Positions 1 to 64,000 of a stretch of DNA of 64,000 bases are shown here, one piece after another. The DNA comes from an uncultured Bacillales bacterium (GTDB lineage Bacteria; Bacillota_I; Bacilli_A; RF39; UBA660), in contig CANOBK010000007.1 in the NCBI GenBank assembly GCA_947564265.1, forward strand, positions 38,529 to 102,528. Reading direction: 5' to 3'. Position numbers and translations under genes: made by a program. Below the pieces are notes generated by a model, which saw nothing but the letters and a program-made list of their open reading frames with translations, did not search any database and was not told the origin of the DNA. Numbering within the stretch: the stretch's first letter is position 1; each line of letters opens with the position of its first letter.

Positions 1-16
1 AATAGGAGGGGTTAAG

Positions 17-688
17 ATGTATAAAGAGTTAGTATTAAATAATGATCCAAAATCAATTCTTAGTGAAACAATTCGTACATTAAGAACAAACTTACAATTT
101 GCATCTGTCGATAAAAAACTACGTACCATTTTAATTACAAGTAGTGTGCCAGGAGAAGGAAAAAGCTTTATTGCAGCAAACTTAGCAGTTGCTTTTGCGC
201 AAAGTGGAACAAGAGTATTACTAGTAGACTGTGATATTAGAAAAGGACGTCAGCATTATATTTTTGATTCTCATAACCAAAAAGGATTATCTAACTTATT
301 GTTAGAAAATGTAAGAGAAAAATACCAAGAATATATTCAAGAAACCAAGATTAAAAATCTTTCTGTTATGTTTCGTGGAGTAACACCACCAAATCCATCA
401 GAATTATTAGGCTCAGAAAAAAATAAAGAATTAATCGAAATTCTAAAAAACGAATATGATCTAATTATTTTCGACTCTGCACCAGTCAATGGTGGATTAA
501 CAGATTCTTTGATTATGAGTACCTTAGTAGATGGTGTTGTGATCGTCAGTGTACACAAAGAAACACCAAAATCTTTACTTACTACAACAAAGAAAAGCTT
601 ACAAAATGTTGGTGCCAATATCTTAGGAACTGTACTAAATCGTGCGAATAGTGGGTCAAAGAAATATTATGGACACTATTACGGATAG
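17..688 (+). CDS. cpsD: BY-kinase, CpsD/CapB/YwqD-type protein-tyrosine kinase (capsule/EPS regulation)
   Basis: AGGAGG RBS just upstream of ATG; Walker A 'SSVPGEGKS', Walker A' 'LLVDCDIRKG', Walker B 'LIIFDSAP', C-terminal tyrosine cluster 'KKYYGHYYG'. Confidence 0.9.
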   Translation: MYKELVLNNDPKSILSETIRTLRTNLQFASVDKKLRTILITSSVPGEGKSFIAANLAVAFAQSGTRVLLVDCDIRKGRQHYIFDSHNQKGLSNLLLENVREKYQEYIQETKIKNLSVMFRGVTPPNPSELLGSEKNKELIEILKNEYDLIIFDSAPVNGGLTDSLIMSTLVDGVVIVSVHKETPKSLLTTTKKSLQNVGANILGTVLNRANSGSKKYYGHYYG

Positions 689-689
689 A

Positions 690-1445
690 ATGGTTGATCT
701 CCATACTCATATTTTACCTGGGGTAGATGATGGAGCGAAAACAATCGAAGAAAGTTTAGAAATTCTTGAGTATCTTTCAGGTTGTGGATTTACAGACTTT
801 GTATTAACATCTCATTATATTCAAAGTACAAAATACAACTCAAATAAAAAAGAAAGAGAAAAAATTCTGAAAGAATTAAAAAAGAATTTATCAAATAAAG
901 ACATAAACTTATACTTAGGAAACGAAGTATATTTATGTGAAAATATTCTTGAGTTATTAGAAAAAAAAGAAATCACGACCTTGAATGGAACAAAGTATCT
1001 ATTGATTGAATTACCGTTAACAGGATACTTAAATAATTTATCCAATATTTTATGTGAGATAACCAATCAAGGATATATTCCAATTGTTGCCCATCCAGAA
1101 AGGTATCATTTTCTTCAAAAAAATAACAAAAGAATTCGTGAATTATTAGAATTTAATTGTCTACTTCAATGTAATATTGATAGTATTACAGGAAAATATG
1201 GAAAAGGTGCAAAAAAACTGATGAAATGGCTTTTAAAGAATGATTTAGTTCAGTTTGTCGCAACAGATACTCATTATGTAGAGAAAGACAAATATTTAAA
1301 GAAGTCATTAAAAAAGTTAAAGAAAACAGTGGGAAATGAAAAATTCATAGAACTAACAAAGACAAATCCTTTGAAAGTATTAAAGGAAGAAACAGTTGAA
1401 GGAAATTTAGAATATTTAATAGAAGAGGAACGAAATAGAAAGTAG
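690..1445 (+). CDS. cpsB: PHP-family protein-tyrosine phosphatase, CpsB/YwqE type
   Basis: N-terminal 'VDLHTHILPGVDDG', later 'VAHPERY' and 'ATDTH' metal-ligand motifs; ATG at 690 lies 1 nt after the kinase stop (ORF-track start 642 would overlap the kinase). Confidence 0.88.
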   Translation: MVDLHTHILPGVDDGAKTIEESLEILEYLSGCGFTDFVLTSHYIQSTKYNSNKKEREKILKELKKNLSNKDINLYLGNEVYLCENILELLEKKEITTLNGTKYLLIELPLTGYLNNLSNILCEITNQGYIPIVAHPERYHFLQKNNKRIRELLEFNCLLQCNIDSITGKYGKGAKKLMKWLLKNDLVQFVATDTHYVEKDKYLKKSLKKLKKTVGNEKFIELTKTNPLKVLKEETVEGNLEYLIEEERNRK

Positions 1446-1546
1446 TTTCTCTTTTTTTGTCTTTTTTTGTAAAAAGGTAGGAATTTTTTTTAAAATACCT
1501 ATTCGAAAAAGATGAGAACTTATATAATGAGAGTGGAAGTGATAAA

Positions 1547-3277
1547 ATGCAAGAAGATGGATTTAATTTAGTAATTGACAATGTAAGTGAGCAAGTTCAA
1601 ATTGGGAATAAGACTAAGACTATTTTATCAAATTTATCTCTCAGCATAGAACGTGGAGAATTTATTGCAATTGTCGGATGCTCTGGGGCAGGAAAAACCA
1701 CTTTAATGAATATATTAAGTGGATATAGTAAACCTAGTAAAGGCAACATCTATATTGAGGGTTTAGATCTTTTAGAAAATGAAGAATATTTCAAAGGTAG
1801 AATTGCTTATGTTCCACAAGAAGAGATTTTAGATCAGAGTTTAACTCTATATAAGTCTTTAGAATATTCATTGAAATTAAGAATTAAAAATGTTAGTAAG
1901 AGGGAAAGTAAAAAGACCATTCATCATATTTTAAAGATATTAGAGTTATTCCATGTAAAAAATACAATGATTAGGAATTTAAGTGGTGGTGAAAAAAAGA
2001 GAGCTTCCATTGCAACAGAAATGCTTAGTGATCCTAATTTATTTTTATTAGATGAACCTACGAGTGGATTAGATGCTAATATTGAAAAAAAGATTATGCG
2101 ACAGTTAAGAGAGATTGCAGATACTGGAAAGACCATTGTAATTACAGCACATACTGTATCCAATTTGAATCTATGTGACAAAGTACTCTTTATGGGAACA
2201 AGTGGTAGAATTTGTTATTATGGACCTTACAAAGATATTTTTAAATATTTTGGAGTTCAAGAATTTGTAGATATCTATGATTTATTAAAGGAAGATTCTG
2301 CTACTTGGTATAAAAAGTATAAAGAAAATCAAAAAAAGATTGAATTACCAGAGGAAATGAAGATAGATAAAAAGGAAAGGGTAGGCTTTTTTTGTCAAAC
2401 GATTACTTTAGTAAGGAGATACTTATCTTCTTTAATTAATAATAAATTGATGCTGTTATTATTATTGGGGCAGGCCCTATTAATGGGTTCTTTAATTTGT
2501 GTGGCAGTTGAAAAAAAAGGTTTTCTAAATCCAATGACCTCATCGATGATGTGTGTTGCTTTTACTCTAGCATCTATGTGGCTAGGATTATTTAATACGA
2601 TTCAGGAAATTGTCAAGGAAAGAGACATGCTGAAAAAGGAATATATGAGTGGTTTAAATTTTGCTTCCTATATTGTTTCTAAAATTATTGTCGTTGCCTT
2701 TTTATGTTTATATCAGGCAATTACTTGTGTTACTATTGTTTATTTTCATTTAAGCCCGAGACCAGAAGATGTGTTAGTATTTAATACACTAGTTGCATTA
2801 ATTGTTAATTTTTTCCTAGTTGCATTTTCTACTAGTATTATTGGATTATTCATTTCATCTTTAGTCAAGGATTCAAAAACAACATTAATTCTTTCTCCAC
2901 TTTACATGATGATTCAGATGCTTTTTTCTGGCATGTTTGTTCCCTTTGTAAAACTTACTGAGAATATTTCTTATTTTACTTCTGGTAGATGGGGCTTTGA
3001 AAGTTTTGGAACTATCAGTCATTTGACAAAATATGGTGTTATGGAACCTACTGAGAATTTCTTTAAGTTTACACAAAACCATATTGTGAGTATATGGATA
3101 ATTACAGTTTTGATTTCATTATTATTTTTGATATTCAGTATTTATGCTATTCGAATTAATATCTTATCAAAGAAGAAGGATGCATTAATTTTAGATGAAG
3201 AGAAGTTTAAAGTTAGAAGGAGAAAAACAAATCATATGTGGAGTCAAAGGAAAAAATTATTACAGAGTGAGGGATGA
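1547..3277 (+). CDS. Fused ABC transporter ATPase + ABC-2-type permease (ABCG-like half transporter)
   Basis: Walker A 'GCSGAGKTT', signature 'LSGGEKKRASIA', Walker B 'LFLLDEPTSGLD'; C-terminal half has multiple hydrophobic spans. Confidence 0.85.
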   Translation: MQEDGFNLVIDNVSEQVQIGNKTKTILSNLSLSIERGEFIAIVGCSGAGKTTLMNILSGYSKPSKGNIYIEGLDLLENEEYFKGRIAYVPQEEILDQSLTLYKSLEYSLKLRIKNVSKRESKKTIHHILKILELFHVKNTMIRNLSGGEKKRASIATEMLSDPNLFLLDEPTSGLDANIEKKIMRQLREIADTGKTIVITAHTVSNLNLCDKVLFMGTSGRICYYGPYKDIFKYFGVQEFVDIYDLLKEDSATWYKKYKENQKKIELPEEMKIDKKERVGFFCQTITLVRRYLSSLINNKLMLLLLLGQALLMGSLICVAVEKKGFLNPMTSSMMCVAFTLASMWLGLFNTIQEIVKERDMLKKEYMSGLNFASYIVSKIIVVAFLCLYQAITCVTIVYFHLSPRPEDVLVFNTLVALIVNFFLVAFSTSIIGLFISSLVKDSKTTLILSPLYMMIQMLFSGMFVPFVKLTENISYFTSGRWGFESFGTISHLTKYGVMEPTENFFKFTQNHIVSIWIITVLISLLFLIFSIYAIRINILSKKKDALILDEEKFKVRRRKTNHMWSQRKKLLQSEG

Positions 3278-3281
3278 TAGG

Positions 3282-3869
3282 ATGAGAAATAAAACAATTG
3301 TATTAGCATCTAATAATCAACATAAGTTAAAAGAATTTAAAGAAATTTTAACAGAGTATCAAATTCTTTCATTAAATGAGATTGAGTATACTGAGGAAAT
3401 TGAGGAAAATGGAAAAACCTTTGAAGAAAACGCACTTATTAAGGCAAAAACAATCCATGACTATTTAAAAGTACAAGGACTGAATTATTTAGTAATTGCA
3501 GAAGATAGTGGTTTATGTGTCGATTCCTTAAATGGTGAACCTGGAATCTACAGTGCAAGATATGCTGGAATTCGCGGAGATGATCAAGCCAATCGAGATA
3601 AACTCCTAGAAAAGTTAAATGGTAAAAAGAGGGATGCCTATTTCATTTGTACGATTCTAGTGTACTATCCAAATGGAGGACATAAAACCTTTGTTGGAAA
3701 AACCTTTGGTAAAATTACAGAACAAGAATTAGGTAGTAAGGATTTTGGTTATGATTGTATTTTCTATTCTAATGATTTAAACAAGACATTTGGGGAAGCA
3801 ACTGAGAAAGAGAAAAACGGTGTTTCTCATCGTGGGAGAGCAATTCAAGAAATGATAAGGGAATTATAG
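3282..3869 (+). CDS. rdgB: dITP/XTP pyrophosphatase (Ham1/RdgB family)
   Basis: 'IVLASNNQHKLKEFKEIL', 'AEDSGLCVDSLNGEPGIYSARY', 'FGYDCIF', 'SHRGRA'; ATG 3282 follows the ABC gene stop, so the ORF-track start 3195 is an overlap artefact. Confidence 0.9.
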   Translation: MRNKTIVLASNNQHKLKEFKEILTEYQILSLNEIEYTEEIEENGKTFEENALIKAKTIHDYLKVQGLNYLVIAEDSGLCVDSLNGEPGIYSARYAGIRGDDQANRDKLLEKLNGKKRDAYFICTILVYYPNGGHKTFVGKTFGKITEQELGSKDFGYDCIFYSNDLNKTFGEATEKEKNGVSHRGRAIQEMIREL

Positions 3870-3884
3870 TGTGGGTGATAAAAG

Positions 3885-5084
3885 ATGTCGATTGTTAAAG
3901 TGTTAAACGTAGGACAGGGAGATAGTATGATTCTAAAACATCCTGATGACTGTAATTGTGGAGAACATGAAAAAACAATTTTAATTGATCTTGGACCAGG
4001 TGATGGAGGTAGGAACCCGAAAGTAGGTGGGATTGATTATGATATAACAAACAGGCTGAATTGTAATGAAAATCTTCATATATTTTTAACACATTCTCAT
4101 ATGGATCATATTAATGGATTTCGATTTTTTTGGTCAAATTGGTCAAAGTTAAATCGAATTAGTGAAATCACAGTACCTTGTTATCACAATCAATGTGTTT
4201 TAATCGCAGAAGCACTGTTAAAATTAAAGGGAGTTCAAAACTTAAATCCAAATAGTGTGATCGATACGTTAAAACAAATTTTAATCAATCAATCATTTTT
4301 GGCCTGGATGAGTAAAAAGAAGGATATTATCACTTATGCATATGAGGGGAAACCTATTTGTGAACATATTACCTGTCTTAATCCTCCTAAATTTTATGTC
4401 CCAACTGATGGATATTATTATGATTATGATAGGGAACGTTTCTATCGCTTAGCAGATGATTTGTTTATGCCAGAATTTGCTGAGAAAATAAAATACTTTA
4501 TAAAATATGGCAGACCATATAAAAAATACGAGGATACTGATGAAGATTATTGGTTAGAGGTGAAAGAGAAACACTCGATGGAAATGAAGGAATCTCGATT
4601 CCGTTTCGTAGCTCATTTCTTTTTAGAGAATCAGGAAGAATTACAATTATTTAATTGGGAAAGTACCTACGGCAATTATAGAAAACTATATAGAAATTAT
4701 TGTAAATATGCTCATAAAGCTTGTATTGTATTGAAAGCTACATTTGGAGAAGATACAATGTTATTTACAGGTGATGCAGAAAGGCAAGTATTCGAACGAT
4801 TAATCAAAGAAGGAAAATATCAAGAACTGTCGGCAGAGTATTTAAAAATGCCCCATCATGGAAGTAAATATAATATAAATCTTAATATATTAAAAACAAT
4901 CCATCCCAAAGCAGCTATTATCTCTCATGGAAGTCGATATCATCATCCGAATAAATCTACAACAGATTTGTTGAGACAACAAAATATAGAATTTTATTTA
5001 ACAAATGATGCAATAAAAAAGGGGCAACTTCCAATTTATAAAAAGGATAATCCTCCCAACAATAGTTTTATTGAGGTAGAGTAA
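3885..5084 (+). CDS. MBL-fold metallo-hydrolase, ComEC/Rec2 C-terminal-domain-like, stand-alone
   Basis: 'VLNVGQGDS', HxHxDH motif 'HSHMDHINGF', 'FTGDAE', 'MPHHGS'; no membrane competence domain attached. Confidence 0.75.
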   Translation: MSIVKVLNVGQGDSMILKHPDDCNCGEHEKTILIDLGPGDGGRNPKVGGIDYDITNRLNCNENLHIFLTHSHMDHINGFRFFWSNWSKLNRISEITVPCYHNQCVLIAEALLKLKGVQNLNPNSVIDTLKQILINQSFLAWMSKKKDIITYAYEGKPICEHITCLNPPKFYVPTDGYYYDYDRERFYRLADDLFMPEFAEKIKYFIKYGRPYKKYEDTDEDYWLEVKEKHSMEMKESRFRFVAHFFLENQEELQLFNWESTYGNYRKLYRNYCKYAHKACIVLKATFGEDTMLFTGDAERQVFERLIKEGKYQELSAEYLKMPHHGSKYNINLNILKTIHPKAAIISHGSRYHHPNKSTTDLLRQQNIEFYLTNDAIKKGQLPIYKKDNPPNNSFIEVE

Positions 5085-5109
5085 TAAATTTTAATTATGA
5101 GGTGGTAAA

Positions 5110-6009
5110 ATGGAAAGAGAAGTATTAAAGTCTAGAGATGGATATTCTTTAGATGTCCATATATTTGAAGTAAAAAAAGCAAATGCTGTGATACAAATAA
5201 TTCATGGAATGGAAGAACATCAAGAACGATATGAACCGTTTATTGAATTTTTAAATAAAAATGGATTCTCTGTAGTAAGTTCTGATATGAGAGGACATGG
5301 AAGTAGTGCGAAGGATCTTGGTTACTTTAAAGATAAAAAAGGATATTTAGAATTAGTAGAAGATCAAAAGACTGTAACTGCTTTTATTAAAAAGCGTTTT
5401 CAGAATGTTCCTATCTACTTGTTTGCGCATTCTATGGGAACTATTATTACACGAGTCCTTTTACAAGAAAATTCATCTAATTATGAGAAAGTTGTTTTAT
5501 CAGGATATCCGAACTATCAGGTAGGCGCTCATTTTGGAATCATAACTGCGAATGTTATTCAGTTCTTTCATGGTCCTAAATATAAATCAAAACTGTTAAG
5601 TTCCTTAAGCATTGGTTCTTTTAACAAAAAAATTAAAAATCCAAAAACAGATCTTGATTGGATTAGTTATAATGAAGAAAATGTAAAAGCCTACATGGAA
5701 GATCCTTACTGTGGAATTGGTTTTACTTGTTCAGCTTTTAATGATTTATTTCATCTTGTTGTACTCATGCATCAACCAAACAAATATCACAATGTCAATG
5801 AAAAAATGAAACTCTTATTACTAAGAGGACTCGATGATCCATGTACTGGAGGAGAGAAGGGAGCAAATGATTCCTACCAAGTCTTACTAAAGGCTGGATT
5901 CAAATCAATTCAACGAATCGATTATCCTAATATGCGACATGAAATTATTGCGGAGAAGGAAAAGAAAAAAGTATATCAGGATACTTTAAAATTTTATCAA
6001 GAAAAGTAA
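5110..6009 (+). CDS. Alpha/beta hydrolase, lysophospholipase/monoacylglycerol-lipase-like
   Basis: GAGGTGG RBS; 'IIHGMEEHQERY', nucleophile elbow 'AHSMGT', C-terminal 'MRHEI'. Confidence 0.8.
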   Translation: MEREVLKSRDGYSLDVHIFEVKKANAVIQIIHGMEEHQERYEPFIEFLNKNGFSVVSSDMRGHGSSAKDLGYFKDKKGYLELVEDQKTVTAFIKKRFQNVPIYLFAHSMGTIITRVLLQENSSNYEKVVLSGYPNYQVGAHFGIITANVIQFFHGPKYKSKLLSSLSIGSFNKKIKNPKTDLDWISYNEENVKAYMEDPYCGIGFTCSAFNDLFHLVVLMHQPNKYHNVNEKMKLLLLRGLDDPCTGGEKGANDSYQVLLKAGFKSIQRIDYPNMRHEIIAEKEKKKVYQDTLKFYQEK

Positions 6010-6010
6010 T

Positions 6011-6040
6011 AAAAAAAGTCTAGAAATCCTAGATTTTTTT
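6011..6040. terminator. Putative rho-independent terminator (A-tract/hairpin/T-tract)
   Basis: TCTAG(6019-6023)/CTAGA(6029-6033) stem extended by A-run pairing with the T-run 6034-6040. Confidence 0.55.
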
Positions 6041-6116
6041 ACTGAGAAAAAGATATTTAAATAAAATAACTTTTTTGTGTTACAATAAAAATAACAAATA
6101 ATAAAGGAGGATATTT

Positions 6117-7001
6117 ATGGATTTAAAGAAATTATTTGGTTATCAAGGTAAGACAGTAGTAATTACAGGTTCTGCATCAGGAATGAGTAAATCAGCAACA
6201 GAGTTATTATTAGAGTTAGGAGCAGAAGTATATGCGATTGATATTAATCCGATCGATTTACCAGTTAAAAAAGCATTTCAAGCAGACTTAAGTAAGAAGG
6301 AAGAGATTGATAAAGTAATTGAAGAATTACCTAAAAAGATTGATGCTTTATTCTTATGTCATGGGATTGCTTATTTTCCTGGGAAGGAACTACTTGTACA
6401 AAAGGTAAATTTCTATAGTCAAAAATATATGACAGAACAATTACTAGAAAGAATTTCAGATCATGGATCTGTTACTTATATTTCTTCTGTTGGAGGATTT
6501 GGATGGCAACAGGTTTATAGTCAAGCTGTTGAATTAATTAATTTACCTACTTGGGAAGATGCAATGAAATGGTATGAAGAGCATCCAGAACTAATTCAGA
6601 GTGCTTATGTATTTGCTAAACAATGTTTGGAGTCTTATGTAACTTATAAATGTATGTCAAAGGAATTTATTGATCGCAAGATTCGTATCAACGCAATTAA
6701 TCCAGGAGATACTACAACTGGATTAACGGAAGATTTTAATAAATCGACAAGTCCTAATGGAGATGTTAAAGAGGGAGAAGAAATGATTTCTAATATCTTC
6801 TTAAAAAGTTGGAATGGGTATGCTGCAGAACCAGAAGATATGGGATATCCTATGGTAGTAATCGGTAGTGATATTTGTTCTTATATGTCAGGACAATTAA
6901 TTTATATTGACTTTGGATTAACTTCTTCATGGACTAGTGGAGCTTTATTACAGGCAAATCAAAAGACAATTGAAGAAATATCAAAGGAAGCAAATGATTA
7001 A
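6117..7001 (+). CDS. SDR-family oxidoreductase
   Basis: AAGGAGG RBS; 'VVITGSASGMSK' dinucleotide-binding motif, YxxxK as 'YVFAK', 'NAINPGDT'. Confidence 0.8.
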   Translation: MDLKKLFGYQGKTVVITGSASGMSKSATELLLELGAEVYAIDINPIDLPVKKAFQADLSKKEEIDKVIEELPKKIDALFLCHGIAYFPGKELLVQKVNFYSQKYMTEQLLERISDHGSVTYISSVGGFGWQQVYSQAVELINLPTWEDAMKWYEEHPELIQSAYVFAKQCLESYVTYKCMSKEFIDRKIRINAINPGDTTTGLTEDFNKSTSPNGDVKEGEEMISNIFLKSWNGYAAEPEDMGYPMVVIGSDICSYMSGQLIYIDFGLTSSWTSGALLQANQKTIEEISKEAND

Positions 7002-7020
7002 TATTTAAAACTTTTTCAAA

Positions 7021-7046
7021 GGCCAAACTTAATGTTTGGTCTTTTT
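7021..7046 (+). terminator. Rho-independent terminator
   Basis: GGCCAAAC (7021-7028) / GTTTGGTC (7034-7041), one G-U pair, followed by TTTTT. Confidence 0.7.
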
Positions 7047-7126
7047 CTAAGAATAATTTCTTAGAGGAATATAAAACTAAGTAGTGCATATAAAAAGATA
7101 GAGGTATGAAAAAAATTAGAAAACTA

Positions 7127-7155
7127 TTGACGATTTTACCAATTTATGGTATAAT
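7127..7155 (+). promoter_or_regulatory. Sigma-A-type promoter for the first cohesin gene
   Basis: -35 TTGACG (7127-7132), 17-nt spacer, extended -10 TGgTATAAT (TATAAT 7150-7155). Confidence 0.7.
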
Positions 7156-7181
7156 ATGCGACAACTTAGGGGGAAATTGAA

Positions 7182-7913
7182 ATGAAAAAGAAATTAGTAT
7201 TAGGTACAATTTTAGCTGGGATGTTATTAAGCATAACTCCAGTAGATGCAAAAGGAACTGCAAAGGTAAGCTTTGTGTCAGACAATGAAGTAAAAGTAGG
7301 GGATACTTTTACAGTAAAACTACAAGTATCAGATATTAAGGATACTTATGATGGTGTTGTTAGTATGAGTGGACGTTTGTCTTTTGATCAGGACATAATT
7401 GAATTTGTTTCTGCTAAAGGAATCGAAACACCTTACCAATTCCAAATGAATGAAAGAACAATGATGATAGCAGGCCTTGATTTTACCTTAAAAAATGGCT
7501 TCTATGATACCTTAACTGTCTATGAATTCACATTTAAGGCTATTCAAGAAGGTACTTCTAATATTACCTTAGAAAAATCTACTTTAACTGATAGTAAGGG
7601 TTATATTACCAATACAGTGGTTAATCAGGAAATCGAAGTAAAAGAAGAAAATACCATCGATGAGATTATTCCTACAGAGGAAAAAACTTCAATAGTTTTA
7701 GAAGACAAGAAGGATATAGCAAAAGAAGAAAACGTTGTAGAAGTCGAGAAAGAGGAAAAAGTAGAATCTAGCAAGGAAGAAAAACCAGTAGCCCAAGAGA
7801 AGACTACTACTTCTGATACTAAAAAAGCAAAAAGAGTAAGAAGAATTTATCGTTCTCAAAAATTTCAACGAGTAGTAAAAGACATCGTTTTAAAGTTAAA
7901 GAACTTATTTTAA
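7182..7913 (+). CDS. Secreted cohesin-domain protein with Glu/Lys-rich linker and strongly basic C-terminal tail
   Basis: Signal peptide 'MKKKLVLGTILAGMLLSITPVDA'; cohesin-like 'VKVGDTFTVKLQVSDIKDTYDGVVSMSGRLSFDQDIIEFVSAKG ... YEFTFKAIQEGTSNITL'; tail 'KKAKRVRRIYRSQKFQRVVKDIVLKLKNLF'. Confidence 0.7.
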   Translation: MKKKLVLGTILAGMLLSITPVDAKGTAKVSFVSDNEVKVGDTFTVKLQVSDIKDTYDGVVSMSGRLSFDQDIIEFVSAKGIETPYQFQMNERTMMIAGLDFTLKNGFYDTLTVYEFTFKAIQEGTSNITLEKSTLTDSKGYITNTVVNQEIEVKEENTIDEIIPTEEKTSIVLEDKKDIAKEENVVEVEKEEKVESSKEEKPVAQEKTTTSDTKKAKRVRRIYRSQKFQRVVKDIVLKLKNLF

Positions 7914-7916
7914 GAG

Positions 7917-7942
7917 AGAAGATTGTGATATCTTCTTTTTTT
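7917..7942 (+). terminator. Rho-independent terminator
   Basis: AGAAGAT (7917-7923) / ATCTTCT (7930-7936) stem followed by a T-run. Confidence 0.65.
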
Positions 7943-7965
7943 ATATCTTTCTTTGCATAAAAGAC

Positions 7966-7995
7966 TTGTTTTCTTTTTTTAAAATATGCTATAAT
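7966..7995 (+). promoter_or_regulatory. Putative sigma-A promoter (extended -10)
   Basis: TTGTTT (7966-7971), 18-nt spacer, TGcTATAAT (TATAAT 7990-7995). Confidence 0.5.
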
Positions 7996-8020
7996 GAATT
8001 TACAAGGTAGGTAGTATAGT

Positions 8021-8509
8021 ATGAAAAATTTAAATAAGAAAACATTGATTATCATTGCTAGTATTCTAGTAGTTGTGCTTGTAGTATTAACAGTTTTTAT
8101 CTTAAATCCATTTGCAAAGAGTGCCTCTCAAGAAGAGGATATGAAGAAAAAACTTGAAACGATGGGTGCAGAGTTTTATGAAGACTTCTATTACAAACAA
8201 ATTGATTCTTTAGGGGAAGAGAAAGCAGACTTTCTAAAAAAATATGAAACTTTAGGGATTAAAGTTGACTTAGGAAATCTTTCTCGTTATAAAGGACAGA
8301 ATGATAGTGAAGAAATTTTAAAAGAATTTGTTAACAAAGAAACAAATAAAGCTTGCGATAAAAATAAGACACAAGTAATTATTTATCCACAAAGCCCTTA
8401 TGATAAAAAATCATATAAGCTTGAAGTTAAATTAGAATGTGGATTTGAGACAGAAAAAGAAAATGAAGAAAACAATGAAACCAAAAATAATGAGAACAAA
8501 GAGCAGTGA
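8021..8509 (+). CDS. Membrane-anchored hypothetical protein
   Basis: N-terminal TM 'LIIIASILVVVLVVLTVFIL', acidic/Lys-rich ectodomain; no recognised domain. Confidence 0.65.
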   Translation: MKNLNKKTLIIIASILVVVLVVLTVFILNPFAKSASQEEDMKKKLETMGAEFYEDFYYKQIDSLGEEKADFLKKYETLGIKVDLGNLSRYKGQNDSEEILKEFVNKETNKACDKNKTQVIIYPQSPYDKKSYKLEVKLECGFETEKENEENNETKNNENKEQ

Positions 8510-8557
8510 TGCTCTTTTTCTTTGCATGAAATAATATAAACAGTAAATACTAATGAT

Positions 8558-8587
8558 AAGAAAGACGTTTGGTAGTCTTTCTTTTTT
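8558..8587 (+). terminator. Rho-independent terminator
   Basis: AAGAAAGAC (8558-8566) / GTCTTTCTT (8575-8583), 9-bp perfect stem, then a T-run. Confidence 0.75.
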
Positions 8588-8739
8588 AGTCAACTTAAAA
8601 ACGGAAAAATGTAAAACAATCTAGTGACTTTACATCTATTGACAGCTGTTTACATTTGTTTTGCACAAAAGGACTAGTCAATTGTCAAATTGTCTGTTAT
8701 AGTCGAATTAAAGATAAAGAAAGATATGGAGTTGTTATT

Positions 8740-11700
8740 ATGAAAAAGAAATTCAAATATTTATTAGTTAGTATGATCATGATGTTTGCAGTTTGCTTAC
8801 CAAATTCAGTATTTGCAGCAGCAGATCATAATCTTAGTTTAAGTGGAGTTGTCTGTCCAGTAGAAAATTATGCAGACAAAACAGGAAAGGATATCTATTA
8901 TGCCTGTATGGAAGATTACCTGGATGGAAACTTAGACGCAGGTCTTATCAGTAGTGGAGATAATGTAGAACCTGGAACTACTGTTATGGTAATCTTAAAT
9001 TATAAACCAGGAGATTCTCATGACGTAGTTGCCCTAAATGCAACTCTTCGTTATGACTCTACAAAATGGACACCTCTTGTACAAGAAGGAGACGACTTTT
9101 ATGATGAGACTCAATTTCCAAAGCCAGGAAGAAGAGTAACTTGGCAAACCTCTTTTAATGTTAGAGGTCCTGGAGATATCAGTTATTATATAGAAGATAC
9201 AGCTAATACAATGACTCCAATTAGTCAAGATACAGAATTAGGATATGTATTCCTAAAGTTAAATGATGATGTACAACCCAATGATGATATTACTTTAACT
9301 TTAGGGGATGAGCCAGGAGATACTGACTTTGCAGATGATAATGGAGATCAAGTAAGACCTTATACCTTAACCGATATGCCTCTTACCTCAACAGGTGCTT
9401 CTGAGTCTACTGATGCAAGTTTAAAAACTTTAACTGTAAAAAATGGAACAACAACTTATGCGTTAGACCCAACTTTTACTCCAGGAAGTACAGCTGTTAC
9501 TTCTTATACAGCAAAAGTACCTAATAATATTACATCTGTTGATATCGATGCTACAGTAAATGAAAGCCATGCAACTATTTTACCTGCTGGTTTAGGAACT
9601 AAATCATTAAATGTCGGTGATAACTCTTTTGATATTATTGTAACAGCTCAATCAGGAGCAACGGAAACTTATACAGTTCATGTTTATCGTTTATCAAATG
9701 ATGCAAGTTTATCAAGTTTAACTACAGATGGTACGAGTGTACCAGGATTTGTAAAAACAACAACGACTTATACACTTCCTGATGTTGCAGCATCAAAAAG
9801 TACCATGGTAATTGGTGCTACAGTATCTGATACAGGAAAAGCAAAGATTGTAAGCGGTACAGGTACTGTAAATTTAGTAGCAGGGGATAATAGCTTTGAT
9901 GTAGTAGTAGAAGCAGAAGATGGAACTCAAGAAACTTATACAATTAAAGTAAAAAAATTATCAAATAATGTAAAACTTGCAAGTTTAAATGTAACAAGTA
10001 ATCCACAAGGAACTTTATCACCTGCATTCTCAAGTACAAATATGAGTGGTTATACTTTTACATATGATTTAACAGCACCACAAATTACTGTGGCAGCTAC
10101 AGTAGAAGATACAGGAAAAGCAAAAATTGCTATCGTAGATGTTTCTACTAATGCGAGTGCGACAGGTACTCCACAATTAGATTCAGCAACAGAAACTTTC
10201 GCAAATACAGTAACGAAAGTATCTGTTATCGTAACAGCAGAGGATGGAACAGTTCAAGCTTATCCAATTACCTTATCTCGTTCTAAATCTACGAATACTT
10301 ATTTATCAAGTTTATCACTTACAGAAACAACTTTAAACGAAGCGTTCGTAAAAACAACACGTACCTATACAGCAACGGTTGCATCAAACGTTACTAGTGT
10401 AACTGTAAATGCAGTAGCTGAAGATGCTCCAAGAGCTACAATCAAATCAATTACAGGAAATACAAACTTACAATATGGAAATAATCCAATTGTCATCACT
10501 GTAAAAGCAGAAAGTGGATTAGAAGAAACTTATACAATTAACTTAACTCGTGAAAAATCAAATGTGGCAACTTTAGATGATTTAACAGTAGACGGAACAA
10601 CCGTTCCTGGATTTAATAAAAATACCTTTACTTATACAATTCCAGGAAGTGTTGCTTATAATAAAACATCAGTTACGATTGGAACTGTTAAAACAGATAC
10701 CAATTCAACAGTAACTGGAGATGGATCAGTAAACTTAACAACAGGATCAAATCAAATTGTTGTCAAAGTAACTGCTCAAAATGGGGTTGACTTTAACGAA
10801 TATAAAATCAATATTGAACGCGACAAAAATAGTGATAATACAGTTCATAGTTTAACAGTAGCAGGAAAAACGCCTACATTAAATGCATCTGGAAATTATG
10901 AAGTAACTCTTCCAAATGGAAAGACAACATTAGATCCAAGTGATGTAAATGTTACAGTAGGGGATGGAGCAACTGTTAATAAGGGAGCTGCAATCACATT
11001 ATCAACTGAAAACGTTAATACGTATCAATTTACAGTTACCAGTGAATCTGGAGTAACAAAAACGTATACAGTATTAGTTACAAGAGAACCATCAACTTCA
11101 ACAACACTTTCTAAAGTAACTTTAAATATTGGAGCAGATAGTAGTAGAAGTTGTGTTATGAGTGGAGATACTTGTAAAATTACGATTCCAGCAGATACAA
11201 CAGACTTTACCCTAACAACTGAAATTCCAGCAACTTCAACAATTTCTCCAGTAGATGGAACACCTCACAGTATGGCATTAACAGAAAGTTCAAAAAATAT
11301 TACATTAACAGTAACAGCAGAGGATGGAACAACAACTAAAGATTATACATTAGTAGTAGAAAGAGAAAAATCTACTGTAAATACATTAGCTACTCTTACA
11401 ACGGATTCTGGAACTTGGGATCAAACATTTGCACCAGGAACAAATAATTATACAATCAATGTTGATGGTAGTGTTGATTCAATCAATGTAACAGCAACTT
11501 TAACAGATTCTCGTGCAGAAATTATCAGTGGTACAGGACCTCATGCATTAAATGTTGGGAATAATTCAATTACTGTTCGTGTAAAAAGTGAATCTGGTGC
11601 TTTCAATGATTACAATCTTACAGTAATAAGAGCACAAAAATCAGATAATAGTTTATTAGATTTAACAGTAGATGGAACAACGGTTCCTGGATTCAACAAA

Positions 11701-13464
11701 GATGTTTTAGAATATACATTAACTAATGTACCTAATTCAACAACAAGTATCACAATTGGAGTAACAAAATCTGATACAGATGCAACAGTTACTGGTACTG
11801 GTAGAAAAGCATTACAAGTTGGACCAAATACATTTGAAGTAACAGTAAAAGCACAAAATGGTGATGAACAAACTTACAAGATTCATGTAACAAGGGATGC
11901 AAATGATGAAGCTAGATTAAGTTCATTAGTAATTAATGGGCAAACTTTAGACCCAGCTTTCGATAAAGATACCTTTGATTATGAAATTACAGTAGATGCA
12001 ACAAAAGATACATTATCACCAAATGAAATTACTGCCATTCCAGTAGATACAAATGCAACAGTAGTAAAAGATGCTGCACTTAGTCTATCTACAACAATGG
12101 ATAATTATTATGAAATCAATGTAACAGCAGAAGATGGACATACACAAAAGACTTATACAATTAAAGTAAATCGTCCAAAATCAAGTGATGCTACTTTAAA
12201 GGCAGTCAATGTAACTGGAGGTTCTTTATCACCAGCAATTAGTCCTACAGAAACAAATTATACAATTACACTTCCAACTGGAAGTACAAACTTCTCAATT
12301 GAAGGTATTGCTAATGCAGGAACAACTCAAGTATTTGGAAACGGTTCTTATACCTTAGCTGATGGAACCGTAACACTTACAACAAGAGCAGAAGATGGAA
12401 CAGAATTAACTTATACATTTACAATTAAAGAAACTTTAAGTAATGATGCAACTCTTGCTAGTTTAAGTGTAACAGATCACAATTTAGATAAAACGTTCCA
12501 ACCAACAGAAAAGAGCTATAGTATTGGGGATGTTACTTATGGTACAACTCAATTAGTAGTAAATGCAGTAGCAACCAATATTGATTCTACAATTGAATAT
12601 TTCTTAGATGGAACACTTCAAGCAAATAACATTATTAATATTCCTAATACATTAGGATCAAAAACAATTACAGTAAAAGTAACTGCACCAGATGGAACTA
12701 CAACAGAGTCTTATGATATTGCTTATAACTTGGTTCAATCAAGTAATGCTTTCTTAAAGAGCATTGTACCATCTGTTGGAATTTTAAATCCATCTTTCGT
12801 AAATACTACAAAGGATTATGAAGTGGCAGTAAATGGAACAACTACTAGTATTAGCTTTGATCTTGAAGCAGAAGATAGCAATTCACAAATTACGGTAAAT
12901 GGTGAAACAGCAACTGGAACTAAAACAGTTACAATGTCTAACTTAGTAGATGGAGAAAATCCACTTACTATCCTAGTAACTGCACAAGATGGAACAACAG
13001 AAACTTATACAGTAGTAGTTAAGAAAGAAGTAAGTATTTCAGAAGTAATTACTTCAGATGTTTATGGACATGTAATTAAAGATGACACTTATATTATGAC
13101 TGTGACAGAACATACAACTGGAAGTCAAATGAAAGATCAATTGGATAATCCAAATGAATATTTAGAAGTATGGACAGCTGACGAAACAACACAAGTTGCA
13201 GATACTGATGAAATGGCAACTGGTATGGTTGTAAAACTAATGATTGGTGGGCAAGAAAAAGATCGTAAGTACATTGTAATTAAAGGAGATGTTAGTGGAG
13301 AAGGAGTCATTGACTTATATGACGCTACTATAATTTTAAATCATGTATTGTTACCACAATTAACAGGTGCCTATGAGCAAGCAGGATATGTTAGTGCAGA
13401 TACTGAAATTGATTTATATGATGCAACTATGATTCTAAACTATGTATTATCGCAAAGCTGGTAA
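8740..13464 (+). CDS. Giant secreted surface protein: N-terminal cohesin-like region, 13 cadherin-like beta-sandwich repeats, X-module, C-terminal dockerin
   Basis: GGAG RBS then ATG 8740 ('MKKKFKYLLVSMIMMFAVCLPNSVFAAAD' signal peptide); 13 units each ending 'E/K-TYT-I/V-x-V-x-R/K'; C-terminus 'KGDVSGEGVIDLYDATIILNHVL...VSADTEIDLYDATMILNYVL'. Confidence 0.8.
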   Translation: MKKKFKYLLVSMIMMFAVCLPNSVFAAADHNLSLSGVVCPVENYADKTGKDIYYACMEDYLDGNLDAGLISSGDNVEPGTTVMVILNYKPGDSHDVVALNATLRYDSTKWTPLVQEGDDFYDETQFPKPGRRVTWQTSFNVRGPGDISYYIEDTANTMTPISQDTELGYVFLKLNDDVQPNDDITLTLGDEPGDTDFADDNGDQVRPYTLTDMPLTSTGASESTDASLKTLTVKNGTTTYALDPTFTPGSTAVTSYTAKVPNNITSVDIDATVNESHATILPAGLGTKSLNVGDNSFDIIVTAQSGATETYTVHVYRLSNDASLSSLTTDGTSVPGFVKTTTTYTLPDVAASKSTMVIGATVSDTGKAKIVSGTGTVNLVAGDNSFDVVVEAEDGTQETYTIKVKKLSNNVKLASLNVTSNPQGTLSPAFSSTNMSGYTFTYDLTAPQITVAATVEDTGKAKIAIVDVSTNASATGTPQLDSATETFANTVTKVSVIVTAEDGTVQAYPITLSRSKSTNTYLSSLSLTETTLNEAFVKTTRTYTATVASNVTSVTVNAVAEDAPRATIKSITGNTNLQYGNNPIVITVKAESGLEETYTINLTREKSNVATLDDLTVDGTTVPGFNKNTFTYTIPGSVAYNKTSVTIGTVKTDTNSTVTGDGSVNLTTGSNQIVVKVTAQNGVDFNEYKINIERDKNSDNTVHSLTVAGKTPTLNASGNYEVTLPNGKTTLDPSDVNVTVGDGATVNKGAAITLSTENVNTYQFTVTSESGVTKTYTVLVTREPSTSTTLSKVTLNIGADSSRSCVMSGDTCKITIPADTTDFTLTTEIPATSTISPVDGTPHSMALTESSKNITLTVTAEDGTTTKDYTLVVEREKSTVNTLATLTTDSGTWDQTFAPGTNNYTINVDGSVDSINVTATLTDSRAEIISGTGPHALNVGNNSITVRVKSESGAFNDYNLTVIRAQKSDNSLLDLTVDGTTVPGFNKDVLEYTLTNVPNSTTSITIGVTKSDTDATVTGTGRKALQVGPNTFEVTVKAQNGDEQTYKIHVTRDANDEARLSSLVINGQTLDPAFDKDTFDYEITVDATKDTLSPNEITAIPVDTNATVVKDAALSLSTTMDNYYEINVTAEDGHTQKTYTIKVNRPKSSDATLKAVNVTGGSLSPAISPTETNYTITLPTGSTNFSIEGIANAGTTQVFGNGSYTLADGTVTLTTRAEDGTELTYTFTIKETLSNDATLASLSVTDHNLDKTFQPTEKSYSIGDVTYGTTQLVVNAVATNIDSTIEYFLDGTLQANNIINIPNTLGSKTITVKVTAPDGTTTESYDIAYNLVQSSNAFLKSIVPSVGILNPSFVNTTKDYEVAVNGTTTSISFDLEAEDSNSQITVNGETATGTKTVTMSNLVDGENPLTILVTAQDGTTETYTVVVKKEVSISEVITSDVYGHVIKDDTYIMTVTEHTTGSQMKDQLDNPNEYLEVWTADETTQVADTDEMATGMVVKLMIGGQEKDRKYIVIKGDVSGEGVIDLYDATIILNHVLLPQLTGAYEQAGYVSADTEIDLYDATMILNYVLSQSW
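9412..13029 (+). repeat. 13 divergent protein-level tandem repeats (about 88-105 aa) of cadherin-like beta-sandwich type
   Basis: Each unit starts like 'S-(D/N)-A-x-L-x-x-L-x-V' with 'T-x-Y-T-x-x-V' and ends '(A/T)(E/Q)DG...(T/E)YT(I/V)xVxR'. Copies are divergent at the DNA level. Confidence 0.75.
13282..13461 (+). other. Dockerin-like module (divergent class)
   Basis: Two EF-hand-like segments: 'DVSGEGVIDLYD' + helix 'ATIILNHVL', and 'YVSADTEIDLYD' + helix 'ATMILNYVL' (the first Asp of loop 2 is replaced). Confidence 0.65.
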
Positions 13465-13476
13465 GATAGTTAAAAT

Positions 13477-13503
13477 AGAGGTAGAAATTCTACCTCTTCT
13501 TTT
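13477..13503 (+). terminator. Rho-independent terminator
   Basis: AGAGGTAG / CTACCTCT stem (13477-13497) followed by TCTTTTAT. Confidence 0.8.
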
Positions 13504-13683
13504 ATTGACACCTAAAAGTACATATTTGACAATTTTTGTCGAAAAATAGCTTTTAATTCTGTCTAGATTATGCTATCCTTATAATAAGGAAGGAGCATAA
13601 ATAGTAGAATAATATAATTAATTAAGCAATAATTGACAAATATTAGATTCAATGATTTATGAACTAAAAGTAGGAGGAAGTAT

Positions 13684-15891
13684 ATGAAAAGAATAAAAAG
13701 TTTAAATTTATTGATGATTTTAGCACTTATATTTACAACCTTTAGTTTTACAGTTCCAGTAGAAGCTGCTGGTAAGGGTGGCTTTGGGTTTGACGGGAAC
13801 TCTAAAGTTGCTTTGGGGGAAAATATTACGGTTTCACTATATATATCTGATATCGCAGATACAGATGGTGGAGTATGTAGTTTAGAAACAAATATTCAGT
13901 TTGATAGTACATATCTAGAGTATGTATCATATAAATCAACCTGTCCATTTGGTGCCAAATTAGTTCCAGAAAATAGCTATAAAATAGCAGGTATGGATTT
14001 TATGCAAACTAGTTGTTTTACTGCTAAGACTGGTGTTATGGAAATTACATTTAAGGCAATTAAAGAGGGAGAAACGGAAGTCTCTGCAATTAATACAAAA
14101 TTAAATGACACAAAAAATAGGTTAACAGCTACAGGTGGGTCAAAAAAAATTACGATTGGACCAAAGAGTACACCAACTCCAACACCAACTCCAACGCCTA
14201 CACCTACGCCAACAAATAAACCGACACCAACACCAACTCCAACGCCACCACCATCAAAGAGTAGTGATGCAACATTGAAGAGTTTGATAGCAAGTGGGTA
14301 TACATTAAGCCCAAGTTTCTCAGCAAACACAACAAATTACACGGTAAAGGTACCTAGTGATGCAACCAATGTAATATTACAAGGTACAGCAAACCATGGA
14401 AAAGCAACGATTGCAGGTCTTGGAACAATTAATTTAACTGGAAATAATACAACAGCTACTATTACAGTAACTGCTGAAGATGGTAGCAAGAAGACATATA
14501 CAATTAATATTGAAAAAGAAGCTAAGAACGAACCTGCTAAGGATGGAGATGCAACATTAAAAAGCTTAAGTGTTAGCGGATACACCTTAAATCCAACTTT
14601 CAAGAGTAATGTAAATACATACTCTATGACAGTTAAAAATAATATTACTAGTTTAAATGTAGATGCAGTTGCAAATAGTAGCAAAGCAAATGTCGAAATT
14701 TCTGGTAATAGAAACTGGAAAGTAGGAGTAAACGTAGTTACAATTAAAGTAACTGCTGAAAATGGTAATGTAAATACCTATATTGTAAACGTAACGAGAG
14801 AAGCTGCAAAAACAAATAATACAGCTACTCCAAAGCCTAAATCATCAGATAACTATTTGAATGATTTAATTATTAATTCATCACATGAAATTAGTCCAAA
14901 ATTTAATAAGAATACATCAAACTATACAGTAACAGTACCTTATGAGGTAGATAAATTAGATTTAAGTTATGTTACAAGTAATTCTGCTGCTAAAGTAAAA
15001 GTAAATGGAAATAGTAATTTCTTAGTAGGAGAAGTTAATACTGTTGAACTTGAAGTAACAGCTGAAGATGGAACAATTCGAGTTTATACATTGAATGTTA
15101 CTCGTAGTACTCAAAATGGAAAGACGGATTTAAAAGAATTAACAGTAACAAATGGAACTTTAAGTCCAAATTTTGATCCAAGTGTTTTGGAATATACTAC
15201 AAAAGTAGATGGAAAAACAGATAAGTTAGATATTAAAGCAATCGCAAAAGATGCAGATTCTAAAGTAGAAATTATTGGTAATGATAATCTAAAAGAGGGT
15301 AATAATACTGTTTTAGTAAAAGTTACTGATAAAAATGGATTTACCAAGTACTATACAATCAATGTAGAAAAAGAAGCTAAGAAAAATACCATTTTAGGTT
15401 TATCACCACTTCAATTTGGAATTATTGCTAGTATTATTGGATTGTTATTATTCCTATTACTATTCCTATTATGGAAGAGAAAAGATGATGAGGAAGAAGA
15501 AGTAAAAGAAGAACCAGTAGGACCTGCTCCAGTAACACCAATTATTGAAGTAAAACCAGAATTTAATTTCAGTTCTAAAAATACTTCTGATGATGATGTT
15601 GTTCATGGTAATATGAATCAGGATAGTACAGTTACTACAGGTAGTGATGCTATAGCTGCTACAAGAACACTTCCAGCAATTGAAGCAACTTATGAGGATG
15701 TTGAAGATAGAGTTCCTTATGATCCATATGATGAAACAGTAACGAAAAAGGAATTAATCGATGCAATTAATGAAGCGACAAAGACAAAAGATCCAGCAAA
15801 ATTAAAAATGTTATTAGAACAAGATGCATTGAATCAAAAGAAAAAAGAAATTAGAAAAAAGGAAGAAGAATTAAGAAGGAAAAAATACTAA
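13684..15891 (+). CDS. Membrane-anchored scaffold: cohesin, Thr-Pro linker, 4 cadherin-like repeats, TM helix, ~190-aa acidic/coiled-coil cytoplasmic tail
   Basis: AGGAGG RBS; signal peptide; cohesin-like 'GENITVSLYISDIADTDGGVCSLETNIQFDSTYLEYVSYKS ... MEITFKAIKEGETEVS'; 'TPTPTPTPTPTPTPT'; repeats ending 'KTYTINIEKE','NTYIVNVTRE','RVYTLNVTRS','KYYTINVEKE'; TM 'FGIIASIIGLLLFLLLFLLW' then 'KRKDDEEEE...'. Confidence 0.8.
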   Translation: MKRIKSLNLLMILALIFTTFSFTVPVEAAGKGGFGFDGNSKVALGENITVSLYISDIADTDGGVCSLETNIQFDSTYLEYVSYKSTCPFGAKLVPENSYKIAGMDFMQTSCFTAKTGVMEITFKAIKEGETEVSAINTKLNDTKNRLTATGGSKKITIGPKSTPTPTPTPTPTPTPTNKPTPTPTPTPPPSKSSDATLKSLIASGYTLSPSFSANTTNYTVKVPSDATNVILQGTANHGKATIAGLGTINLTGNNTTATITVTAEDGSKKTYTINIEKEAKNEPAKDGDATLKSLSVSGYTLNPTFKSNVNTYSMTVKNNITSLNVDAVANSSKANVEISGNRNWKVGVNVVTIKVTAENGNVNTYIVNVTREAAKTNNTATPKPKSSDNYLNDLIINSSHEISPKFNKNTSNYTVTVPYEVDKLDLSYVTSNSAAKVKVNGNSNFLVGEVNTVELEVTAEDGTIRVYTLNVTRSTQNGKTDLKELTVTNGTLSPNFDPSVLEYTTKVDGKTDKLDIKAIAKDADSKVEIIGNDNLKEGNNTVLVKVTDKNGFTKYYTINVEKEAKKNTILGLSPLQFGIIASIIGLLLFLLLFLLWKRKDDEEEEVKEEPVGPAPVTPIIEVKPEFNFSSKNTSDDDVVHGNMNQDSTVTTGSDAIAATRTLPAIEATYEDVEDRVPYDPYDETVTKKELIDAINEATKTKDPAKLKMLLEQDALNQKKKEIRKKEEELRRKKY
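14170..14253 (+). repeat. Thr-Pro dipeptide linker coding repeat
   Basis: (ACN CCN)n encoding TPTPTPTPTPTPTPTNKPTPTPTPTPPP. The antisense 'GVGVGV' ORF at 13977-14330 is its complement. Confidence 0.9.
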
Positions 15892-15909
15892 CAGTTGGAG
15901 GTAAACATT

Positions 15910-16809
15910 ATGAAGAAAAATAATAGGAAATTATTTCATTTCATTATCCTATCTTTTTTCTTCTTTTTTTGTCCCTTTTTGGTTGATGCAGAAGGGACTG
16001 CTATTTCAGGATTCAAAGTAGTTGGTAATCCTTATTTAGAAGAGACTTTTGATGTTATTTTATATTTAGATGAGATTAAGGGTACTTCTGATGATTTAGG
16101 ACTTGCGGGTATTCAAGGGTATTTCTACTATGACAAGGATAAATTGGAACTTGTTAGTTATGAGTCTTTGGCACCTTATACAATAATTTTTTCTGAAAAT
16201 CGTGTTGTTGGCTTGGGAATTTATGAGTATATGAATGGATATCAAGATATTTTAAGATTTACTTTTAAAGCGAAAAAGAAGGGAGATGCTATTATAAATT
16301 TTCCAGATTTAGATTCTCCTGACTCAAAAGCAGAAAAGGTCTATATCACAGGGTGCCAAGAAACACTCTCTATTACTAATCGTCCAGAACCATTAACAAT
16401 CGATGAGACAAGTATTTATGTACTTACAAAAACCTCTAAAAAATTAACGGTGAGTTATAATTTAGAGGGAACTGTAACTGGTTCTTGGTCTTCAGAAAAT
16501 CCTAGTATCGCAACCGTTAGTCAAGATGGGACCGTAACGGGAGTATCTCAGGGTATTACAAAAGTAATCTATCAAACAAATAATGGTTATCGTGTAGAAT
16601 GTACAGTAACAATTTCTAATTATCTAAAGGGTGATGTTACAAAAAACGGGAAAGTCAATATAAAAGATGTAATGGATGTAATGTATTTTTACACAAGAAA
16701 AAAGACGCCAACTGAAGATTTATATATTATTGGAGATATGAATAATGATGGAAAATTGAATTTGAAAGATGCTAATCTTATTCTTGCAGTTTATTTGAAG
16801 AAATTCTAA
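15910..16809 (+). CDS. Adaptor-type protein carrying both a cohesin and a dockerin (cohesin - Big_2 - dockerin)
   Basis: GGAGGT RBS then ATG 15910; signal peptide; cohesin-like 'LEETFDVILYLDEIKGTSDDLGLAGIQGYFYYDKDKLELVSYES ... LRFTFKAKKKGDAIINF'; Big_2-like 'SWSSENPSIATVSQDGTVTGVSQG'; dockerin 'GDVTKNGKVNIKD...GDMNNDGKLNLKD'. Confidence 0.75.
   Translation: MKKNNRKLFHFIILSFFFFFCPFLVDAEGTAISGFKVVGNPYLEETFDVILYLDEIKGTSDDLGLAGIQGYFYYDKDKLELVSYESLAPYTIIFSENRVVGLGIYEYMNGYQDILRFTFKAKKKGDAIINFPDLDSPDSKAEKVYITGCQETLSITNRPEPLTIDETSIYVLTKTSKKLTVSYNLEGTVTGSWSSENPSIATVSQDGTVTGVSQGITKVIYQTNNGYRVECTVTISNYLKGDVTKNGKVNIKDVMDVMYFYTRKKTPTEDLYIIGDMNNDGKLNLKDANLILAVYLKKF
16621..16806 (+). repeat. Dockerin-coding module, copy A (paralogous to 17581-17763)
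   Basis: Encodes 'YLKGDVTKNGKVNIKDVMDVMYFYTRKKTPTEDLYIIGDMNNDGKLNLKDANLILAVYLKKF'; aligns without gaps to copy B at protein and DNA level. Confidence 0.8.
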
Positions 16810-16892
16810 ATTATAATAGTTAATAGTATAGATAAATCTGTACTATTTTTCTTTTGCAATATTATGAATTTGTGAGAAAAAAAATCGAAATC

Positions 16893-16921
16893 TAGACTTT
16901 CTTGTAAGCAAGTGCTATAAT
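16893..16921 (+). promoter_or_regulatory. Putative sigma-A promoter (extended -10)
   Basis: TAGACT (16893-16898), 17-nt spacer, TGcTATAAT (TATAAT 16916-16921). Confidence 0.5.
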
Positions 16922-16965
16922 AGAAATAAGAACAAGATAGATGTGAATATGATAAGGAGGGGAGT

Positions 16966-16985
16966 GAAACAACGAATGTTGTTTC
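16966..16985 (+). promoter_or_regulatory. Perfect 8-bp hairpin between a strong SD and the start codon
   Basis: GAAACAAC-GAAT-GTTGTTTC. SD AAGGAGGGG lies at 16954-16962 and the ATG at 16996. No SD is present at normal distance from the ATG. Confidence 0.5.
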
Positions 16986-16995
16986 AATTATTAAA

Positions 16996-17766
16996 ATGAA
17001 GTTAGGCGTTAGAAAGAAAATAGTAGTTACAATATTCTTTTTATTTAGTATTTTTTGGATCAATCCATTTTCTGTGAATGCAGCGGATGATACTACAGGA
17101 AAAAGAAATATTGAAGATGCAGTTGTCGAGGGTCTTTATAATTATCCTTTTACAGGGGCTTATATAAAACCAGATACTATTGTTGTAAAATATGGAGATG
17201 AAGTATTAGTAGAAAATACAGATTATACAATCACCTTTTCAGGTTTTTATGGTCCAGGTACAATTACTGTTACTATCAAAGGAAGAAAAAATTATGAAGG
17301 TACTTTGATTAAAGAATATGACATTATTAGAAATACCAATTATATTTTAAGAATTAATAAGCCAGTAGTAAGTCTCTCACTTCAAGGAACTCAGACTTTA
17401 AGCTTATATACGACACCAAATGTTTATATTAATCCTAGTAAAATTAAATGGGAATCTTCTGATTCTAATGTTGTTTCTGTTGATGAGTCTGGTAATTTAA
17501 CACCTATTCAATTAGGAAATGCAACTATTACAGCAACGTTTAATGGGCAAAGTGTAACTAGTCAAGTAACGGTAGTAGAATATCTAAAAGGGGATATCAA
17601 TAAAGATGGGAAAGTTAACTTAAGAGATGTTATGGAAATTCTGTATTTTTATACAAAAAAGAAGATACCAACGGAAGAAAGTTATGTACTAGGAGATATG
17701 AATGAGGATGGGAAACTGAACTTGAAAGATGCTACGCCAATTATAGAAATCTATTTGAAGAAATAA
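16996..17766 (+). CDS. Secreted dockerin protein (N-terminal MBG/YGX-like domain - Big_2 - dockerin)
   Basis: Signal peptide '...FWINPFSVNAADD'; 'FTGAYIKPDTIVVKYGDEVLVENTDYTITFSGFYGPGTITVTIKGRKNYEGT'; Big_2-like 'IKWESSDSNVVSVDESGNLTPIQLGNATITA'; dockerin 'GDINKDGKVNLRD...GDMNEDGKLNLKD'. Confidence 0.75.
   Translation: MKLGVRKKIVVTIFFLFSIFWINPFSVNAADDTTGKRNIEDAVVEGLYNYPFTGAYIKPDTIVVKYGDEVLVENTDYTITFSGFYGPGTITVTIKGRKNYEGTLIKEYDIIRNTNYILRINKPVVSLSLQGTQTLSLYTTPNVYINPSKIKWESSDSNVVSVDESGNLTPIQLGNATITATFNGQSVTSQVTVVEYLKGDINKDGKVNLRDVMEILYFYTKKKIPTEESYVLGDMNEDGKLNLKDATPIIEIYLKK
17581..17763 (+). repeat. Dockerin-coding module, copy B
   Basis: Encodes 'YLKGDINKDGKVNLRDVMEILYFYTKKKIPTEESYVLGDMNEDGKLNLKDATPIIEIYLKK'. 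Confidence 0.8.
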
Positions 17767-17767
17767 A

Positions 17768-18481
17768 ATGAAGAAAAAATATCAAATTTATATCATTAAT
17801 GGGATAATTATAATTTTAATCGCTATATTTTTATTTTCTACTTATCGATTCCTTAGACTTTCTTATTTCAAAGAGTCAAGTAGAAAAGCAAATGAAAAAA
17901 TTATTGAAAAGGTAATTATTCCATTAGAAACTTCTGACAAAGAGGAAGAAGACGAAATTTTTACTGTGGATTTTCAAAAACTAAAAGAAATCAATAGTGA
18001 TGTAATTGGTTGGATTTATATTCCAGGCACAAAAATTAACTATCCAATTGTACAAAGACAAGATAATTCCTATTATTTGACTCATGATATTAATAAAAAA
18101 TATAATATCTTGGGATCTATCTTCATGAATTCTTCAAATCATAGTGACTTTTCAGATTCTAATACCATTTTATTTGGACATAATAATCATCAAGATAATT
18201 TAATGTTTACAGATTTAAAAGAAATCTATGATGGGAACTTAGGAAATCAATTAGATATTTATATCTACACAGAAGAAAAAAATTATATATATCAGATTTA
18301 TTCTGTATACTTAGCGACACCATCAGATGAGAGTCCACTAAACACAGCAATAGACTTTTTTGATCGAACAGAGAGGGAATTTCTTTATGACCAAACAGAT
18401 ATTAAAAAAACGTTAACTTTATCTACCTGTTATAAGGATAGTAGCAAAAGAATTATTATTCATGCGTCAAGAAGTGTCTAA
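17768..18481 (+). CDS. srtB: Class B sortase
   Basis: N-terminal TM anchor; 'VIGWIYIPGTKINYPIVQ', 'DNSYYLTHD', catalytic His 'ILFGHN', catalytic Cys 'TLSTC', Arg 'IIIHASR'; ATG is 1 nt after the upstream stop (translational coupling). Confidence 0.85.
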   Translation: MKKKYQIYIINGIIIILIAIFLFSTYRFLRLSYFKESSRKANEKIIEKVIIPLETSDKEEEDEIFTVDFQKLKEINSDVIGWIYIPGTKINYPIVQRQDNSYYLTHDINKKYNILGSIFMNSSNHSDFSDSNTILFGHNNHQDNLMFTDLKEIYDGNLGNQLDIYIYTEEKNYIYQIYSVYLATPSDESPLNTAIDFFDRTEREFLYDQTDIKKTLTLSTCYKDSSKRIIIHASRSV

Positions 18482-18567
18482 TAGATAAATAACCTGTTTT
18501 ATTTATCAGAAATAAATGTTATGATAGTAGTAAGAAAATAGGAGAACCCTATCTATAGGAGGATATT

Positions 18568-21500
18568 ATGAAACTAAAAAAGAAGTATAAAGGAATATTG
18601 TTATCTTTTGTATTAGTGGCAATTTTAGCAGTGACGAATTTGATTGCTGGGGCCTCTAATATCGCAAAAATGACAATTGAACCATTAGCAGGGGATATTG
18701 AACCAGGAGATACGTTTACATTAAATATAAAACTTCAAGATTCTGGGGAATTTGACGGATTAGGTTTCAAATTGAATTATGATAATACAGCATTCGAATT
18801 TCAAAATGCAACCTATTTAGAGGGAAAATATGCAGGTTCATTGATAATGACCAATAATTCCGGTAACCAGGTAATTTTTGGTTTTACTCATACTGTTGAT
18901 ACTGGAACAAATTATGAGGATTGTAATGGAATCATTGCAACGGTAACCTTTAAGGCGAAGGATACAGCCGTTGGGGAATATGATTTTAGATTAGCTATGG
19001 ATCGTGTAACTGATGACGATGAATTCTTCAAAACAGATGCTGATATGAATGATACAGATTTGGAACTAGAAACAGGTTCTTTAAAAGTAAAAGTTAAAGT
19101 AGATGCAACAGATATTAATGTTTCACCAACAAGTATTAGTTTGATTAAAGGTGATTCAACAACGATTTCAGTAGCACCTATTCCTAGCAAAGTAACTACT
19201 TTAAGAAATGCAAGTATTACGGCTAGTCCTAGTGGAATTGTTAATGTTGATAACGATGGAAATGTAGAAGCTGTTGGAAATGGTACTGCTACTATTAGTG
19301 TAACTGCTTATGGAATTACAAAAACTGTTTCAGTAACTGTTACCAATCCACTTGTAGGAATTTCTCTAGATAAAACATCCTTAGAATTGGGAAAAGGGGA
19401 AACTTATAAATTAACAGCAACTTTAAATCCAACCGATACTTCAGAATCTAAAGACATCACTTGGACATCTTCTAATGATCAAATTGCTTCTGTTAGTAGC
19501 GACGGTACAGTAACTGCTGTTGGGAATGTAGGAGATACAAAAGCAACGATTCGTGCTACTTCTTCAAACCCTACGATTTATGCAGAATGTGTAGTTGATA
19601 TCGTGATTCCAATTACTTCTGTAGATATGGATGAAAATCCAATTACGATGAATAAAGGAGATACGAAACAATTATCTTTCACCTATGAACCTAGTAATAC
19701 AACACAAAATAAGACAATTACTTGGGAGTCTTCTGATCCAACGGTTGCTACTGTAACCAATGGAAAAGTAACTGCTATCAAAGGTGGTACTACTACAATT
19801 ACTGCTTCTATGTTAAATAAGAAATGGACGAAGTCAGTAGAAATTACAGTAGAAGTTGGATTAAATGATGTAACTTTCAGTCCAATGAGTGTAGAATTAT
19901 TACCAGGACAAGATCAAGAAATTACAAAAACGTTTGATCCATTCGATGCAACACATAAGGATATTACTTGGAATTCTACAGATACAGGAGTAGTGACTGT
20001 AGATACGAATGGTAAGATTCATGCTGTAGCAGCAGGTACAACAACGGTAACTGCTACTTATCAAACATTAACTGGACAAAAAACAAAAACAATCAATGTA
20101 AAAGTATTAATTCCAATTACTGGAGTTACAATTAAACCAAATAGTAGTATTACAATTAATAAAGGTGAAACTACAACCTTATCAGTAGAAGTTACTCCTG
20201 CCAATGCAGAAGAAGATAAAACAGTAACTTGGAGTAGTGATACACCGAATGTTGCTTCTGTCGATCAGTCAACTGGTGTAGTTACTGCTAAAAGTGGTGG
20301 TAGTGCTACCATTACTGGTACTTTAAAAAATGGTAAAACCGTAACTGCCTATATTAATGTTCATGTACCAGTTAGTGGTGTAACTTTAAATCAAACAGAG
20401 TTAAATTTAAATAAGGGTGATACTTATAATGGGTTAGTTGCAACAATTAATCCAAGTGATGCAACAGTGCAAGCTGTTACATGGAGTAGTTCTGATACAG
20501 CAGTTGCAACAGTAGATGCTTCAACTGGAGTCATTACTGCAAAAGCAGATGGAACTGCTATTATTACAGCTACTGCTGAAGGAAAAACGGCAACAGTTAC
20601 TGTAAAAGTGACAACTGCTGTAACAAGTGTATCCATTGATCAAGGAACAACAAAAACAATGATAAAAGGAGATACAGATACTTTAACAGCTACTGTACTT
20701 CCAAACGATGCAACTGATAAAACAGTGACTTGGAGTAGTGATAACTCAGGAATCGTTAGTGTAGATGCGAATGGTAACATTGCTGCTAAAGCAGGTGGCC
20801 AAGCAATCATTACTGCCAAAGCAGGAAGCAAAACAAGTACAATTACTATTACAGTTCGAGTACCAATTACAAAATTTGAATTAGCTTCACAAGATCAAAA
20901 TCCAACGATTCTTAGAGGTGCTAAAAATGCAAAAACTTTAACGACAATTATTGGACCAGATGATGCAACAGATGATAGAACTATTACTTGGACTTCTTCA
21001 GACAATACGGTAGCAACCGTAGATGCTACTGGTAAAGTTACCGGATTAAAAGAAGGAACAGCAGTTATTACAGGTACCTTAAATTCAACGGGTGCTACTG
21101 TTCGTTCTAATGTTACAATTCAAGTAATTGAACTTACAGGAATTAAAGTATCTTTAGAAACTGATGATGTTTTAAAAGGAAAGAGCTATCCTGTTACTGT
21201 AACGCCAATTCCAGAAGATTCAACTGAACTTGAGAATATCGTATTCGAAAGCAGTGATGAAGATATCTTCACCGTTTCTAGTGATGGTATCATTACTGGA
21301 GTAAAAGAAGGAACTGCAACATTGACAGTAACCGTTTTAGGACCTGGTGTTACAAGAGCTAATCCAATTACAGAACAGATTGAAATTCATGTTCGTGAAA
21401 TTGCTCTAGAAGGAATTGCGATTGTTCCAATTGAAGGAACATTAACAGTTGGAGAAACAACACAAATCGAGCTTGATTTAATTCCAGAAGATGTAACAGA

Positions 21501-21783
21501 TGACATTAAGATTGTATACAAATCAAGTGATGAAACAATTGCAACTGTAGATGAAAATGGTGTAGTAACTGCTTTAAAAGAGGGAAAAGTTAAAATTTCA
21601 GTTATAGCAAGTACGGATGCTGCTGAATTTACATCAGAAACAGAAATTACAATTGTAAAACCTAGTGTAAGTCCAAGTACTTCTGTAGAGGCAACTACAA
21701 AATACCTAATCATTTCAGCCGTTTCTATGGTTCTAGTTGGAGGACTTATCGTTACAAAAAGAAAAATGAAAAAGGTAAAATAA
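18568..21783 (+). CDS. Cell-surface scaffold: cohesin + 10 Big_2 domains + C-terminal hydrophobic anchor with basic tail
   Basis: AGGAGG RBS; signal peptide; cohesin-like 'IEPGDTFTLNIKLQDSGEFDGLGFKLNYDNTAFEFQNATY ... ATVTFKAKDTAVGEYDF'; ten units of '...L.KG.T..L.ATV.P.DA.....TW.SSD..VA.VD..G.VTA...G.A.ITA'; C-terminus 'SPSTSVEATTKYLIISAVSMVLVGGLIVTKRKMKKVK'. Confidence 0.85.
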   Translation: MKLKKKYKGILLSFVLVAILAVTNLIAGASNIAKMTIEPLAGDIEPGDTFTLNIKLQDSGEFDGLGFKLNYDNTAFEFQNATYLEGKYAGSLIMTNNSGNQVIFGFTHTVDTGTNYEDCNGIIATVTFKAKDTAVGEYDFRLAMDRVTDDDEFFKTDADMNDTDLELETGSLKVKVKVDATDINVSPTSISLIKGDSTTISVAPIPSKVTTLRNASITASPSGIVNVDNDGNVEAVGNGTATISVTAYGITKTVSVTVTNPLVGISLDKTSLELGKGETYKLTATLNPTDTSESKDITWTSSNDQIASVSSDGTVTAVGNVGDTKATIRATSSNPTIYAECVVDIVIPITSVDMDENPITMNKGDTKQLSFTYEPSNTTQNKTITWESSDPTVATVTNGKVTAIKGGTTTITASMLNKKWTKSVEITVEVGLNDVTFSPMSVELLPGQDQEITKTFDPFDATHKDITWNSTDTGVVTVDTNGKIHAVAAGTTTVTATYQTLTGQKTKTINVKVLIPITGVTIKPNSSITINKGETTTLSVEVTPANAEEDKTVTWSSDTPNVASVDQSTGVVTAKSGGSATITGTLKNGKTVTAYINVHVPVSGVTLNQTELNLNKGDTYNGLVATINPSDATVQAVTWSSSDTAVATVDASTGVITAKADGTAIITATAEGKTATVTVKVTTAVTSVSIDQGTTKTMIKGDTDTLTATVLPNDATDKTVTWSSDNSGIVSVDANGNIAAKAGGQAIITAKAGSKTSTITITVRVPITKFELASQDQNPTILRGAKNAKTLTTIIGPDDATDDRTITWTSSDNTVATVDATGKVTGLKEGTAVITGTLNSTGATVRSNVTIQVIELTGIKVSLETDDVLKGKSYPVTVTPIPEDSTELENIVFESSDEDIFTVSSDGIITGVKEGTATLTVTVLGPGVTRANPITEQIEIHVREIALEGIAIVPIEGTLTVGETTQIELDLIPEDVTDDIKIVYKSSDETIATVDENGVVTALKEGKVKISVIASTDAAEFTSETEITIVKPSVSPSTSVEATTKYLIISAVSMVLVGGLIVTKRKMKKVK
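19105..21660 (+). repeat. Array of 10 Big_2 (bacterial Ig-like group 2) domain-coding units
   Basis: Ten recurring 'TW(T/S)SS(D/N)..(V/I)A(T/S)V' cores spaced about 85-95 aa apart. Confidence 0.8.
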
Positions 21784-21784
21784 A

Positions 21785-22618
21785 ATGAAAAGAATATTAG
21801 GAATTTATTTATTACTGCAAATCTTACTAATTCCTAATGTGTATGCTGAGGAACTACCTACAATTTCTGTAGGTAGTTTTGACGCCTATATAGGAGAAAA
21901 GATTGTAGTACCTATTACAATTAAAAACAATCAAGGTTGTAGTTATCTTGGAATTAAAATCAATTATGATGATTCAAGTTTGGACTTTTTAGATTCCAAA
22001 ATAAAAGGATTAGAAAATGCAGATCTAAAGGATATTCAAAGAGATGAAGATGTGATTACACTTTATGCTATGGCATTTCAAGATAATAAAACGATGAAGG
22101 ATAACGGTGTTATCGCAGAACTTAGTTTTCAGGTAAAAGAAAATGCCGTGACGTCAGAGTTAAGGCTTGAAGTAACGGATTACGGTGGTGAAGACTTAGT
22201 AGATTTCGACTTTAGGCAGGAAAATGGTATTATAAGAATTGCCGAACGTAAGGTGACAAATTCTACTGAAGATTTAACGCAATCACTTCCTTCTTCTGAA
22301 GGAGTAGTGACATGGAAATCATCTGATGAATCCGTTACATCTATAAATGAAGAAGGAATCGCAACTTTTTCCAAAGAAGGAACTTCTAAAATTACAGGGC
22401 TTGATTCTGATGGAAATATCATTATAGAAAAAGAATATAGTGTAGTGGATGAGACAAAGAAAGCCAAGAAAGAAACTGAAAAGGAAGACGAAAGAAAAAA
22501 GAAGAAGCCAAATGGAATCATCTATATTTTTGGTTCTTTAGGAATTCTTCTCATTCTAAGTATTTTATTAATTATAATCAAGTATTGTCATCATTCAAGA
22601 ATTAAGAAGGCAAATTAA
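21785..22618 (+). CDS. Small membrane-anchored cohesin protein (cohesin - Big_2-like - Lys/Glu linker - TM)
   Basis: ATG 1 nt after the upstream stop; signal peptide 'LLLQILLIPNVYA'; cohesin-like 'AYIGEKIVVPITIKNNQGCSYLGIKINYDDSSLDFLDSKI ... AELSFQVKENAVTSELRL'; 'VTWKSSDESVTSINEEG'; C-terminal TM 'IIYIFGSLGILLILSILLIII' + 'KYCHHSRIKKAN'. Confidence 0.75.
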   Translation: MKRILGIYLLLQILLIPNVYAEELPTISVGSFDAYIGEKIVVPITIKNNQGCSYLGIKINYDDSSLDFLDSKIKGLENADLKDIQRDEDVITLYAMAFQDNKTMKDNGVIAELSFQVKENAVTSELRLEVTDYGGEDLVDFDFRQENGIIRIAERKVTNSTEDLTQSLPSSEGVVTWKSSDESVTSINEEGIATFSKEGTSKITGLDSDGNIIIEKEYSVVDETKKAKKETEKEDERKKKKPNGIIYIFGSLGILLILSILLIIIKYCHHSRIKKAN

Positions 22619-22738
22619 TTATTGTTTGTCTTTTTTTATGTGATAGATTATGTTAAGAAAAATTGCGTAAGTTCCAATGAAAATTGGTAGAAAAAATCAA
22701 TTAAAAAATATAAGATATTTGAGGAAAGGAGGAAAAAG

Positions 22739-23164
22739 ATGGGACTTGGAAATAAAATTCTAACATTAAGAAAACAGGCAAATATTACACAGGAAGATCT
22801 AGCAGAAAAGTTAAATGTAACAAGGCAGACAATTTCAAAATGGGAATTAGAAGAAACAGCACCAGATATTAAGCAAGCAAAAGAATTATCGAAGATTTTT
22901 CATGTCAGTCTCGATGAACTAGTTGATAACGAAATTAAGGACTTATTAGTAGAAAAGGTTAGCAATACAGAAAAACTAGCAGGTCTAATTATTAGGATTA
23001 TCAAAATAGGTGGATGTATCCTATTCACACTCTTTGTGATTGATATCCTTATTTTCTTAGCCTTTACCGTTCATAATATCGTCGAAAATAACCAATCTAG
23101 GACGAAAGAAGAGGTAAGTTACAATTTGATAAAAAAAGAATCCAATCAAACTTTTATTTTGTAA
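22739..23164 (+). CDS. XRE-family HTH regulator with C-terminal transmembrane segment
   Basis: 'LRKQANITQEDLAEKLNVTRQTISKWE' HTH_3 motif; TM 'IGGCILFTLFVIDILIFLAFTV'. Confidence 0.85.
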   Translation: MGLGNKILTLRKQANITQEDLAEKLNVTRQTISKWELEETAPDIKQAKELSKIFHVSLDELVDNEIKDLLVEKVSNTEKLAGLIIRIIKIGGCILFTLFVIDILIFLAFTVHNIVENNQSRTKEEVSYNLIKKESNQTFIL

Positions 23165-23211
23165 TTGAGATTCTTCATTTTGAAATAGAAAAAATTTAAA
23201 AAAATTTAAGG

Positions 23212-23237
23212 AAAGATAGAGTCATCTATCTTTTTTT
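23212..23237 (+). terminator. Rho-independent terminator
   Basis: AAAGATAGA (23212-23220) GTCA TCTATCTTT (23225-23233) then a T-run. Confidence 0.8.
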
Positions 23238-23266
23238 CTGTTATACTAAATAAAAGGAGTGGGAAG

Positions 23267-23695
23267 GTGAAAGATAAAAAGAAATGGTTATTTGGTGGAA
23301 TTCTTTTCCTTTTGATTCTAGCAATCGCAATCGTTTTATTTTTTAATAGAAATCTGATTGATAAAGAGAATGTCAAAATTACGATTAGTGAATCTAAAAT
23401 CTATCAAAAGGAAGAAATCGAATCTGCGATTGACATAGTAATGAAAAAGTTCGAGGATTTTCCAGCAACCTTAGAAGAAATCTGGTATCAGGACGATGAA
23501 AAACTTTTTATGGAATGGGCGGAGAACTATGATGCTGAAGAAGCAATTGTATTGTATTCTAATTTTACAACTTATGATACAGATGATATGTATAGTCAAG
23601 GATTTGGAAGAAACTTGAAATACGAAAAATACCAATGGTTTTTAGTTCGCAATGAAGGGGAATCTTGGGAGTTAAAAACATGGGGATGGGGATAG
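23267..23695 (+). CDS. Membrane-anchored hypothetical protein
   Basis: AAGGAG RBS, GTG start; N-terminal TM 'WLFGGILFLLILAIAIVLFF'; no recognised domain. Confidence 0.6.
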   Translation: MKDKKKWLFGGILFLLILAIAIVLFFNRNLIDKENVKITISESKIYQKEEIESAIDIVMKKFEDFPATLEEIWYQDDEKLFMEWAENYDAEEAIVLYSNFTTYDTDDMYSQGFGRNLKYEKYQWFLVRNEGESWELKTWGWG

Positions 23696-23729
23696 AATCC
23701 CTTAAAAATAAAGAATAGGAGTAAGGAAG

Positions 23730-24197
23730 TTGAAAAAGAGAAGTTTATTATTGATTGTATTAAGTACCATGATTTTATTTACTGGTTGTAACCAAAAAGC
23801 AAAAGATGTAGAGAGTGCTGGTGAAAAGAAAACTGAAAATGAAGAACGTTGGATATTAGAAAATGATCAGGAAGTAATCGACCGTGTTACTTTAGAAAAA
23901 ATTGAACAAGAATTAGAAAAAGTAGATCAATTAGAATCAGAATATTTGGTATTAATGCCACTAGAAAAAATCGCACATACTAACTATATTCAAGTGTATA
24001 ATGATACAGTAGTCGAGAATGAAAAAAGTGAAGAAGAAAAGTTCCATGTAGAAGTTTGCTTCTTAAAAGGGGAAGAAGATGACTTCGAATTGCTTGGAAA
24101 AGATAATTTAACGGAAGAAGAGGTTTTAGAAATTTTAGAGGACTATTTTTTAAATCGAAAAATACCGGATACAGGGGATTGGTATTTAGTAAGTTAG
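23730..24197 (+). CDS. Putative lipoprotein, acidic
   Basis: AGGAG RBS, TTG start; signal + lipobox-like 'LSTMILFTGC'; Glu-rich mature part. Confidence 0.6.
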   Translation: MKKRSLLLIVLSTMILFTGCNQKAKDVESAGEKKTENEERWILENDQEVIDRVTLEKIEQELEKVDQLESEYLVLMPLEKIAHTNYIQVYNDTVVENEKSEEEKFHVEVCFLKGEEDDFELLGKDNLTEEEVLEILEDYFLNRKIPDTGDWYLVS

Positions 24198-24206
24198 GAG
24201 AAATCT

Positions 24207-24785
24207 ATGAAGAAAAGAGAACGAGTCATTTTAATCCTTTGTTTTTTGATTATTGTCATTTCTATCGGAGGATATTTTGGTGTACAGTATTTCTTAAATC
24301 GTGATTTAGAAAAGGAAAAAGAAGAACTGAAGAAGACAATCGATCAGTATGGTTTCGTAGAAAAAGAAACGGTTACAACTTTGATTGCCAAATTTAATAC
24401 AGAGATTATAGAGGATGGAATCAATCAGCCTGCAAGGGAAAACTTTATGGAACCCTCTACTGCAGAGTATTGGTATCAGCTGACCAATCATATCTATTGT
24501 TATGTTGTAACTTTAGATTTTACAGGAGATAAGGAAAAAGATATTGTATCTATGATGGCTATTCATTATCCCAAAGAAGGTGGAGATGAACTTGCACTTG
24601 CCTATACAAAAAGTTTACTGAAGGCAAATCAAGAAAACTTAACGGATCAGGAAATTGAAAACTTACTATGGGAAGCGGCAACTTCTACAAATTCTGAAAA
24701 TGTCCAAAGTGGAAAAGGAATTGCCGTTTCTTTTAAAGAAGCAGAGGATCATTATGAATATCAAGTTATTCGTATCTATGAATAG
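24207..24785 (+). CDS. Membrane-anchored hypothetical protein
   Basis: AGGAG RBS; N-terminal TM 'VILILCFLIIVISIGGYFGV'. Confidence 0.6.
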   Translation: MKKRERVILILCFLIIVISIGGYFGVQYFLNRDLEKEKEELKKTIDQYGFVEKETVTTLIAKFNTEIIEDGINQPARENFMEPSTAEYWYQLTNHIYCYVVTLDFTGDKEKDIVSMMAIHYPKEGGDELALAYTKSLLKANQENLTDQEIENLLWEAATSTNSENVQSGKGIAVSFKEAEDHYEYQVIRIYE

Positions 24786-24859
24786 AATGTTGAAAAAAGA
24801 GAACAAAAGAATATTTCTCTTTTTTTCATTGTAAGAGCACGTAAACCAATAAAAAAGTC

Positions 24860-24889
24860 TTGACATAGGATTCAATTTTATGAAATAAT
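24860..24889 (+). promoter_or_regulatory. Putative sigma-A promoter
   Basis: -35 TTGACA (24860-24865), 18-nt spacer ending in TGa, -10 AATAAT (24884-24889). Confidence 0.55.
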
Positions 24890-24968
24890 GGATAGCGTGC
24901 TATGTATAAGAAAGATAAGAATTTCTTAACTATATTGATTCAATTATATGGATTAGAGAGGGAGTATT

Positions 24969-26954
24969 ATGAAAAAATTAGATTTAGGAAAAGACAATAT
25001 TAACAAGTTATTATTATCATTTGCTATACCTTGTGTTATTAGCATGTTAATTAATTCAGTTTATAATATTGTCGATCAGATTTTTATTGGAAAGGGAGTT
25101 GGAACAGTAGGAAATGCCGCTACTAATGTTATCTTTCCCCTAGTGTTAATCTTTGGTGCAGTTGCTTCTTTAATTGGAAATGGAACGAGTGCTAATTTGT
25201 CATTAAAACTAGGAGAAGGGAAGAAAGAAGAGGCAAAACAATCTCTAGGAAGTTCTATCACTGTTTCCGTAATGATTGCTTGTATCGTTGGTATTTTATC
25301 CTATTTTCTTTTACCACATTTAGTACATTTCTTTGGAAGTACAGAGACAGTTTATCCTTATGCTTTAGCCTACGGAAAAATTATTGCGATAGGATCCCCT
25401 TTTGTTATTATTTATTCCATGTTATCAAATGTGATTCGGGCTGATGGTTCTCCTAAGTATTCTATGATTATGTTGGTGATAGGCGCTGTTATTAATATTA
25501 TTTTGGATCCTATCTTTATCTTTGGTTTTCATATGGGAGTAGAAGGAGGTGCTTGGGCTACAGTCATTGGACAAGTGGTTTCCTTTCTAATTGCAATCTT
25601 CTATATTCCAAAAATAAAAAGTGTAAAGTTAGAGAAAAGAGACTTTGTCCCAAACAAATCAATTTTTAGAATTTTGGGTCTAGGATTGTCTAGTTTTATC
25701 ACGCAAATGACAGTTTTAGTTTTATTTGTATTTATGAATAATATGTTAACTAGGTTAGGTGCTGATACCAAGTTTGGTGCGGATACTCCGTTATCTGTTT
25801 ATGGAATTATTTCAAAAATAAATAGTCTCTATATTTCTTCTGTTCTTGGTATTGCGATTGGTTCCCAACCAATTATTGGATTCAACTATGGAGCAGGAAA
25901 TAAGAAACGAGTAAAGGAAGTATTAAGAAAGGTATTAACCGTAAATTTCATCATTGGAATTATTTTTAATTTGATTTTTGTACTATTCCCAGAACAGTTA
26001 GTGAGTCTCTTTATTACGAAATCTGATGCAAGTTATGAACTGTTTATTGAGTTTGCTGTTCTCACTTGTAGATCGATGATGCTAGTAATGGGGATTAACG
26101 TGTTAGAAATTACAACTAGTATTGTTGTTCAGTCTTTGGGAAATGTTTTAAAAGCAACGATGGTTTCCTTTATTCGTCAGATTCTTTTATTCATCCCAAT
26201 CGCATGTCTTTTAAGTCTTGTATTTCATAAGGGAATTTATGGAGTCTTATACGCAGGACCAATCGCTGATATAATTTGCTTCTTGATTTGTATTTTCATT
26301 TTTGGTTCAGAGTATAAGAAATTAACAGAGGTCGAGGAGACGAAAGTAAAAGAATATGCTTCTAGTAAGAAACATTCCTCTTATAAGGGAAAACATATTG
26401 TTGTGACAATTTCTAGAGAATATGGAAGTGGCGGACGTTATGTCGGACAGTTACTAGCAGAACAATTAGGAGTTCCTTTTTACGATAAAGAATTAATTAG
26501 TCTAAGTGCGAAAGAGTCTGGATTGTCTAAAGAATATATTGAAAAAATTGATGAGAAGAATTCTTCTATGAAAACAGAAAGTAATAACGATGATCGACTA
26601 TTTATCGCAGAAACAAAAGTCATTCAAGATTTAGCAAAAAAAGAGTCTTGTGTGATTGTAGGAAGATGTGCTGATTATATTTTAAAAGATCATAAAGATG
26701 TGTTAAAAATATTTTTATATAGTGATGATCATAGTAAAGAAGAACGCGCAACTAAGTATTATGATATTCCTAAAAACAAAGCTTCTAAGTATATTAAGGA
26801 CATCAATAAAAAAAGAGCAAAGCATTATAAGTACTATACAGGGAGAGATTGGAATGAACGTAGTAATTACGACTTATTAATTAATGTTGATACTTTTGGA
26901 GTAGAAAAGACTGCCAATCAATTACTGGATTATATTAAAAATAGAGGAGAGTAG
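24969..26954 (+). CDS. MATE-family efflux transporter fused to a C-terminal cytidylate-kinase-like (AAA-like) domain
   Basis: N-terminal ~450 aa with about 12 hydrophobic spans and a MATE-like start 'LLLSFAIPCVISMLINSVYNIVDQIFIGKG'; C-terminal ~200 aa 'ISREYGSGGRYVGQLLAEQLGVPFYDKELI ... VIVGRCADYIL', typical of the cytidylate kinase-like family. Confidence 0.75.
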   Translation: MKKLDLGKDNINKLLLSFAIPCVISMLINSVYNIVDQIFIGKGVGTVGNAATNVIFPLVLIFGAVASLIGNGTSANLSLKLGEGKKEEAKQSLGSSITVSVMIACIVGILSYFLLPHLVHFFGSTETVYPYALAYGKIIAIGSPFVIIYSMLSNVIRADGSPKYSMIMLVIGAVINIILDPIFIFGFHMGVEGGAWATVIGQVVSFLIAIFYIPKIKSVKLEKRDFVPNKSIFRILGLGLSSFITQMTVLVLFVFMNNMLTRLGADTKFGADTPLSVYGIISKINSLYISSVLGIAIGSQPIIGFNYGAGNKKRVKEVLRKVLTVNFIIGIIFNLIFVLFPEQLVSLFITKSDASYELFIEFAVLTCRSMMLVMGINVLEITTSIVVQSLGNVLKATMVSFIRQILLFIPIACLLSLVFHKGIYGVLYAGPIADIICFLICIFIFGSEYKKLTEVEETKVKEYASSKKHSSYKGKHIVVTISREYGSGGRYVGQLLAEQLGVPFYDKELISLSAKESGLSKEYIEKIDEKNSSMKTESNNDDRLFIAETKVIQDLAKKESCVIVGRCADYILKDHKDVLKIFLYSDDHSKEERATKYYDIPKNKASKYIKDINKKRAKHYKYYTGRDWNERSNYDLLINVDTFGVEKTANQLLDYIKNRGE

Positions 26955-26975
26955 ATTTGAATATCTACTCTTTTT
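26949..26975 (+). terminator. Rho-independent terminator (overlaps the stop codon)
   Basis: GAGTAGAT (26949-26956) / ATCTACTC (26963-26970) then TTTTT. Confidence 0.8.
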
Positions 26976-27022
26976 GTGCTATAGTGAAATAGAATATATA
27001 TTTTAAATAGGGAGTGAAAAGA

Positions 27023-27652
27023 GTGACAGAAAAGGTTGAAAGTACTTTAACATTTTATAAACTATGTAACAAATTAAAAGATACAATTAGAAAAGGACCT
27101 CTAATATGGAATATCAAAAGAGAAAGAATTGAAAGTGTAGCTGAACATATTTATGGAGTTCAAATGCTTGCTTTATCTATTTATTATCAATTTCAATATA
27201 AACTAGATATCAAAAAAGTAATTTATATGATTGCACTTCATGAGTTGGAAGAAATTGAAATCGGTGATTTAGCCTTCTTTGAAATAGATGATGAAGAAAA
27301 ATTAATTCAAGGAAAGAGAGCGACAGATTATATATTAAAAGATATATTAGGAAAAGAGGAAATATCTAAAATATTAGATGAATTTAATGAAAGAAAGACG
27401 GAAGAAGCAAGGTTTGCATATCATTGTGACAAATTAGAATTTGATATTCAAATAAAGCTTTATGATCAGGAAAAATGTTTTGATTTAAATCATCAAGAAG
27501 GTAATCCAATTTTAAATAATGTGGAAGTAAGAAAATACTTAGATAGTGAAAAAAATATTTCCAATGTTTTTATAGAGTTTGACCGTGCCAAATATCAAGA
27601 TGACCAGAATTTTATTCAAATTATTGATTATTTAAAGGAAAATGATATCTAA
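27023..27652 (+). CDS. HD-domain hydrolase, YfbR-like 5'-deoxynucleotidase family
   Basis: 'ESVAEHIYGVQMLA' and 'ALHELEEIEIGD' HD motifs. GTG 27023 has better SD spacing than the ORF-track GTG 27014. Confidence 0.7.
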   Translation: MTEKVESTLTFYKLCNKLKDTIRKGPLIWNIKRERIESVAEHIYGVQMLALSIYYQFQYKLDIKKVIYMIALHELEEIEIGDLAFFEIDDEEKLIQGKRATDYILKDILGKEEISKILDEFNERKTEEARFAYHCDKLEFDIQIKLYDQEKCFDLNHQEGNPILNNVEVRKYLDSEKNISNVFIEFDRAKYQDDQNFIQIIDYLKENDI

Positions 27653-27717
27653 AATAAGGAATAGGGAATATGAGATTAGAGGAATATCGGTCAAGAATTA
27701 TAAGTAGGTGAATTTTT

Positions 27718-28386
27718 ATGAATAAAATTTTAATCATAGAAGATAATGAAGAAATTAGTAGTATGTTAAATCAATTATTAACTAGTAATGATTATCAAAC
27801 AATCACTGCTTTTTCTGGAACTGAAGGATTATTATTACATTCTAAGGAGATTGATTTAATTCTTCTAGACTTAATGCTTCCTGGAAAAAATGGAGAAGAG
27901 ATTATTCGTGAATTAAAAGAAAAGCATTCTGTCCCAGTGATTGTTATGAGTGCGATTCATGATTTAGATAAAAAATTAGATTTATTTGAACTAGGTGCAG
28001 ATGATTATGTAACGAAACCGTTTCATAATGAAGAATTACTCGCAAGAATCAAAGTCCACTTAAGAAATCATAAAGAAGAAGATTCTTCTATTTTACATTA
28101 TAAGGATATTGAGTTAAATAGAAATAATTTTACAGTTTCTTGTAATCATCAAGAAATTATCTTTACGAAATGTGAATTTGAACTTTTAAAGACATTGATG
28201 GAAAATCCCAATCAGGTATTTACAAAAAGCATTTTGTTTGATCGCGTTTGGGGAGATGAAGATTCTGCTGATGATAATACATTGAATGTACATATCAGTA
28301 AAATTCGAAATAAATTAAAAGAAAAAAATCCCAATCAAGAATATATAGAAACGATTTGGAGTATTGGGTATCGAATGAAAAAGTAA
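27718..28386 (+). CDS. OmpR-family response regulator
   Basis: Receiver 'LILLDLMLPGKNG', 'DDYVTKPF'; winged-helix 'LNVHISKIRNKL...TIWSIGYRM'. Confidence 0.9.
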   Translation: MNKILIIEDNEEISSMLNQLLTSNDYQTITAFSGTEGLLLHSKEIDLILLDLMLPGKNGEEIIRELKEKHSVPVIVMSAIHDLDKKLDLFELGADDYVTKPFHNEELLARIKVHLRNHKEEDSSILHYKDIELNRNNFTVSCNHQEIIFTKCEFELLKTLMENPNQVFTKSILFDRVWGDEDSADDNTLNVHISKIRNKLKEKNPNQEYIETIWSIGYRMKK

Positions 28387-28437
28387 CATTTGATTCTACT
28401 ACTATCATGAATTAAATGTGGAAAGGAAATGAGTTAA

Positions 28438-29241
28438 ATGATGAAAAATAATCAAAAGAAAAAGTCTATTTGGGGTCCTAAGAAATTAAAAATGAATTTG
28501 GAACAAACTGTTCGAACTCTAGAAGAAAGAAATCTGTTAGCAAAAAACATTTATCCCTTAGTATTTGTTTTAAATGAGGAAGATTTAATATTATTTGAAG
28601 AAGGAATTTTCGATTTTTCTTTGAAAGAATATTATAGAAAGTTAGAACTATCAAAGAAAGACTCTTCTGTTTCTTATATTGCCTTGAACCCAGAAAAAAT
28701 AGAGCAATCCTTTTTTGATGGAACGATTTATTTAGATTCAATCAAATTATCCGATGGAACAGAAAGATTTGTTCAAAATGTATGTCATAGTGTTAATCGA
28801 ACGCTTACTTATATTGGCGTTACTTCAAAAAGAAAATTATTGGTAAGAGAGGGAGAAATAGAATTTCTTTCCTTACAAGATTTAGCAAAGCAAGCAGTAT
28901 ACGAGTATGAAAAAGAAAATAGAAAACGGAAGGTATTTTCTCAACAAGAGATTGATGAAATTCATGAAAGGGGACATTTAACACCTTTAGAAAAAGCAAA
29001 AGAATGGAGTTCTATGGGTCTTTGTGCACCTGGAGATTATGCTGGTAGTGCGAAAAATCGTTGTCATCAATTTGGAAATTGTAAAGATTGCCTAATAGAT
29101 TATGCCTACGGTCAAGATGAACATGTTTCTATTTATGATTACTTGAAAATTGTCAACATTGAAAAAGAGGAAACTGGAGATACCTTTCATTCTGAAGAAG
29201 TATCAGTAAAAAAGATTGGTACTAAGGATTATAAAAATTAA
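28438..29241 (+). CDS. Hypothetical protein with Cys-rich C-terminal segment
   Basis: No recognised domain; 'GLCAPGDYAGSAKNRCHQFGNCKDCLIDY'; sits between the response regulator and the ABC genes. Confidence 0.6.
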   Translation: MMKNNQKKKSIWGPKKLKMNLEQTVRTLEERNLLAKNIYPLVFVLNEEDLILFEEGIFDFSLKEYYRKLELSKKDSSVSYIALNPEKIEQSFFDGTIYLDSIKLSDGTERFVQNVCHSVNRTLTYIGVTSKRKLLVREGEIEFLSLQDLAKQAVYEYEKENRKRKVFSQQEIDEIHERGHLTPLEKAKEWSSMGLCAPGDYAGSAKNRCHQFGNCKDCLIDYAYGQDEHVSIYDYLKIVNIEKEETGDTFHSEEVSVKKIGTKDYKN

Positions 29242-29257
29242 GAAATATTTAAGAATT

Positions 29258-29285
29258 GTGTTAAGAGTTTTTTAACACTTTTTTT
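29258..29285 (+). terminator. Rho-independent terminator
   Basis: GTGTTAA (29258-29264) / TTAACAC (29272-29278) then TTTTTTT. Confidence 0.7.
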
Positions 29286-29316
29286 ATATACTGTTTTTTG
29301 ATAAGGAGAGAATATT

Positions 29317-30231
29317 ATGAAAGATGTTATATTAAAGACAAATAATTTAACGAAAAAATATAAAAATTTTGCTGCGCTTGATAATGTCTCTATTACCATT
29401 AGGAAGGGAGATATCTATGGTTTAATTGGGAGAAATGGTGCGGGTAAAACAACACTAATGAAACTTATCACAACCCTTACGAACCCAACGAGTGGTGAAT
29501 TTGAATTATTTGGAGAGGGGAGTAATCACTTAACAGAGAATAAGAGACGGATTGGTTGTTTAATCGAAAACCCATCCTTTTTTCCAAACTTAACTGCCTA
29601 TGAAAACTTAAAATATTATTCGATTCAAAAGGGAATTGTTGATATGACACAGATTGAGGAATCTCTTGAACTAGTAGGATTAGAAGATGTGAGAAATAAA
29701 AAATTCAAAAACTTTTCATTAGGAATGAAACAACGACTAGGAATTGCTTTTGCAATCTTAGATCATCCAGATTTTATTATTTTAGATGAACCAATTAATG
29801 GACTAGATCCTATTGGAATTAGCGATCTACGAGAGACTTTTAAAAGATTAAATGAAGAGAAAAATATTACGATTTTAATTTCGAGCCATATTCTGTCAGA
29901 ACTATATGCAGTAGCTAGTAGGTTTTGCATTTTAGAACATGGTCGTGTGGTTAAAGAATTAACCAAAGAAGAACTCGATATCGAGTGTAGTAAATGTATT
30001 GTAATTCAAACAGATGATGTTAAAAAGGCAACAACTGTATTAGAAAAAGAATTAAAGACAACGAATTATAAAGTAATCGACAAGAGGGAAATTCGATTGT
30101 ATGAGTATTTAGATCAAACTAGTAAAGTAAGTAAAGCCTTAACAAAACATGACATTGATATTTTAGGCTTATATGAAACTGGAATTACCCTTGAGGAATA
30201 CTTTAAATCTGTGGTTAAGGAGGCTAACTAA
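29317..30231 (+). CDS. ABC transporter ATP-binding protein (ABC-2 / lantibiotic- or bacitracin-protection-like)
   Basis: Walker A 'GRNGAGKTT', signature 'FSLGMKQRL', Walker B 'FIILDEPINGLD'. Confidence 0.88.
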   Translation: MKDVILKTNNLTKKYKNFAALDNVSITIRKGDIYGLIGRNGAGKTTLMKLITTLTNPTSGEFELFGEGSNHLTENKRRIGCLIENPSFFPNLTAYENLKYYSIQKGIVDMTQIEESLELVGLEDVRNKKFKNFSLGMKQRLGIAFAILDHPDFIILDEPINGLDPIGISDLRETFKRLNEEKNITILISSHILSELYAVASRFCILEHGRVVKELTKEELDIECSKCIVIQTDDVKKATTVLEKELKTTNYKVIDKREIRLYEYLDQTSKVSKALTKHDIDILGLYETGITLEEYFKSVVKEAN

Positions 30232-30232
30232 A

Positions 30233-31072
30233 ATGATTAATCTAATGAAAGCAGATCTATATCGAATTTTAAAAGGAAAAGCAATTTATGTTGTACTATT
30301 TATCATCATTGCTCTATCCCTAGTAAGTGCAATTGGACTTACTCCTGGACATGTTGGAATGACTTCTATGACAGAATCTACAATTAATATTAATGATGAA
30401 GAAATGTTAGGAATTATGGCAGAGACAAACAGTTTAAAGGATCTTAGAACTTTAATGAAATCCCATGGAGGATATGAACTAGATCAGGCCGTTCTTGGGA
30501 CTAACATGAATCTATATTACGTTTTTATTGTAATGGTTGTTATTGTCTTATGTACGGATTTTTCTAATAAGTCAATTAAAAATACATTGTCTTCTGCGAT
30601 TTCTAGAAATAAATATTATTGGTCTAAAGCAATTCTTATCTTTTTGATTTGTACATTTCTAGTTCTATTTAATAATTACTTCTTTTATTTCACGAATCTT
30701 TTAATAAATGGAAAAAATTTTGCTTCTTCACTTTCTGATATTTTTAAATCAACAATGATTCAGTTTCCATTAATTTATGGTATAATGAGTTTATTAATCT
30801 GCTTTGCGTTTTTGTTTAGGAGGACATCTAGTTTCAATACGATTGCTATTCCATTTGTTATGGTATTTCAACTTTTGATTTTAGGAGTTACGAGTCTTTT
30901 TCGAATTCGGGCAGATTGGTTTTATCAATATGAAATTCAAAATGCATTAGCAAACTTAGTGAATCACCCAACGGGAGAGTATATTTTAAATTGTGCGTTA
31001 CTTGGATTTTTCTATATCGTACTATTTAATATCATTGGATACTATGCATTTAAAAATGTTGAAATCAAATAG
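30233..31072 (+). CDS. ABC-2-type permease
   Basis: ATG 30233 is 1 nt after the ATPase stop; 'MINLMKADLYRILKGKAIYVVLFIIIAL' plus about 6 hydrophobic spans. Confidence 0.8.
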   Translation: MINLMKADLYRILKGKAIYVVLFIIIALSLVSAIGLTPGHVGMTSMTESTININDEEMLGIMAETNSLKDLRTLMKSHGGYELDQAVLGTNMNLYYVFIVMVVIVLCTDFSNKSIKNTLSSAISRNKYYWSKAILIFLICTFLVLFNNYFFYFTNLLINGKNFASSLSDIFKSTMIQFPLIYGIMSLLICFAFLFRRTSSFNTIAIPFVMVFQLLILGVTSLFRIRADWFYQYEIQNALANLVNHPTGEYILNCALLGFFYIVLFNIIGYYAFKNVEIK

Positions 31073-31087
31073 AAAGGTAAGTGAAGA

Positions 31088-31996
31088 GTGATGGGGATTG
31101 TCATATTCTTTCTCATGATGATAATTCTAGGACTCAGTGCTTATCTTTTTTCTATGAAACGAGAGTTAAAAAGAATTAAAAATTCTATTGTACAAATGAA
31201 AGGCTGTGATAGTAACGTGTTGTTACATCAAGAAATTTCTTCTAAAGAACTAAATGATTTAATCGTAGAGATTAATTTTTTATTAAAGGGAATTAAACAA
31301 AAAGAAATTTTCTTTGAGCGAAGTAATCATAATTTAAAGAAAATGATGATGAATATTTCTCATGACTTAAGGACTCCACTTACTTCTGCTTTAGGGTATA
31401 TTGAACTAATTTTAACTTCTAATTTATCCAAAGAAGAGGAAGAAAAAGAATTGAGAATTATTGAAGAGAGACTGAAACGTTTGGAAGAACTGATTTCTTC
31501 TTTCTTTGATTTTTCAAAAGTTCTATTAAAGAAAGAAGACTTAGAATTAACAATAGTCAATGTTGTAGCTGTTTTAGAATCTTCGATTGCCCATTCTTAT
31601 GAAGATTATCTAAAAGAGAATCGTAAGATTCTGTTTCAGAAAGAAGAGACAAAGATTAAGAGTTTTTCTAATTCAGAAATGTTAACTAGAATCTTTGATA
31701 ATTTAATTGGAAACGCTCTTAAGCATAGTCAAGGAAATTTAGAAATTTCTATTTCTAAAAAAGAAAGAATTCAAATAATCTTTCGAAATCAATTACATAA
31801 TTCTACGCTAGAAATCGACAAAATCTTTGATGAGTTTTATACAGAGGATGTTTCGAGAACTAAAGGAGGAACTGGTCTTGGACTTGCGATTGCAAAGGAA
31901 TTCACACAAGCTTTAGGGGGAACAATCGAAGCGAGAAAAGAGAAAAAGTATTTAAAAATAATCTTAGAACTACCCAAAGAAGAAGAATTTCGGTAA
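31088..31996 (+). CDS. Sensor histidine kinase (short, single N-terminal TM)
   Basis: H-box 'ISHDLRTPLTS', N-box 'DNLIGNALKHS', G-box 'GGTGLGLAIAKE'. Confidence 0.88.
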   Translation: MMGIVIFFLMMIILGLSAYLFSMKRELKRIKNSIVQMKGCDSNVLLHQEISSKELNDLIVEINFLLKGIKQKEIFFERSNHNLKKMMMNISHDLRTPLTSALGYIELILTSNLSKEEEEKELRIIEERLKRLEELISSFFDFSKVLLKKEDLELTIVNVVAVLESSIAHSYEDYLKENRKILFQKEETKIKSFSNSEMLTRIFDNLIGNALKHSQGNLEISISKKERIQIIFRNQLHNSTLEIDKIFDEFYTEDVSRTKGGTGLGLAIAKEFTQALGGTIEARKEKKYLKIILELPKEEEFR

Positions 31997-32021
31997 GATA
32001 TAAATAGGAGGGATGATTTCT

Positions 32022-32699
32022 ATGGCAGAGAAGAACAAGAAGAAGTATTATTTATTTGAAATGAAAGGGGCTCCCTTAAATATTATTAGTGTAATTCTAT
32101 TCTTATTTTTTCTGATTTTAACGGAGATATTAATACCTTCCTTTGAAATAGGAGGAGATTCTTTAAGTATTTCCTTTTTACTTCTTATTTTTGTATTTGT
32201 TTTTCATGAAGTTTTACATAGTATTTCTTATGTAATTTGTGGAGCAGATTTTAAGAATATTACGTATGGTGCCCATTTAGAAAAAGGGATTTTCTGTTGT
32301 CTCTGTAAACAGAATATTTCTAAGAAAAATATTTTAATTTCCTTACTAACACCTTTTGTAGTGATTGGCATACTGACTTATTTTTTAGGAATTTTGTTTT
32401 CTAATTCTGTTTTGATTTTTTTATCGATTCTTAATATTTCTGGTTGTTCAGGAGACTTAGTTATGTTTTTTGATTTATGTAGACTTTCTAATTTTGAATA
32501 CTCTGAATATGATAATCCCATGGCTTTTGGATTATATAGTGGAGATGATTTCAGTAAAAAGAAGTTGTTTGGTCTTAGATATTTAGGAAGTAAGGATCAG
32601 TTAGAAAAGACGGTTTTAAAAAAGGTAACGATTACTAAGTCTAGTGTGGTTATCCTAGTGATTTACTTTACTTTTGCGATTCTTAATATTGTAATGTGA
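32022..32699 (+). CDS. Polytopic membrane protein with HExxH motif (DUF3267-like putative zincin peptidase)
   Basis: 'FHEVLHS' in a TM context, 4-5 hydrophobic spans. ATG 32022 has better SD spacing than 32013. Confidence 0.55.
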   Translation: MAEKNKKKYYLFEMKGAPLNIISVILFLFFLILTEILIPSFEIGGDSLSISFLLLIFVFVFHEVLHSISYVICGADFKNITYGAHLEKGIFCCLCKQNISKKNILISLLTPFVVIGILTYFLGILFSNSVLIFLSILNISGCSGDLVMFFDLCRLSNFEYSEYDNPMAFGLYSGDDFSKKKLFGLRYLGSKDQLEKTVLKKVTITKSSVVILVIYFTFAILNIVM

Positions 32700-32710
32700 T
32701 GGAGATTATT

Positions 32711-32739
32711 TATTAAATCATTAGAAACTATGCTATAAT
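32711..32739 (+). promoter_or_regulatory. Putative promoter (extended -10)
   Basis: TGcTATAAT (TATAAT 32734-32739); weak -35 TATTAA. Confidence 0.4.
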
Positions 32740-32767
32740 GGAATAGAAAAGTTAATGGAGGTAACAT

Positions 32768-33526
32768 ATGCTAAAAGTAAAAAATTTGAAAAAGAAATTT
32801 ATTCGTTGGAATGAAAAAAAACAAAAGCAAGAATTTTATGCAGATAACGGAATTAGTTTTACTGCTAAGGAAGGAGAAATTGTAGGGATTCTTGGACCAA
32901 ATGGAGCGGGGAAAACCACACTACTTCGAATGATTGCAGGAATCCTTGAACCAACGGAAGGAACTATTGATTTTGATGGACTGAATTATCAAGAAAATGA
33001 AATAGAAATCAAAAAGAGTATCGCTTATTTATCAGGAAATACAAAAATCTATAATACGTTATCTACTTATGAGTTACTAACGATGTGTTGTGATTTTTAT
33101 GATGTTCCTAGTGAGGTTCGAGAAGGGAGAATTAAAGAAATTTCCAAAACCTTAGGAATGGAAGAGTTTCTTTATAATAAAATTGAACGACTTTCTACTG
33201 GACAAACACAAAAAGTCAATATCGCAAGATGTATGGTTCATGATCCTAAATACTATATCTTAGATGAAGCAACTAGCGGATTAGATATTATTTCTAGTCA
33301 GATTATTTTAGATTTTATCAAAGGGGAAAAGAAAAAAGGAAAGACAATTCTTTATTCAACCCATTATATGGAAGAAGCAGAAAATATTTGTGATAATGTC
33401 ATTATGGTAAATAAGGGAGTTGTGATTAAAGAAGGAACCCCAGAACAAATTAGAAAAACAACGAAAACAACGAATCTAAGAGATGCCTTCTTTGCTTTGA
33501 TTGGGGGTGTAAGTGATGAAGAATAA
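32768..33526 (+). CDS. ABC transporter ATP-binding protein (NatA-like)
   Basis: Walker A 'GPNGAGKTT', signature 'LSTGQTQKV', Walker B 'YYILDEATSGLD'. Confidence 0.88.
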   Translation: MLKVKNLKKKFIRWNEKKQKQEFYADNGISFTAKEGEIVGILGPNGAGKTTLLRMIAGILEPTEGTIDFDGLNYQENEIEIKKSIAYLSGNTKIYNTLSTYELLTMCCDFYDVPSEVREGRIKEISKTLGMEEFLYNKIERLSTGQTQKVNIARCMVHDPKYYILDEATSGLDIISSQIILDFIKGEKKKGKTILYSTHYMEEAENICDNVIMVNKGVVIKEGTPEQIRKTTKTTNLRDAFFALIGGVSDEE

Positions 33527-34664
33527 AATTTTTCATATGCTAAAAAAAGAAATCAGGGAAATGTTTCGAGATAAAAAATCATTATCGATGATGCTAGTTG
33601 TTCCGATTATGATTCCACTTTTGGTAATTGGAATGAGTGCTCTTTTTGAAATGCAAATGAACAAACCAGTAACCGACTATAATCGAATTGGTTTTGCTTA
33701 TGATTTAGGAGAAGTGGAAGAAAACCTTGCAAAGGAATTTGAAATAGATATCACTACAGGGGATGAAGAAGAAATTGAATCAATGTATCAAGATGGACTC
33801 CTTGACTTATATGTTACCAAGGAAAGTCAAGAATATACGATTCATGGGGATGATAATGACACAACCTCTTATGCCTCTTCCTTAGTAGAAAGCTACTTTA
33901 GTGCTTATAAAGAGTATTTACAGGGAGAGTATTTAGGAGACTATGAGATTGACCCTCAAGAAGTAATCAGTATTATTCAGGTAAATAAAGATATTGTAGA
34001 AAAAGAAAATTATTTTGCGAGCTACATTACCAATTATGCATTTTTATTCATTTTAATGGCAATTACTGTTTCAGCGACTTATCCATCGACGGATGCGACA
34101 GCTGGTGAAAAAGAACGTGGAACGTTGGAAACTTTACTTACTTTTCCAATTCGAAGTAAAGATATCATTCTTGGAAAATTCTTAAGTGTTAGTCTTTCTT
34201 CTGTAATTACTGGGATTATCAGTTTAATTTTAATGGTTATTTCTTTAGTAATTGCAGGTAACATGTTTGAAATTTATAAAGGAGTAGAAATGATGCTTCC
34301 TGTTAGCAGTTTAATTTTCTCAGGAATTGTTATTATCGCATATTCTCTTCTAATCAGTGGATTATGTATTGCAGTCGCTAGTAAATCAAAGACCTTTAAA
34401 GAAGCACAAAGTGCCCTAACACCACTTACCTTCATTTCTTTCTTTCCAGGAATGATTGCCTTTATGATTAACGTAGAAAGTAGTGCCTTACTTTCTTTAG
34501 TACCATTCTTGAATTTCTCTTTATTATTTACGGATATCACGAATGGAACAGTTAACTATATTAATATCTTCTTAATGTTGTTATCTACTATTGTCGTGAT
34601 TGGAATTGTATTGGGAATCATTATTAAGCAATATAAATCAGAAAAGGTTTTATTTTCAGAATAG
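33513..34664 (+). CDS. ABC-2 permease (NatB-like)
   Basis: Overlaps the upstream stop by 14 nt; N-terminal TM, large loop, then 5 C-terminal TM spans. Confidence 0.8.
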   Translation: MMKNKIFHMLKKEIREMFRDKKSLSMMLVVPIMIPLLVIGMSALFEMQMNKPVTDYNRIGFAYDLGEVEENLAKEFEIDITTGDEEEIESMYQDGLLDLYVTKESQEYTIHGDDNDTTSYASSLVESYFSAYKEYLQGEYLGDYEIDPQEVISIIQVNKDIVEKENYFASYITNYAFLFILMAITVSATYPSTDATAGEKERGTLETLLTFPIRSKDIILGKFLSVSLSSVITGIISLILMVISLVIAGNMFEIYKGVEMMLPVSSLIFSGIVIIAYSLLISGLCIAVASKSKTFKEAQSALTPLTFISFFPGMIAFMINVESSALLSLVPFLNFSLLFTDITNGTVNYINIFLMLLSTIVVIGIVLGIIIKQYKSEKVLFSE

Positions 34665-34743
34665 AAGTTAAAAAAGTATGTTGGATTAAATTTCTTCCAG
34701 AATACTTTTTTTATGTTATAATAATTGGAAAAGGAGAACAACT

Positions 34744-35970
34744 ATGGAGAAGGAAAAAGTAGTCCCATTACTTAAAAATGTATTTCCTCTAAACCAGGAA
34801 AGATTTCTAGTATTAAAAGAGGAGTCAGAGCAGCTTCTTCTTTATGATGAGATCAATCAAATCTATTTTGATATCAAACCCACGAATCAAGTGAGCAACT
34901 TTGTAACAAGTGACCTTTTTGGATTTCATATTGAATTAACTTATGAGAAAACGAATGGACTGAGTCGACAGATTGAAATGTTAGATACAGGAAAAATATT
35001 ATTGGATGAAATTCGTTTGGTGGAGGGAGAATACACAGCAACTTTTACTTCGAGTGAAAAATTAGTATCCTTTGAATTAGGTGAAGAGGAATTATTAGAA
35101 AAAGTAGTTTTTACTGGCTCTAATGAAATCACTCGGGTAGGAAATTACTATTTAGTAACTATTCCGAATCAGACTTACTTTGATATTTCTTTAAGAAAAG
35201 GAGAAGCAGAGATTTATACAGAACACCATGCTAAAAAATTAGATCAAGCGCTTGAATGTAATAGGATTAGAATAGCACAAGGTAAAAATAATAGAAATCA
35301 TATCGATACTACGACAGCAACAGAAGGAACTTGTAAGATTTATCGGATGACTTATATGGGAGAAGATGAACCAAATTATAGTAGTTATTTTATCTCTTCT
35401 GTTTCAGACGATTTAAATAGATTTAGTGAATGGGCACCATATCAATTTTCTAGTATAGATAATCCTTATCAAATTCTTCTTAGAGACGCAGAAACGAAAA
35501 AGGAAGAGATTATTTCCTATTTGACTTTTATGAAATGGAATCCAGACCATCTTCGATTAACGATTTTGAAAATGAAGGATGAATTTGAAATCTTTATTCT
35601 GGGTAGTGGAACGTATCATTGCACGAAACTTCCAGTTTTACATTCTAATTTGATTGATAGTGATGAACTTAAAATCCTTTGGGAATATTTAGAAACAGTG
35701 ATTACGGATTCTTCTTTTTTAGAAATCCTAAGTCAAGAATTGATTCATTTTTCCGATATCTTAAGACAAGAGTCGAAAGAAGATGTTTTAGATACCTTTT
35801 CGACAGAGAGTTTATTTAATCAAGGAATGGAAGAAACCAAAAGAATGATTTGTTCTAATCAAAATTCTGTAATAGAGCAGCTTTTAAAGAAAAGAAATTC
35901 TTTTGAATTAAACATTTCAAAAGAAAAAATAAAAGAATATAAGGATGAGATTCAAGGAGGAAAAAGATGA
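34744..35970 (+). CDS. Hypothetical cytoplasmic protein (408 aa), no recognised domain
   Basis: AAGGAG RBS; long uninterrupted ORF; its stop overlaps the SDR start (ATGA). Confidence 0.7.
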   Translation: MEKEKVVPLLKNVFPLNQERFLVLKEESEQLLLYDEINQIYFDIKPTNQVSNFVTSDLFGFHIELTYEKTNGLSRQIEMLDTGKILLDEIRLVEGEYTATFTSSEKLVSFELGEEELLEKVVFTGSNEITRVGNYYLVTIPNQTYFDISLRKGEAEIYTEHHAKKLDQALECNRIRIAQGKNNRNHIDTTTATEGTCKIYRMTYMGEDEPNYSSYFISSVSDDLNRFSEWAPYQFSSIDNPYQILLRDAETKKEEIISYLTFMKWNPDHLRLTILKMKDEFEIFILGSGTYHCTKLPVLHSNLIDSDELKILWEYLETVITDSSFLEILSQELIHFSDILRQESKEDVLDTFSTESLFNQGMEETKRMICSNQNSVIEQLLKKRNSFELNISKEKIKEYKDEIQGGKR

Positions 35971-36665
35971 AAGAAATTATAATTGTAAGTGGTGGAGCGA
36001 GTGGACTTGGTTATCACTTAGTGAAACAACTTTTAGAAAAAGGTTTTACTGTTTGTGCGATTGACTTTAATAAGAAAAAATTAGAAGAGTTAGAAAAAGA
36101 ATTTCATGAAAATTACTATTCTTTTTGTGGAGATGTATCTGATCAATTATTTGTAGAACAAACAATTTCAGAAATTTCTAAGATGGGAACGATTTCTGGA
36201 CTGATTAACAATGCAGGAGAGCCTTCTTTTAAAATGCCAAAGGACTATCAGAAGGAAGATATCACTCGTTGCTTTAAAGGATTAGAAGGAATGATTCTGT
36301 TAACTTCGAGAGTTTTACAAGCAACTTCTGAATCCAATGTAAAAATTATCAATGTTATGTCTTCTGCTGCTCTTAGAGGAAATCAACAAGAAAGTGTTTA
36401 TTGTGCAACAAAATGGGGTGAACGTGGCTATACAGAGAGTTTAAAAGTGGCTTATAAAGGAACGAGTGTCAAAGTAATTGGAGTTTATCCTGGAGGAATG
36501 GATACTGATTTTTATCAGAATAGTAGGGATTATGTATCATTAGAAAAACAACATACATTTATGAATCCAAAAGATGTCGCAGAGATTATGATTACTAATA
36601 TTTTTAATGATTTGAATTTAACAGTCAGTGATTTAATGATTGAACGGAATCCTAAGAAAGATTAG
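35967..36665 (+). CDS. SDR-family oxidoreductase
   Basis: 'IIVSGGASGLGYHL', 'NNAG', YxxxK as 'YCATK'. Confidence 0.85.
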   Translation: MKEIIIVSGGASGLGYHLVKQLLEKGFTVCAIDFNKKKLEELEKEFHENYYSFCGDVSDQLFVEQTISEISKMGTISGLINNAGEPSFKMPKDYQKEDITRCFKGLEGMILLTSRVLQATSESNVKIINVMSSAALRGNQQESVYCATKWGERGYTESLKVAYKGTSVKVIGVYPGGMDTDFYQNSRDYVSLEKQHTFMNPKDVAEIMITNIFNDLNLTVSDLMIERNPKKD

Positions 36666-36676
36666 AGGTAGAAAAT

Positions 36677-37393
36677 ATGTTAAACAAGAGAAATAAAGAA
36701 GTGAAAGAAAAGTATTACTTTGTGAAATTAAAAGGAGCAGGAGTATTAAGCATTCATGAAGAAAAAAATTTAAGTGAAGATGAGTATCATCCTGCTGAGG
36801 AAATTGAAACGGGATCTTATCAAAAACTAGTTGTAGAAAAAGGGGAAACTGGTAGTGCAGTTTATAATCTATTGGTTACTCCTGAAGAATATTCTGCTTT
36901 TCGATTTAAAACAATCAAATTTCAAAAAGCAAATAATGCTACTCTTGATGGATTTTCCTATGATAAAGAACATGGTATTGTTGTTTATGGAGTTATTGAT
37001 GGTATTTATGCGACAATGGAGAATGGAAAATGTTATGATGTAGTTTCAGGAGAAGTGATTCCATGGAGTATTATCTCTTATTATGTAGAAAGAGAAACTG
37101 TTGAACAACTGGAGGATATGCGTCATGATTTAGAAACGATTCATGGTCATGAGGATGTTTATATTCAATTAATGAGAGATCAATTTAAATTATTAGAAGC
37201 AGGAGAAGAAAATCTAAGAATCGCTACCAAAAAATACGAGGAAAAGTATGAACAGGCAATCAAACAATTAGAGGAAGAAAGGAATAAAAAACAACAACGG
37301 TATAAAGTTATCCTAAGACGGCAAAAGCCAATGATTTTATCAGAAAAATTAAAAATAAAACAGTTGATTGATACAATTAGAAGTAGTAAATAA
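36677..37393 (+). CDS. Unknown-family protein, tandem paralogue 1 of 3
   Basis: Shares 'YF.(V/I).L.G', 'EYH', 'LDGF.YDKE.G.V.YG...G.YA', 'YDV..G..IPW', 'RET' and a C-terminal Lys/Glu coiled-coil ending 'QLIDTIRSSK' with the next two ORFs. Confidence 0.75.
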   Translation: MLNKRNKEVKEKYYFVKLKGAGVLSIHEEKNLSEDEYHPAEEIETGSYQKLVVEKGETGSAVYNLLVTPEEYSAFRFKTIKFQKANNATLDGFSYDKEHGIVVYGVIDGIYATMENGKCYDVVSGEVIPWSIISYYVERETVEQLEDMRHDLETIHGHEDVYIQLMRDQFKLLEAGEENLRIATKKYEEKYEQAIKQLEEERNKKQQRYKVILRRQKPMILSEKLKIKQLIDTIRSSK

Positions 37394-37432
37394 TTTATAA
37401 AAATATTATGAAGAATAGTAGGTGAGCAATCA

Positions 37433-38146
37433 GTGGAACATAATGAGTTAGAAGAGGATTATTTTTTAATTCACTTAGAGGGATTGGGCAACAATCTTTT
37501 AGCAATCCAAGAGAAAAAACAATTAGAAGAGAAAGAATATCATTCGATCAGTCGGGAAGAAAGTGGTACTTATTCTATTTTGGTCGATATAGAAAAGAGA
37601 ACAGGCAGAAATATTTATTCTTTAGGAGTACATGAAGAGTGTTATCATACTTATCAATTTGAATCAGTCTCTTTTCAAAAAATAAATGACTTTGCCTTCG
37701 ATGGCTTTGAATATGACAAAGAAAGAAAAGTTGTCTTTTACGGATATATTTATGGTCTTTATGCGGTGAAAAGTGGTGATGATTATTATGACGTCATTAC
37801 AGGACAGAAAATTCCATGGGGAGTGATTCATACTGTATCAGAAAGAGAAACCAAAGATGATTTTGAAACTATGATAGAAGATTTAGAATTTATTCAAGGG
37901 CACAAAGATATTTATCTGAAGTTTATAGAAGAGGTACTCCGTCTGCTACAAGAAGGAGCAAATAATAGAGAAGCAGCAGTGACCCGTTATAGAAAAAATT
38001 ATCATGAAAAGAAACAACAAGAGGATTTTAAATTGAAACAGCAGCTAGAAAATGGAAAACGATTGCGCGAAGAAAGAAGAATAGAAAATGCTCCAAAAAG
38101 AGAAAAAGTAAAAGAATTAATTGATGGAATAAGAAACAGTGATTAG
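37433..38146 (+). CDS. Unknown-family protein, tandem paralogue 2 of 3
   Basis: AGGTGA RBS + GTG start; collinear homology to 36677 and 38190; ends 'ELIDGIRNSD'. Confidence 0.75.
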   Translation: MEHNELEEDYFLIHLEGLGNNLLAIQEKKQLEEKEYHSISREESGTYSILVDIEKRTGRNIYSLGVHEECYHTYQFESVSFQKINDFAFDGFEYDKERKVVFYGYIYGLYAVKSGDDYYDVITGQKIPWGVIHTVSERETKDDFETMIEDLEFIQGHKDIYLKFIEEVLRLLQEGANNREAAVTRYRKNYHEKKQQEDFKLKQQLENGKRLREERRIENAPKREKVKELIDGIRNSD

Positions 38147-38189
38147 AAAGACGAATAATTAAATTATATGAAGATAGTGAGAAAAGAAG

Positions 38190-38930
38190 ATGAATAAACA
38201 AGATTTAAAAGAAACATATTTTTTAATTCAATTAAAAGGCAATTTCGGTGAAATGTTAAGTCTTCTGGAAGAAAAAAAATTGTCAGAAAATGATTATCAT
38301 CCAATAGATGTCAATCAAGCAAGCATGTATCGCCTTTTAGTAGAGACACAAGCAGAGACTGGGAATAATATCCCTGCTTTAGGTGTATTTAAAGAACCTT
38401 ACAAGGACTATAAATTTGAATCTGTATTTTTTCAAATTGTAAATGACTTTACTTTAGATGGATTTTTATATGATAAGGAAAGAGGAGTCGTTTTCTATGG
38501 AAATGTTTCTGGACTGTATGCAGTAGAAAGAGATAATGCTTATTATGATGTAATTACAGATGAGAAGGTTCCGATAGAAGGAATTGATAGAGTTTCTAAA
38601 ATAGAAACTTTAGATCACTTTCTAAATATGGTAGAAGATTTGAAAATTATAGGAAAGTGTAAAGAAATTTATCATGAAGTTGTAGAAGAGGAACTTCGCT
38701 TATTAAAGGAAGGTGAAAATAATAGAGTAATTGCCCATCAGCGTTATAGAGATAACTACAATCAAGCAAAAAAGTTAGCTGCAGAAACAGAGAAAGCGAA
38801 AGAGGAAAAAAAACAGAGAGAGAAAACATGGGAAGAATATATGAAATCTGCAAAAGCAACTGAAAAGGTAATTGACTCTAAAAGAGAAGAGGCTAGTCAA
38901 TTAATTTATCAAATTCGAAATAATAATTAG
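38190..38930 (+). CDS. Unknown-family protein, tandem paralogue 3 of 3
   Basis: Collinear homology ('FESVFFQIVNDFTLDGFLYDKERGVVFYG..SGLYAV....YYDVIT'); ends 'QLIYQIRNNN'. Confidence 0.75.
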   Translation: MNKQDLKETYFLIQLKGNFGEMLSLLEEKKLSENDYHPIDVNQASMYRLLVETQAETGNNIPALGVFKEPYKDYKFESVFFQIVNDFTLDGFLYDKERGVVFYGNVSGLYAVERDNAYYDVITDEKVPIEGIDRVSKIETLDHFLNMVEDLKIIGKCKEIYHEVVEEELRLLKEGENNRVIAHQRYRDNYNQAKKLAAETEKAKEEKKQREKTWEEYMKSAKATEKVIDSKREEASQLIYQIRNNN

Positions 38931-38957
38931 AAAGTGATTTTATCATTTTCTTTTTTT
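38930..38957 (+). terminator. Rho-independent terminator
   Basis: GAAAGTGAT (38930-38938) / ATCATTTTC (38942-38950), one G-U pair, then TTTTTTT. Confidence 0.6.
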
Positions 38958-38971
38958 GAAGGAGGAATAAG

Positions 38972-39496
38972 ATGCAGGTAGTTCATCCACTATCACCAAT
39001 TTATGATGAAAATTCTAAAGTTTTGATTTTGGGAAGTATGCCATCTGTGAAGTCTAGAGAGGTTGGTTTTTATTATGGTCATCCCAAAAATCGTTTTTGG
39101 AAAGTTTTAGAAAAAGTTTATGAGGAAAAAATAGGAGAGAGTAAGGAAGAAAAGATTTTATTTTTAAAGAAACACCATATTGCCCTTTTTGATGTTTTAA
39201 AGAGTTGTGATATTGCCTCTTCTAAAGATCAATCTATTAAAAATCCAGTACCAAACGATTTTACTGAGATTTTAGAAAATACAAAAATAAAAGTGATTTT
39301 TACAACAGGAAGAAAGGCACAGGAACTGTATCACAAATACTGTTATCCGAAAACAAAAATAGAAGCCATCTATTTACCAAGTACTTCTCCTTGTAATTGT
39401 CCAAAAGGAATTGAGGACAAATTAGAGAACGCTTATAAAGAGATAAAGAAATATACGGAAAATTCTTTTTCCTCGTCTAAAAAAATGATAGAATAG
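38972..39496 (+). CDS. UDG-superfamily DNA glycosylase, family-6-like (DNA-deoxyinosine / hypoxanthine-DNA glycosylase)
   Basis: GAAGGAGG RBS; 'ILGSMPSVKSREVGFYYGHPKNRFW', 'LPSTSP'. Confidence 0.7.
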   Translation: MQVVHPLSPIYDENSKVLILGSMPSVKSREVGFYYGHPKNRFWKVLEKVYEEKIGESKEEKILFLKKHHIALFDVLKSCDIASSKDQSIKNPVPNDFTEILENTKIKVIFTTGRKAQELYHKYCYPKTKIEAIYLPSTSPCNCPKGIEDKLENAYKEIKKYTENSFSSSKKMIE

Positions 39497-39513
39497 TACT
39501 AAGGAGTGATTGT

Positions 39514-40143
39514 ATGAAAGTGTTATTAGCAACCACAAACGATGCAAAAATTAAATATTACGGAACAAGATTAAAAGAAAAGGGAATTAATCTTGTAACA
39601 TTAAAAGATTTAGAGATAGATGTTGATGTGGATGAAACGGGGAAGGATCCAATTGAAAATGCAGTGATTAAAGCAAAAACTTATTACGAAATTAGCCAAC
39701 TTCCTACGATTGCAATCGATGACGGATTATTTTTTGAAAATGTACCAGAAGAGGTTCAACCAGGAACCCATGTTCGTAGAGTGGGTGAAAAAAGACTGAA
39801 TGATCAAGAAATGATTGAACATTATATTAATCTTGTAAATCAATATGGTACAGATGGAAAATTAAATGGATATTTTTTAAAAGGAGTAGCAGTTGTAAAC
39901 GGAGAAAACAATTATACTTTTGACTACAAATCTAATCGTCACTTTACAAATAGGCAGAGTAATTTCTTAGATAAAGGATATCCTTTAGATTCAATTCAGA
40001 TTGTTGTTCCTATCAATAAATTTAAGTGTGAATTAACAAAAGAAGAGGAAGAGGCTACTTTAGGTATTGAAAAGAAAGAAATATTTGGATTTATTTTAAA
40101 AACAATTCAGGAAATAGAAAAGAGAGTTCTAAGAGAATGGTGA
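39514..40143 (+). CDS. Ham1/ITPase-like non-canonical purine NTP pyrophosphatase, divergent paralogue
   Basis: 'KVLLATTNDAKIKYY', 'ENAVIKAK', 'IAIDDGLFFENVPEEVQPGTHVRR'; lacks the C-terminal SHR motif. Confidence 0.65.
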   Translation: MKVLLATTNDAKIKYYGTRLKEKGINLVTLKDLEIDVDVDETGKDPIENAVIKAKTYYEISQLPTIAIDDGLFFENVPEEVQPGTHVRRVGEKRLNDQEMIEHYINLVNQYGTDGKLNGYFLKGVAVVNGENNYTFDYKSNRHFTNRQSNFLDKGYPLDSIQIVVPINKFKCELTKEEEEATLGIEKKEIFGFILKTIQEIEKRVLREW

Positions 40144-40152
40144 AATCATAGT

Positions 40153-40824
40153 ATGGAAATCAAAGATTTAAATAAAAAATATGATGTACTTCAAAAGAAA
40201 TATGGAGCTAAAGAACTTGATTCTATTTATAATGGAGGTTTAGAAGAAAACCCTGATATCTGTTTTGTATTTATGAATCCAACAGGAAGGAATATTGCCT
40301 CTACGAAAGAATGGAAAGGAAGAAAATCTCCCTGGATTGGTACAAAGAATATTTGGGATTTGTTTTATGCAATCGATTTAGTTGATGAAGATTTATATTT
40401 AGAAATCAAACAAAAAAAGGGAAGCGAATGGACGGAAGAATTTGCAGATATTGTCTATCAAAATGTGGAAGCACACCGTTACTTTATTACGAATTTAGGA
40501 AAATGTACACAGGTTGATGCTAGACCACTTCCAGATTCTGTTTATAAGGAATATTTAAATTTACTATATAAAGAGTTTGAAATTCTAAAACCAAAAGTTA
40601 TTATTCTTTTTGGAAATCAAGTGAGCTCTATTGTGTTAGATCAGAAAATTTCTGTTTCACAAAGTAGAAAAACCTGCTATGAGAAAAAAATTAAAAAAGA
40701 AACTTATAAATTTTACCCTGTCTATTATCCGATTGGAAATGGGAGATTTAATATTGATAAGTCAATTGAAGATATCAAATGGATTATGAAACAGGAATTA
40801 GGGAAGACGGAGGTAGTAAAATGA
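40153..40824 (+). CDS. UDG-superfamily protein, divergent (family 4/SMUG-like motif A 'FMNPTG')
   Basis: 'ICFVFMNPTGRN', 'ITNLGKCTQ', 'VIILFGNQVS'. Confidence 0.6.
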   Translation: MEIKDLNKKYDVLQKKYGAKELDSIYNGGLEENPDICFVFMNPTGRNIASTKEWKGRKSPWIGTKNIWDLFYAIDLVDEDLYLEIKQKKGSEWTEEFADIVYQNVEAHRYFITNLGKCTQVDARPLPDSVYKEYLNLLYKEFEILKPKVIILFGNQVSSIVLDQKISVSQSRKTCYEKKIKKETYKFYPVYYPIGNGRFNIDKSIEDIKWIMKQELGKTEVVK

Positions 40825-41300
40825 GTCATAAACCAGAACAAGTTAAAATGACGAATATGTGTATGATTATGGATCCTAAGACTGGAAAAGTGTTAGTTCA
40901 AAACCGGAATAAAAATGATTGGGATGGAGTTTCTTTTCCAGGAGGACATATTGAAAGAGGGGAACCAATTATTCTTTCTGTTTTCCGAGAAATATTTGAA
41001 GAAACAGGACTAAAGGTGAAAAATTTAGTTCCTTGTGGTTGTAAAGACTGGTATGATTATGAAAAAGAAGAACGATATTTAGTTTTATTTTATAAGACTT
41101 CTTCTTATGAGGGAAAACTTCTTCCAAGGTCGAAGGAAGGAGAAAACTTTTGGATGAGTATTGAAGAAATTAAACAGTCCGTTGTAGCAGAAGATTTTAT
41201 AGAGATGTTAGAAATTTTTACAGGGGATTCTCCTTATCAAGAATTTTTCTATGAGGATCATGGAGAAGAAGAACCTCGTTGGGTGAAAAAGTTTTATTAG
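40821..41300 (+). CDS. NUDIX hydrolase, MutT/8-oxo-dGTPase-like
   Basis: Perfect Nudix box 'GGHIERGEPIILSVFREIFEETGL'; ATG 40821 overlaps the upstream stop (ATGA). Confidence 0.85.
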   Translation: MSHKPEQVKMTNMCMIMDPKTGKVLVQNRNKNDWDGVSFPGGHIERGEPIILSVFREIFEETGLKVKNLVPCGCKDWYDYEKEERYLVLFYKTSSYEGKLLPRSKEGENFWMSIEEIKQSVVAEDFIEMLEIFTGDSPYQEFFYEDHGEEEPRWVKKFY

Positions 41301-41307
41301 GATATAA

Positions 41308-42033
41308 ATGATGGAAAGTAATAAGCAAGAGAAATTAGAACAGTTGTTTAGAGAAATGTCAAACTGTAAGAATTGTTGTCATTTAGTTAAGAAAAATGGG
41401 AAAGATTGTTCTTTAATCAACATTTATCAAGAACCTGAGTTTTATCAAAATATTCCTTCTATTTGGACGGACTGGTACCGAAGAGTAGATGCCGATATTA
41501 TGATAATTGGTCAAGATTGGGGACCTTATGAAGAAATGAAAAAATTTCATGATCAATATTTGCTTGATAAAACTCCTAATCATTGGAACTATCTAATAGA
41601 GGAAGAAAAAAGCATGACTAAAAAAATGTTAACGAAATATTTGATGGAGTCTTCTAAGGGTACGAATCATGAAATGAAGGAATCAGATATGAATCATATT
41701 TATGTTACGAATGCGATTATGTGTGCGAGAAAGGGCAATCATTATCGTGGGGATAATATTCAGCTAAAAGAATCAACGATCGGTTGTTCCCGCTTTTTAA
41801 AAAGGCAAATAGAGATTGTAAATCCTAAAATAATTGTAACATTAGGATACTATCCATTACTTTCTCTTTCTCATATTTTTCATTTTAAAATTGAAGATAA
41901 TTTGACAAAAACGATTGAAAAAATGCCTGAAATACAGGTTCAAAATTACCGGATTATTCCTCTTTATCATCCAACTGCGCAAGTAAATAAAGAAAGACAA
42001 ATCGCTCAGTATGAACGAATTTGGAAGAGTTAG
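41308..42033 (+). CDS. UDG-superfamily protein, family-4-like with N-terminal Cys cluster and variant motif A 'GQDWG'
   Basis: 'CKNCCHL...CSL', 'IMIIGQDWGP', 'VTNAIMCAR', 'PLYHPTAQ'. Confidence 0.6.
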   Translation: MMESNKQEKLEQLFREMSNCKNCCHLVKKNGKDCSLINIYQEPEFYQNIPSIWTDWYRRVDADIMIIGQDWGPYEEMKKFHDQYLLDKTPNHWNYLIEEEKSMTKKMLTKYLMESSKGTNHEMKESDMNHIYVTNAIMCARKGNHYRGDNIQLKESTIGCSRFLKRQIEIVNPKIIVTLGYYPLLSLSHIFHFKIEDNLTKTIEKMPEIQVQNYRIIPLYHPTAQVNKERQIAQYERIWKS

Positions 42034-42049
42034 GAAAGGAGTTGATAGA

Positions 42050-42715
42050 ATGGCTTGTGAAATCAAATATGTAGGAAAATATCGAAATGGAAAAGAAAAG
42101 TATTGGTGTCTTACTCATAAGGAAAAGGCTTCTGATAAAAATGGAACAAAACTTAAGGAATGTCTTTCTCCTAATAAATCTCTCTTTGATAAAAAAAGCA
42201 GATTTGAGTCATCAGAGGTACAATCAATTAAAATTATATTTCCTAATTTATTGAAAAGTAAATCTTTTCAGATATTAATGAATGGAAAAGAAGTCCCTGG
42301 TGTTTTTTCTATCGGAGATTCTCTTATAGAACCACAAAATTTTATCGGTTTGTTTCTAGCAAAGCTAAATGGAATCAAATTAGAAAAGGCAATTTGTTCT
42401 CATTGCGGACATCTTCATAATGATAATTCTCTTTTTGCGATTACTCCTCATAGAAAACATCTTTGTCATTATTGTGGCCATGAATTTTTCTGTAAGGAAG
42501 CAAATGTAGGAAGTGAATTTCTTGGTTATTTTGTGATTCCAGAAATTCAGTTAAAAAAGGCTACTCTCGAAATCAAAGAAACAGCATGTGTTACTTATGA
42601 CATTCTATCAGGAAAAGTTCTAGTAGATGATATGGAAGTAGATTCTGTTTTGATTGGAAAAGAAAAATTAGAAATTCAAAAATGGATTAGTCAAGCAATT
42701 TTAAGTAACCTATAA
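42050..42715 (+). CDS. Hypothetical Zn-ribbon protein
   Basis: AAGGAG RBS then ATG 42050; 'CSHCGHLHNDNSLFAITPHRKHLCHYCGHEFFC' (paired CxxC-type knuckles). Confidence 0.6.
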   Translation: MACEIKYVGKYRNGKEKYWCLTHKEKASDKNGTKLKECLSPNKSLFDKKSRFESSEVQSIKIIFPNLLKSKSFQILMNGKEVPGVFSIGDSLIEPQNFIGLFLAKLNGIKLEKAICSHCGHLHNDNSLFAITPHRKHLCHYCGHEFFCKEANVGSEFLGYFVIPEIQLKKATLEIKETACVTYDILSGKVLVDDMEVDSVLIGKEKLEIQKWISQAILSNL

Positions 42716-42737
42716 AGAATTAAAGGGGGTATATGTG

Positions 42738-43010
42738 ATGGATTTATTATTTGAATTTTTAATAGAACTGACTATGGAAGGCGCCATTGAAGTTAGCAAG
42801 AACAAAAAGATAAGTAATTGGATTAGGTATCCACTAATTATTTTGATTATACTGTTCTTTAGTGTAGTAATCTTAGGAATCTTTATTTTAGGTATTATCG
42901 TAAGAAAAGATAATTTATTCTTATCAATTTTACTCATCGCACTCAGTATCTTTATGTTAACTGCATCTATTCTAAAGTTTAAAAAAATATATATTGAAAA
43001 GAAACAGTAA
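42738..43010 (+). CDS. Small two-TM membrane protein
   Basis: AAAGGGGG RBS; 'YPLIILIILFFSVVILGIFILGIIV' and 'LFLSILLIALSIFMLTASIL'. Confidence 0.5.
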   Translation: MDLLFEFLIELTMEGAIEVSKNKKISNWIRYPLIILIILFFSVVILGIFILGIIVRKDNLFLSILLIALSIFMLTASILKFKKIYIEKKQ

Positions 43011-43046
43011 ATATAATAATATAAGTATATGAGAAAGGAAGATATT

Positions 43047-43418
43047 ATGAAAAATAATTATGAAACTTGGACAAGAGAATTTTTAGAATCTTGGAAGAAC
43101 TTAGATTGGGAGAAAACATTAGAAACACTTGATAAAGAAGTAGTTTATTATGAAAATCCAATCGATGAACCTTGTAAAAATTTTGAAGAGGTAACTGCTT
43201 TATGGAATGTTGTTGCTACTAATCAAAAAGATATTGATTATCAATTTGAAGTAATTGCGTTTGATGAGAAGTTTTGTATCATTAACTTTCAAATGACTAG
43301 AACAATGACAGCCACTAATAAAAAGCAACAGATTGATGGTGTATTTCAAATTTCTTTAAATAGCGAAAACAAATGTACTTATTTTAAACAATGGAGATTT
43401 ACAAAAGAGGAAGCTTAA
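43047..43418 (+). CDS. NTF2/SnoaL-like fold protein
   Basis: Small protein with 'WTREFLESWKNLDWEKTLETL...VVYYENP'. ATG 43047 follows the internal AAAGGAAG SD. Confidence 0.5.
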   Translation: MKNNYETWTREFLESWKNLDWEKTLETLDKEVVYYENPIDEPCKNFEEVTALWNVVATNQKDIDYQFEVIAFDEKFCIINFQMTRTMTATNKKQQIDGVFQISLNSENKCTYFKQWRFTKEEA

Positions 43419-43423
43419 ATTTT

Positions 43424-43888
43424 ATGAATTCCAAGAATTTAAAGGAACAAATCCTTTTGAATTTAAAAGAACAACTTTCGGGAGAACAATTTCAATTTTT
43501 AGAATCAAAAAACATGCATCTTGGAATTTTTACAGAACCCTATCTCACTTATATGCTAGATGGGAAAAAGACAATTGAGTCTAGATTTAGTAAAAATAAA
43601 ATTGCGCCCTATGAAAAAATAGAATTAGGGGACATTGTTCTAGTTAAGAAATCAGGGGGAAAGGTTTTAGCTTTTTTTACAATCAAAGAAATTTTATTTT
43701 TTGATTTAGAGGAAACTCCAATTTCTGAAATTAGAAAAAAATATGAAAAGGAATTATGTGTAGAGGAAGCATTCTGGAAGCAGAAAGAAAAGAGTAGATA
43801 TGGAACTCTAATTAGAATTGATCAAATTGAAAGATTGAAACCCTTTTCTATTTCAAAAAAGGGAATGCAAACTTGGATCAAATTGTAA
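43424..43888 (+). CDS. ASCH-domain protein
   Basis: 'EPYLTYMLDGKKTIESRFSKNKIAPYEKIELGDIVLVKKSGGKVLAFFTI'. Confidence 0.6.
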   Translation: MNSKNLKEQILLNLKEQLSGEQFQFLESKNMHLGIFTEPYLTYMLDGKKTIESRFSKNKIAPYEKIELGDIVLVKKSGGKVLAFFTIKEILFFDLEETPISEIRKKYEKELCVEEAFWKQKEKSRYGTLIRIDQIERLKPFSISKKGMQTWIKL

Positions 43889-43985
43889 GTGAAAAAAATT
43901 ATGAAAAATAAAAGGAACAAAAAGATAGTAAATGTTCCTTTTATTTAGTATAATGGTAGTAATAAAGAAAATTGGGAGTGAAAAA

Positions 43986-46505
43986 ATGATAGAACTAAAA
44001 GACGTACATAAGACGTATAAATCGAAAAGGAGTAAAAGTACCAAAGCCTTAGATGGAGTTTCGTTAACTCTCGGAAATCAAGGAATGACTTTTATTCTAG
44101 GAAAGAGTGGATCTGGTAAATCAACTTTATTAAATGTTCTAGGGGGACTGGATAAGTATGATTCTGGAGATATGTTAATTCTTGGAAAAAGCAGTAAATC
44201 TTTTACACAGGCAGATTTTGATTCTTATCGAAATACCTATGTAGGATTTATCTTTCAAGAGTTCAACATTTTGGAAGATTATGATGTCTATCAAAATATT
44301 GTCCTTGCCTTACAACTTCAACAGAAAGAAGTAAATGATAAAGAAATTAATCAACTATTAGATAAGTTGGAATTAACAGAATTAAAGAAACGAAAAGTAA
44401 ATGAATTATCTGGAGGACAAAAGCAAAGAGTAGCGATTGCACGTGCCTTAATTAAACAACCGAAAATTATTTTAGCAGATGAGCCTACTGGAAACCTAGA
44501 TAGTAAAACTGGGCGCCAGGTAATGGAACTTTTAAAGAAGATTTCTAAGGAAAAACTAGTAGTAATCGTTTCACACGATGAAGAATATGCTCATGAATAT
44601 GGTGACCGAATTATTGAGATTAAAGATGGAAAAGTCGTAAAAGACTCTAAGAAAATTGAGGAAAATGGTGATGAAGAAAATCATTATCAGACAGTAAAAT
44701 CTCATTTGCCACTGAAAGATAGTTTTAAACTAGGAATTGGGAGTCTAAAGCATAAAAAAGTAAAACTAGTATTTACAGTGTTACTTACCGTTCTAACTCT
44801 TGGATTCTTAAGTTGTACAGATACCCTATCTAGTTATGACTTTAGTGTAGGTCATGCGAAGTTACTAGCGGATAGAAATGAGCAATTTCTACAAGTAGAA
44901 AAGAACTTTGTATCAAGAGATAAAAAGGGAGAAGCAGAGGACGTGGTTACTCTTTCAATGGATGATGATACCTTAAAGAATATTCAAGAAAAAGTGAATC
45001 AAGAAGGTTATGAAGTTTATAAATACTATGATAAAAATTCTTGGGGAGAACCTAGTACGATTCAAAATATCTTACATATTCAAGATGATTCTTATTCTGA
45101 GAGTAAAGCTGAGATTGTAGTAGCGAATGATCTATCTAAGATATTGAGAGAAAGTGTTACTGGTAGAAATCCTAGTGCACCGAATGAAATTGTAATCTCT
45201 AATCAAACAGCAGATTTAATTCTTCAAAAGGGAGTAGAAGTTCATGAAATTGTAGTGAAGAATGAATTTAAGGAATCTTATGTTTTTCAACCAAAATCTT
45301 ATGAAGAAATTTTAAATACAAATTATACTTATTACTTTGGTGTATTAGGGGAAGTTAAAATTGTTGGAATTATCAATTATGATTTGAGTTCTATTTCTCG
45401 CCAATATGAGGAGAATGTTTTAAACAAAATTTATGTAAATGAAGGTTTTATTTCGAATTTAAAAACAGAAGAGTTAAATTCTATAAAATCTAATTATGCA
45501 GTAAACTTAGATGTAACAGGATTGGAAATTCCTAGTGACTATACTATGTCTGTAGCAAACTCTACAGTTTTAAATCATGAAATAGAATATTTTGATGGAA
45601 CTGGATGGAAAAAAACTAGTCAATTAAATGAGAATGAAATCATTCTTTCTATGAGACAAATTGATCCAACGGGAAGCTATGGCGATGATTTGTATAATTA
45701 TACAAGTCAAAATTATAATATGGATTATAATGAAGCAACAAAACGTTTTCTAGCAAATTATATTAGTGAAAAGAATGTAATTGGTCAGAGTGCTACTTTT
45801 AGAGTTAATTATCAAACAATGAATCAGGATTTTGTTAAAGAATATAATAATTTGACTGTTATCGGTGTATATTATGAAGAAATGTCTTCAGATTACTATG
45901 GTGATAATAATTACTTCTCGAATCAGCTATTAGGTGAATATATCCAACAGCCGATAGAAAAATCTAGTGTTTTATATCCGATGACTAGCAAATCAGAATT
46001 TAAAAAATTGTCTAGTATGTTTCCTATTGAAACGGAATTGGCTATAAAATCTACTTATAGTGGTACAATGGCTTATGAAAAGATGTTCTTTGATTCAATT
46101 AAAACACTAGCTTCTTATGTAGGGATGGTCTTTATTGTATTTACAGCATTTTTAATTATTAACTTTATGTTTAATAGTATTAGTTATCGAAAAAAAGAAA
46201 TTGGTGTGTTAAGAGCACTTGGTTCTAGAAGTCTCGATGTAATGAAAATTTTCTTATGGGAAGCTTTTTGTCTTTCTGTTATCTCTGGAACAATTGCCTC
46301 TATCTTACTTGTAGTAGTATCGAATTTTATGAATTCTTATATTATGACAAAACTAGCGGGAATGTTAACAACACCATTTATTGTAGGTATTCGACAATTT
46401 GTTGTTATTTATTTCTTAGTATTTGCGGTTACTTTTATTTCTAGTATTTTACCACTACTTCGAATTTCTAAAATGAGACCGATTGATGCAATCTTAAATA
46501 AATAA
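43986..46505 (+). CDS. MacB/FtsX-type fused ABC transporter (ATPase + large extracytoplasmic domain + FtsX permease)
   Basis: GGGAGTGA RBS; Walker A 'GKSGSGKST', 'LSGGQKQRVAIARAL', 'IILADEPTGNLD'; C-terminal 'YRKKEIGVLRALGSRS' FtsX motif. Confidence 0.88.
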   Translation: MIELKDVHKTYKSKRSKSTKALDGVSLTLGNQGMTFILGKSGSGKSTLLNVLGGLDKYDSGDMLILGKSSKSFTQADFDSYRNTYVGFIFQEFNILEDYDVYQNIVLALQLQQKEVNDKEINQLLDKLELTELKKRKVNELSGGQKQRVAIARALIKQPKIILADEPTGNLDSKTGRQVMELLKKISKEKLVVIVSHDEEYAHEYGDRIIEIKDGKVVKDSKKIEENGDEENHYQTVKSHLPLKDSFKLGIGSLKHKKVKLVFTVLLTVLTLGFLSCTDTLSSYDFSVGHAKLLADRNEQFLQVEKNFVSRDKKGEAEDVVTLSMDDDTLKNIQEKVNQEGYEVYKYYDKNSWGEPSTIQNILHIQDDSYSESKAEIVVANDLSKILRESVTGRNPSAPNEIVISNQTADLILQKGVEVHEIVVKNEFKESYVFQPKSYEEILNTNYTYYFGVLGEVKIVGIINYDLSSISRQYEENVLNKIYVNEGFISNLKTEELNSIKSNYAVNLDVTGLEIPSDYTMSVANSTVLNHEIEYFDGTGWKKTSQLNENEIILSMRQIDPTGSYGDDLYNYTSQNYNMDYNEATKRFLANYISEKNVIGQSATFRVNYQTMNQDFVKEYNNLTVIGVYYEEMSSDYYGDNNYFSNQLLGEYIQQPIEKSSVLYPMTSKSEFKKLSSMFPIETELAIKSTYSGTMAYEKMFFDSIKTLASYVGMVFIVFTAFLIINFMFNSISYRKKEIGVLRALGSRSLDVMKIFLWEAFCLSVISGTIASILLVVVSNFMNSYIMTKLAGMLTTPFIVGIRQFVVIYFLVFAVTFISSILPLLRISKMRPIDAILNK

Positions 46506-46515
46506 AGTTACATAC

Positions 46516-46548
46516 AAAAACAATGGTTCAATCTACCATTGTTTTTTT
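46516..46548. terminator. Bidirectional rho-independent terminator between convergent genes
   Basis: AAAAACAATGG (46516-46526) / CCATTGTTTTT (46536-46546). Confidence 0.85.
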
Positions 46549-46551
46549 GTT

Positions 46552-47127
46552 TTATTTTTTCTTTTTACTTAGGATATAAGGAGTAAGGACGCCAACGGTT
46601 CTTTCTTCGTGAATTTCTCCTTGAATGCATAAATCGATAATTTCTTCATAATCTTTCCAAACAAATCCTTCGATGACTTCATCCTCTTCTAATTTAGGAC
46701 CATCTTTACTAACTTCATAATCTGTGATTTCATAATAATAAAGATCCCAAATAACACCAGCACCATCATGAGAGATTTTCAGAAGTTTTGGGTTTTTTAC
46801 AATTACGCCAACTTCTTCCATGACTTCTTTTGGTACTGTTTTTTCTACATGTTCTAGAACGGTATCTTCTTGAATTGATTTTTTATAATCATCTAAGGAA
46901 TCAAATACTTTTCCTCCTGGTAATCGGTAATCCCAGCCATTTAGTTCATAGCGAAATTCTCGAGATAAGAGAATTTTCATATTCTCTTCATCTACGATTA
47001 AAGCGCGGATTCCTGGAGGGCGTCTCACCATATTTCTTTTTACTGTTTTTTCCTTTCCTTCGATTAAAAAGGTCTCTTCTGTTTGAATAAATTCAAAAAA
47101 ACCATTGTCAAATAGTGACTTTTCCAT
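46552..47127 (-). CDS. NUDIX-like hydrolase with an interrupted Nudix box
   Basis: 'LPGGKVFDS...(insert)...KEVMEEVGV'; ADP-ribose-pyrophosphatase-like overall layout. Confidence 0.6.
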   Translation of the reverse strand: MEKSLFDNGFFEFIQTEETFLIEGKEKTVKRNMVRRPPGIRALIVDEENMKILLSREFRYELNGWDYRLPGGKVFDSLDDYKKSIQEDTVLEHVEKTVPKEVMEEVGVIVKNPKLLKISHDGAGVIWDLYYYEITDYEVSKDGPKLEEDEVIEGFVWKDYEEIIDLCIQGEIHEERTVGVLTPYILSKKKK

Positions 47128-47170
47128 AATATCAACTCCTAGTTCGATTATAACATTTTTCTATTAAGAT

Positions 47171-47201
47171 TTCATTAAAAATGGAGAAACTGTGCTATAA
47201 T
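47171..47201 (+). promoter_or_regulatory. Putative promoter (extended -10)
   Basis: TGTGcTATAAT (TATAAT 47196-47201); weak -35 TTCATT. Confidence 0.5.
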
Positions 47202-47246
47202 GAAAGTGGGTAGAAGGGAGGGAGAGTTCTGAAGAAGCGGCAAGAA

Positions 47247-48203
47247 GTGTATGACCTCTATTGGTATTTTGCATGGGAGAGACAAAATATATTTATTAGG
47301 AAGCAAGAAGGACAATCTCCCCCTTGGACGAAAGACCCTATCCTAAAGCAATATAAATTTTGTAATAGTTACCGAGTGAATGATCGAGTAAGTCAGTATT
47401 TATTAAAAAATGTAATTTATAATGGAAAGGTTTATTCTAAAGAAGATATGCTATTTCGTATTTTACTATTTAAGTTCTTTAATAAAGAAAGTACTTGGCA
47501 ATTACTTGAACAGGAGTTAGGTGAGATTACCTTAAAAACATTCTCTATAAAAAAGTATTCATCTATTCTAGAGACGGCGATTTCAAAAGGAATCAAAATT
47601 TACAATGATGCCTATATTAGTTGTGCAACTAAAGCTTATGGATATGATCGAAAACATGACAATCATCTAGCGTTATTAGAACATATCTTTAAAATAGATC
47701 AAGCACATTTAGAATTATTAAATGCTAAAACGATGAAAGATGCCTTTCATATTCTAAAAAGATATCCTCTTATTGGAAACTTTATGGCTTATCAGCTTGT
47801 AACAGACATTAATTATAGCGATATTGTATCTTGGGAAGAAAATGAATTTACGGTAGCGGGACCAGGATCTGAGAGAGGGATTAAAAAGTGTTTTATTGAT
47901 AAAGGAGGACTCTCGAATGAAGAAATTATTCGTTATATGTATGAACATCAAGAAGAAGAGTTTCTTCGGTTAGGATTCGATTTTAAAAGAATCGGAAATC
48001 GTTCTCTTCAACTAATTGATTGTCAAAATATTTTTTGTGAATTAGATAAGTATTGTAGAGTTTATTTTCCTGAGTTAAAATCAAATCGAGTAAAGATAAA
48101 AAAGAAATACATTCCTAAAAAAGGAAAGATAGAGTATATCTATCCACCAAAATGGAATATAAAAGGAGATGGAGATAATTATGAGAAAAGAAGATATTTT
48201 TGA
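47247..48203 (+). CDS. Possible member of the thymidine-hypermodification family (aGPT-Pplase / 5-hmdU DNA kinase helical-domain; databases label relatives 'nucleotide kinase domain-containing')
   Basis: From memory only: N-terminal 'LYWYFAWERQNIFIRKQEGQSPPWTKDPILKQYKFCNSYRVNDRVSQYL'. GTG start. Confidence 0.4.
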   Translation: MYDLYWYFAWERQNIFIRKQEGQSPPWTKDPILKQYKFCNSYRVNDRVSQYLLKNVIYNGKVYSKEDMLFRILLFKFFNKESTWQLLEQELGEITLKTFSIKKYSSILETAISKGIKIYNDAYISCATKAYGYDRKHDNHLALLEHIFKIDQAHLELLNAKTMKDAFHILKRYPLIGNFMAYQLVTDINYSDIVSWEENEFTVAGPGSERGIKKCFIDKGGLSNEEIIRYMYEHQEEEFLRLGFDFKRIGNRSLQLIDCQNIFCELDKYCRVYFPELKSNRVKIKKKYIPKKGKIEYIYPPKWNIKGDGDNYEKRRYF

Positions 48204-48297
48204 ATTAGGAATGGGAACTTGGAAAATTAATCCAGAGGATTTTGAACAAGATTTAGAAGCTTTACTTTATTCCTATAATCATGGTCAAAACTCTTAA
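48181..48297 (+). pseudogene. 5' fragment (38 codons) of an aldo/keto reductase
   Basis: 'MRKEDIFELGMGTWKINPEDFEQDLEALLYSYNHGQNS*' matches an AKR N-terminus ('LG.GTW') and then stops. Confidence 0.6.
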
Positions 48298-48317
48298 CTT
48301 GTTATGTAGAAGCTGGA

Positions 48318-48689
48318 TTGATCAATGAAAATACAGTAATCTTTGCCCATTCAATTGCACCAGTCTTTATTTCAAAGTTTTTAATTAAAAATAAATTGAA
48401 AGTAAAGCGATGCGTCTTCGTTTGTGGTTTTAACAATTACTTGGGGATTGATGAAGAATACGATACCGTGAATAAAAGTATGTATTTAGAAAATCTAAAC
48501 GAGGTAAAAAACTACTGTGATGATATTGTTTGTTTTTATTCTGATAATGATCCTTATGTAAAACAAAGCGTTGAAAAAGAATTTGCAGATACCATTACGA
48601 CAAATCAAATTATGATTCCTGGTGGAGGTCATTTGAACTCTGAAAGTGGTTATCAGGAATTTAGTGAATTATTAAACTACTTATCATAG
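48318..48689 (+). pseudogene. N-terminally truncated YdeN/RBBP9-like serine hydrolase
   Basis: Begins inside the fold at 'NTVIFAHSIAP' (nucleophile elbow); TTG pseudo-start, no RBS; about 55-60 N-terminal residues are missing. Confidence 0.5.
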
Positions 48690-48714
48690 AAATAGGAAGA
48701 AATTTCTTTTTAAA

Positions 48715-48743
48715 TTTACTTACTCAAGCAATTAGAGTATAAT
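48715..48743 (+). promoter_or_regulatory. Putative sigma-A promoter of the WYL-regulator operon
   Basis: TTTACT (48715-48720), 17-nt spacer, TATAAT (48738-48743). Confidence 0.6.
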
Positions 48744-48783
48744 AACTAAGAAATCAGAAAGAAATCTTTCAGAGGTGATTCTA

Positions 48784-49260
48784 ATGTCAAAGGTTAGTAA
48801 CGTATTAACGATGATTGAATACTTAAGTAGTGGTAGAAAGTATAATATTCAGGAATTATCAGAATTATTAGAGGTATCTCCAAGAATGATTCGTGTTTAT
48901 AAAGATGAGATTGAAAAAGCAGGAATTTATATTGATACAATCAAGGGTCCTTATGGAGGTTATGTATTAAATCAAAATATTCATGTTCCGAAACGATTTA
49001 TCTCACCGAATCCGATTCGTGTTGAAAATAAAGAAATATTCAATATTGTGAGTAGAGGGATTAAAGAGAATTGTAAATGTAAAATTCATTATTATTCGAA
49101 AGGAAATACCTTAACTTCTAGAATCATTCATCCTTATGAATTAATTCTATTTGGAGACGAATGGGGTGTTGCTGCCTATTGTGAATTGCGAGATGAAATT
49201 AGACATTTTTATATTAATCGAATTGAGTCGATTCAATTATTAGAAAATTTTTCTAACTGA
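48784..49260 (+). CDS. Short HTH + WYL-domain transcriptional regulator (YafY/BrxR/CapW-like layout)
   Basis: GAGGTG RBS; HTH 'YNIQELSELLEVSPRMIRVYKDEIEKAG'; WYL-type 'FGDEWGVAAYCELRDEIRHFYINRIESIQLLE'. Confidence 0.75.
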   Translation: MSKVSNVLTMIEYLSSGRKYNIQELSELLEVSPRMIRVYKDEIEKAGIYIDTIKGPYGGYVLNQNIHVPKRFISPNPIRVENKEIFNIVSRGIKENCKCKIHYYSKGNTLTSRIIHPYELILFGDEWGVAAYCELRDEIRHFYINRIESIQLLENFSN

Positions 49261-49313
49261 CAGATATATTGCCTCTTCTTTTTGTATGATGATATTGAAA
49301 GAGAGGTTTTTAA

Positions 49314-50345
49314 ATGATAAAACATAATTTTACAGAACCAACCAGTATTAATTTTTCAAAGTTAGAAGAGAGAATCATGGCGGTCAATCATCCTGATTTT
49401 ACAAAAGTAGAAGAAATTCGTGAAATGATTTATGGTTTAATTGTTGATGGTAAGCCAACGTTAATTATGGCAACTGGTGGATCGAAGGTTGTTGCCTATT
49501 ATTTGCAACTTATTTTAGAAAGAATAAAATTTAGTGGGATTATTACGGAAGTAATCGAACCAAGAGATTATTTTTATAAGGAAAATCGAGAAATGTTTTC
49601 AAATTTAATTGTAATCTCTGCGAGTGGGAGAACTAATGGGGTTAAAGAGGCACTTGCTGATTTTCAAGGAAATAAGTATCTTTTATGTGAAGAGGGAAAT
49701 TCTTTGGGAGATTTTACGGTTTCATGGAAGAATGAACTCTATGAGAAAGAAAAAAGCTTTATTTCTCTTGCCTCTAGCTTAGCACCAATTACACTTTTAT
49801 TAGATGCAACAACGTCATTAAGACTAGAACTGAGTTCAAAAGAGCTTCGGGATATCAATGAAAAAATCCATGATTTGTTACTTCGAAGTCAAGAGAAGGT
49901 AGAGTGTTTACCCGTTGATTTTAAAGATACAAGTCTAATTCAAATTATGACAGGTTATGAAACAAGAGTATCTAGTAGTGTATTAGAATCTAACTTGGTA
50001 GAGTCTGGTGCTTGTATTCCTGTTTTACATGATAAAGGTTCGTTTTGTCATGGAAGAAGTAATTTATTATTTCAAAATCCAGAAAGTAAATGCATCTATT
50101 TGACTCATGGAAGAAAAGAGCTGGATTCAATCTTAATTGATTTAATTGGGGAAGAATATTCTAATCTATCGGTTTTTGATACAGAGGATTTAAATGACGA
50201 TATTTTCTGGAGGGAATATTATTTAATGTTACAAATGTACTTTTTATCTAAAAAGGTTGCAGAGGACAAAAATATAGATTTAACACAGCCAGAATATAAT
50301 CCTAAGATTATCAAAAAAATTTATTCATTTAAGGGGGAAATGTAA
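49314..50345 (+). CDS. Unknown protein with N-terminal SIS-like (phosphosugar-binding Rossmann) signature
   Basis: 'LIMATGGSKVVAYYLQLILE ... NLIVISASGRTNGVKEAL' resembles SIS motifs; the rest is unrecognised. Confidence 0.45.
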   Translation: MIKHNFTEPTSINFSKLEERIMAVNHPDFTKVEEIREMIYGLIVDGKPTLIMATGGSKVVAYYLQLILERIKFSGIITEVIEPRDYFYKENREMFSNLIVISASGRTNGVKEALADFQGNKYLLCEEGNSLGDFTVSWKNELYEKEKSFISLASSLAPITLLLDATTSLRLELSSKELRDINEKIHDLLLRSQEKVECLPVDFKDTSLIQIMTGYETRVSSSVLESNLVESGACIPVLHDKGSFCHGRSNLLFQNPESKCIYLTHGRKELDSILIDLIGEEYSNLSVFDTEDLNDDIFWREYYLMLQMYFLSKKVAEDKNIDLTQPEYNPKIIKKIYSFKGEM

Positions 50346-50346
50346 G

Positions 50347-50961
50347 ATGGAACGATTAACTTATGTAACTAGTAATTCTAAAAAATATATTGCAGTAAAG
50401 GAACATTTTGAAGAAGAGGGCTTAGAACTAGATTATTTTATACAAGATCTTTTTGAACCCGAAATTAATGATATTGAGAAAATATCAAGAACGAAAGCAG
50501 AGGAAGCCTATTCTATCTTAGGAAAACCTTGCTTTGTCGCAGATAGTGGATTTTATATTGATCATTATCCTGGAAATCCTGGGTATCCAGGAGCTTTTGC
50601 GAAACGAAGTGGAGTTAGTTCTGATATTGATTCTTTATTAAAGGTCATGGAGAACGTTTCGGATAGGACTTGTCGGTTTGTTGATTGTTTAACGTTTTAT
50701 GATGGAAAAGACTTTTATACTTTTTATGGGGTTAGTGAGGGTAGTTTGGCAGATACTCCTAGGGGAGAACATACGGAAAAAGCTAAATCCAATTTATGGA
50801 GATTATTTATTCCAAAAAATTGTTCTAAAACTTTAGCCGAGATGACTGACTATGAAAGAAAGACAAGAGAAGATGGTCGTACTTCTGCGACAGAACTCTT
50901 TGCGAAATGGTATAAGAATGAGTATAACAAAGGAAAAATTATAAAAAAGGAGTATTCATAA
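50347..50961 (+). CDS. Ham1/ITPase-like NTP pyrophosphatase, second divergent paralogue
   Basis: ATG 1 nt after the upstream stop; 'TYVTSNSKKYIAVKEHF', 'FVADSGFYIDHYPGNPGYPGAFAKR', 'LFIPKNCSKTLAEMTDYERK'. Confidence 0.65.
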   Translation: MERLTYVTSNSKKYIAVKEHFEEEGLELDYFIQDLFEPEINDIEKISRTKAEEAYSILGKPCFVADSGFYIDHYPGNPGYPGAFAKRSGVSSDIDSLLKVMENVSDRTCRFVDCLTFYDGKDFYTFYGVSEGSLADTPRGEHTEKAKSNLWRLFIPKNCSKTLAEMTDYERKTREDGRTSATELFAKWYKNEYNKGKIIKKEYS

Positions 50962-51017
50962 AAATCGTAGGAAGGTATTTTCAATTAGAAAGTGTTGTGT
51001 TATACTGAATCTGTAAA

Positions 51018-51058
51018 GGGCTAGTAGAGACTTTATTGTTTTTACTAGTCCTTTTTTT
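51018..51058 (+). terminator. Putative rho-independent terminator (long loop)
   Basis: GGGCTAGTA (51018-51026) / TACTAGTCC (51043-51051) then TTTTTTT. Confidence 0.5.
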
Positions 51059-51075
51059 GTTGGAGGTTTTAAGAT

Positions 51076-51237
51076 ATGGATGCAAAAGAGATAGGGCAAT
51101 TTATTGCAAAATGTAGAAGGGAACAAGGCTATAGTTAAAATCAATTGGGAATTCTTCTTGGAATATCTGGAAAATCTATTTCTAAATGGGACTTTAGTAT
51201 ACCAGATATATTTTTTGTTAAGTTCATAAGTAAATGA
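51076..51237 (+). pseudogene. XRE-family HTH gene inactivated by an in-frame stop
   Basis: GGAGG RBS; 'MDAKEIGQFIAKCRREQGYS*NQLGILLGISGKSISKWD...' with TAA at 51136-51138 inside the HTH. Confidence 0.7.
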
Positions 51238-51762
51238 GTATCAGTAGAAGAATTGTTGGAAGCGAAAAAGAAAGATGATGTCATGAATCAATGAGGAAAC
51301 AAAATTCTCCAAAGGGATTCTAGAAGTCTTTCTAATATTTGTGTTTTGTAAGGGGACTTATTAAGTCCATCTTCTTTTTTTTAGGTATGGACTTAACAAG
51401 TCCTCCCAAAAATTTCCAATTTGTATTATTGTGGAGGAAAAGAGGTAAGTTTAAATAAAAAAGATTAGTATATTTACACTAAGAATGGCACTACTATTAG
51501 GTATTTCAACTTATGATGTTTAGCAAGCTATCAACATGATACTATTGCTACAACACTAGTTAAGAGTAAAGATTATACTTTTTCAATAACTGGATATTAG
51601 AAGGTATTTGACTTCAGTGCAGGATCTCGAACATCTATGATGGAATGAATGGCGTTGATATTGTACTATAAAAATTATTAATTTTGGTAACAACGTAATT
51701 TTGCAAAATGCGTATGAGCTGCAGATAGTGTTTGTTATAAATACAAAGAAGAGGAGAAAATT

Positions 51763-52857
51763 ATGAAAAAACGAGGTAAAATATTTTTAGGTATCACCTT
51801 AATTTTTGTGTTTGTAACATTATTTAGTTATCTAAATAGAAATCAAATTTTAACATTTGTAGAAAAAAGAAAATTTTCTCAACTTGGATATCAAGAAGAA
51901 GACATTACTACAATTTACAAAGAACTTTCAGTTGAACAAAGAAAAAAACTACTAAAGCTAGATTATTTTGATTCAATACAAGATATATTACAATCGGAAA
52001 ATTATCAATCTAATAACCTATTTCTTTATTTATCTTATATTAAAGAAAATCGATTATCAAGGGAACTTATTTCAGATGCTATATTATTGGTGAATGAAGG
52101 AATTGATCAATCATATTCCGAAGAATTGGTTAGTATTGTAAAAAGTGAATTTTATTTATCTAATCGTTTGGATCGATATCTTTCTTATCAGAAAATTCAT
52201 GATGTTTCTGTAGAAGAGGTAATTCGTGATGTAAATGCTAATATAGATTTTCCATTTTATACAAATACAGTGCCTTGTGATTCAACGAAGGGAACCTCTT
52301 TGCTTATTAATAAATATTATTATTTAGATAAAGAAAACTTTTCTGATGACTTAGTAGTAATGGATCCAAGTTATGATAATCAAAATGGTGATCAATTGAA
52401 TCGGATTGCTTATGGGTCCTTTAAACAATTAGTGGATGATGCAGAAAGAGAAGGTTATCATATTCGTAATAATTCTGCTTATCGTAGTTATGAAACTCAA
52501 GAAGCAATATATAATAATTATAAAAATCAATATGGCTTTGATGAAGCAGAAAAATGGGCTGCTCGTCTAGGATATTCAGAACATCATTCTGGATTATCAT
52601 TAGATGTAGGTGTTGAGAAAAGATATGCAATTGGAAAATTCGAATATTCAAAAGAGTTTACATGGATGAAGGAAAATGCCTATAAATATGGATTTATTTT
52701 AAGATATCCAAAGGAAAAAGAACTTCTTACAGGAGTAAATTATGAGCCATGGCATTATCGTTACGTAGGATTAGAAATAGCTACTTATATTTATGAGCAT
52801 GATATTACTTTTGAGGAGTATTATGCATATTTTATAGAAAATGAAAAGAATCATTAG
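51763..52857 (+). CDS. M15B (VanY-like) D-alanyl-D-alanine carboxypeptidase, membrane-anchored
   Basis: N-terminal TM; 'SAYRSYETQ', 'SEHHSGLSLD', 'EPWHYRYVG'. Confidence 0.85.
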   Translation: MKKRGKIFLGITLIFVFVTLFSYLNRNQILTFVEKRKFSQLGYQEEDITTIYKELSVEQRKKLLKLDYFDSIQDILQSENYQSNNLFLYLSYIKENRLSRELISDAILLVNEGIDQSYSEELVSIVKSEFYLSNRLDRYLSYQKIHDVSVEEVIRDVNANIDFPFYTNTVPCDSTKGTSLLINKYYYLDKENFSDDLVVMDPSYDNQNGDQLNRIAYGSFKQLVDDAEREGYHIRNNSAYRSYETQEAIYNNYKNQYGFDEAEKWAARLGYSEHHSGLSLDVGVEKRYAIGKFEYSKEFTWMKENAYKYGFILRYPKEKELLTGVNYEPWHYRYVGLEIATYIYEHDITFEEYYAYFIENEKNH

Positions 52858-52884
52858 ATTAAGAGTGAATTTAGTAATTATCAA

Positions 52885-52924
52885 CAAAAAAACTATAGAG
52901 TGTTTTTTCTACTCTATAGTTTTT
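52885..52924. terminator. Bidirectional rho-independent terminator
   Basis: ACTATAGAGT (52892-52901) / ACTCTATAGT (52911-52920), 10-bp perfect stem flanked by an A-run and a T-run. Confidence 0.8.
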
Positions 52925-53261
52925 CCATTTCCCAACTTCTAAAAGAAATACAATCTCCGTTTTGATTAAATTTAATTTCATAGATTCCGTTAAATTCTTT
53001 AACATCCCTTTGAAAATTCCACTCTACAATGGCAGTTTTTCCTTCTATTGCTAGAATCTTAAAGTCTATTTCTTTAATATCTTGATTTTTAATATGTTCC
53101 CATTCTTTTTTGATTTCTTCAAATGTAGTGTAGGGTTTTGTAAAAGGAGTTTCTTGATAAAGTGTTGTTTTTTGAAAAAGTGAGGATGCCTTTTCTGGTT
53201 TTTTTTGAAACCAATATTCTTTTAGTTGACTTAGCCAATTTTCTACATAAGTTCGTTCCAT
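52914..53261 (-). CDS. NTF2/SnoaL-like small protein
   Basis: 115 aa; 'AIVEWNFQRDVKEFNGIYEIKFNQNGDCISFRSW'. Confidence 0.5.
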   Translation of the reverse strand: MERTYVENWLSQLKEYWFQKKPEKASSLFQKTTLYQETPFTKPYTTFEEIKKEWEHIKNQDIKEIDFKILAIEGKTAIVEWNFQRDVKEFNGIYEIKFNQNGDCISFRSWEMEKL

Positions 53262-53262
53262 T

Positions 53263-53682
53263 TTATTTTTCCTTAAAATCCTTTTTTATTTCTTGTAATA
53301 CTTCTTCTGATACTCCCGTTTTATACATTGCTACTCCTGTAGGCCATTCTTTATCAATCCATGTAAGATTATATCGTTGGATTTCTTTGTCATATCTAGG
53401 AATCGCGTGAAAGTGAACGAAATTTTCCTTCATCATATTCGCATGATAATTAAATTTTACTGCCCCATATAATGTTTTGCATCTTTCTTCAAAAAGTTTA
53501 CAAACTTCACTAAATTCTGCCATTTCTTCTTTGGTTACCTCTGCCAAAGAAGGGCATTCTCTTTTTAAAAGAATAATACAACTTCCTAGAGTAACTGGTA
53601 CTGGTCTTAATAATAAAACCCAATCATTAAATTCTTTAATAATCAAATCTTCTCGATTGAATCTACCTGCAAATTCATACAT
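53263..53682 (-). CDS. HIT-family-like nucleotide hydrolase/transferase (variant histidine triad)
   Basis: 'NFVHFHAIPRY' (HxHx with the third His replaced). Confidence 0.6.
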   Translation of the reverse strand: MYEFAGRFNREDLIIKEFNDWVLLLRPVPVTLGSCIILLKRECPSLAEVTKEEMAEFSEVCKLFEERCKTLYGAVKFNYHANMMKENFVHFHAIPRYDKEIQRYNLTWIDKEWPTGVAMYKTGVSEEVLQEIKKDFKEK

Positions 53683-53892
53683 AAACTTCTCCTCCTTAAA
53701 TGATTTATATTTTTATTATACACTAATTTATTTAGAAAATGGTTGAAATTTTTCTATAGCATTATATGATAATTTGTTATAATAAAGATAATATTATTAT
53801 AATTAAGAATATTTAGGAGGAGCAGAATGAATTTTGATGAAGAAATTAATAGATATCATATTACATAGATGATGAATAGGAGAGAATAAGAA

Positions 53893-54324
53893 ATGAATAT
53901 AGTTGAATATAAAGATCACGATAAATTAATCCCATTTTATGCTTCTCGTGGTATAGAGGTGTCAAAACAATTTGAAAATCCACCAATTTTTTCATATATT
54001 ATTGAAGATGAAAGCGCTCTTGTTGCCGCTATTACTTGCAGTGAAATTTTGGGTACTTTTATTATCGAAGCAATTGCCGTAAGTGAACAATACGAAAGAC
54101 AACATATAGGTACCAAACTTTTAGGTTTTGCAGTTGCCAAAGCGAAAGAAATGAAGGCGGATAATATAATTTTAAATGCCAAAAATCCAATTTTGTTTGA
54201 GAAAAATGGTTTTTTGATTATTAGGAAAGAGGATGTCCCAGTTGATTCTTATTCTTATTGTTTTGAATGTCCCGATTACCAAGTTACCTGTTTCCCCAAA
54301 ATTATGAAATATAATAAAAATTAA
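53893..54324 (+). CDS. GNAT-family N-acetyltransferase
   Basis: 'RQHIGTKLLGFAVAKAKEMKADNIILNA...FEKNGF'. Confidence 0.8.
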   Translation: MNIVEYKDHDKLIPFYASRGIEVSKQFENPPIFSYIIEDESALVAAITCSEILGTFIIEAIAVSEQYERQHIGTKLLGFAVAKAKEMKADNIILNAKNPILFEKNGFLIIRKEDVPVDSYSYCFECPDYQVTCFPKIMKYNKN

Positions 54325-54410
54325 TCAAACTTTATGTAACAGAAAAATTGTTTGATATTTCTATGAAAGTGTGTTAAAATAAGGTAATATTTTTTAGGGG
54401 GAGAGAAAAT

Positions 54411-54770
54411 ATGAATCTTGGACACTTACTTATACAAAATCGGTGCGCTAGCGCTGGTACATCCTTTTCAGTATTCAAAGTAGAACCAGGGAGTTCAAAA
54501 AAGGAAACTTTAGGATGTGCTTATGTTGAACAGGAGTATGCCAAGGTATTGGATTATTCTGGACAAGAAGTCATTGATTATGAACCTTGTGTCAAATTAT
54601 CTACGGATCGTTATAGTGAAAAACTGATGCCATATATTCCAGAAATTGAGATAGTATTAACAAATTATTTAGCTAGAAAAAATATGGAAGATAAAATCTC
54701 ACAAATAGCACAAGCTTTAGGTTTAGACTCAGATCAGTTTGTTCAAATTCAAAAGAAGAATACAAAATAA
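54411..54770 (+). CDS. Hypothetical protein
   Basis: GGGGGAG RBS; 119 aa; no recognised domain. Confidence 0.55.
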   Translation: MNLGHLLIQNRCASAGTSFSVFKVEPGSSKKETLGCAYVEQEYAKVLDYSGQEVIDYEPCVKLSTDRYSEKLMPYIPEIEIVLTNYLARKNMEDKISQIAQALGLDSDQFVQIQKKNTK

Positions 54771-54832
54771 AAAATCTGTGTTTAAAAATGTGAATTGTTT
54801 ACTAACAGAATTATCATTATAGTAATAATAGA

Positions 54833-54866
54833 CTACACTTTGATTAAAATGAAAGTGTAGTTTTTT
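54833..54866 (+). terminator. Rho-independent terminator
   Basis: CTACACTTT (54833-54841) / AAAGTGTAG (54852-54860) then TTTTTT. Confidence 0.85.
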
Positions 54867-54971
54867 GATTTTTATCTGATTCTATTTTGAATATTTTAGA
54901 AATTTAAGGGAAATCAATTGTTATATAGGAAGCTCGCTTAAAATATAGTATAATTAATTTGGGTGATAACT

Positions 54972-55451
54972 ATGGAAATAATAGATTATTCTAGTCAGTA
55001 TGACAATCACATCAAAGACTTGCTTGTTGAATTACAAAAATATATAGTGGAGATAGATAAAGAGAAATATAATATCTTAACAAATGAATATAGAGAAAAA
55101 TATTTTGAAAAAATCATGGATGAAGTAAATCAATATGAAGGGAAAATATTTTTGGCAAAAGAGGAAGAATCGATTATTGGTCTTATTATTGGCGTTATTA
55201 ATAATGAAGATGAAAAAACTTACGATTTTTCTGCTCCAAAAAGAGGCCGAGTAATTGAATTGATAGTATCCAATAAATATCGTTCAAATGGTATTGGGAA
55301 GCAATTATTAAATAAAATGGAGAGTTATTTTAAGGAAGTTGGATGTAAGGGTGTTTTAATTGATGTTTTTGCTTATAATGAGAATGCTCAAAGATTTTAT
55401 TATAAAAATGGATATTTCAATCGGAATATCGAGATAATGAAAAAAATATAA
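54972..55451 (+). CDS. GNAT-family N-acetyltransferase
   Basis: 'YRSNGIGKQLLNKMESYFKEVGCKGVLIDV...AQRFYYKNGY'. Confidence 0.8.
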   Translation: MEIIDYSSQYDNHIKDLLVELQKYIVEIDKEKYNILTNEYREKYFEKIMDEVNQYEGKIFLAKEEESIIGLIIGVINNEDEKTYDFSAPKRGRVIELIVSNKYRSNGIGKQLLNKMESYFKEVGCKGVLIDVFAYNENAQRFYYKNGYFNRNIEIMKKI

Positions 55452-55510
55452 AAGTTTGATTGAGATATGTAAACTACCTGTATACAAAGTGAATTTTTAA
55501 TTTAAAAAAA

Positions 55511-56650
55511 ATGATTCATGGTACAATACAAGCAAATAATTTTTTATTTAAAGGGGTGATTAATTTGGGCATTGTTATTTTCTTTACTATTTTTATTGGT
55601 TTAATAGTAATCGCATATCAGTTAGGTATAAAATCTGGAAATATAACGATTAATAATTTAGACAATAAGGATGCAGGAAAAGTAAATACTTTTCAATCGG
55701 GGCTTTTTAAGAAAATATTTTGGATTCCCTCTATTCTATGGATTTTATTATCATTTCTTGTAATAGAAGATATTTTAGATTTGTTATTTTTTATCATTCC
55801 AGTAGATTCATTTCTTTTACTAGTTTGGCTTGATATTTCCATCATCATTACACGACATATACTATTTAAAAGAAATGGTATTAGTAGTTCAAATAATGAG
55901 AACATCGTGTATGATGAAAAAAGTATTAGTAAATTTAAAAAAATAAGATTTCCCTTAATCATGAGTATTATTACTTTTCTTGTCGGATGTATATTAGCTT
56001 ATACATCTATCGGTTTACCTCTTAATAAAGATTTATTCATAATACTAGCAGTAAGTTATTTTCCCTTTCTATTGTTTTTAATAATTACATTATTGTGCTA
56101 TTACTTTGGAGATAAGAAACAAAAACGATTTGTTTTTAAAGCAATTGCAGGAGTTTTATCATGGTTGTTAATTTATTATTATTTTATTGCGATATTCACG
56201 ATTTGTTTATTAGAATCAGTAAATCCCGTAACAAATATAAAATATTATAAACATTATGTTGGTGGATCTGAACTTACCAAAGTATTTCCTAAGAAAATTC
56301 CAGATGATGTAGAAAATATTGAATTTTACTATGCTCCTGGCATATTACAGGGTGGAACGAATTATGTTTTATATTATATTGATAGAAATATGACACCAGA
56401 AAAGTTTAATGAAAATTATAAGAAACAAGCAATCTGGATTGGTCATAAAAAAGAGTATACAGAAAAGAATGGTTTGTTATCTGGCGCATTTGCTTATACA
56501 CCTGCATACTTGAAAAATGAGGAAGATTATACGATATATTTAGTAGAAGGGGAATGTGATAATTCAGGATATTGTAATCATGGAAAATTTTTATTAGCTG
56601 CCTATAATGAACAAACAAATGAAGTGATATTTAGTGCTGAGTCTTGGTAA
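55511..56650 (+). CDS. Polytopic membrane protein with C-terminal soluble domain, unknown function
   Basis: Several TM spans. The real start is possibly TTG 55565, after the AAAGGGGTGA SD. Resembles the ORF at 58367. Confidence 0.6.
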   Translation: MIHGTIQANNFLFKGVINLGIVIFFTIFIGLIVIAYQLGIKSGNITINNLDNKDAGKVNTFQSGLFKKIFWIPSILWILLSFLVIEDILDLLFFIIPVDSFLLLVWLDISIIITRHILFKRNGISSSNNENIVYDEKSISKFKKIRFPLIMSIITFLVGCILAYTSIGLPLNKDLFIILAVSYFPFLLFLIITLLCYYFGDKKQKRFVFKAIAGVLSWLLIYYYFIAIFTICLLESVNPVTNIKYYKHYVGGSELTKVFPKKIPDDVENIEFYYAPGILQGGTNYVLYYIDRNMTPEKFNENYKKQAIWIGHKKEYTEKNGLLSGAFAYTPAYLKNEEDYTIYLVEGECDNSGYCNHGKFLLAAYNEQTNEVIFSAESW

Positions 56651-56815
56651 AAAGTAAAAGATGATAATAGAAATAATCTAAATATCATCTTTTTTATTGA
56701 AACGTGATTTTATAATAATATAAAAGTTGAAATAATTTTTATGAAGGTATAGAAAGTTGAACATTTTGTGGTATAATATTGGACTAAAAGTGAGCTTTAC
56801 TGGGTGGTGATAGTT

Positions 56816-57412
56816 ATGAGAGTATATCGAATTATATCTGCTAGAGAAATTACAAATATGTATCAAGGTTCTAAGGAAAGGTGTGCAGTAGTAAAAGGGC
56901 AAAACACCCATCATTACGAAGATGGTACTTCCTATATTCATTTCTTTCGATATAGCGAATCAGCAGAATATTATTTTAAAAGATATCGTGTGTCCATGAA
57001 TCATTTAGATGAATATATTGCCTATATGACAGCAAACATTCCAGGTGATATTTTAAGAAATAGAATGGGGTATGGATTCTATAATTTAGAGGAGGCTCCT
57101 TTTGATTCTTTTGATATTCCAATTCCAGAGTATGCGATTCCGGAAGAAGAAATGAAACCAGAGTATATTGTAGAAGTAAATAGTTTTATTAAATATGAAT
57201 ATAAAAAGAATAATGAGGAGTATCAAAAATATTTAGAATTAATGAGGCAACTTTCAAATCAATATCAGTATGATTTTTACAAAATAGCAAAATATCTAGA
57301 AGGTTGTAATCTGGAAGAATTATTAGGAGTAAAGGATGATGATAGAACAGAATCTGAAATATTTCAGGACAAGCTGAAACAGTTATCTAAAATATTCCCT
57401 TTGTATGATTAG
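56816..57412 (+). CDS. Hypothetical protein
   Basis: GGTGGTGA RBS then ATG 56816; no recognised domain. Confidence 0.55.
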   Translation: MRVYRIISAREITNMYQGSKERCAVVKGQNTHHYEDGTSYIHFFRYSESAEYYFKRYRVSMNHLDEYIAYMTANIPGDILRNRMGYGFYNLEEAPFDSFDIPIPEYAIPEEEMKPEYIVEVNSFIKYEYKKNNEEYQKYLELMRQLSNQYQYDFYKIAKYLEGCNLEELLGVKDDDRTESEIFQDKLKQLSKIFPLYD

Positions 57413-57438
57413 TTAAAGAAATGTGTAGTCTTACGAGA

Positions 57439-58176
57439 TTACATTTTTTTAGTTAATACACTTCTAATATCCCTAAATTCTGTAATACTGGCATCAGCAG
57501 TTGAGATTAATTTTTCTTTTTCCTCAGTAATATCTTCTTCTGAATTGATTGTATAATCTAAGTAGATTGAGTGTATTCCTGCTTTATGACTTGGGATGAT
57601 ATCTACTTTTGAGTCTCCGATATGTACTGTTTCTGATGGGTCTAATTGATATCTTTTTAATAACCAATCAAATCCGACTTTGACAAATTTAAGATAATTG
57701 TTTTCTGAAGAGTGAATGGCACAAAAATACTTTGTGAGATTATGCCAATCTAGTTTTTTTAATGCTTGATTTTGGAACCAATTACTATAAGCATATAATT
57801 GATAATTTTCAGATAATTGTTGAAGTTCTTCTGGTACTTCCTCACTGATATAGGTTTCTGACGCTTCTAACTCGAACATGACATTTTTTAATTTTTCTCC
57901 TGAAGAACCGTATTCACGTAAAGAACTTATATTTTTTTCTAGTAACATACTATAAATTTGTTCATCTGCTTCTCCTGTAATGATAGCGTGATACTCTCTT
58001 TCTTTCATTGATCGAAACAATCCTATAAGAGCTTCGTCTGTGTATGGGATTCCAAGAATATTAAGTGATTTTTCTAAAAAACTTGGAATATCTTTCCAAC
58101 GAGTAATTGTTCCATCAATATCAAGAATGATTGCTTTTATGTCAGCGTTTGCCGATAATTTATCAATTATAATCAT
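57439..58176 (-). CDS. HAD-superfamily hydrolase
   Basis: Motif I 'IILDIDGTIT', motif IV 'HIGDSKVDI'. Confidence 0.8.
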   Translation of the reverse strand: MIIIDKLSANADIKAIILDIDGTITRWKDIPSFLEKSLNILGIPYTDEALIGLFRSMKEREYHAIITGEADEQIYSMLLEKNISSLREYGSSGEKLKNVMFELEASETYISEEVPEELQQLSENYQLYAYSNWFQNQALKKLDWHNLTKYFCAIHSSENNYLKFVKVGFDWLLKRYQLDPSETVHIGDSKVDIIPSHKAGIHSIYLDYTINSEEDITEEKEKLISTADASITEFRDIRSVLTKKM

Positions 58177-58366
58177 AGTCCCACCTCGTTTGTATATTAT
58201 AATTTAAATTATTATTTTCTACAAGATTTATTAATTGATGATTTTTATACCATGATTAGAAATTTTATATATTTCTAGATTTTTGATTTATCATGATAGT
58301 TGTTGAGATATCCTTGTTGATTTGATACAATCAATGTAAATAAAAATTGAGTGAGGTGGATTTTTA

Positions 58367-59410
58367 ATGAATCAAAGAAATGAAAAAGAGTATGAAATTT
58401 TAAAATCAAAGTTTTTCTTAAGATTGTTTGGGATTCCATCTATTGTTTTGGTTTTTCTTTCTTTTCTTTCTATGATACTAGATGAGGGAGGGGATTCTCT
58501 TACATTGGGTGACATTTTTTCTATTGATATTTTGTTAGTATTATTATGGTTTGGAATTTCCTTTCTAATTACTTTAGGTGTCCATGAAATCAATCGAAAT
58601 AGAGCTCAATCTATCAAGAAAGAATCTTCTTCTAGAAAAAAGACAAATTCTATCGATTCTCGAATAGGGGTAGATAAAAAAGAGTTAGAAACTGCTACGA
58701 ATCTTAGTGCCAATCTGCATTCTAAAGTTATAAAAACAGGAATGCTTCTCTTATTTGTTTTGACGATAGTAAGTTTGTGGGGTGCTTTAATCATTGTATT
58801 TATGGTAAATGAAATGAATCACCGACATGGTTTTGATTTTGTGAAGGATATGTGGATTTTCTGGTGTTTGTTACCAATTCCTATTCTTTCTATCTTACTA
58901 GGTTTTAAATATAAGAAGGCAGGATTTAAATGTACTAAAAATATTGTAGCTGGCTTCATCATTGGATTTTTATTATTGATTTATGGTTCTTTTTGTAGGT
59001 TTCCCACATATAGTGAAGACTATAGTAAGCTAGATGCCTATCGAGATATGATTGATGTAGAACTTCCAGAACATGGAGAATTACATATCCAAGATTGGAA
59101 TAATGGTGACAAATTAGAGTATACAGTTGTCAGCGTATATTATGATAAACAGGATGTGCGAAATCTTGTAAATAGTATTGAGAATAGTGATAATTGGATT
59201 TTAAGTACTGAAATAAAGTCATTGCTAACGATATTTCTCCCATCTTCTTTTCGTTCTAATTCAGATACTTATTTTTCTATCTATAATCAATCAACAAATC
59301 AATATAATACTATTCCAGAAGCTTCCGGAGATTATGAGATTTACGCTATGAAATATGATCAATCCGAAAAACTTTTAGAAATTCATAAATTTGTCTATTC
59401 CTATCGATGA
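58367..59410 (+). CDS. Polytopic membrane protein with C-terminal soluble domain, unknown function
   Basis: GAGGTGG RBS; same topology and N-terminal motif ('F..IPSI...LSFL') as the ORF at 55511. Confidence 0.6.
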   Translation: MNQRNEKEYEILKSKFFLRLFGIPSIVLVFLSFLSMILDEGGDSLTLGDIFSIDILLVLLWFGISFLITLGVHEINRNRAQSIKKESSSRKKTNSIDSRIGVDKKELETATNLSANLHSKVIKTGMLLLFVLTIVSLWGALIIVFMVNEMNHRHGFDFVKDMWIFWCLLPIPILSILLGFKYKKAGFKCTKNIVAGFIIGFLLLIYGSFCRFPTYSEDYSKLDAYRDMIDVELPEHGELHIQDWNNGDKLEYTVVSVYYDKQDVRNLVNSIENSDNWILSTEIKSLLTIFLPSSFRSNSDTYFSIYNQSTNQYNTIPEASGDYEIYAMKYDQSEKLLEIHKFVYSYR

Positions 59411-59465
59411 GTAGAAAGTTAGAAATATAAGGGAGACATTCTTTCTCTTTTTTCCACTAAACAAG

Positions 59466-59499
59466 AAACCTCTTGATTTGATTGTCAAGAGGTTTTCTC
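59466..59499. terminator. Bidirectional rho-independent terminator
   Basis: AAACCTCTTGA (59466-59476) / TCAAGAGGTTT (59485-59495), 11-bp perfect stem. Confidence 0.8.
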
Positions 59500-59506
59500 T
59501 TTAAAA

Positions 59507-60364
59507 TTAATGATATTTTGAATTTCCTTTTTTGGATTTTATTTTTTTATAAATGGTTAAATGATATGTCTTATTTTTATATTTGATAAATAAATCCTCC
59601 TTCGTATCATTATAAAATAGGGTAACGATTTCATTTTTTTGTATTTTGTTTTTTGTTTCTATTCGATATCTAATGTTTTCAAATTGAATCATATTATCCG
59701 CAATTGTTTTTCTTATTTTCAAATGATAAAAATCTTTGTAATCAATATTTGCTTTTTTATAATGGATTCGTTTTTTATTTTCTGATCTTTTCACATTTTT
59801 ATAGATAGACTTAAAGGGAAGTATTTTTACGGAATACTTATTTGCTAAATATTGTACTTCTAATGGAGTGTTAGTAAAAAAATTAACAAAAGAAATATTT
59901 TGAGGAGCTCCATAATTACTTAGAATGAAATAAAATATTTTTTGAAAACTTTTCCTATCATTTTTTAAACTAGTAAAATTGAATAACATTGTTTCTGTTT
60001 TATAATCAATTACTTCAAAGTAATAATTTCCTTTTTGTTTTATTTTTTTGATAAAGACAATTTCTTCTTCTACTTTGAAATTACTTAATATTTTACAGAG
60101 AGAAGAGTAGCTTATTCGATATTTCAGTTCGTTTAAATAGAAGTCTTTATAAGATTTATAATTACTTTTAAGATAGTCGTTTATGATTTCTGTTTGGAAA
60201 TCAATTTTTTTGTTTTTGGGTATATAATTCTCTTTTGTTAATTTCCTATTTAAGCGAATTAAAGATTTGGGATGATATCCAGTTTGTTCCGCTAGTTCTT
60301 TATAGGTTTTATTTCCCTTGTTTTTTAATAATTCAATCATTTTTTCTTGAGATACTTTCTTCAT
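59507..60364 (-). CDS. HTH protein with degenerate integrase/transposase-core-like region (possible domesticated or decayed IS gene)
   Basis: N-terminal HTH 'KTYKELAEQTGYHPKSLIRLNRKL'; middle 'YYFEVIDYKTETMLFNF...ILSNYGAPQNISFVNFFT' has rve-like spacing but lacks the DNG/E acidic residues; very Lys/Asn/Ile/Tyr-rich. Confidence 0.35.
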   Translation of the reverse strand: MKKVSQEKMIELLKNKGNKTYKELAEQTGYHPKSLIRLNRKLTKENYIPKNKKIDFQTEIINDYLKSNYKSYKDFYLNELKYRISYSSLCKILSNFKVEEEIVFIKKIKQKGNYYFEVIDYKTETMLFNFTSLKNDRKSFQKIFYFILSNYGAPQNISFVNFFTNTPLEVQYLANKYSVKILPFKSIYKNVKRSENKKRIHYKKANIDYKDFYHLKIRKTIADNMIQFENIRYRIETKNKIQKNEIVTLFYNDTKEDLFIKYKNKTYHLTIYKKIKSKKGNSKYH

Positions 60365-60454
60365 GCATAAAAGTATAACATATTACAGGTAACATTTAAA
60401 TATTATTTTTACTTTTTTGATATAAATTCTCTTTTTTTATTAAAATGATGATGA

Positions 60455-61015
60455 GAGGAGGAATGTTTTATAAAAAGAGAAGTAGAGGTCGTTGCTTTTG
60501 ATTTAGGTGGTGTTCTCGCTTATTGGGACTTATCAGTATTAACAGAAGAGGAATTGTTTTTGTTACGAGTCTATCTCAATCGGAATCGAGAAATGGATCC
60601 TTGTCTTTTAGAATATGCAAAACAGAAAATCTCAGAAATTTATTTGAAAATTCATAAATTAAATAAGGAAGCAATTTCTACCTTAGAAATGCTACAACAA
60701 GAGAAAGTAAAATCAGCTATATGGACGAATAATATTAGAGAAATTGATCATTGGTTTGATGAAATTAATTTATATCGATATATCAATAGGGAGAGTATTG
60801 TTAATTCTTATGATTTAGGAGTCAATAAGCCTAACATGAAGTTTTATTATGCAGCGTTAAATATTTTAAAAACAAATCCACAGAGCATTCTTTTTTTAGA
60901 CGATCGAGAGGAAAATAGAATAGGGGCTAGAAAGTGTGGAATTATTTCTACGGAATATACCATGGAACAAAGCTTACAAAAAACGGTTGAGAGGGAAATT
61001 AGGAGGCTGAAATAG
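60455..61015 (+). CDS. HAD-superfamily hydrolase (subfamily IA-like) lacking a canonical in-frame start codon
   Basis: Motif I 'VAFDLGGVL' is encoded at 60491-60517, upstream of the ORF-track TTG (60554). The frame is open from 60455 with no ATG/GTG/TTG. GAGGAGG SD lies at 60455-60461. 'WTNN' and 'FLDDREEN' motifs follow. Confidence 0.6.
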   Translation, partial: EEECFIKREVEVVAFDLGGVLAYWDLSVLTEEELFLLRVYLNRNREMDPCLLEYAKQKISEIYLKIHKLNKEAISTLEMLQQEKVKSAIWTNNIREIDHWFDEINLYRYINRESIVNSYDLGVNKPNMKFYYAALNILKTNPQSILFLDDREENRIGARKCGIISTEYTMEQSLQKTVEREIRRLK

Positions 61016-61016
61016 G

Positions 61017-62903
61017 ATGATAATAATTGAATTAGGTAGTATTCAAGATATTCATGGGAAAGCCGGGAGACTGAATCAGTTATATCATGATTTTCCTATC
61101 GCAAGGGGATTTATTCTTCCTTATGAGAACTTTTTAAAATTTTTAAGTTTCAATCATATTTCTTTACAGGATGATAGAAATACGATAAGAGAACGTATTA
61201 TGAAGGGAATTCTTCCTTTCGAAAAAGAATTATTGGATTATTTTAAAAAGAATAACTATGAGAACGTAATTGTTAGATCTAGTGCTTCTATTGAAGATAG
61301 TGATTCCTATTCTTTTGCTGGGCAATTTGAATCGTATGCTAATACTAAAATCGATTCTTTGATTTCTCATATCAAAAGGTGTTGGGTATCTCAGTTTTCG
61401 GATTCTGTAATGGAATATTTAGTGGAAAATAAAATGATGAAAGAGTTTACTTTTGATGTTTTGATTCAAGAAATGATTGATACCGACATTTCAGGAGTAG
61501 CTTTTTCTATTAATCCTAGTAATGGGTCTAAGGAAGTATTAGCAGAAGTTGCCAATACTCCTTGTGAGGAAGTAGTCAGTGGAACTGTGATACCACATTT
61601 ATATCACATAAGAAATCAAATAGAGGCAGATTCCTTTTTTTCTAAAGATAAACTTTTGATCATTCAAGAAAGTATACAAAGACTAAAAAGAATTTTCAAA
61701 GCAGAAATTGAAATAGAATTCGGCTTTCAAAAGAATCAATTTTATTTATTTCAAGTAAGACCTATTACAAGAATTTATTTTTCGCTAGTAGATTACATAA
61801 ATGCAGAATTTTGGTGCTCATTTAAAAATAATAATTGGACTTTATTTCATAGAAGTCTTTGGATTCTAGGAGCTACAAGGTATAAAGCTAGAAAAATTCA
61901 TAATGAAGTTACAGAAGATATTACCCTTTATTATCCGCATAATCAAAAACAAATGAGAGGATTTAATGGAAATCAACCACCTCTTGATGAAATAACAATT
62001 AAATGTCACACGGATTCGGATATTCATCAATATATTCAAGAATCTTATCAACTTTCAAAAGAAATGAAAGAGTTATCTTCTATGATTTGTCATAATATAA
62101 AAGATAATGATTATCTGAATTTTAAAATAAATTTAAGGAAACTAATTCAGAAAAATGCAATCCTTAATTCTTACGAATACTTAATAGGTTCTTTGGGAAA
62201 TGCGCTACATGATCAATTACATAGAAAGACCATTCAAAATATAGAAAAGTGGCGTAATGATTCTAGTAACAGCTATTTTCCTATTTATGATACTATTTTT
62301 GAATATGTTTTCCATTCCTTTCACTTTACGATTGAATTCAATCTATTTAAAAATTATATCCATGTACAGGAACTACTGAATCTTTGCGATAAAAAATTAA
62401 AGCCTGAGATTTTAATGAAGAGAATTATCAAAAGGAATGAATATGGGTTTGTCCTTTTAAATATTCATGAGAAGAAGTATTGTAATAAAATCATTACAGA
62501 TAAGAAAGTTATTATGACTGTTATGAATCGGTTTCATCAGTTATATGAAGGAATTTTAATGGATAATGATTCTAATAAAATAAAAGGGAAGTCCACTTTT
62601 AAAAATGGAAAAGTAATAGTTGGGGAGTGTATCTTGATAAAGGATAATGATACTGATATTTCGAAGATGGATTTAAAAGATAAAATCTTAGTCTGTGAGG
62701 TTACAACTTCAAAGGATGTTCTGTATCTAAAAAAAGTAAAAGCACTTATTGTTAATAATGGGGGAGTTTTGTGTCATTCGGCTATATTTTCAAGAGAATT
62801 TAAAATTCCTTGCTTAATGGGATGTCAAATTGCAACAGAAGTTTTCCGTACAGGAGATATTCTTTCTTATCATGTAGATGAAGAGTTTGTAGAAAAATTA
62901 TAA
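61017..62903 (+). CDS. PEP-utilising-enzyme family protein: PPDK_N-type ATP-grasp + unknown helical middle + phosphohistidine swivel domain
   Basis: 'VIVRSSASIEDSDSYSFAGQFESY', 'ISGVAFSINP'; C-terminal 'VNNGGVLCHSAIFSREFKIPCLMG'; ATG 1 nt after the HAD stop. Confidence 0.75.
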   Translation: MIIIELGSIQDIHGKAGRLNQLYHDFPIARGFILPYENFLKFLSFNHISLQDDRNTIRERIMKGILPFEKELLDYFKKNNYENVIVRSSASIEDSDSYSFAGQFESYANTKIDSLISHIKRCWVSQFSDSVMEYLVENKMMKEFTFDVLIQEMIDTDISGVAFSINPSNGSKEVLAEVANTPCEEVVSGTVIPHLYHIRNQIEADSFFSKDKLLIIQESIQRLKRIFKAEIEIEFGFQKNQFYLFQVRPITRIYFSLVDYINAEFWCSFKNNNWTLFHRSLWILGATRYKARKIHNEVTEDITLYYPHNQKQMRGFNGNQPPLDEITIKCHTDSDIHQYIQESYQLSKEMKELSSMICHNIKDNDYLNFKINLRKLIQKNAILNSYEYLIGSLGNALHDQLHRKTIQNIEKWRNDSSNSYFPIYDTIFEYVFHSFHFTIEFNLFKNYIHVQELLNLCDKKLKPEILMKRIIKRNEYGFVLLNIHEKKYCNKIITDKKVIMTVMNRFHQLYEGILMDNDSNKIKGKSTFKNGKVIVGECILIKDNDTDISKMDLKDKILVCEVTTSKDVLYLKKVKALIVNNGGVLCHSAIFSREFKIPCLMGCQIATEVFRTGDILSYHVDEEFVEKL

Positions 62904-62986
62904 ATGTATTAAGGAACGAAAAAGGAGGTAATGATAGATTTTGTATCACTATCTCCTTTTTGAATGGATGATAAAATAGTCAGTAT

Positions 62987-63856
62987 TTACTTTAAATACT
63001 GAATAAATGTTTTACTAGCGAATGTTAGAGAAACAGACTTATTTGTTGCCAAATAGATATTGATATTTGGTATTTTTTTATTGATTTCTAATTCTTTTAA
63101 TGTTTTAAAATTTCTTTTTGCTAAATCAATAATTACAAAACCGATTCCTAAGCCAATATTTGTGAATTCAGTAATTAATTCTTGACTAACAACTTCCATA
63201 GTAGGTATTAATTTTACATGATTTTCTAAAGCAATATGATCTAAAAGCTTTCTACTATTCGATTCTTCTTTCTGTAATATCAATGGATACTTATTTAGAT
63301 CTTCAAATTTTCGAATTTCATCTTTATAGAATTCCGGATGATAGATAAATCCTTGCTTTAATTCCTTTATTTTTTCTAAATCTAAATTTGTTTCCTTGAT
63401 ATTACTTTCGTTAAAAATTACAAAATCTAATTTTCCTAGTTTTAAGTCATTGATCAAGTTGCTTGTTAAATCGTTTTTAATGTTGATATGAATCTTTGGA
63501 AATTTGGTGTGAAATTTTTGAATGCTATCTAACAAAATTAATTTTGTTAGGGTGGTGGAACATCCGATTTTTATTTCTCCTTTTGATAAGTCTTTAAATG
63601 ATGTAAATTCATTTTCTGCATTATTTATAAGTTCAAGGGCACCTTTTACGTACTCATAAAACATTTTTCCTTCTTCGGTTAGTTCCATTCCTTTATTACT
63701 TCTTAAAAATAATGTTCCATCTAATTGTTCTTCTAATTTTTTAATCGATTGTGAGATTGCTGGTTGTGAGATGTGTAATTCCTCACTAGCTTTTGTCATA
63801 TGTTTATTTTTTGCTACAACATAAAAAACTTTGTATAATTCTAAATCTATATTCAT
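62987..63856 (-). CDS. LysR-family transcriptional regulator
   Basis: 'LYKVFYVVAKNKHMTKASEELHISQPAISQSIKKLEEQLDGTLFLR'. Confidence 0.9.
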   Translation of the reverse strand: MNIDLELYKVFYVVAKNKHMTKASEELHISQPAISQSIKKLEEQLDGTLFLRSNKGMELTEEGKMFYEYVKGALELINNAENEFTSFKDLSKGEIKIGCSTTLTKLILLDSIQKFHTKFPKIHINIKNDLTSNLINDLKLGKLDFVIFNESNIKETNLDLEKIKELKQGFIYHPEFYKDEIRKFEDLNKYPLILQKEESNSRKLLDHIALENHVKLIPTMEVVSQELITEFTNIGLGIGFVIIDLAKRNFKTLKELEINKKIPNINIYLATNKSVSLTFASKTFIQYLK

Positions 63857-63946
63857 TATAAGTTCTCCTTATCGATATTATAACATAAATATATTTTACT
63901 TATCAATAAACTTAGAATAAAATGAAAGTGAAAGGAAGGAAATAAT

Positions 63947-64000
63947 ATGTTTGAAAATTTAAATATTGTTGTAGGTATTACAGGAGGAATTGCTGCCTAT
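63947..64000 (+). CDS. 5' end (18 codons) of a flavoprotein, CoaBC-like; truncated by the window
   Basis: AAGGAAGG RBS; 'MFENLNIVVGITGGIAAY' matches the CoaBC/flavoprotein N-terminal 'GxTGGIAAYK'. Confidence 0.5.
   Translation, partial: MFENLNIVVGITGGIAAY

What the first reader, a model, noticed from the sequence alone, without database searches (positions are those of the whole stretch)
48715..50961. WYL-regulator / SIS-like protein / divergent Ham1 pyrophosphatase three-gene module
A predicted promoter (TTTACT-17-TATAAT) drives a short HTH+WYL regulator ('GDEWGVAAYCELRDEIRHFYINRIESIQLLE'). Next is a 343-aa unknown protein whose N-terminus has SIS-type phosphosugar-binding signatures ('ATGGSKVVAYYL', 'VISASGRTNG'). 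A Ham1/ITPase-like protein starts 1 nt after that protein's stop. The module is flanked on both sides by gene debris (48181-48689 and 50962-51762), which is typical of variable islands. WYL-domain regulators characteristically control defence or stress modules such as BREX, CBASS and CRISPR-associated operons. A ligand-binding SIS-like protein coupled to an NTP pyrophosphatase is not a combination I know as a described system. It could be a nucleotide-depleting or signal-degrading effector pair.
Basis: partly seen in the sequence, partly recalled or inferred. Interest (0 to 1): 0.65.

Follow-up and report, generated by a model that had tools for sequence, protein, structure and literature searches.

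The report
WYL-gated tandem-SIS plus Ham1 cassette
A compact, mobile three-gene unit found in about 200 species of uncultured gut Bacilli pairs a nucleotide-cleaving enzyme and a sugar-phosphate enzyme under a tightly built switch; no paper describes this combination, and it is a good candidate for a new nucleotide-targeting defence or clean-up system.

Summary
The genes are an HTH-WYL regulator (48784-49260), a 343-aa protein (49314-50345) and a Ham1 pyrophosphatase (50347-50961, 1 nt after the stop), with gene debris on both sides.

- **Middle protein:** a confident model (pLDDT 94) shows a GlmS/FrlB-type tandem-SIS fold.
- **Ham1:** it keeps its catalytic Asp and phosphate-binding residues in 60 orthologues. 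It has lost the hypoxanthine-recognition motifs. It is therefore not a Kongming KomB-type sensor.
- **Conservation:** across 82 loci from different species, WYL lies upstream in about 70 and Ham1 downstream in about 66. The flanking genes differ almost everywhere, and about 8 copies sit on integrative mobilisable elements.
- **Variants:** the WYL+SIS core stays constant. The partner changes (Ham1, a ribokinase-like PfkB kinase, fusions of either, an added BtpA, or none).
- **New finding:** a conserved leader lies between WYL and the enzyme genes. It has a −10-like box and a covarying hairpin that sequesters the SIS ribosome-binding site.
- **Evolution:** SIS and Ham1 alleles reassort between cassettes.

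Function is unproven. My best guess is an inducible cassette that removes a nucleotide species from the pool, probably conflict-related. Stress-induced clean-up of abnormal nucleotides is the main rival.

The parts
48715..48743 (+). Promoter P1 for the regulator gene (TTTACT-17-TATAAT)
   Evidence: Consensus scan gives 10 of 12 matches. A TATAAT(A) −10 box is conserved at the same distance upstream of the WYL ATG in 66 distinct loci. Function not tested.
48784..49260 (+). Minimal wHTH-WYL transcription factor, 158 aa, with no WCX domain
   Evidence: Pfam WYL 1.6e-15 (residues 84-151) and HTH_11 1.8e-6. PADLOC WYL model 4.4e-28. Found upstream of the SIS gene in about 70 of 82 loci. Also found at 36-52% identity in all variant architectures.
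49241..49273 (+). Conserved junction box GAC[AG]N2-3ATA[TC]TNCC (49259-49273), overlapping a candidate internal promoter P2 (TAGAAA-18-TATATT, 49241-49270); it may also be the WYL operator
   Evidence: The box occurs once in the window, against 0.04 expected. It gives 88 matches in the 99 loci held (1.03 Mb): one in each locus that holds the junction upstream of the SIS gene, plus one extra match in each of two loci. The invariant positions fit A2 and T6 of a −10 hexamer. The P2 hexamers were listed. Loci L022 and L052, which lack WYL, keep this box and about the last 20 nt of the WYL gene. Its role as promoter or operator is inferred.
49271..49308 (+). Hairpin followed by a U-run; its 3' arm contains the Shine-Dalgarno sequence of the SIS gene (RBS sequestration and/or terminator of the WYL transcript)
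   Evidence: Window: −14 kcal/mol, z = −2.97, 0 of 200 shuffles fold as well. Across 53 loci: mean z = −3.7, with the SD paired in 51 of 53. Covariance model R1 gives one hit per locus, 76 in 972 kb. Covariation: 95.9% of cells paired, 5 pairs changed on both sides, 0 of 500 shuffles reach the observed score, and slid controls score lower. No Rfam family matches.
49314..50345 (+). Tandem-SIS protein of the GlmS-isomerase / FrlB / NagB-II type, 343 aa; the constant enzyme or ligand-binding core of the system
   Evidence: AF2 pLDDT 94.2, pTM 0.93. The top 50 Foldseek PDB hits are all double-SIS proteins; the best is 2aml, E = 2e-15, TM 0.78. The family profile hits 2aml at 5e-6 and FrlB at 2e-4, with E230 and H246-G247 aligned to the E…HGP motif. 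In 54 diverse sequences G55, E230, H246 and G247 are invariant, and G56, S57, E146, S148, S151 and K241 are at least 90% conserved. Homologous PfkB fusions pass the Pfam SIS threshold.
50347..50961 (+). Ham1/ITPase-type NTP pyrophosphatase, 204 aa, with an intact catalytic centre and a remodelled base pocket; translationally coupled to SIS
   Evidence: Pfam Ham1p_like 6.2e-23. PDB hits: PH1917 5e-14, KomB 3.6e-8. In 60 orthologues N10, K13, E37, K50, D66, R87, R107 and G140 are at least 97% conserved. A conserved S148-x-L150-W151 replaces the FGYD motif, and the SHR motif is not conserved. The 1-nt gap after the SIS stop is found in 41 of 47 loci scored.
51015..51064 (+). Terminator-like hairpin and T-run closing the operon
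   Evidence: Scan: 17-pair stem at 51015-51054 followed by TTTTTGTTGG. Not tested comparatively.
48169..48689 (+). Upstream gene debris: aldo-keto reductase N-terminal stub (48169-48297) joined to the C-terminal part of a Ser_hydrolase (48318-48689)
   Evidence: Pfam Ser_hydrolase 3e-12, covering profile positions 54-170 of 172. blastn against L005 shows about 900 bp missing.
51076..51285 (+). Downstream gene debris: XRE-type HTH pseudogene with in-frame stop codons
   Evidence: Translation and weak blastx hits to HTH proteins, best E = 5e-4.

Best explanation
This is an autonomous, horizontally mobile cassette that removes a particular nucleotide species from the cell's pool when it is switched on.

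**Switch**
- The small HTH-WYL protein is made from its own promoter, P1.
- Between its stop codon and the enzyme genes lie a conserved −10-like box and a hairpin with a U-run.
- The hairpin ends the regulator's transcript and hides the ribosome-binding site of the SIS gene.
- The enzymes are therefore made only from an internal promoter, P2, which the WYL protein controls.
- By analogy with other WYL factors, the protein would be released by a nucleic-acid or nucleotide ligand that appears on infection or DNA damage.

**Enzymes**
- Once on, SIS and Ham1 are made together (1-nt gap between the genes).
- Ham1 has a complete catalytic centre but lacks the ITP/XTP-specific base pocket. It would cleave some other (d)NTP to (d)NMP and pyrophosphate.
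- The GlmS/FrlB-like tandem-SIS enzyme would bind the pentose-5-phosphate part of that product and convert it, so that it cannot be re-phosphorylated.
- In sister cassettes a ribokinase-like PfkB kinase replaces Ham1. That would reach the same 5'-phosphate intermediate from the nucleoside or sugar side.

**Role**
- I think the most likely biological role is conflict: defence against phage or other mobile elements. The cassette would starve them of a nucleotide they need, or destroy a non-canonical one they make.

**Shown:** the folds, the conserved residues, the gene linkage, the mobility, the leader element and the partner swapping.
**Inferred:** the substrates, the role of P2 and the operator, the trigger, and the biological role.
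For: - **Linkage.** In 82 loci from different species, WYL, SIS and Ham1 cluster in 70, 82 and 66 loci. The next commonest neighbour occurs in only 8. The 408 flanking genes fall into 320 clusters.
- **Mobility.** The match to the mobile-element copies L001-L004 covers exactly 48784-50861. Those copies sit beside a serine recombinase and a Mob_Pre relaxase.
- **Partner swapping, always behind a WYL homologue.** I found a Ham1::SIS fusion, a PfkB::SIS fusion, SIS→PfkB, PfkB→SIS and BtpA→SIS→Ham1.
- **Ham1 is catalytically competent.** Its catalytic residues are conserved while its base-pocket motifs are replaced.
- **SIS looks like an enzyme.** It has the tandem-SIS fold, conserved phosphate loops and the E…HG motif.
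- **Leader.** There is one copy per locus, with covariation, and the SD is paired in 51 of 53 loci.
- **Ham1 is never found without WYL.** Tallied from the tblastn table: 63 loci have both, 9 have WYL only, 3 have neither, and 0 have Ham1 only. My hand calculation gives Fisher p of about 0.003, not corrected for phylogeny.
- **Mosaic alleles.** L011 and L031 share 91% SIS and 94% WYL identity but only 60% Ham1. L019 and L054 share 82% Ham1 but only 52% SIS.
- **Conflict hints.** A distant homologue lies between a TCAD9-like giant protein and a LlaJI-type restriction-modification system. The window copy sits in a decaying variable island next to a variable HMUDK_hel gene.
- **Precedent.** Kongming shows that a Ham1 protein can act in immunity.
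Against: - PADLOC has no model that matches the SIS or Ham1 protein.
- Only about a tenth of 139 neighbour families hit defence models, and many neighbours are housekeeping genes.
- The cassette has no classical toxic effector such as a nuclease, NADase or pore-former.
- Every partner family (Ham1, PfkB, BtpA, NUDIX, His_Phos, HAD) is ordinary nucleotide or sugar-phosphate metabolism.
- A NUDIX gene is the most frequent immediate neighbour.
- No SIS enzyme is known to act on a nucleotide. GlmS-type ring-opening chemistry needs a free anomeric carbon.
- WYL factors also control DNA-damage regulons, not only defence (abstracts).
- Transcriptional induction alone is slow for defence against phage.
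- No experiment has been done.
Confidence: 0.4

Rival explanations
1. Same biochemistry, but a stress or housekeeping role. On this reading the cassette is induced by DNA or nucleotide damage. Ham1 hydrolyses an abnormal purine (d)NTP, for example a ring-opened (Fapy-type) or glycated N-adduct. The FrlB-like SIS enzyme then removes or rearranges the damaged sugar-amine linkage. These small-genome bacteria may depend heavily on nucleotide salvage (my assumption, not tested here), which would make this useful to them.
For: - Ham1 keeps full catalytic machinery, as housekeeping enzymes do.
- The nearest SIS relatives are deglycases and deaminases that act on sugar-amine bonds.
- NUDIX hydrolases are recurrent immediate neighbours, and L092 has NUDIX and His_Phos_1 directly upstream of WYL.
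- The window and L005 carry a UDG–Ham1–UDG–NUDIX–UDG block nearby.
- WYL regulators such as PafBC, DriD and SiwR drive DNA-damage responses (abstracts).
- Defence-island enrichment is weak.
Against: - The cassette sits in a different context in almost every species and rides on mobilisable elements.
- Deeply diverged SIS and Ham1 alleles reassort between cassettes.
- The distribution is patchy and the family is rare: 203 clusters among 1.84 billion representatives.
- The genome already has another Ham1-like gene.
- Gene loss and pseudogenisation are frequent.
- The tight two-layer repression is unusual for a clean-up enzyme.
Confidence: 0.3
2. The SIS protein is not an enzyme. It is a ligand-sensing partner, like glucokinase regulatory protein or the SIS domain of RpiR regulators. 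It would bind a phosphosugar or nucleotide and switch the attached enzyme (Ham1 or PfkB) on or off.
For: - Fusions of SIS to either Ham1 or PfkB exist.
- The 1-nt gap suggests coupled translation and a complex.
- SIS domains are known sensor modules (RpiR and MurR hits).
- SIS is the constant part and the enzymes are the variable part.
Against: - E230, H246 and G247 are invariant, and K241 is near-invariant, at the position of the GlmS-type catalytic E…HG motif.
- Nine loci have WYL and SIS without any partner, and two have SIS alone with an intact gene. A pure regulator with nothing to regulate is unlikely.
- SIS and Ham1 alleles reassort freely, which argues against a tightly co-adapted interface.
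Confidence: 0.1
3. An ordinary sugar or Amadori-compound catabolic operon of the FrlD/FrlB type (kinase plus deglycase). Ham1 would be an incidental passenger.
For: - PfkB+SIS pairs and fusions mirror FrlD+FrlB.
- Weak NCBIfam hits include fructoselysine 6-kinase.
- The structural neighbours are FrlB, NagB-II, AgaS and GlmS.
Against: - No transporter or PTS gene, and no RpiR/GntR/LacI regulator, is part of the cassette.
- The conserved regulator is a WYL protein.
- Ham1 is the partner in 66 of 82 loci, is translationally coupled, and is fused to SIS in some genomes.
- The kinases' best weak hits are pentose (ribose-1-P and ribose) kinases.
- The window protein itself is below every curated SIS or isomerase threshold.
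Confidence: 0.08
4. A Kongming-like signalling system: Ham1 senses dITP and activates the neighbouring protein as a toxic effector. Alternatively, an anti-defence module that destroys dITP/ITP immune signals.
For: - The Ham1 protein hits KomB structures (8zsg, 3.6e-8).
- Kongming pairs and fuses HAM1 with its effector, as seen here for Ham1 and SIS.
Against: - Defensive HAM1s invariably carry His in place of the catalytic Asp, and they always pair with SIR2-like KomC. Here the Asp is at least 97% conserved and the partner is a tandem-SIS protein.
- The cassette has no deaminase.
- The hypoxanthine-recognition motifs are lost. This argues against dITP as either ligand or substrate.
- The cassette is absent from phage and plasmid collections, which argues against a phage counter-defence.
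Confidence: 0.04

Closest known systems
Kongming (KomABC) anti-phage system
   Same: Both are three-gene units containing a HAM1-family protein. In both, that protein is genetically coupled to its partner and sometimes fused to it. Both have a nucleotide-centred logic. The window Ham1 detectably matches KomB structures.
   Different: KomB is catalytically dead (Asp→His) and senses dITP; here the Asp is conserved and the inosine pocket is lost. The partner is a tandem-SIS protein, not SIR2. There is no adenosine deaminase. A WYL regulator and a leader RNA are present.
Housekeeping ITPases (RdgB, Mj0226, PH1917, human ITPA)
   Same: The fold and the catalytic and phosphate-binding residues are shared. 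The best sequence matches are PH1917 at 5e-14 and Mj0226 at 2e-12.
   Different: It scores below the NCBIfam equivalog cut-offs (83 bits against 145). FGYD is replaced by a conserved S-x-L-W, and SHR is lost. It lies in a mobile, WYL-controlled cassette. A second Ham1-like gene lies elsewhere in the window.
GlmS-isomerase-type tandem-SIS enzymes (FrlB deglycase, NagB-II, AgaS, Lmo0035)
   Same: It has the two-SIS architecture (TM 0.6-0.78). It has phosphate-binding GGS and S-x-SG loops. It has the E…HG motif in the second SIS domain. The PfkB kinase partner in variant cassettes recalls FrlD/FrlB.
   Different: Identity is about 15%. The window protein has no Pfam SIS hit. It is not in a sugar-uptake operon. 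Its partners are nucleotide or pentose enzymes, and its regulator is a WYL protein.
WYL-domain regulators of defence and DNA-damage operons (BrxR, CapW, PafBC, DriD)
   Same: It has an N-terminal winged HTH followed by a WYL domain. It is encoded directly upstream of the genes it presumably controls.
   Different: It is half their size (158 aa) and has no WCX dimerisation domain. The conserved cis element lies downstream of the regulator gene, at an internal promoter/hairpin junction, not in its own promoter.

Membership tests
Kongming (KomABC) | HAM1 protein of the defensive clade, with the catalytic Asp replaced by His (KomB His65) | tested here: not met
   The window has FVADSGFY where KomB has FVEHTGLY. 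D66 is at least 97% conserved in 60 orthologues.
Kongming (KomABC) | SIR2-like KomC effector coupled to the HAM1 protein | tested here: not met
   The partner has no Pfam SIR2 hit. The top 50 Foldseek hits of its model are all tandem-SIS proteins.
Kongming (KomABC) | Adenosine deaminase KomA in the operon | tested here: not met
   The third gene is an HTH-WYL regulator. No deaminase appears in the 82 loci.
HAM1/ITPase non-canonical purine NTP pyrophosphatases | Ham1p_like domain above the Pfam gathering score | tested here: met
   82.1 bits against a cut-off of 22.5, full length.
HAM1/ITPase non-canonical purine NTP pyrophosphatases | Catalytic and triphosphate-binding residues (TxN..K, Glu, Lys, the Asp of the DSG motif, Arg) | tested here: met
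   N10, K13, E37, K50, D66, R87 and R107 are at least 97% conserved. They align to PH1917.
HAM1/ITPase non-canonical purine NTP pyrophosphatases | Hypoxanthine/xanthine recognition motifs (FGYD/FGWD and SHR). Their role is recalled from published ITPA/RdgB structures, not tested here. | tested here: not met
   FGYD is replaced by SNLW with a 4-residue insertion, and SHR by DGR. S-x-L-W is conserved and the SHR position is not. The protein is below the NCBIfam equivalog cut-offs.
HAM1/ITPase non-canonical purine NTP pyrophosphatases | ITP/XTP/dITP pyrophosphatase activity | not testable with these tools
   Needs an enzyme assay.
GlmS-type tandem-SIS phosphosugar isomerase/deaminase/deglycase | Two SIS subdomains in one chain | tested here: met
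   AF2 pLDDT 94.2. Foldseek matches 2aml, 7dnr, 3knz, 3g68, 1mos, 8fdb and 3eua at E from 2e-15 to 1e-11.
GlmS-type tandem-SIS phosphosugar isomerase/deaminase/deglycase | Pfam SIS (PF01380) at the gathering score | tested here: inconclusive
   The window protein has no hit. Homologous PfkB fusions pass: P0207 32.8, P0260 32.9 and P0253 28.8 bits against a cut-off of 25. The family profile hits SIS structures at 5e-6.
GlmS-type tandem-SIS phosphosugar isomerase/deaminase/deglycase | Phosphate-binding loops and the E…HG(P) catalytic motif of the second SIS domain | tested here: met
   G55-G56-S57, the S102-x-S104-G105 loop, E230 and H246-G247 are conserved. They align to FETKFSET…HGP of 2aml and to the matching HGP of FrlB. 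The equivalent of GlmS Glu488/Lys603 is not resolved.
GlmS-type tandem-SIS phosphosugar isomerase/deaminase/deglycase | Carbohydrate-utilisation context (transporter or PTS, sugar regulator) | tested here: not met
   The flanks are unrelated in nearly every locus, and the only constant neighbours are WYL and Ham1 or PfkB.
BrxR/CapW-type WYL regulators | wHTH followed by a WYL domain | tested here: met
   Pfam HTH_11 at residues 8-60 and WYL at residues 84-151. PADLOC WYL models also match.
BrxR/CapW-type WYL regulators | C-terminal WCX dimerisation domain (about 290-aa protein) | tested here: not met
   The protein is 158 aa and ends 7 residues after the WYL domain.
BrxR/CapW-type WYL regulators | Encoded next to a recognised defence system | tested here: not met
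   The regulated genes have no PADLOC match. Neighbouring genes give only a weak defence signal.

The most novel reading that the evidence does not exclude
This could be an unrecognised family of anti-phage or anti-mobile-element systems in gut Bacilli.

- A minimal WYL repressor and an RBS-hiding leader gate a two-step nucleotide destroyer.
- A Ham1 variant strips pyrophosphate from a (d)NTP that the invader needs or makes. This may be a modified base such as a 5-hydroxymethyl-pyrimidine or a 2-aminoadenine nucleotide.
- A GlmS-like tandem-SIS enzyme would then act on a nucleotide-derived pentose-5-phosphate, so that the product cannot be salvaged. No SIS enzyme is known to do this.
- Ribokinase-like kinases would serve as alternative entry enzymes.
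- Rapidly reassorting enzyme alleles would reflect an arms race.
Probability: 0.25. Interest if true: 0.85.

Novelty: new variant of a known kind. Interest (0 to 1): 0.6.

Why it matters
- **New chemistry in conflict.** If the cassette acts in conflict, it would add a new enzyme logic to nucleotide-based immunity: a catalytically active Ham1 plus a SIS-fold enzyme. It would contrast with Kongming, where the Ham1 protein is a dead sensor.
- **New SIS substrate.** If the cassette is a clean-up module, it would be the first SIS-fold enzyme tied to nucleotide metabolism. It would also be an example of a WYL regulator controlling pool sanitation.
- **Ready-made regulatory unit.** Whatever the function, the conserved leader and the small regulator offer a compact, testable unit.
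- **Open biology.** Its hosts here are almost all uncultured gut Bacilli known only from metagenome assemblies.

Tried and rejected
- **Kongming membership.** The KomB hit suggested it. It was rejected because the catalytic Asp is retained, the partner is a SIS protein rather than SIR2, and there is no deaminase.
- **SIR2 or CARF fold for the middle protein.** Rejected by Foldseek.
- **Phage or plasmid origin, or a phage counter-defence.** The SIS protein has no relative in IMG/VR, INPHARED phages or PLSDB plasmids.
- **Known defence candidate.** PADLOC v2 has no model that matches SIS or Ham1. It predates Kongming, so this is weak evidence.
- **Known RNA family for the leader.** None in Rfam.
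- **RNAalifold on the MAFFT alignment of the junction.** It gave no structure because the purine-rich 3' arm was misaligned. Per-sequence folding and a covariance model solved this.
- **WYL regulon within reach.** The junction box and model R1 occur only at the junction, not elsewhere in the window or in ±6 kb of the loci.
- **Metagenome scan with the 16-mer GACGATATATTTCCTC, to find other cargo behind the same leader.** Of 120 hits, 119 were chance matches and one was another WYL-SIS pair.
- **The search for related loci with the 54-sequence alignment.** It failed because no stretch was conserved enough. A closer 12-sequence alignment worked.
- **Alternative third genes in WYL-SIS loci that lack Ham1.** The downstream genes are unrelated to one another (glycoside hydrolase/PHP, S41 protease, small membrane proteins), so they are not system parts.
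- **Literature searches for HAM1 + SIS + defence or WYL.** Nothing found.
- **A quick regex tally of WYL presence.** It misclassified some loci, so I used the tblastn table instead.

Full report
**1.

- **Regulator, 48784-49260.** The start is the ATG, because orthologues begin MSK. Pfam gives WYL 1.6e-15 and HTH_11 1.8e-6.
- **343-aa ORF, 49314-50345.** Both quoted motifs are present. It has no Pfam hit and one weak NCBIfam SIS-type hit.
- **Ham1, 50347-50961.** It starts 1 nt after the preceding stop codon. Pfam Ham1p_like 6.2e-23.
- **Ends of the unit.** The promoter-like site lies at 48715-48743 and a terminator-like hairpin at 51015-51054.
- **Flanks.** Both are genuine debris.
  - Upstream, an aldo-keto-reductase stub is joined to two thirds of a Ser_hydrolase gene. 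The join results from a deletion of about 900 bp relative to the intact genes in L005.
  - Downstream is an XRE-type HTH gene with in-frame stop codons.

**2. What the proteins are**

*Middle protein.*
- An alignment of 54 diverse homologues gave an AlphaFold2 model with pLDDT 94.2 and pTM 0.93.
- Its 50 best PDB matches are all tandem-SIS proteins of the GlmS-isomerase, FrlB, NagB-II or AgaS type. The best is Lmo0035 (2aml), E = 2e-15, TM 0.78.
- A sequence profile of the family also reaches 2aml (5e-6) and FrlB (2e-4). It aligns the invariant E230 and H246-G247 with the E…HGP motif of the second SIS domain.
- The phosphate-binding loops (G55-G56-S57 and S-x-S-G) are conserved.
The conservation pattern looks like an active or ligand-binding site, not a decayed one.

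*Ham1.*
- Its best matches are archaeal ITPases (PH1917 at 5e-14). It also hits KomB of the Kongming defence system (3.6e-8).
- Kongming's defensive HAM1s always replace the catalytic Asp with His, and they always pair with a SIR2 protein.
- Here the Asp (D66) and the other phosphate and metal ligands are at least 97% conserved in 60 orthologues.
- The FGYD motif is replaced by a conserved S-x-L-W, and the SHR motif is lost. From published ITPA/RdgB structures, as I recall them, those two motifs read the hypoxanthine base.
- The enzyme is therefore very probably active, but on something other than ITP/XTP.

**3. It is a real, mobile module**

*How rare and where.*
- The SIS family is rare. It has 482 clusters at 90% identity, and 203 of 1.84 billion representatives at 50% identity.
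- A scan of one genome per species found relatives in 199 stretches. The best 80 are almost all uncultured gut Bacilli MAGs.

*How the genes sit together.*
- In 82 non-redundant loci, WYL lies directly upstream in about 70 and Ham1 directly downstream in about 66.
- The SIS-Ham1 gap is 1 nt in 41 of 47 loci scored.
- The next most common neighbour family occurs in only 8 loci. The 408 flanking genes fall into 320 clusters.
- The cassette therefore sits in a different place in almost every species.
- About eight copies are cargo of elements that carry a serine recombinase and a Mob_Pre relaxase. The DNA match to those copies covers exactly the three genes.
- It is absent from IMG/VR, from GenBank phages and from PLSDB plasmids.

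**4. The core is WYL+SIS, and the partner is swappable**

All of the following lie behind a WYL homologue of 36-52% identity:

| Architecture | Locus |
|---|---|
| Ham1::SIS fusion | L089 |
| PfkB::SIS fusion | L090 |
| SIS then PfkB, overlapping stop and start | L092 |
| PfkB then SIS, 1-nt gap | L094 |
| BtpA/SgcQ, SIS, Ham1 | L086 |

- Nine loci have WYL and SIS only. Three have SIS without WYL (intact in L022 and L052, pseudogenised in L041), and none of those three has Ham1.
- Ham1 never occurs without WYL. Tallied, the counts are 63, 9, 3 and 0, and my hand calculation gives Fisher p of about 0.003, uncorrected for phylogeny.
- The PfkB partners' best weak matches are ribose-1-phosphate kinase and ribokinase.
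- Ham1 makes NMP from NTP. A ribokinase-like kinase makes a 5'-phosphate from a nucleoside or pentose.
- The simplest common denominator is therefore that the SIS protein works on, or senses, a pentose-5-phosphate compound. This is inference.

**5.

*The box.*
- Between the WYL stop codon and the next gene lies the box GAC[AG]N2-3ATA[TC]TNCC (window 49259-49273).
- It occurs once in the window, against 0.04 expected. It gives 88 matches in the 99 loci held (1.03 Mb): one in each locus that holds the junction, plus one extra match in each of two loci.

*The hairpin.*
- The box is followed by a hairpin (49271-49308) and a U-run. The hairpin's 3' arm carries the Shine-Dalgarno sequence of the SIS gene.
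- In the window it folds at −14 kcal/mol with z = −2.97.
- In 53 loci the mean z is −3.7, and the SD is paired in 51.
- A covariance model finds one hit per locus: 76 in 972 kb. These include the distant variants and the loci that lack WYL.
- The pairs covary. 95.9% of cells are paired, five pairs show changes on both sides, none of 500 shuffles reaches the observed score, and slid registers score lower.
- Rfam has no such family.

*What it may do.*
- The invariant positions of the box fit a −10 hexamer, TATATT. A weak −35 lies inside the end of the WYL gene.
- L022 and L052 have lost WYL but keep exactly this stretch.
- My reading is inferred. The hairpin would end and insulate the regulator's transcript and hide the SIS ribosome-binding site. 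The enzymes would be made from an internal promoter whose box is also the likely WYL operator.
- Translational coupling by hairpin melting is an alternative.

**6. Evolution**
- Mean pairwise divergence is 0.43 for SIS, 0.39 for Ham1 and 0.24 for WYL.
- The genes have discordant histories. L011 and L031 share 91% SIS and 94% WYL identity but only 60% Ham1. L019 and L054 share 82% Ham1 but only 52% SIS.
- Alleles are therefore exchanged between cassettes. Several copies are frameshifted or truncated.

**7. What it most likely does**

The shown facts fit an inducible cassette that removes a nucleotide species from the pool. Ham1 would carry out the first step, and the SIS enzyme would make it irreversible.

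| | For a conflict or defence role | Against |
|---|---|---|
| Cassette behaviour | Mobility, partner swapping and allele reassortment | — |
| Regulation | Tight gating; Ham1 depends on WYL | WYL factors also run DNA-damage regulons |
| Neighbourhood | Window copy lies in a decaying island next to a variable HMUDK_hel gene; a distant homologue lies beside a TCAD9-like protein and a LlaJI-type R-M system | Weak defence-island signal; recurrent NUDIX neighbours |
| Enzymes | Kongming is a precedent for Ham1 in immunity | No PADLOC model; no classical toxin; all the enzyme families are ordinary metabolism |

My probabilities are:
- about 0.4 for the conflict reading;
- 0.3 for stress-induced clean-up of abnormal nucleotides using the same chemistry;
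- about 0.1 for SIS as a pure sensor;
- less than 0.1 each for plain sugar or Amadori catabolism and for a Kongming-like or anti-Kongming role.

**8. Comparison and novelty**
- The cassette works partly like Kongming: it has a Ham1 at the centre and a coupled partner. It is not a member, because all three defining features fail.
- The Ham1 is a divergent member of the ITPase family.
- The middle protein is a divergent member of the GlmS-type tandem-SIS group.
- The regulator is a truncated relative of BrxR/CapW that lacks the WCX domain.
- I found no paper linking HAM1 with a SIS domain, or a WYL domain with Ham1, PfkB or a phosphosugar isomerase.
- I rate it a new variant of a known kind, namely WYL-controlled accessory cassettes. 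It has an undescribed enzyme pair and an undescribed leader.
- Interest is 0.6, limited by the lack of any functional evidence and by hosts that are almost all uncultured.

Noticed in passing
window 47247-48203 (+): A stand-alone protein made entirely of the 5-hmdU DNA kinase helical domain (HMUDK_hel, E = 8.9e-104). It has no kinase domain and a faint OGG-glycosylase hit in PADLOC. It is absent from the syntenic slot in L005-L007 (L007 has a methyltransferase there) and present in L008. Homologues also lie next to the cassette in L051 and L052, in the opposite orientation and paired with a radical-SAM/SPASM gene. It may be a separate conflict gene aimed at DNA with modified bases.
   Followed up: partly
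window 38972-42033 (+): A run of five genes: UDG-superfamily, a second Ham1-like gene (39514-40143), UDG, NUDIX, UDG. The same block lies about 3 kb upstream of the cassette in L005-L007, there with a metallo-beta-lactamase-fold (Apyc1-like) gene. Three UDG paralogues beside a Ham1 and a NUDIX is an unusual concentration of DNA and nucleotide sanitising genes.
   Followed up: partly
window 46552-47127 (−); L021, L061-L063, L066, L092: NUDIX hydrolase genes are the most frequent immediate neighbour of the cassette. They belong to at least two unrelated NUDIX clusters. In L092, NUDIX and a His_Phos_1 phosphatase abut the WYL gene.
   Followed up: partly
L095 667-10605: A distant SIS-family homologue (22% identity) has no WYL gene. 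It lies between a 1273-aa protein with a weak TCAD9 (ternary conflict system) domain hit and two DNA methylases, an AAA_5 protein and a LlaJI-type restriction enzyme.
   Followed up: partly
L086 5228-5968: A four-gene variant has a BtpA/SgcQ-family TIM-barrel gene (Pfam 1.5e-22) inserted between the leader and the SIS gene. This is a further phosphosugar-type partner.
   Followed up: partly
L001 5877-7424: On the mobilisable element, the gene next to the cassette encodes a 515-aa fusion of DUF5677 and Peptidase_C15 (pyroglutamyl peptidase). It is followed downstream by a Dp1-type holin and a GH25 lysin. I did not determine whether these belong to the element.
   Followed up: no
window 24969-26954 (+): A 661-aa ORF joins a MatE efflux transporter (E = 5e-46) to a C-terminal cytidylate-kinase-like domain (E = 6e-53). 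This is an unusual fusion.
   Followed up: no
L091 3578-8010: A PfkB::SIS fusion is preceded not by WYL but by an overlapping 808-aa HAD-type (Hydrolase_3) protein. A DDE transposase and a DNA methylase lie nearby.
   Followed up: no
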